Source of the DNA: the human T2T-CHM13v2.0 reference genome, Homo sapiens
DNA length: 64,000 nucleotides
Direction: 5' to 3' (one strand)
Assembly: GCF_009914755.1 (NCBI RefSeq)
Contig: NC_060926.1
Of the stretch, positions 1 to 64,000 are shown in pieces. Below the pieces are notes generated by a model. The model searched no databases, was not told the origin of the DNA, and saw nothing but the letters and a program-made list of their open reading frames with translations. How positions within the stretch are numbered: the first letter of the stretch is position 1; each line of letters starts with the position of its first letter. Both the position numbers and the translations under genes were made by a program.

Positions 1-477
1 GGGATGGGAAGAAACGGGGCTGAGCTATGGTCAGGGGCCAAGGCCATCTCTCCCAGTATTACCAGGCTCTGACGTGGAACTCTTATGAGTCTGAGAATTC
101 TAAAAATCCTGCCCTTGCAGGTCATCCTTATAAAAGTATGATTGTAAAGTAGCAAGAAGACATTCTATTTAGCAGCTTATTGGCTTGGTCTGTAACTTTT
201 AAATACTCAGATATACGGTAGACACTGAGACATGTGGCTCCCATGTGTATACAACTATTAGATGTGGGCCTGCTTTTTAGCCAAACATATCCCTTATTGA
301 CTTTCTCAGTATGACTCTTCTCCAAATCTTCTCTTTGCTCAGGGCTTACTTCTTAGGTTGTCTCTTATGAATATTCAACTCAGTTCTTTTGTTCATTGGC
401 TTACCAGTTTTTAATTCTTAATTTGTAATCCCTTTTATATCCCAGATATGAGTCCTTTGTCATACATATAGGTATGT

Positions 478-481
<4 letters not shown>

Positions 482-521
<40 letters not shown>
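482..521. repeat. (CA)n microsatellite
   Basis: About 20 CA units. Confidence 0.95.
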
Positions 522-527
<6 letters not shown>

Positions 528-709
528 CCTATTCTATGGCTTTCCTATTTATTCTCTTGATGGTGTCTTTTGATGAATGAGACTTGTTAATTTTAAGACT
601 GACCATTCATATTTTTTTACTTTATTCATAGAGATTTTTGCGTCCTCTTAAGAAATATTTACCTAGTGTAAGATCATAAAGATTTTCTCCTGTTTTCTTC
701 TAAAAGTCC

Positions 710-862
710 TTTTTTTTTAAGATGAGGTCTTGCTCTGTCGCCCAGGCTGGAGTGCAGTGGCACGATCAGAATTCACTGTAGCCTTGAACTTTTGGGCTTA
801 AGCGATCCTAACACCTGACCTCCCAAAGTGCTGGGATTATAGGCATGGGTCACTTTGCCCAC
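710..862 (-). mobile_element. Alu monomer (FLAM/FRAM-like)
   Basis: Single-arm Alu similarity with T-tail. Confidence 0.7.
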
Positions 863-1789
863 CCAGCAAGCTTTATTGCTTTACCTTCCACTTTTAAATG
901 TATTCCATCATAACGCATTTGCAATTGATTTTTGAGTATAGCATGTGATAGGAGTCAAGGTTTATTTAGTTTTCCATATGGATATCCTTGACCCAGCTCC
1001 ATCTGTAAGCCCATCTCTGCCCCTACTCATCTGCAATGTCACCTTTGATATAAATCAGGTTGTTTATAACATACATACAATGCAATTGTGAGTTCCAGGG
1101 CCACCTTTTTGAGGAACTCAAGCGAGGACACTGCTCTTCACAGCTGAGCATCCATTCCTCCTCACCCACAAACAGCCGCCCCTTGGCCACTGCCCAGGCC
1201 TATGGGTGCCTACACCAGCAGTGCCACTGACCCTTGGGACATGGGCCCGGGGAGGAAGCCTGAGCAGGGCCAGGAAATAGGCTTTGATCTCTGGACAGTG
1301 AATTCTGGTTCCCGGATATCTGGCACATCCTAGAAACTGGGAGGGTGACAGTCTCCTGGTGGCCATTAACTCCTTGACCTCACAAACGTCTCATCTGTAG
1401 GGAAGAATGTGGCTAGAGCAGGGCCGGAGTGAGAGCCTCTAAAGTTTTCTTACGTGGGCTTAAGAGTGGTGCTCCTAAAAAGCAAGCCTCAAAATCCTGA
1501 ACTACTCCTCCCTTCATGTCTTTTCTTTGTGTCCTATACTTAGACCCCCAAACAACTTAAAATGGGTTTTCCCTACATGGGTTACATTGGTCTGTTTATT
1601 ACATTGGTTAATTTTTCCCTTCTTATGCTAAAACCATGCTTCCTTAATTGCTACAGCTTTGTACTTACATACTATAACTTTGATAGTCAGGTCTTGATAC
1701 CTGGTAGTGTAAATCCTCCAACTTTCTTAAAGATTACCTTTGCTATTCTTTTTTTTTTTTCTTTTTGAGTCAGAGTTTCTTTTTCTTTT

Positions 1790-2176
<387 letters not shown>

Positions 2177-2179
2177 AGT

Positions 2180-3312
<1,133 letters not shown>

Positions 3313-3664
3313 GGATCTTATTGTTTTTAATACCTTCAGGATCTCTAGTGATGTTTCTTTTTTCATTAAAAAATTTGTTTAAAAATATTTTTAAATCTTC
3401 TTGCATCTGACCTTTTTCATTTTAACTTTGATTGTTCTTCCTTTCATTTGTTGGTCTTGAATGCTTAACAATTTTAAATTTTTTAAAATATATCCCCTTT
3501 GCCTTTGATTTCTTTATTGTACATTTATTTTCTACTTCCTTGATTTCTTCCCTTAGGATTTATTTCCTTTTACTTACTTTGGGTTTTGCTTATTATTCTT
3601 TTTCTAGTTTCATGAGATGGAAGCTTAATTGATTTTCAGTCTTCTTTTAAAAACATACGTACTT

Positions 3665-4064
<400 letters not shown>

Positions 4065-4685
4065 TCAGTTAGAAAATACTTTCTCATATTGTGATTTCTT
4101 CACGGATTCATGGGTTATTTAGCAGTGTACAATATCACTTAATCTCCATGCAACTTAATTCCACTATTGTCAGAAAAGTGTTCAGAATTATTTCAATCTT
4201 TTGAAATTGCTGGAGTTTACTTTATAATCCAGGGTACTGCCAGTTTTGGCAAATTCCTTACATTCTTTGTTCCAATATTGCTGCTGACTGTACGTACTGT
4301 CTCCAGAAGAAGAGGGCACATCCAAATTCTAAGGTCTAAGCTAGGAAGTGATACATATCACCTGCTCACATTCTACTGGCAAGAGTATATTCACATATCC
4401 ACATTTAATGCTTACTGCTAGGGGCTTAATGCTAGGGTGGAGGCAAAGCTGAATTTTCGGAACAGATTCTCCCCCTATAAGACAGCAAGACAGTGGCAAG
4501 CTGTCCCACACAGATAGTGTTCCATCAGATTGGTCTGATTTGGACCAGTTTCCTACGTTTTACCAGTCGCTGTGGCAAAAGGGATAGAGAGTAATCCTGT
4601 TGGACCAAGCCTGGATATTCATTTCCTTTATCAATAACAGACACTGTTAATCCCACAAGAGCCACAAAAAATGGGTTCCAAGGGG

Positions 4686-4968
4686 GTCAGGCGCTGCGGC
4701 TCATGCCTGTAATCCCAGCACTTTGGGAGACCAAGGCGGGCAGATCACTTGAGGTCAGGAGTTGGGAGATCAGTCTGGCCAATATGGTGAAACCCTGTCT
4801 CTACCAAAAATATAAAAAGTAGCCAGGCATAGTGGCCTGTGCCTGTAGTCCCAGCTACTCAGGAGGGTGAGGCAGGAGAATCTCTTGAAACCCGGAGGTG
4901 GAAGTTGCCGTGAGCTGAGATCACGCCATTGCACTCCAGCCTGGGCGACAGTGCAAGACTCCCTAACA

Positions 4969-5014
<46 letters not shown>

Positions 5015-5180
5015 CCAAGGAGGAAAGATGAGTTACCTTACAAAGAAAAGGGAATAAGCTGGGTGTGGTGGCTCACGCCTGTAATCCCAACAGTTTGGGA
5101 GGCTGAGGTGGGAGGATGGCTTGAGTTGAGGAGTTCGAGACCAGCCTGGGCAATATGGTGAGACCCTGTCTCAAAAAAAA
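4686..5180 (+). mobile_element. AluS with (CA)n tail (4970-5011) followed by an Alu monomer (5058-5180)
   Basis: Alu consensus similarity; CA microsatellite in place of the A-tail. Confidence 0.8.
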
Positions 5181-5454
5181 GTGGGGTGGGGAATAAGTAG
5201 TACCGTACAGAACCTACAGCTAAAAGAAACAAAAATGGTGCTCGCTACAAAAAGTGAGAAAAAGGAAAAAGGTAGCTTCTGGATTTGGAAATTCAAAGGT
5301 CACTGGTGTTCCTAATGAGATCCACGGTTGTGGAGTGGCAGAGAGAAGCCACCTGTGGCACAGGAGTCGTCAGTAGGAGTCGCAGGAGGAATTGATGCAG
5401 CATGGTGGGAGTGGACGTCACTTTCAAGGTGATCAGCCGTGAAGAGCGGCAAAC

Positions 5455-5960
5455 ACAGCGTCTTGGCTCGAGTTCCCCCAAACGGTGCCCCCTGGAACAA
5501 GAATTTGAGCACGAGTACAGTAGTTTTTTTGGGAGGTGATCCCAGGAAACATCGGTAGTCAGGGAAAGGAAGGAAGCCAACAGAAGATGCCCTGATGAGC
5601 AAGTTGCAGCTGTGGACAACCGCAGCCGTGGCCTACAGAGGACCACCGCAATACGCCTAGGACACACGCCTCCCCGCAGGGCACGTGCGGAGGGCGAGAG
5701 GGCCAGGGCATTCTCGACCAACTCTATCCCTCGTGGAGGGAGAGCAGCTGGGAAGGAGTGCAAGCACCCAGCACCTCTAAGTCTGCCCCATTTCTGCTCT
5801 GAGCGGGCTCTCCACAGCCAGCGGTTGCCTGCAGGTGGAGCCGGTGCGCAAGACAGGCGAGTGAGCGCCTGGCGGCCCCGTGGAATCTGGGCAACGATGG
5901 GAAGGAGAAGGGCGCTTTTACAATGTGCTCGGGTAGATACCGTGAGCATCGGGGGACAGG
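5455..5960. mobile_element. ERVL-type solo LTR (LTR33/LTR16-like)
   Basis: Motif run ...agaatttgag...tagttttttgggaggtgatcccaggaaac...gagcaagtt...tgtggacaac recalled as typical of this LTR group. Confidence 0.45.
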
Positions 5961-6339
5961 AAGGGGAGAGGCCCCAGGGTGTTCTTTATCTACAGGAGAG
6001 TAAAAGATGCAAGGCGCAGGGCTGATGTGGGTAATTTATGAGGGACTGTAGGAAGTTTGGGGGAGCTCTGATGATCATTGCCTTCTCTTTGTATCTCAAA
6101 TGCAGCAGCACAGTCTTCAGAGTGGGCTATCAGAACCGAAGGGACTTTTAAGAGCCACTCTCCGCCGCTCATAAGGGGAAATCGAGGTCCGGAGAAGGGA
6201 AAGCAAGTGGCTGAATGCCGGTAAAAGGCAGGAAAAGAGCGGAGCCCAGGGCTCCAGGGGGTCGGTTTGGGACCTGCTTCCACCAGCAGAGTCTAAGGTC
6301 ATCCCCTTGGCCGTGCGCCACCCTGGGCTCAGCCGAAGG

Positions 6340-7640
6340 AAGGAGCACTCGACACAAACAAAACCGACGCTCCGGGTCTCCGTAGTCGTTAAGCAAAGAG
6401 GAAGAGGAAGCGCTTCTTCATTAGGCCACAGGACCGGGCCTTAGAACTTTTGGGTTTTATCCATTAAAGGTCCTTTGGCAATAGAAGAAAAACCCAGATC
6501 GAGCCCTGCAAACTGGGATCTTCCGCCGGCACCGCCCCCCGGCTGCGACCCGGGGCTCGGAAAGAACCACCCCAGGCCCGGGCTCCGGTTCCACCGCACA
6601 GTCCGCCCGCTGCGGTAAAGCCGCGCCCACCGCCGCGGGTCTCCAACCCTGCGCCGCCGCCGCCCCCGGGGGAGGGTACGGAAAGGGCGCGGCGCCGCCG
6701 CCCACGGGCTCCTCCAGAGCGCGGCGGGGCCGGGCCGCGCGGAATCACGGGACAGAGGCGGGGCCGCGCCGGCGGGGGCGGGCGTGCGAGCGGCGCTTTC
6801 CTCTCCGGCACCCGGCGGGCGCCCGGGCGCGGCGCCGCCGGCACCCGAGAGGCGCGGTAGCCGGCGCGGGCGGCGGGGGCCGGGCCGCGGCGGGCGCCCG
6901 GGCGGGGTCCGCGCTGAGCCGCCTTCTCGGCCGCCTGGTCCCTGCGGCGGCTGCCCGGCGGCCCGGGCGCGCGGCGCTTCGCCATGTACACCTTCGTGGT
7001 ACGCGATGAGAACAGCAGCGTCTACGCCGAGGTCTCCCGGCTGCTCCTCGCCACCGGCCACTGGAAGAGGCTGCGGCGAGTCAACCCCAGATTCAACCTG
7101 ATGCTGGGAGAGAGGAATCGGCTGCCCTTCGGGAGACTGGGTGAGCCCCTCCCCGATTCCCGTCTGCCCTCCTCGGAGCGGCCCTGCGCGCCTCCCGCGG
7201 CCCGTTAGAACCGGCGCTTTTGTTTTTAAAGGTCATACATTTTCTCCTCTGTCGCTTGTCGGGCACATCAGAAACGGATTCGGAAAGATCGAAACCTGTC
7301 GTTTTTAATGCTTTCTTGTCTCCTAACTTGGATTTAGAGTCGGAGTCGCGGTGCGGCCACTCGGGGCCGCAGCTACCTCCCGACGGTGACCGGTCCCTGC
7401 AGCCCGGGAGACGCTGGCCGCCGGGGCTGGGACCTGAGGCGCGAGTCTAGCGGCTCCCCCGGGCCGAAGCCCCCAGATTTGGCGGGTCCGCCGCGCTGGG
7501 CGCGGCTCCGCAGAGCGGGCGGCTGGAGTCATCTTTTGCAGCTCGTCTGCACTGAGGATTTCTCCCTGCTTGGCGTGGGCGCGGGCGGGGGAGCCGTAGG
7601 TGTTGAAACCCCTGAGGCTTCTGCCCCCCGAAGGCGCGGA
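6340..7640. promoter_or_regulatory. TTL: CpG island / TATA-less promoter of TTL
   Basis: Very GC- and CpG-dense stretch spanning exon 1, with several GC boxes (GGGCGG/CCGCCC). No ATG in the ~200 nt before the start codon. Start context gccATGt. Confidence 0.9.
6984..7140 (+). CDS. TTL: Tubulin--tyrosine ligase, coding exon 1 (157 nt)
   Basis: Translates [52 protein letters not shown], the TTL N-terminus. Donor TGG|gtgagc, phase 1. Confidence 0.98.
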
Positions 7641-8749
7641 GGAGCGATCAGAGGATTTGGAAAAGACCCCCGGATTCCAAAAGCAGGAGCTGCAGAAGAG
7701 ACCCTAGCCCAGGGAAGTGTGGAGGGATGTCTGATTATAAACCTTTCCTTAGTTTCACCAAATAATGTGTTTTCGCAGTTCTGCATTGGATTAAGATCTT
7801 ACACGAGGCTGCGTTCGCCCTCCCTGTCTTCCCTGCTCTCCCCGAGGGAATTACCTTCATCCACATGGTTGAAGCTGGCTGGGCACCACCATACCCACAT
7901 GTCCACGGGTAGGAAAGCGCAGGAGATAGGAGGGGACTAGCGGCTCCTTTGTAAGTGATGTCATCCAGAAGTTGCCCAGATCGGTTCAACTCACATCCTA
8001 TTGACCTGAGCATAGTCTCATGGCCTCCCTCTCTGCACAGTCATCTGGGAATTGCATCTTCTCTCCGGGGAGCCATGTTCCTTGCCAGAATTCACCAGAG
8101 GTGGGGGCCAATTGTATTCCAAAGACAAGGGGAGAATCGATACGGAGGAAGAGTCACCTCTACCTTGGAGGGCAACCCAGAGAGAGCAATGTTCTATGTC
8201 CAGGAGAGAAAACAGTTTTTAGAAATAGGTGTGGTCAGAATTCAAATGGGTAAAAACTGAATACGGGCCATTTGGAATTGACTGGTCATTTATGAGCTTC
8301 CATAGACAGAGCCTTTGGGAGGGGGCTGTGTAAAACTCAAATCGTTGGAGGAATGAAGAGCTGCAGTGTAAAGTTGCTGGATTTTCTTCTTTTGAATAGT
8401 ACCTGGGACAACTTTTCATTGGTATACAAGTTTATGATGTAGAATGGTGACTCCATGGAAGGACCCATTTGAACACCCAGAAATCTTAGAATATGGAGAC
8501 TGTGCCTGGAGGCTCCCTTTGGTTAACCGGTGTCAGGAAGACCCTAGCAAAGAGAATTCATGATCTGAAAGGAGAGGAAGAATTGCTTATAGTTGAGAAC
8601 AATTATTTGTTCCTTGCATTGTCCACTTCCCCTTCCAGACTTCCTGACTTCCCTCTATATTCTTGGCAGTGCCTAGCTGTGAAAGCTTAGGTGGAATCAT
8701 AACATTAAAAACAACAAACATGGCTCCGCCCAGGCAGAGGTAGGAGTGA

Positions 8750-9967
<1,218 letters not shown>

Positions 9968-10555
9968 TAATAAGAGCTGTTGAAAATGAGTTTCCCCATG
10001 GAATGCGGCACAGAAGAAAGCTCTCAGGGCTTCTGATTTTGTAGACATGGCCTCTCCACTACCTTCCTTCACCTAGAAGCTTGCAGAGATAGACTTGCTT
10101 GAGACCAGCATCATTCTAGTTCTCCTTCCTTCCTTGGTATGGAAAGCCAGGTTACGGATGTGGAAAGCGTGACTGTTAAAGTAGCCTTATTGTACAGAGT
10201 GACAAGTCTATATGTGTTAAGCCAGGAGCGGAATGCAGTGTGCAGTCAGGGAGAGGTGAAATGAAAAAATACCCTCAATACCCTCTACCCTAACAAGAAA
10301 AAACAGACAAAGGTAGCAGCAGTTTTGGCAAACCTACGATGTTGATATAATATCCACTGTGGGGAGAATGAAGGTTGCCAGCGGAATACTGAGAGAAAGA
10401 GGGTCCCTGGGGACAGAGAAACAAAATTGTTCCATTTTCCATTTTCTAACAGCCAATCCTGAGATGAGAGAGAGAAAAGCTGGGCATGACACAGCTGTCC
10501 TCTCTCCTGCTTGCTGTGTCCTGTGTCCCTTCTGAGCCTCCTCTTTCCTTCCTAG

Positions 10556-10634
10556 GTCACGAGCCCGGGCTGGTACAGTTGGTGAATTACTACAGGGGTG
10601 CTGACAAACTGTGTCGCAAAGCTTCTTTAGTGAA
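10556..10634 (+). CDS. TTL: TTL exon 2 (79 nt)
   Basis: Polypyrimidine tract + cctag| acceptor; (G)[25 protein letters not shown](K); donor AA|gtaagt. Confidence 0.97.
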
Positions 10635-10814
10635 GTAAGTGTTAAGACCGCTGTTTTCCATTTTTTACCTAAATGAAGCACTTAGGCAAAAATGTGGGGT
10701 TGTTTAAAGGACAAACATACTTTTATTTTAAAAGCCAACAAATATCAGTTCAGAAGCTTCCTCTAAGCCGCTTTGGTTGCGGTCCAAAACATGGTGCTTG
10801 ATAAAGCCTGTCTG

Positions 10815-11230
10815 CCTCTGAGGTGAGGCTCCTAGAAGCAGAGCCTGACTCAGGGTCTCCTGTGTAAGTGATTTCCTGGGGTAGGATTCTTAAGAGACAG
10901 CCATCGGGAAGCAAGGACAGGGCAGGGCAGGGGGAGAACCAAGTAAAGAGGTGGTTTCAGCTGAAGTCTTGCCTCTCCTGACTCCAAGGAGCACCAGAGT
11001 GAATGGCACCTCAGAGTTGTCACATTTTGAGCAAGGACCAGGCCTCTATGCTCCAGTATCAGTCAGCCATTGGCTGTGGGAAGAGATGGAGGGCTTAGCT
11101 TCGCAGGCATTTCTGGGCAGGGGCTGGTCCCCAGAGAAGGGCATATATAGCCCGTAGCATCCTTCTCTCATGGCTGTAAGGGGTCCCTCAGAAAGGATAT
11201 CTGGGCAGGGTATAAGAGCATTCACTGCAC
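10815..11230. mobile_element. ERVL-type LTR remnant
   Basis: cctagaagcagagcctga...gtaagtgattt motif, similar to the LTR16/33/41 group. Confidence 0.4.
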
Positions 11231-11309
11231 TGCCCATCTCTGAGCAGTTGGATTATGGCTAGGTATCACAAAGTGGAAGGAGACGGTGTTAGACAACGAT
11301 TAAGATCTA

Positions 11310-11620
11310 GGGTCAAAAGTGTAAGTGTTCACCCCAGCTCCTTCTCTCACTAGCTTGGGCAGATCTCCTCATCCCTCTAAGCCTCAGTGCCTCCCTCGTA
11401 AGGCTATTATGAGAATTAAATAAGGTGATGCATGTAAAGTTTATATAGCACAGTGGCCTGGTACATAATGAGAATTTGACACTATCTTAATTTTCTTGGC
11501 TGTAAAATGGGGAAATAATAATAACTACCTAAGGTTGTTATGAGGATTAATTGAGCTAATTTAGCTACGGGCTTTGAATTGTGCCCGTCTTGTTGTTCCT
11601 ACTGTATAAGTGAAAGCATT
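11310..11620. mobile_element. MIR fragments
   Basis: MIR core (cctcagt..., tgtaaaatgggg...ataata...tgaggattaa). Confidence 0.6.
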
Positions 11621-13021
11621 CCTTATTATTGCTATTAGTATAGTTGTCATTGCTATTACTGTTGTTTCAGTAGGAAACACTGGGTCGGGCCACTAAAATC
11701 AGGGCTGTCGTGGGCCTCCAGTATTCTTTCTGTGATGACTGGTGAACATGTGTGTGTAGCCAGGTACTGGAAGATATGACTCAATGCAAAATGCTCTTTT
11801 CCCACTAACGTTTCTTTCTGGGCTCTAGATATTTACTAGGTTGGGTGCTCACAGGAACATTTCTGCTTTTTGTTCACTCATTGGCCCTGGTAACTTATGT
11901 ACCCACTCCTCTCTGTGATGGGTTTATCATGATTCATCCCACTCCTGAAGGAGAGTGAGGCTTCCTGAAGTCATTTTGTGACATGTTTGTATATTTAGAA
12001 TGCAAATGACTGTTACATGGAATCAGGAATAGAAGTGGGACATGCTTGTTTATTCAAATTATTCACTTAGAAATTCTTATTAAATATTTATTAAACCTCT
12101 TCTGCTACGATTTTTCCCCTAAAGATAAAGTAGGAAGCAGAGGACTCAGTAAAAAAATAATGGTTTCCATGTTTGTATATTTTGCAGTTATAGTGAAGCA
12201 GAGTGAGTACAGGGCTGGAGTCGTGACCAACTGTGATAAATATCTGTGACCTTGGAGAGCACCACTCAGAATCCCCGTGTCTCATCTGTAAAATGGGGAT
12301 GGATGGTGGTGACAGTACCTGCCCCTTGCCCCTCGGAGGCATGCAGTGTGATCTGTGATAGCACCTTGTAATGGTGACATGACCTATGCAGGCTGGAGGT
12401 TGCATCATCCTCATCAGCTTCCATCTTTGTCTCAGTTGTCCTGTGAGGGGCTTGCAGTAATTCCAGGATATGATGCTTCCCTTTATCCATTTGTCTCTCT
12501 CCCACGATTTTGTATGGCTTGAAAGGGCTCCAGAGAGTTAGAAATAAAGTCTCCTTGATTTTATAGGACAAAGTGGCAGTTCAGAGAGGACAGCCAGGTT
12601 GCCCATGGCCATAGTAGCTCCTGTTAAACCAGGACAGTTTTAATCTGCACAAATGGGACCCCTGGCCATTGTGACTGTGCACCCTTGGGAGGCTTCCCAG
12701 AGCCTTGGTGGGGTTCAGTGCAGGACCCTGTGCAGCCCAGTCCTTCCCCCTGTCACTTCAGGGAGTTTCGGAAATTTCACTGAGGCCTCAAGGCCATAGT
12801 CTTAGAACCCTGAGGGGCTTTTCTTCTCCTGGTACAGATCAGAGGCTATCTTTTCCTCTCCTGAGCATTGCTGTTTTATAGATGTAAATAAATCTCCATT
12901 TCTGATTACTTCCCAAATGGGCCCATGAGGAAATGGGACAAAAGCAAAGGACTTCCTGCAGAGCCTGGTCTTGGTTCTGTGCAGGAAATGAGGGCTTCCA
13001 AACCAAGGTCATCTTACAGAC

Positions 13022-17657
<4,636 letters not shown>

Positions 17658-18781
17658 ATACGGAGTTGAACTTTCAGTGAGTTAAAAATTTATTTATTTT
17701 GTTCCTTCAAGTTCAAGTAGCTTTTCAGTTCTTTCCCTTACGCTTTAAAATAAATTTGTTTTTAATATCTATCTACAATGTCGTTATTTCCACCATTTGT
17801 TCACAGACTGGGTTTTGTAGGTGAATCTTAACATGGACTTGGCATGAACAGTTCTGTTCTAAACAGAAGAGGGAGCACAGCTCAGGGAAGGCCAGTGCAT
17901 GTCTGTGGGCAGGTTCCTCCCTGTCTCTGATTCCTGGGGAGTAAGAGCAGGTTTCCAGTTAAGACTTGGGGGTTTTGTAGTAGCTTGAGCTGTTAAAAAA
18001 AAAAAAAAGACTTGGGAGTTCGGGCCTGCATGTTGGCTGGTCCTCACTACCTTTATGATCTCAGGAAGTTTACTTCTCCATGACCCAGTTCCTAATTTGT
18101 GAAATGTGATGCCAGTGCCTCTAGCTCCAGGGGTCTGATTGCAGAGTAGATGCAGAGGGAAGCCCCTGTGTGCTAAGTGCCTTGCCTGACTTTATCTTCT
18201 GTGGTGTTATGGTATTTGGGGAGCAGGAGGTATATTTCACTATGACCACTGGTGTCCTATGTTCCGTTAGAAAAATACCTTTTTTATTCTGTCACCAAAG
18301 CCAGCCTGAGCTAAAAGCAAGAGCTTTAAAAAGTCTTTAGATAATTCAGATTCCTACGTAGCCTTTTCTCCCATAGAGAGTTGGGCCAGGATAGTCTTTT
18401 TGCTACTTAAATTTTCCTCTCTTCCCCATTTCATTTTTTTAGTATGGGTATGGTTCAACAACATATTTGTTGAAAAGATATCGGCTCAGGATTGTGTCCG
18501 GTTAAGTTTCATTAGAGATGCATTTTAAAAGGAGCATAAGTGTTGGACATTAAGCCTTTTGAATTAATTGGGGTATGCCTTTCAGGTTGCATCTAACAGC
18601 TGTGCGCTCCCCAATAACGCATTTGAGCTTTGTCCAGGGAGACTAAGAGCAAATAGAGATGTTAGAAGACTGAGTCATGCTTTGCCTCCCGGAAAGTCTC
18701 TGGGGGAAAGGAGTGGCCTTTCTGAAGGGAGTGACAAAGTGCACTAAGAAGGGAGGCTGATCCTCTTCTGTCATCTGCCAG

Positions 18782-19014
18782 GCTAATCAAGACAAGCCCT
18801 GAACTGGCTGAGTCCTGCACATGGTTCCCTGAATCTTATGTGATTTATCCAACCAATCTCAAGACTCCAGTTGCTCCAGCACAGAATGGAATTCAGCCAC
18901 CAATCAGTAACTCAAGGACAGATGAAAGAGAATTCTTTCTCGCCTCTTATAACAGAAAGAAAGAGGATGGAGAGGGCAACGTTTGGATTGCAAAGTCATC
19001 AGCCGGTGCCAAAG
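18782..19014 (+). CDS. TTL: TTL exon 3 (233 nt)
   Basis: ccag| acceptor; [23 protein letters not shown]...[12 protein letters not shown] (ATP-grasp WIxK motif); donor AAG|gtgagt. Confidence 0.97.
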
Positions 19015-19149
19015 GTGAGTTGGCACTGCTGTCCCCTTCTCTATTCCTGGTAAGTTGCTATTGTGATGTATTTAGATGAATGACCCTATTTTAATCTGAA
19101 TCATCGAAGGTTGAGACCGTGTCTAGTTACATAGTTATAAATACCCATC

Positions 19150-20080
19150 TATGTACTGATGCCTTCTAAATGTCTATCTCCAGTATGGTCTTTTCCTTTA
19201 AGCTCTAGATCCATTGACACCCTCACCATCTCTAAAAGGCATTTCAAACTGAACACATCTGATACAGAACTTTTCATTTCCTTCCCAACTTTGCCCACGC
19301 CAGCCTGCTCCTCCTTCACGCTTTCCACTTAGTATATGATCCCACTATTCACTCAGTCTCTGAAGCTTAAAACCTAGGATTCATCCTTGACTACTGTATT
19401 CTTTACAATCTACTCCTAATGCATTAGCAATTCTTGCTAGCTCTACCTTCAAAATATATTCTGAATAGACTATTTCTTGCCGTTTCCCCTGCTTCCCCTC
19501 TAAATCAAAACCCCCATTCTTTTTACTGTGTGTAACTGCCGAGCCTGCTCTCAACCAGTTCTCCTTCCAGACAATAATGTTTTCAAAACGTAAATCTAAT
19601 CATGTTACTTCCTACTTAAGACTTACCAGCTGGCTTCCTAATGCAATTAGAATGAACTCCGGATTCCTAATGGTAGCCTGCACCATTTGACATTTGCCCA
19701 TATCTCTGATCTCATCTCCTTCTATCCTCAGCTTTGCTCTCTGCACTGTAGACACAAAGACTGCCTAGTATCTCTCGAATATTCCAAACTTGTCTCTGTA
19801 CCTAGAATGTGCTTACATGGATTGTTTTGTTTCTCTTACCTCAGTTGCTGGCTCCTCAGGGAAGGCTTTTCTAATCTAAAATAGCCTCCGTGTCCATTGC
19901 TTTCTTTCCCTTTCCCCTGCCTCATTTACCTCCTGACATTAACCTTTTCCTGGCACTATACTACTTCTCTGTCCATCTCTCCTATTATTCTGTAGGCTTC
20001 ACACAAACACAGACATTCTGTCTTATTCATCCTTGTACCTTCCTCATAGGCAGTCAACAAATATATGTTGAATGAATGCA
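19150..20080. mobile_element. L2 remnant
   Basis: L2-type 3' end (caacaaatatatgttgaatgaatg) and pyrimidine-rich body. Confidence 0.6.
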
Positions 20081-20204
20081 TGTAAGGGGTAAGGTTTATA
20101 ATGTTAACTCAGGCTGAAAATAGAGGCAGTTCCCAATGTAATGAACACATAAACAATCTCTGTCTATGTTAATGCCCTCATACGCTCTTTATAAAACCAT
20201 TCTG

Positions 20205-20511
<307 letters not shown>

Positions 20512-21129
20512 TCACTTCTTGTATTGCCTTGGAAGACATCTAGCCATTGGTACTCATTTCTGTTCCGGGTCGAAGGGACCTCACCTTCTTTTCCACCAGC
20601 GATGAGACAGGAAGGCCTCAACTGGTATCCCTGAAAGGGGGAGAGTTGGACTCTTGCCACAAGTCAGGTATCTCACCTACTTCTCTCTCCCCTCTTGTGA
20701 CCTTTTCTCAACTACTGCCCCCTAGTGTGGTTCCAATGGTAAATGACGGATTTGGAAGAGGAAATAGACATCCCTTCTCCTGTGGGTTTGGGATTGGAGT
20801 CAGAATGGCCACTGTGAGGACACCTGGTGATCCCTGGACCCTCACTAAGACAAGACTCAGAGGGACACCAAGCAGCAGGGGGAAGTCAAGAGAGAATAAA
20901 ATGCTAAAGACTTTTTGCTTTAAGAGTTGAAGAGATATATATTTGATATATATTTATTATGTTTGGAAACCATAAAATGAAACCAATAGGATGAATGAAT
21001 GGTTTTTATTCTTGTTAAACAAGTATTTATTTGGTACCCACTACATGCTTTGTATAGTTGGCTCAACCTTCAAACTCTACCCATTATGAAGCTACTGTTT
21101 ACCATGTCCACTGCCTATTTCTAATCTAG

Positions 21130-21957
<828 letters not shown>

Positions 21958-22439
21958 TTGACTCTTGTTTCTTCTTAAAAATTTCATTAGAGTAAGTTTG
22001 AAACATGAGATTACTTGGTCAAATGATATGAAGCCTTTATGGCTCTTGCTCTGTGTTATCCTCTTGCTTTTTCAAAGGGCCGTGAGCTAACAGGGAGCAG
22101 TTCATGACGAACTTTTACTAAAAGTATCACCATTTTTGTTTTCTTATTTTGTAGGTATAAAACGATACATAAAATTCAAATTTATTTTATAATTTTTGAT
22201 ACTGTTGTATCAAAAAATCTGAGTCTGATTCCTAAGGGAGATGAAACAGCATGAGTCATGTGTGTAGGGGAAGAGAATAAGGGAGCTTTTCCAGGTTGAT
22301 TTGCAGTTTCTTGTTCAAGAAGCTCACCAGATGGTCGAACAAGTGACAGGAAGAAGATAGTTGAAAAGGGCGTTAACGTTTGGGAAAGGTGGATCATTGA
22401 ATTAATGAACTGAATTGAATTCATTTATAAAGAAAGCAT

Positions 22440-25350
<2,911 letters not shown>

Positions 25351-25846
25351 AAAAGGATATATCAATTATTTAATGTTAATGGACAATTCCAATGTATCCA
25401 GTTTTTTCTATTGCAATGCTGCAAGGGACGTACTTGAACATTCATCTTTATGCCTTTATCTTCCTGGTAGTTCTATAAGATATAGTGAAGGAAGGGGATT
25501 TATTGTTGTTATAGTCTTTATTGTGGTAGCCAGTGACTAGTAATAGAATGGTATTTATTTTGAGTGCTTAGGCACTACGAATTTCTGTAAAACTGACGTT
25601 TCATGGTTGTAGCCAGCCAAGATAGCGTTGACACCTGTATGGAGAAAGAGTTGGTAGGATAATCCTGGGTGCTCTTGAGGGGAGAAGGGAGCATGTGGGG
25701 GACTGGAGTAAGGAAGGGAGGGAAAAAGGTGAGCGGGACATTGAAAGCCTCTTGTGGGGTTTTTGCTGTTCGTATTTCCTTTCTGGATTTATAGAGAGCT
25801 CTTGGTTTGAATTGGATTGGTTTGTCTTTTGCTTTTTCCCTGTTAG

Positions 25847-25982
25847 GTGAAGGCATTCTCATCTCCTCAGAGGCTTCAGAGCTTCTCGATTTCATAGACA
25901 ACCAGGGCCAAGTGCACGTGATCCAGAAATATCTTGAGCACCCTCTGCTGCTTGAGCCAGGTCATCGCAAGTTTGACATCCG
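25847..25982 (+). CDS. TTL: TTL exon 4 (136 nt)
   Basis: ttag| acceptor; [44 protein letters not shown](R), with the TTL-family QKY and KFDxR motifs; donor CG|gtaatg. Confidence 0.97.
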
Positions 25983-26210
25983 GTAATGCATTCATGTCCA
26001 TAGCTTTTGTTTTTATTCATCTGAAAAAACTGCCATGGTATGTGGTGGGAAGGGGGACATGGAATATGAGGAAGCGTTTGACCATGTTTAATATGTTACC
26101 AAAATTGAGCACAGCTGAATGGAACTTACCTTCTGTACCTAATTTTCTATTTTTCTTTCTTGTTTTTTCCATCTAGAAAATGTTACTACGATTATGGATT
26201 TTCTTTTTTA

Positions 26211-27306
<1,096 letters not shown>

Positions 27307-27551
27307 TTATCTTTTGATCAAATTTCCCTGTTATTTATGGTAAAATGTTTTGTTTGCCTCATTGTAGTGATAACTCACTATCTTAGCTAAATCATAACAT
27401 GCCTCTTATAGTTTTAGAAACTTCCTCCTTCCCTAGTTGCCTCCCACTCCTTACCTACCCCATAAAAGAAGTCAAGATGTGGGGATTGATGTATATAATA
27501 TGCAGAAACTTTGGATGACTTGAGTAAAGCAGTGTTTTTGTTGAATTGCAG

Positions 27552-27821
27552 AAGCTGGGTCTTGGTGGATCATCAGTATAATATCTACCTCTATAGAGAG
27601 GGTGTGCTTCGGACTGCTTCAGAACCATATCATGTTGATAATTTCCAAGACAAAACCTGCCATTTGACCAATCACTGCATTCAAAAAGAGTATTCAAAGA
27701 ACTACGGGAAGTATGAAGAAGGAAATGAAATGTTCTTCAAGGAGTTCAATCAGTACCTAACAAGTGCTTTGAACATTACCCTAGAAAGTAGTATCTTACT
27801 ACAAATCAAACATATAATAAG
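27552..27821 (+). CDS. TTL: TTL exon 5 (270 nt)
   Basis: gcag| acceptor; [26 protein letters not shown]...[11 protein letters not shown]...LQIKHII(R), with the HLTN motif; donor AG|gtaact. Confidence 0.97.
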
Positions 27822-28027
27822 GTAACTTAATTGTATCTTTTTGGATTACGTGTTTCTTCTTGAAGGAGCTTTGGCGTCTATGCCTTTCAAAGAATTGTTT
27901 CATATAAGTTGTCTAATTTATGGTCAAAAATTTTTTGTAATATTCCTTTATTTTCCTTTTAATGTCTGCAGGTTCTGTAATGATGTCTCCTCTTTCGTTT
28001 CTGATAATGGTTATATGTGTGTGTGTA

Positions 28028-28060
<33 letters not shown>

Positions 28061-28079
28061 TTATATATTTATTTATTTA

Positions 28080-28300
<221 letters not shown>

Positions 28301-28318
28301 TTTTTTTTTTTTTTTTTT

Positions 28319-28445
28319 AATCAATAGTTTTCTTTATCATAGATTCAAAATTTTAAGCTTATTTTCCTTCCATTCTTTAGGCATTCAACACGTTGATGAA
28401 AAGTACAATGTCAGTCTACTTCTCATTCTTTTATCCGTAAACTTC
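28319..28445 (-). other. L1 3' transduced sequence (127 bp)
   Basis: Non-L1HS sequence between the L1 poly(A) (28446-28466) and a second poly(A) (28301-28318), inside the TSD pair. GATAAA lies 14 nt before the second tail. Confidence 0.9.
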
Positions 28446-28671
28446 TTTTTTTTTTTTTTTTTTTTTATTATACTCTAAGTTTTAGGGTACATGTGCACAT
28501 TGTGCAGGTTAGTTACATATGTATACATGTGCCATGCTGGTGCGCTGCACCCACTAATGTGTCATCTAGCATTAGGTATATCTCCCAATGCTATCCCTCC
28601 CCCCTCCCCCGACCCCACCACAGTCCCCAGAGTGTGATATTCCCCTTCCTGTGTCCATGTGATCTCATTGT

Positions 28672-32496
<3,825 letters not shown>

Positions 32497-32559
32497 TATG
32501 ATGTTAGCTGGTGATTTTGCTCATTAGTTGATGCAGTTTCTTCCTAGTCTCGATGGTCT

Positions 32560-33576
32560 TTACATTTTGGCATGATTTTGCAGTGGCTGGTACCGGTTGT
32601 TCCTTTCCATGTTTAGCGCTTCCTTCAGGAGCTCTTTTAGGGCAGGCCTGGTGGTGACAAAATCTCTCAGCATTTGCTTGTCTATAAAGTATTTTATTTC
32701 TCCTTCACTTATGAAGCTTAGTTTGGCTGGATATGAAATTCTGGGTTGAAAATTCTTTTCTTTAAGAATGTTGAATATTGGCCCCCACTCTCTTCTGGCT
32801 TGTAGGGTTTCTGCCGAGAGATCCGCTGTTAGTCTGATGGGCTTTCCTTTGAGGGTAACCTGACCTTTCTCTCTGGCTGCCCTTAACATTTTTTCCTTCA
32901 TTTCAACTTTGGTGAATCTGACAATTATGTGTCTTGGAGTTGCTCTTCTCGAGGAGTATCTTTGTGGCGTTCTCTGTATTTCCTGAATCTGAACGTTGGC
33001 CTGCCTTGCTAGATTGGGGAAGTTCTCCTGGATAATATCCTGCAGAGTGTTTTCCAACTTGGTTCCATTCTCCACATCACTTTCAGGTACACCAATCAGA
33101 CGTAGATTTGGTCTTTTCACATAGTCCCATATTTCTTGGAGGCTTTGCTCATTTCTTTTTATTCTTTTTTCTCTAAACTTCCCTTCTCGCTTCATTTCAT
33201 TCATTTCATCTTCCATTGCTGATACCCTTTCTTCCAGTTGATCGCATCGGCTCCTGAGGCTTCTGCATTCTTCACGTAGTTCTCGAGCCTTGGTTTTCAG
33301 CTCCATGAGCTCCTTTAAGCACTTCTCTGTATTGGTTATTCTAGTTATACATTCTTCTAAATTTTTTTCAAAGTTTTGAACTTCTTTGCCTTTGGTTTGA
33401 ATGTCCTCCCGTAGCTCAGAGTAATTTGATCGTCTGAAGCCTTCTTCTCTCAGCTCGTCAAAATCATTCTCCATCCAGCTTTGTTCTGTTGCTGGTGAGG
33501 AACTGCGTTCCTTTGGAGGAGGAGAGGCGCTCTGCGTTTTAGAGTTTCCAGTTTTTCTGTTCTGTTTTTTCCCCAT
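32560..33576 (-). CDS. L1 ORF1p (338 aa, intact)
   Basis: MGKKQNRKTGNSK...QNHAKM; REKG, ARR and YPAKLS motifs intact. Confidence 0.95.
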   Translation of the reverse strand: MGKKQNRKTGNSKTQSASPPPKERSSSPATEQSWMENDFDELREEGFRRSNYSELREDIQTKGKEVQNFEKNLEECITRITNTEKCLKELMELKTKARELREECRSLRSRCDQLEERVSAMEDEMNEMKREGKFREKRIKRNEQSLQEIWDYVKRPNLRLIGVPESDVENGTKLENTLQDIIQENFPNLARQANVQIQEIQRTPQRYSSRRATPRHIIVRFTKVEMKEKMLRAAREKGQVTLKGKPIRLTADLSAETLQARREWGPIFNILKEKNFQPRISYPAKLSFISEGEIKYFIDKQMLRDFVTTRPALKELLKEALNMERNNRYQPLQNHAKM

Positions 33577-34031
33577 CTTTGTGGTTTTATCTACTTTTGG
33601 TCTTTGATGATGGTGATGTACAGATGGGTTTTCGGTGTAGATGTCCTTTCTGGTTGTTAGTTTTCCTTCTAACAGACAGGACCCTCAGCTGCAGGTCTGT
33701 TGGAATACCCTGCTGTGTGAGGTGTCAGTGTGCCCCTGCTTGGGGGTGCCTCCCAGTTAGGCTGCTCGGGGGTCAGGGGTCAGGGACTCACTTGAGGAGG
33801 CAGTCTGCCCGTTCTCAGATCTCCAGCTGCGTGCTGGGAGAACCACTGCTCTCTTCAAAGCTGTCAGACAGGGACACTTAAGTCTGCAGAGGTTACTGCT
33901 GTCTTTTTGTTTGTCTGTGCCCTGCCCCCAGAGGTGGAGCCTACAGAGGCAGGCAGGCCTCCTTGAGCTGTGGTGGGCTCCACCCAGTTCGAGCTTCCTG
34001 GCTGCTTTGTTTACCTAATCAAGCCTGGGCA

Positions 34032-34247
34032 ATGGCCGGCGCCCCTCCCCCAGCCTCGTTGCTGCCTTGTAGTTTGATCTCAGACTGCTGTGCTAGCAAT
34101 CAGCGAGACTCCGTGGGCGTAGGACCCTCTGAGCCAGGTGTGGGATATAATCTCATGGTGCGCCGTTTCTTAAGCCGGTCTGAAAAGCGCAATATTCGGG
34201 TGGGAGTGACCCGATTTTCCAGGTGCGTCTGTCACCCCTTTCTTTGA
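34032..34247 (+). CDS. L1 ORF0 (71 aa, intact), on the L1 antisense = TTL sense strand
   Basis: MAGAPPPASLLPCSLISDCC...VTRFSRCVCHPFL-TGA; strong Kozak gcaATGG; splice donors after 34137 and 34222. Confidence 0.88.
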   Translation: MAGAPPPASLLPCSLISDCCASNQRDSVGVGPSEPGVGYNLMVRRFLSRSEKRNIRVGVTRFSRCVCHPFL

Positions 34248-34653
34248 CTCGGAAAGGGAACTCCCTGACCCCTTGCGCTTCCCAGGTGAGGCAATGCCTC
34301 GCCCTGCTTCGGCTCGCGCACGGTGCGCACACACACTGGCCTGCGCCCACTGTCTGGCACTCCCTAGTGAGATGAACCCGGTAAGGTACCTCAGATGGAA
34401 ATGCAGAAATCACCCGTCTTCTGCGTCGCTCACGCTGGGAGCTGTAGACCGGAGCTGTTCCTATTCGGCCATCTTGGCTCCTCCTCCTGGTCTTGAACTC
34501 TTGACTTCAGGTGATCTACCCCCCTCGGCCTCCCAAAGTGCTGGGATTACAGGCGTAAGCCACCATGCCTGGCTAATTTATATTTTCCCTCTATTTTGCT
34601 TGGACAGATTGACTAAACATTTATCAATTTTATCAGTCTTTTCAAAAAATTAG

Positions 34654-35094
<441 letters not shown>

Positions 35095-35105
35095 TAAATA
35101 ATTGA

Positions 35106-35328
<223 letters not shown>

Positions 35329-35973
35329 TGAGATATTTCTTTTTTAAAAAAATAAAAGCATGTCTCAGTTTCCCTTTATCAGTTTCCCTCTAAATATTGC
35401 ATTAGCAGAATCCCACAGATTTTGCTGTTTTCATTTCCATTTTATTAAAATATTTTCTAATTTCCCTTATAATTTTATCTTTGATTCATGTGATTTAGAA
35501 ATTTTTGTTTAATATCCAGATATTAGGTCAGGAAGAGACTTTGTCTGGTTTCATCTTTAAAAGTTGCTAAGGTTTGTTCCATAGCCCAGAAGGTCTTTTA
35601 ATGTTCTATGTGCACTAACAGAATGTGTACTTGGCTATAATTGGGCAGAGTGTTGTTTTTTATTTTTATGTTTTTTGAGACAAGGTCTTACTTTGTTTCC
35701 CAGGCTGGAATGCAGTGGCACAAACATGGTTTGCTGCAGCCTTAACCTCCTGGGCTCAAGCGTAAGTAGCCTAGGTAGCTGGGACTACAGGTGCATGCCA
35801 CCAAACCCACCTGATTTTTGTATTTTTTTTGTAGAGACAGGGTTTTGCCCTGTTGCCCAAGCTGGTCTCGAACTCTTGGGCTCAAGCAATTCTCCCATCT
35901 TGGCCTCTCAAAGTGCTGGGATTACAGACATGAGCCACTGCACCTGGCCTTATTCTGCTTGTTCTATTTATTA

Positions 35974-36006
35974 CTCTTGATCTTAGCCAAAAGGCCGAGA
36001 AGCGAT
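35974..36006 (-). pseudogene. U2 snRNA 5' fragment (tailless retropseudogene)
   Basis: Reverse complement ATCGCTTCTCGGCCTTTTGGCTAAGATCAAGAG = U2 nt 1-33 with 1 mismatch. Flanking direct repeats g[c/t]ttgttctatttatta at 35957-35973 / 36007-36023. Confidence 0.93.
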
Positions 36007-36172
36007 GTTTGTTCTATTTATTATTGAAAAGAGAGGCACTGAAGTCTACAAGTATAATTATGGATTTGTATATGTCTCCTTTCAATTTTATCTGTTTTTG
36101 CTTCATGTCTTTTGATGATCTGTTATTAGATGCATATATATTTAGGATTGTTATCTCTTCTTTGGGAATTGA

Positions 36173-36430
<258 letters not shown>

Positions 36431-36751
36431 TGAACTCCTGGGCTCAAGCAATCTACACACTTCAGCCTCCCAGAGTGCTAGGATTACAGGCGTGAGCCAC
36501 CATGCCCAGCCAGTATTTCTTATTTATTTATCTAATTTTTATATAACCAATCTAGCTTTCTTTTGATTAATGTTTCCATGGTATGTCTCCATGTTTGGAG
36601 TATGTTTCCATCCTTTTATTTTCATTCTATTCTATTCTATTCTATACTGTCCCTAGGTATTATATTCTATATTTAAAGTAGTTTTCTGGTAGACAGCATA
36701 TAGTTGGGTTTTGTATTTGTATTTATTGTTATTATTATTATTATTATTTGA

Positions 36752-37108
<357 letters not shown>

Positions 37109-38196
37109 TAGCCAGGATGGTCTCGATCTCCTGACCTCGTGATCCGTCCACCTCGGCCTCCCAAAGTGCTGGGATTTCGGGCATGAGCCACCACGCCTGG
37201 CCTAGTTTTGTATTTTTAGTAGAGATGAGGTTTCTCCATGTTGGTCAGGCTGGTCTGGAATTTCCGACTTCAGGTGATCCACCCGCCTCAGCCTCCCAAA
37301 GTGCTGGGATTACAGGCGTGAGCCATCTCGCCCGGCCCTGTATTTTAATTTTAATCCAATATGATAATCATTGTCATTTAATTGGTGTGTTTATACCACT
37401 TAAATGTAATGTAATTATTGTATTGGACTCACATCTGCCATCTTATTATTTGTTGTCTGTCCCCTCCTTTATTGTAGTTTTCGTTTTTGTTTTTTTGTGT
37501 CTCTTTTTCCCATCTTCTTTTTAATTATGTGAAATATTTTTAGAGTTTTATTTTAATTTTCCTGTTGAGTATTTGGCGCTATGTCTTCTTTTATTTTTTT
37601 TTAGTGCTTTTTTTTTTAGTGCTTGCTCTAGGAATTACAGTATACATATCAATTATTTCACAGCCTTCTTAGAGTTAATAGTTTACCACTTCAAATAAAA
37701 TGCAAAAACCTTATAACATAGTTCACTAACTCTTGCCCTCTGTTATAGTTATCATAAGTATATATCTACACATTGAAATCTCTACCACATAATGTTATTA
37801 TTTTTGCTATCAACAGTTTTATATATATATTTGCACAGGTATGATAGATTATCAGGTTGGATTATTTTTAAACTATAAAACCAAACTCTATACTGTCTAT
37901 AAGAAATCCACTTTATAAAAGGAGAAAAATATTCTTTTATATTTACCCAGATACTACTTTTGTTTTTCCTTCAGTTGCGAAGTTCTGAGATTCTCTCTGG
38001 TATCATTTCCCTTCAGACTTAAGCATTTCTTTTAGAGTTTTTATATTTACCCATATACTTCCTTAAGTTTTAAAGTTCTGACTCTCTCTCTTATGCATTT
38101 TTTTAGAACAGTTTTGCTGCTGATAAATCCTCTTAGTTTTCTGTCATCTGAGAATGTGTTTATTTCACCATCTTCCTGAAGGGTATTTTCACTGGA

Positions 38197-38312
38197 TTTA
38201 TACAAATATACATATAAATATTTATACAAGTATAAATATTTATACAAGTATAAGTATAAATATTTATACAAGTATGAATATTTATACAAGTATAAATATA
38301 AATATACAAATA
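38197..38312. repeat. AT-rich tandem repeat, 18-24-bp unit (tttatacaagtataaata)
   Basis: About 5 imperfect copies. Confidence 0.85.
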
Positions 38313-38815
38313 ATATTAAGCAAAAAAATGCAAAAATACAAGCTATATAGAAGATGCATACAAATTTATTTCACTTACATAAGTTAAACAAGTAAAATTA
38401 AATAATGTTTTATTTAGCTGAATACACATGTATGGTAAAAATGTAAAGCAAAATGAAGAAGTGATAAACATACAATTCAAAATAGTGGTTATTCATATCC
38501 CTAGAAGGAAGGCAGAAGGGACACAGGGAAGAGGCTTAAAGATAGTGGATGGTGGGTACATGGGGAATAATTAATATTACATATATTTTAAACTCACAAG
38601 ACAGCATTCCTATGATTATAGATAGTTAATATTCATTTAGAGTTCCCCACATTTTGACCATTTATGTTGTTTCTCTTCCTTTCCTGCATTTCCTTGCTTT
38701 TATCTAGGATTATTTTCCTTATTGTTAAGAAACTCATTTTTAGGCCAGGCGCGGCACCTCACACCTGTAATCCCAATACTTTGGGAGGCCGAGGTGGGCC
38801 GATCACTTGAGGTCA

Positions 38816-39052
<237 letters not shown>

Positions 39053-40306
39053 TTAAGTAAAGTCTGCTGTGATAAATTAGTTATTATTTGTCTGAAAATA
39101 TATTTTGTCTTTTTGTTTTTAAGGACATTTGCTCTGGACATAGATTTCTAGATAAGCAGTTAATTTCTTTTCCTACTCTGAAGGTTGCATACCATTGTAT
39201 TCTGGCTTCCATCTTTTCTGCTGAGAAGTCAGGTGAAATCTTAGTATTGCTCTTAATGTATCTCTTCTCTATTTTTGAGATTCCTTTACATTGGTTTTTA
39301 TAAATTTTACTATGAGATGTGTGTAGTTTTCTTTGTACATATTCCTGCATTTGGGTTCATAGTGCTTCTTGCACCGTGGCTTGATATCTTTTACCAGTTT
39401 TGGAATATTCATGGACATTATACTTTCAGTTGTGTCTTTTGATCCATTCTCCTCTTCTTCTAGGTCTCTAATTACATGATTGTTAATGCTTTTCACTGTT
39501 TCTCACACTTTTATGGCATTTTTGTATCATTTTATCTCCCCATGGTTGTACTCATTCTTTTCGTCTGACATCTTTGTTTGCTAATCCTTTCTTTATCTAT
39601 TAAAACCTGTTAACAATTTTTACAAGGTAAAAGCTTTTAAAAGCTGCTGTTAAACTCACCTATTGAGTTCTTGATTTTAGTTAGCGTGCTTTTTAGTTCT
39701 GAAATTTATATTTGTTTCTTTTTTTCATATTATAGTTGTCTTATGAAATTCTCCCACTTGCCTCATATTTTCTTGAAGATAATGGCAATTCTTTAACATC
39801 CTTATCTGATAACTCCAAAATCTAGATTACCCATGGCAGAGTAATCCAGAGTATGCCCTGTGTATGGGCTGCATATGGCCTGTAGCTTGTTTTTGTAAGG
39901 TCTGTGGGCAAAGAATGTTTTTTATATATTAAAGATTGTAAAAATGAGAATATGCAACAGAGGTGGTACATATCCTGTAAAACCTAATATATTTACTGTC
40001 TGGCCCTTTATAGAAAAAGTTTGTCAGCTCCTGACTTTTAGGTCTGTTTCTATTGTCTCTTTTTTCTCTTGGTCTTATTTCTAAATATGCCTGGAAGTAG
40101 TATTTTAGCATTAGTGTTCACTTACTACAGTTTACTAAGTCTAGTAAAGATTTTTTAAATGAGGTGTAACATCCACAAAGTGTACAGTCTGGTGAGTTTT
40201 CAGTTATGCATGTACTCACCTAGCTGTGATATACATAAAAATATAAAACATTTACAGCATCCCAGAAGACTCCTTTGAACTCCCTCAAAACATGTATTCC
40301 CTGCCA

Positions 40307-45560
<5,254 letters not shown>

Positions 45561-46254
45561 TGTAAGCAGCTAGCCTGTGCTCAGGTGGGTGGGAGATGCC
45601 ATGAGAGTGTTAAAGTTCATTACTGCCAGAGAGACCCGTATGACAAGCTGAGTAAGCAGGATCCTATGATGTGGCGACCCAGAAGTTCAGAGCCTCCTGA
45701 GGCAGGAAGGAGTCAGAGAAGGCATCTTAGACATGGGGGGTCTGGAGCTGGGGTGCAAGAAAAGAGGGTTCCGCTGCACCAAAGGTTGGTGGGGAGAGTC
45801 TTCCAAAAGAGGTGCAGCGTCCTGTGGGCTCTCACCCTGTCCCGGGCTCTGCAGGTCTGGGAGATGCCCAGAGGAACAGAAGCTCCTGAGAACCTGCTCT
45901 CCGGAACTTCTGCTTCTCTCGGGAGAAGGCTGGTTGTAGCATGAGCGTCATGGAGTCATTAAGGAGGAAGGAAGGTAAGAGAGGACCTTCTGTGGAAGGC
46001 CTTACGTGTCAGGGAAAGTCACTCGGACTCAATTCTCTTGTGCTGAGGGTTCTTCTGAAGATCCTCTTTCATGATGTCAAGACCCTTTCGTGGTTCCCAT
46101 CTACATCTTGAAGAAATTGAGTGATTTTTCAAAATGTTTAAGAGAAAGTCCCGTACCTGCAAGGGACGATGTCAACACACCAAAGTTGTTCTTTACTTAG
46201 AAGCTAGGCCTTTGCCATTGCCTGATGGTTACGACAGGCATGATTGCATGATTC

Positions 46255-47940
46255 CATCTTGTTCATCAGTCTCTGCAGCCGATAAGTGCTTATCAGGTGC
46301 TGCCTACCTGGCCAGGCTCTGTATGAGGCCATGGGTTCACAGTGGGGAGCAAAGAGAGACACAGGCCCTACCTTTCGTGGGGAGAGACTGTGAGCAGACA
46401 GATACCAGGCAGATGTCAATTACAAGCGAGGACAAGTGCTTCAATGGAGAACAAAGGATGTTGAAAGGTAACGTAACTGAGCCAAGGGCCCACGATGGGA
46501 AGTGATGTTGGAACTGAGATCTGAAGGCCAAACGCAAGTTAGATGGGCTAAGGGCGGAATAAGGCAGGGCTCCGCACCTTCCCTCACCAAATCAACAGTG
46601 GTGTGCCCAGTCTCACCCACTGTCCTTTCCTATCAGGGGTTTGTCCCTCCATGGTGCTCTAGACCTTTCCCTCCTCCCGCTCCTGTCTTCTCATCTGGCA
46701 GTTAACATTGTCACCTTTTTCCCTCTCTGATGCATAATTCTTGTCAGCATATGCAGTCCCAGCAGATTTTCCCAACTATTCAAAAAGATGTCCTCCCCTG
46801 ATGCCACATCCTGTTCCAATGATCACGCCTTCTCCAGTTCCCTTCACAGCCAAGCTTCTGGAGAGCAGCTTCTGCACAAGCTGTCTTCTATTCCTCTGTT
46901 CCCATCCATGTTCCAGTCCATTCCAGGCTGGCTCCCATCCTGATTGCCTCACAGAAACTGTTCTTTGCAGGTCCCCAGCCAAGTCCTTATTGCCACCTCC
47001 AGCAGCCTCTTTCTGTCCCCACCCCCTTGGACCTGTCAGCAGCATTCGAGGCAACCGACAGCACTTGCTGAGCTGCTCTCCTGTCATGGCTGGACACGTG
47101 GTGCTGGGCAGGCTTGCCTGGTGAGGTGTGGGCAAGCTGGACTCCGTCTTCTTCATCCAGTGCCTCTGGTCTTAGGCCTGGGTGTTTGTCTCCTCTCTGT
47201 GTATGTGATCTCATCCAACTTCATGATTTTGAAATTACCAAATTACATCACAGCCCAGAGATGCAGACTAGTATCTGCACCTGCCTTCCCTGCCAGAATG
47301 TCTCCCGTCTGCCTCCAGACTTACCCATCTTGGTCGGTCACCACCCCCTGCTCCCCCCAGAGACTAAGCTCGAACCTGACAGTGATCCTGCCTCTGCCTT
47401 CCCTTCCCCTCAAGTCCTGCCCATCAGGGCCCTGTGGGTTGTACCTCTAGCCTCCGGAGTCCTTTGCCCTCCATTTGCACTGTCACCCCTGCACAGGGTG
47501 TCTTCCACCATAGTGAAGGTTTTGGCATGGAGCCTTCTAACTGGGGTGCACTTCTGCTCTTGCCCCAGTGAAATCCATCCTCCCAGAGCAGCCAGTGTGT
47601 AAAGTCGACACCAGACCATGCCATTCTCCAGACTTGCCATTGCACCTAGGACACAAACCAGACTCCTCCCTCCACCTCCAAGGCCGCTGCCTTACCCACC
47701 TCTCCAGCTTCATCCCAAGTCACCATTTCCCTTGATTGCTCTTATCTGCAGTGGGCCTTTGTGCTTTCTGTTACCTGTGTGTGGAATCCCCACCACCATT
47801 ACCACCACCACCACCAGCCTTACCGTGGCTGGCTTCTTCTTTACCAAAACATCTTGAGGAAGCTTTCTCTGAACAGTCCTAGCTCTGATTTTCTCTAGGC
47901 AGAGCCTTTGCAGTTTCCTTCATTGCACTAACTGCCATCA
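46255..47940. mobile_element. L2 remnants
   Basis: Degenerate L2-like segments. Confidence 0.45.
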
Positions 47941-47978
47941 GATTAACTCATCAGAAGAAACTGTTTGTGGGTGTGTGT

Positions 47979-48010
<32 letters not shown>

Positions 48011-48089
48011 ATCCGCCCCTTCTTCTTTATTTCTACCCTGTCATCCATTCTCTGTCTGCCTTCTATTCATTGGGTCTTGGCTTAGCTGC

Positions 48090-48190
48090 CACTGGAAAGT
48101 CTTCCCCTGTCACTGGGGAGTCTTCCTCTGTCACTGGGGAGTCTTCCTCTGTCACTGGGGAGTCTTCCCGTGTCACTGGGGAGTCTTCTC
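48090..48190. repeat. 21-bp minisatellite (cactggggagtcttcctctgt) x ~4.8
   Basis: Units start at 48090, 48111, 48132, 48153 and 48174. Confidence 0.95.
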
Positions 48191-48411
48191 CAGTGTCCCT
48201 TCAATTATGCTGAGTTGGTCCTTTTCCTGGGTAGGGCCTGCCCCTGTCTGTAATGCAAGGTGGCTCTTACATGCTCTTGAAATGCCTGCCTTCCCTGCCA
48301 GTTGTGTGCCTTGTTCACCTGCAAGGCCTTCCATAAGTATTTGCTGAGGGAATGCTTTATCTTCGTGCAAAGGCTTCTGAAGCATCTGTATATACAGTGG
48401 CAACCCGTTTT

Positions 48412-52871
<4,460 letters not shown>

Positions 52872-52952
52872 AGTGGCAACCAGTTTTAGAAATGTGGTCA
52901 TGATATAGAATTTCTAGGGCAGATCTTGGTAAAAAACAAAAACAAGAAAAAC

Positions 52953-53250
52953 TGCCAGGCACGGTGGCTCACGCCTGTAATCTCAGCACTTTGGGAGGCC
53001 GAGGTGAGAGGGTTGCTTGAGCTCAGGAGTTCAAGAGCAGCATGGGCAACATAGCAAGACCCTGTCTCTACAAAAAATTTAAAAATTAGCTGGGCATGGT
53101 GGGGCACACCTATAGTGCCAGCTACTTGGGAGGCTAAGGTGGGAGGATCCCTTGAGCCCAGGAATTTGAGGCTGCAGTGTATGTACCATGATCGCACCAC
53201 TGCATGCCAACTTGGGAGACAGAGCAAAACCCTGTCTCAAAAACAAAAAA
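52953..53250 (+). mobile_element. AluJ
   Basis: AluJ diagnostics; ends ~65 bp before the exon 7 acceptor. Confidence 0.8.
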
Positions 53251-53315
53251 CATCTATTTTTTTTGCTTGTACTTTGATGAACATCCTCAATGATATTTTT
53301 AAAAACACATTTCAG

Positions 53316-53430
53316 GAAGCTCTATGCAGAACTGTGCCAAGGCATCGTGGACATAGCCATTTCCAGTGTCTTCCCACCCCCAGATGTGGAGCAACCTCAG
53401 ACCCAGCCAGCTGCCTTCATCAAGCTGTGA
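53316..53430 (+). CDS. TTL: TTL exon 7, coding part (115 nt incl. TGA)
   Basis: tcag| acceptor; [40 protein letters not shown]. Exon lengths sum to 1134 nt = 377 aa + stop. Confidence 0.97.
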
Positions 53431-55619
53431 CAGAGGGCACTCCCTGCTGCCTTGGAAAAAGCACGGGGTCCTGCTCCAGGGAATGGTGAAATGACTGGAT
53501 TGCTCTTTATCCAGCCCACAGCAGGGGAAAGAAAGGCAACTCGCAAAGATGAGATGGAAGAAGGCACGTGAGCAGAGGAGGCAGCTCCCAAAGAGAGGGC
53601 TGCTCAGGGGGCTTCCCAGGTGTAGCTCTCAGCAGTGCTGTTGAGACTTTTGAAAACAACTTTGGTACACAAAGGCAGCTTTGTGAGCAGAGCTCCTTCC
53701 CCTCTCCCCGGGAACGGCAGGGCACTGGGACCTCTGGTCGGTGCCTCCCACCCACTGCAGCCCTAGTGCCTTAGCTCCATGCCCGGCTGCAGCCCCACTG
53801 CTCTGGACTATGGATTGGACGTCAGAGCATATTGGAGGTTGCCTGTGTGTTCCCCACCCATCCCTTCGGTAACACTCTGCCACACTAAGCTCTGTACAAG
53901 CATGCACCAACAGTCCTTAGTTTTGTGCTGTGCACTGGCCTCTCGGCAAAGGTGGTTTCCCTCATCACCTTCCTGATGGTGTTTGGTCAGTCACCTGTCA
54001 GGGTTTGTGCGGGTTGGGCCCCAAAACAGCATATGCTGCTCTAAGTCTGCTCTCTGCATGTTTTAGAAACAAAGTGGCAAGTCTGCCCTGAACCTGTAAG
54101 CATCAAATAAGCATGAGAGAGAAAAAAACATGATATATTGCTTTACTTAATAGGTTGAATATGGTAGGTCTTTGAAAATATGATGATTCAATTTTCTCAA
54201 TTTTCTTTGCTTTAACCAAAATTCTAAATGCAGTTTTGCCTAGTTCCCTTTTTTTTTCTTTTTTTACTTTTTTTTAAACGTTTGTAAAAACCTCTTTGAG
54301 GATGAGGAGTCAGTAAAATTCCACTCCCCAAGTGGCCCTGCCCCAGACAAAGGTTGCTTTCCCCCTTTTTGTTCTTTTTATGCCCCGAAGCACTTTCTGC
54401 AGTAGCTAGAGGGACAGGTTTCCTTCCAGGAAGGATTCGAGTTCCTGTGCCTGTGGGTATTAGGAGAGTATATATCCTGCCTGAATGGGGAAGTCTTCTA
54501 AAATGGGAAAGAAGTGGTTTCATCTCCACACAGTGTCTTGTAAATCTCAACAAATGTGTACTGTTAGAAGTGGCTTCCGCTTACTGGATTAACTAATACT
54601 TTATAGGCTTTTCAGGAGGCCACATCACTAGCAGTAGGGAGAACAAGATGTCATTTGTGTTCAGTGTAAGCTGAGTAAACAGGCCCTTCCTAGAGTGTCC
54701 TGGAAATCACAGCAACCCATTGAAAACTGCCCTCCCCACCAGAACGTGCTACGTTCTTTCTTCATGCCTATGTGTGCTCCATTCCTCATTTCTACTTGGC
54801 TCAAGAAAACATTTCTGCAGTCAGGTGAGACTTTTACAAAAGAGGAGAAAATCAATGCCTCCTTGAACATGATGAGATGTGAGAACTTACAATGAAAAAG
54901 GCAATAATGATAGAAATTATTTCTTAGGTACAGCAATAGTTGATAGGATGTGAGGGTGTTACCTTGGGGTGAAGTGGAGAAGGTCCCAGGTGAATTGGCT
55001 CTCATGGAAATTTGGAATTACGAAATAAACGTCCTGGGGGTTACCCAGAATACAGATTTAAAAGTTTGCCTGTAGAGCAAAATAAAACAGTCAGTTGTAG
55101 TCATTAATCCTTGAGGCCCAACGCAGCCGATGGGTTGGTGTTTGGGAAATTCTGAGATGGGAGTGAGATCTGATCGGATCCTGGGAAGATGTATACCCAG
55201 TTAGAACGTGTAGGGTTCTGGGTCCCTGGCAAGTCTAGGTGGGCGGGTGACAGGGAAAGCATGGGCATTTTTGTATTGCTGTCACATGCTAACAGAGGTT
55301 TGTAATTATCTTTTGGACCCAAATTATAGAGACATTCACGAGTTTTCTAGCCCTCACAGTAACAGAGCTAAGAATTCAGATGTCAGGAAGTCTGTGAATC
55401 TTGATGGATTTTCTGAGAAACCTGACTCAATGGCATATATAAGAGGGAAGTAAGACTTTTAAGAAAAGAAAAAGTTATGCCTCATTCCTCATGTGGCTTC
55501 CAATAAGTATCTTAGGAACTTATTTCCTTTTTAAAAAATATTTTTTAAATTTTTAAAATTTGATTTTAAATTTCAAATAAATTTAAATAAATTTTAAATA
55601 AATTTTAAATAAAATTTTA

Positions 55620-55778
55620 CAGAGACGTGGTCTCACTATGTTGCCCAGGCTGGATTGCAGTGGCTATTCGCAGTTGTAATCATAGCACACTGCAGCCTCG
55701 AATTTCTGGGCTTGAGCAGTCCTCCCGTCTCAGCCTCCTGAGTAGCTGAGACTACAGGTGCACACCACCAAGCCTGGC
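55620..55778 (-). mobile_element. Alu monomer (FRAM/FAM-like) in 3' UTR
   Basis: Single arm with an expanded AT-rich tail at 55530-55618. Confidence 0.75.
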
Positions 55779-57117
55779 TTTATGTATTTATTTCTGTTCA
55801 TGCGGAATGATTGGTTCAGAACTGTTCCTTTCCCTTCCATGATGTCCTTGACACAGAAGGTTATGCCTGGCTCCCAGTCAGGCTTCATACTTTTGGTCCA
55901 TGTAAGTGCTACCCGTTGCTGGGGGAGGAGTCATGGTTTATTTGGAAATGTCAGTTGCAATCATGGTTCTGTCATTTGACTGCACAGTATCAGAGGAGCC
56001 TGTTAACCTCTCTGTGCCTTAGTTTCTTAGCCCATGAAAGAGATCATTGCCTGACCCAGGGACTACCTCAAGGGCTTTTGATGAGGACAAGTGACAGTAG
56101 GAAGATGCAAGAGCCTTTAGTACCAAGGTTCTCAACACTGACTACATGCTGGAATGACTGTGAAGCTTTTAAAAAATGTTAGTGCCCACTCTTCCCCTGT
56201 ACCCCCGGACAGTTAAATCAGAACCTCAGACAGCAATATGCCTTGAGATGCCTTGAACCATGCTTGAGAAGGAAGGACAAACACATTATTATCTTGGAAG
56301 AATTGCATAAGGCTTATGACTTAAAAAAAAAAATTCTTTTTGGAAACACAAGCATTTCTTTAAGGATGACCGGATGTTGCCGTATGTATTTATGGCACAA
56401 GCAGGTGTTGTCTAAGCAGTTTCTCTGTTTGCTTGTCATAGCAGCATTTGGAAACTCAAACATGCTTTCATTTACATAAATAGTTTATGAAGCTTTGACA
56501 ACAAATGTAAACAGACACGAAATTATAAATCTGCTAAATATGTATTAAGGGTATTAATTATTGAAAGTCCCTTTCCCCAAAACTCAACTCCTATGGCAAT
56601 TATGAACTCCATTTTACCAAGAACATTTAAGTGCCTCAGCATCTGTATGATATAGTGGAGCAGGTGCTGACATAGGTACCAGCTGACATGATGTGTCACT
56701 AGCTCTGTGGGATGATTGCCACATACATGGAACACCTGGGAGTGCTGGAAATGTACTGGGATCGAAGTGACAAAGTGTGTTTTCATTCACAGTGGAGGCT
56801 ACATCAAGCAAGGGGAGGTCCAGCCCTCTTGCAAGTGTGGTGAGAGGCTCTACTAGCAAAGACATGGGCACCGGAGTAGGTCCCGTGTAGCATGCGGGTG
56901 CTGTAGAGAAAATTCAGTGACGTACATGGCTCTGGTTCTGGACACAAAATCTGTACTGGAGAGGAAATGACTGCTGAAATAAGGCGATTGTATGAATATT
57001 TAAAATGCCTGGAACACTAAAGTAAAGTAATGATATTTCAAGTGTTTTTGTGCTCTTTGGTTCTTGTTGTAGGTATTGACTGTCCTGGGATATCACTGGT
57101 CATTTAAATTCACCATA

Positions 57118-57270
57118 TAATTAGCCGGGCATGGTGGCATGTGGTGGTGGCTGAGGTGGGAGGATCGCTTGAGGCTGAGGTGTGAGGCTGCAGTGAACCA
57201 TGTTCACACCACTGTACTCTAGCTTGAGCAACAGAGCAAGACCCTGTCTCAAAAGTAAATAAATAATAAA
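57118..57270 (+). mobile_element. AluJ right-arm/FRAM fragment
   Basis: Alu similarity; tail contains two AATAAA. Confidence 0.75.
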
Positions 57271-57298
57271 GTAAATATAAATCCATGATGCCGTTACT

Positions 57299-57479
57299 CA
57301 GGGGTAGACAGACTTTCTGTAAAAGGCCAGATAATAAATCTGCTAGGCTTTGCAAACCATGTAGGGCCTTTGTTGCATACTTTTTGTTTTTTTCTCCAAC
57401 TCTTAAAAAATAAAAAACTATTCTTAGCTCATAGGCCGTATAAAAGCAGGCCAGATGTGCAGTAATTTGCTGACCCCAG
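57299..57479. mobile_element. MER58-type hAT MITE
   Basis: caggggt...ttctgtaaaaggccagata...tttgctgacccc termini. Confidence 0.65.
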
Positions 57480-58131
57480 GATGTTACCCAATACATAAGC
57501 CAACAGATTGTCCTTCAAAACTGATGAGCTTCTCAGTGAAGCACTGAGACTATTTCAGCTGCCAAAGTCCCAGCCCATCGTTTCTTACGTGTCTTGTGTA
57601 TCGAGTTCTTGTAAAGCATTTCACCAAGGCCAGGTTTTTAAATACCTATAAACCTCACACACCTGAGATGCTTAGTCTTGTGGATAGAAAGAGTTTCATT
57701 AATGCAAATTGTTATTAACTTGTAACTTCTTGTGCAATAAGGCTGAATGCTTTGGACATCTTTCCTTTGTATGGCTGGCCTGCCTTCTGTGGCTGCTTCC
57801 ACTTCATAAATATACCTCTGGCACAGAGGAGGTTTCCATGCCAGAAGCCCTGTGTAGGCACTCCACTCCAAACAGGTTTCACATACACTATGACACATTC
57901 CCAGTGGACTCAGCAGAGATTGCATGGGCAGGGTGCAGGGTGCAGGGTGCAAGCAGACATGGATCCAGGCAGGCACCTACTTAGGACCCTGAGAGTGGAC
58001 AGGCCCAAAGCCTTTGGAAGACTTCTCTTAAAGACTGGTCCCACTTCCTGTCAGTAGCTACACCTCCTTCTTAACCTGAAGTTCTCCCATAACCCATATT
58101 TTAGAAGTGTTTTCCCCAAAGCATCCCTCCA

Positions 58132-58487
58132 TATCTTAGTCTATTTTGTATTGCCATAACAGAATGTTACAGAGAAGTGTATGTGGCTCACGGTTCTGGA
58201 GGATGAGAAGTCCAATATCAAGGGGCTATATCTGGTGAGGGCCTTCTTGCTGCCTCAGCATGGCAGAAGGCATCACATGGCAAGAGAGGAATGGAGTCTA
58301 ACTCACCCTTTAACTAGCAACCCATTCCTGTGATAACTAACCCACTCCTGGCATAACATCATTAATTTATTCATGAGGGTAGAGCTCTCGTGACCTAACC
58401 TCTTACAGGTCCCACCTCTCAACACTATTGCAGTAGAGATTAAGTTTCCAACACATTTACTTTGGGGAACACATTCAAACCATAGCA
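58132..58487. mobile_element. MST-family MaLR solo LTR
   Basis: Ends tatcttagtctattttg... and ...acattcaaaccatagca; internal ctggtgagggccttcttgctg. Confidence 0.75.
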
Positions 58488-58559
58488 GTCCCTGAAGGCA
58501 AAGGAAAATGAACCCCTCTCCAATGCAATACATAGTAGCAGAACTTGAAGATTGTTGCA

Positions 58560-63980
<5,421 letters not shown>

Positions 63981-64000
63981 GAGAAGGGGAAAAGAAAGAA

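What the first reader, a model, noticed from the sequence alone, without database searches (positions are those of the whole stretch)
28285..28466. L1HS carries a 127-bp 3' transduction that fingerprints its source element
Seen, in L1 orientation: L1 3' end - A21 - GAAGTTTACGGATAAAAGAATGAG...ATGATAAAGAAAACTATTGATT - A18-20 - TSD. Both poly(A) tracts lie inside the 16-bp TSD (ctggtcttgaactctt), so the 127 bp travelled with the L1. A variant signal, GATAAA, sits 14 nt before the second tail. Established: read-through of the weak L1 poly(A) signal mobilises 3' flanking DNA. Inference: the tag identifies the donor locus and any sibling insertions. It looks like a fragment of an ancient L1M, so repeat masking could hide it.
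Basis: partly seen in the sequence, partly recalled or inferred. Interest (0 to 1): 0.7.

Follow-up and report, generated by a model that had tools for sequence, protein, structure and literature searches.

The report
Five L1 offspring of missing parent
A jumping gene (LINE-1) inside the human TTL gene carries 127 bases that also lie on chromosome 5, and four other LINE-1 copies carry the start of the same tag, so all five likely descend from one parent element that is missing from this genome; the mechanism is well known, this family is a fresh example of it.

Summary
Observation confirmed. A full-length L1HS (28467-34486, minus strand, TTL intron 5) inserted into an Alu with a 16-bp TSD and carries A21 + 127 nt + A18-20. 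The 127 nt match chr5:141,632,393-519 at 100%, 4 kb past a protocadherin-type gene, where CHM13 has no L1 (empty site). Four more L1HS-Ta copies carry the same tag: chr7:71.42 Mb (AUTS2; full-length, 601-nt tag), chr4:14.74 Mb (full-length, 18 nt), chr6:17.31 Mb (truncated, 13 nt), chr7:132.02 Mb (inverted, 18 nt). The AUTS2 copy also has, at its 5' end, G plus the 16 chr5 bases that begin the tag, which fixes the donor's TSD and shows an L1 once sat at that chr5 site. All three full-length daughters have a broken ORF2. Mechanism: ordinary read-through 3' transduction. The AUTS2-chr5 link is in print (RISCI 2010); my searches did not find the five-member family or the donor TSD, but Szak 2003 and the T2T transduction tables were unreadable. 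Whether the donor is polymorphic or extinct could not be tested. The ancient-L1M origin of the tag is unproven. New member of a known kind; interest 0.35.

The parts
28080..28284 (-). 3' part of the Alu into which the L1 inserted
   Evidence: blastn to a reference Alu, positions 293-71, 85%
28285..28300 (-). 3' copy of the 16-bp target-site duplication
28299..28318 (-). second poly(A) tail (20 A, last 2 shared with TSD)
28319..28445 (-). 127-nt 3' transduction, identical to chr5:141,632,393-141,632,519
28333..28338 (-). GATAAA variant poly(A) signal, 14 nt before the second tail (use inferred)
28433..28448 (-). copy of the donor's own 16-bp TSD (3 A + first 13 nt of the tag)
   Evidence: same 16 nt sit at the 5' end of the chr7 sibling and once at chr5
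28446..28466 (-). first poly(A) tract (donor's tail, 21 A)
28467..34486 (-). full-length L1HS-Ta (annotated Ta1-nd), antisense in TTL intron 5
   Evidence: Philippe 2016 supplement rows
28672..32496 (-). ORF2, broken by two frameshifts (near 32405 and 31553); stops after 51 aa
   Evidence: RVT_1 in the 847-aa remnant
32560..33576 (-). ORF1, open, 338 aa
34487..34502 (-). 5' copy of the 16-bp TSD
34503..34573 (-). 5' part of the interrupted Alu
   Evidence: positions 85-2 of a reference Alu, 90%

Best explanation
The 127 bases inside this L1's target-site duplication are identical to a chr5 site that holds no L1 in this genome, and four other L1HS copies begin their 3' tag with the same bases, so all five likely descend from one full-length L1HS-Ta donor that once stood at chr5:141,632,507-522 and whose transcripts likely ran past the L1's own poly(A) signal. 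Shown: the tag, tails, TSDs, the empty chr5 site, the five daughters, and the chr7 (AUTS2) daughter carrying chr5 sequence on both sides of its L1. Inferred: (1) the donor inserted at a 5'-CTTT/AC nick with a 16-bp TSD, antisense to the neighbouring protocadherin gene; (2) RNA polymerase II read through and was cleaved at different points, +13, +18, +18, +127 (GATAAA) and +601 (ATTAAA/AATAAA); (3) each RNA was inserted by target-primed reverse transcription, the TTL copy into an Alu at a 5'-TCTT/GA nick; (4) one transcript started 16 nt upstream, at the first base of the donor's 5' TSD, and its cap was copied as an extra G; (5) the donor allele is rare or was lost by drift or selection while its daughters spread and decayed.
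For:: 3 matches in the genome, chr5 100%, chr7 99%; chr5 has one copy of the TSD word in 16 kb and no L1 at the site; inside its 10-bp TSD the chr7 copy has G + 16 nt identical to chr5 before the L1 and 601 nt of chr5 (2 mismatches) after it; the G replaces a genomic T; all 7 of 7 exact hits of the 15-mer are family sites (the reversed control gave 14 hits, so the word alone is not rare; its position behind an L1 tail is what counts). L1 3' end + tail + tag start gives 5 hits, control 0; with 2 mismatches 5 exact + 3 unrelated hits, control 6; chance of the 13-mer behind any of an assumed 2000 L1HS tails is about 4e-5. All five share ACA-type 3' ends and the same ORF2 diagnostic word. RISCI (PMC3024322): the 604-nt chr5 segment is contiguous in chimp chr5 and is the only chimp hit; chr4 and chr7:132 sites are empty in chimp with matching TSDs.
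Against: The donor itself was never seen. The daughters share no family-specific variant in the first 2.68 kb against 26-28 other L1HS, so the L1 bodies neither confirm nor deny the family; the few shared variants conflict (chr2+chr4 at 333, 2726, 5813; chr4+chr6 at 5348; chr2+chr7:132 at 5663), so direct descent of every copy from the chr5 donor is not shown. GATAAA is a weak signal, and the 601-nt transcript passed AATAAA at +231 and +410. The chimp state at TTL is an assembly gap in the only comparison read.
Confidence: 0.9

Rival explanations
1. The TTL copy is a granddaughter: it came from the AUTS2 copy (which holds the same first 127 nt) or another intermediate, not directly from chr5.
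For: The chr7 copy is full-length with an open ORF1 and an ORF2 open for 1255 of 1275 aa, has the fewest private changes (14 vs 25 and 29) and contains the whole TTL tag. chr2 and chr4 share three variants against chr7, hinting at a sub-lineage.
Against: At tag base 51 chr2 and chr5 have C, chr7 has T; chr2 carries none of chr7's private changes in the first 2.68 kb, and has more private changes than chr7, i.e. does not look younger.
Confidence: 0.2
2. The donor was once fixed at chr5 and was later removed cleanly by recombination between its TSDs, rather than never reaching fixation.
For: A clean excision leaves one TSD copy, as seen; the daughters appear common (TTL copy in hg18, Celera, CHM13 and with values in all listed cell-line columns of Philippe 2016).
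Against: An unfixed allele gives the same empty sequence with no extra event; precise excision is rare (recalled).
Confidence: 0.05
3. The tag moved by template switching, gene conversion or an assembly error rather than read-through.
For: None found.
Against: Five independent insertions with different TSDs and different tag ends all start at the same chr5 base behind a poly(A) tract; the TTL and AUTS2 insertions are also in hg18 and Celera.
Confidence: 0.02

Closest known systems
L1 3' transduction families (LRE3, AC002980, RP lineages; tags quoted in PMC4866827)
   Same: Several L1HS-Ta copies share a tag behind an internal poly(A) tract, with varied tag and tail lengths.
   Different: The tag differs from the three quoted lineage tags (compared by eye); the TTL and AUTS2 rows carry no lineage label; all full-length members here are broken and the donor is absent from the assembly.
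Chr11-progenitor transduction family (Salvador-Palomeque 2019, PMC6425141)
   Same: Members with both 5' and 3' transductions identify the donor unambiguously; an untemplated G before a 5' transduction is read as a copied cap.
   Different: Other loci (no chr2 or chr5 entry); its progenitor is present and active, here the progenitor is missing and is known only from its daughters.
'Proxy elements' (PMC13009371)
   Same: Reference L1 copies carrying a transduction from a source absent from the reference; short tags under 100 nt are common and easily missed.
   Different: Their proxies are truncated and their sources are living polymorphic L1s; here three daughters are full-length and the source has not been seen in any table I could search.
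RISCI L1HS_7_7 (PMC3024322)
   Same: The same AUTS2 insertion, with its 604-nt tag traced to hg18 chr5:140,466,369-972 and to chimp chr5.
   Different: RISCI did not trace the TTL copy (L1HS_2_8c, flagged INDEL_PTS over a chimp gap), filed chr4 and chr7:132 as mis-annotated poly(A), and in the parts read does not mention the 5' capture or a family.

Membership tests
L1-mediated 3' transduction | L1, extra segment and both poly(A) tracts inside one TSD | tested here: met
L1-mediated 3' transduction | Segment has a near-identical source elsewhere that lacks the second tail | tested here: met
L1-mediated 3' transduction | Poly(A) signal 10-30 nt before the second tail | tested here: met
   GATAAA 14 nt before; a variant hexamer, use not shown
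L1-mediated 3' transduction | A full-length donor L1 directly upstream of the source segment | tested here: inconclusive
   absent in CHM13; its former presence follows from the chr7 copy's 5' and 3' chr5 flanks
L1-mediated 3' transduction | Target site empty in apes | not testable with these tools
   no ape genome here; RISCI row shows a 329-N gap in chimp
L1HS-Ta1nd | Ta 3' UTR ACA and Ta-1 ORF2 diagnostics, no Ta-1d deletion near position 74 | tested here: met
   sequence read against recalled diagnostics; label 'Ta1-nd full-length' in PMC4866827 supplement
Retrotransposition-competent L1 | Both ORFs open | tested here: not met
   ORF2 stops after 51 aa (chr2), 126 aa (chr4), 1255 aa (chr7); chr4 ORF1 stops after 12 aa
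LRE3 / AC002980 / RP lineages and the chr11-progenitor family | Carries their tag or is listed as a member | tested here: not met
Proxy elements | Source absent from reference but segregating and active in people | not testable with these tools
   no population data; table searches negative but weak
Ancient L1M fragment (tag) | Detectable similarity to L1 ORF1 or L1M DNA | tested here: inconclusive
   tblastn best 17.7 bits vs shuffle median 16.2, nhmmer none; no L1 Pfam hit in 3 frames; no repeat library available

The most novel reading that the evidence does not exclude
An extinct hot L1 once sat inside the protocadherin-beta cluster, left at least five germline daughters (in TTL, AUTS2 and three other sites) and then disappeared from living humans; its exact position, orientation and TSD can be read from one daughter, so the filled allele can be sought directly in Neanderthal and Denisovan reads, and a second lost intermediate may have stood on chr18.
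Probability: 0.45. Interest if true: 0.55.

Novelty: new member of a known kind. Interest (0 to 1): 0.35.

Why it matters
It gives an exact, testable address for a productive L1 source that reference genomes do not show, and a small dated pedigree from the early Ta-1 period. It shows that 13-18-nt tags filed as poly(A) noise can link fixed reference L1s into families. In practice, reads from the TTL and AUTS2 tags can mis-map to chr5, and transductions from this lineage could be credited to a dead sibling. The mechanism itself is textbook.

Tried and rejected
Ancient-L1M origin of the tag: tblastn, nhmmer and Pfam gave nothing above background; left open. Gene conversion as the source of the chr2 5' UTR changes: best other match to a 161-nt variant-rich stretch was 97% among 40 of 2590 candidates scored; not supported, not excluded. 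Further long-tag or orphan members: none with a 1.9-kb chr5 query, 12 of 12 candidates scored. Longer 5' captures: the query was swamped by an Alu, 40 of 280 scored, uninformative. A family-specific L1 variant: none in the first 2.68 kb; full-length and 3' outgroups were not obtained, so the 3' half was compared only among family members and one old L1. The bacterial promoter scan is irrelevant here. Earlier findings were not available. Paper searches for TTL+L1HS+transduction+intron and LINE-1+protocadherin beta gave 0 papers; the tag word gave 1 unrelated paper.

Full report
Observation. The structure is as described. Two T-runs (28299-28318, 28446-28466) enclose 127 nt, and the 16-mer CTGGTCTTGAACTCTT occurs only at 28285 and 34487. 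Between them lies a 6.02-kb L1 on the minus strand, antisense in TTL intron 5 (hub gene table). The flanks are two halves of one Alu. ORF1 is open (338 aa); ORF2 has two frameshifts and stops after 51 aa, so this copy cannot jump by itself. Philippe 2016 labels it L1HS Ta1-nd, full-length, with no lineage or transduction entry (PMC4866827, supplement rows).

Source. The tag has 3 matches in the genome at E<=10: itself, chr5:141,632,393-519 (100%) and chr7:71,426,235-361 (99%). The chr5 site holds no L1 and one copy of the tag's first 13 nt in 16 kb. It lies 4,164 nt past the stop of a single-exon ORF with five cadherin repeats and a Cadherin_C_2 tail; I recall this as PCDHB3, and the name comes from no call. 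The nearest L1 there is an old 95% fragment 4 kb away, not the donor.

Proof that a donor stood there. The chr7 copy is a full-length L1 (71,420,200-71,426,215) followed by A19, 601 nt of chr5 (2 mismatches), A16 and a 10-bp TSD. Inside that TSD, before the L1, it has a G and then 16 nt identical to chr5:141,632,507-522, the same bases that begin the 3' tag; the genome has T where the G stands. An L1 with the same chr5 word on both sides is what a donor with a 16-bp TSD would yield if transcription began at the first base of its 5' TSD. The nick reads 5'-CTTT/AC, close to the L1 endonuclease preference (recalled). An untemplated G before a 5' transduction has been read as a copied cap (PMC6425141, passages).

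Family. An exact 15-mer search gave 7 hits and 7 of 7 are family sites; the reversed control gave 14, so position rather than rarity carries the weight. A pattern joining the L1 3' end to the tag start gave 5 hits, control 0. Allowing 2 mismatches added 3 unrelated hits, control 6. Members besides TTL and chr7:71.42: chr4:14,735,059-14,741,075 (full-length, 18-nt tag, TSD 9), chr6:17,306,899-17,307,784 (886 nt, 13-nt tag, short TSD of uncertain length) and chr7:132,016,298-132,018,152 (1,392 nt plus a 459-nt inverted part, 18-nt tag, TSD 16). Five is a lower bound: daughters cut at the L1's own tail carry no tag. All three full-length members have a broken ORF2.

Relationships. Private substitutions are 25 (chr2), 29 (chr4), 14 (chr7:71), 4 (chr7:132) and 2 (chr6), or 0.22-0.48%; two of the 14 are sites where chr2 and chr4 share the other state. 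With a recalled rate of 0.15% per million years that is roughly 1.5-3 million years; this is rate-dependent and not computed in a call. Against 28 other L1HS 5' ends (26 after dropping two poorly aligned rows), chr2 and chr7 share no derived variant in 2.68 kb, so the donor was close to the common Ta-1nd sequence. These outgroups were picked for likeness to chr2 from 40 of 4,891 candidates. The few shared variants conflict, so I cannot say whether the TTL copy is daughter or granddaughter; C at tag base 51, as in chr5 and unlike chr7, favours direct descent weakly.

Mechanism. Read-through of the L1 poly(A) signal, cleavage at +13, +18, +18, +127 or +601, and insertion by target-primed reverse transcription. 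GATAAA lies 14 nt before the TTL tail; ATTAAA and AATAAA lie 16 and 35 nt before the chr7 tail, and that transcript passed AATAAA at +231 and +410. Use of these signals is inferred. Varied ends from one source and tags under 100 nt are common (PMC13009371, passages).

What is in print. RISCI (PMC3024322; passages, sections 9-10, part 1 of 3 of file S2, searches of 9 supplement files) traces the AUTS2 element L1HS_7_7 to hg18 chr5:140,466,369-972 and to chimp chr5 as the only chimp hit. It flags the TTL element as a possible transduction over a 329-N chimp gap, occupied in Celera, and gives no source. It files chr4 and chr7:132 as mis-annotated poly(A), empty in chimp. No PCDHB or 14048-prefixed row occurs in the Philippe supplements; none of six prefixes occurs in Nam 2023 supplements (PMC10191854, supplement search only), but the TTL and AUTS2 prefixes were also absent, so that result is weak; no 5q31.3 or 141107 row occurs in PMC13009371 supplements. 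The hg19 and hg38 prefixes rest on recalled offsets. Searches did not show the family. Not readable: Szak 2003, Myers 2002, Pickeral 2000, the Science version of Hoyt 2022, and the supplements of PMC9311842 and PMC13192797 and of the Hoyt preprint (passages only: 183 top-confidence L1 3' transductions catalogued in CHM13). Any of these may list these loci. PMC10879037, PMC9311842 and PMC13192797 were seen as passages only, with no mention of these loci among the terms searched.

Verdict. The observation and main interpretation hold. This is a standard 3' transduction and a new member of a known kind: a five-copy family whose donor is missing from CHM13 but whose site, strand and TSD can be read from a sibling. 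Whether the donor survives in people is the open, directly testable question. Interest 0.35.

Noticed in passing
L059 (G000:C7:132,016,226-132,016,250) and L063 (G000:C18:22,581,318-22,581,342): The chr7:132 member has a second 26-nt AT-rich segment with AATAAA between two more A-runs; it matches chr18 exactly, in an AT-rich tandem array with no L1. It may be a second-generation transduction from another missing intermediate; the control pattern also gave 1 hit, so this is inconclusive.
   Followed up: partly
window 33576-34486: The TTL copy's 5' UTR holds 10 of its 25 private substitutions (binomial p 0.002, post hoc) and 12 differences from the majority versus 0 for chr7 and 1-10 in 26 outgroups. 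Unexplained.
   Followed up: partly
window 34381-34385 (+): A private 5-bp insertion in the L1 5' UTR makes CCG|GTAAGG followed by AAG|GTACCT on the TTL sense strand, two splice-donor-like sites (7 of 9 consensus matches each) where siblings have one weaker site. It could serve antisense-promoter transcripts into TTL exon 6; no such exon is in the hub table and one search showed no TTL chimera.
   Followed up: partly
window 34032-34247 (+): The antisense 71-aa ORF of the L1 5' UTR (ORF0, name recalled) is open and in the TTL sense direction.
   Followed up: no
L060/L056 (G000:C4:14,735,059-14,741,075): Likely the element listed as 4p15.33-1 with a 'germline' cell in PMC13009371 data S1 (column heads not seen). 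Both its ORFs are broken in CHM13, so transductions credited to it might be siblings from the missing donor.
   Followed up: partly
window 48443-52871 (-): An older 4.4-kb L1 (93% to the L1HS) in TTL intron 6, also antisense; two more old L1 scraps at 61380-62274.
   Followed up: no
L006 (G000:C7:71,420,173-71,426,858): RISCI reports a 25-bp chimp sequence at the AUTS2 site and reads it as insertion-mediated deletion alongside a TSD; not checked here.
   Followed up: no
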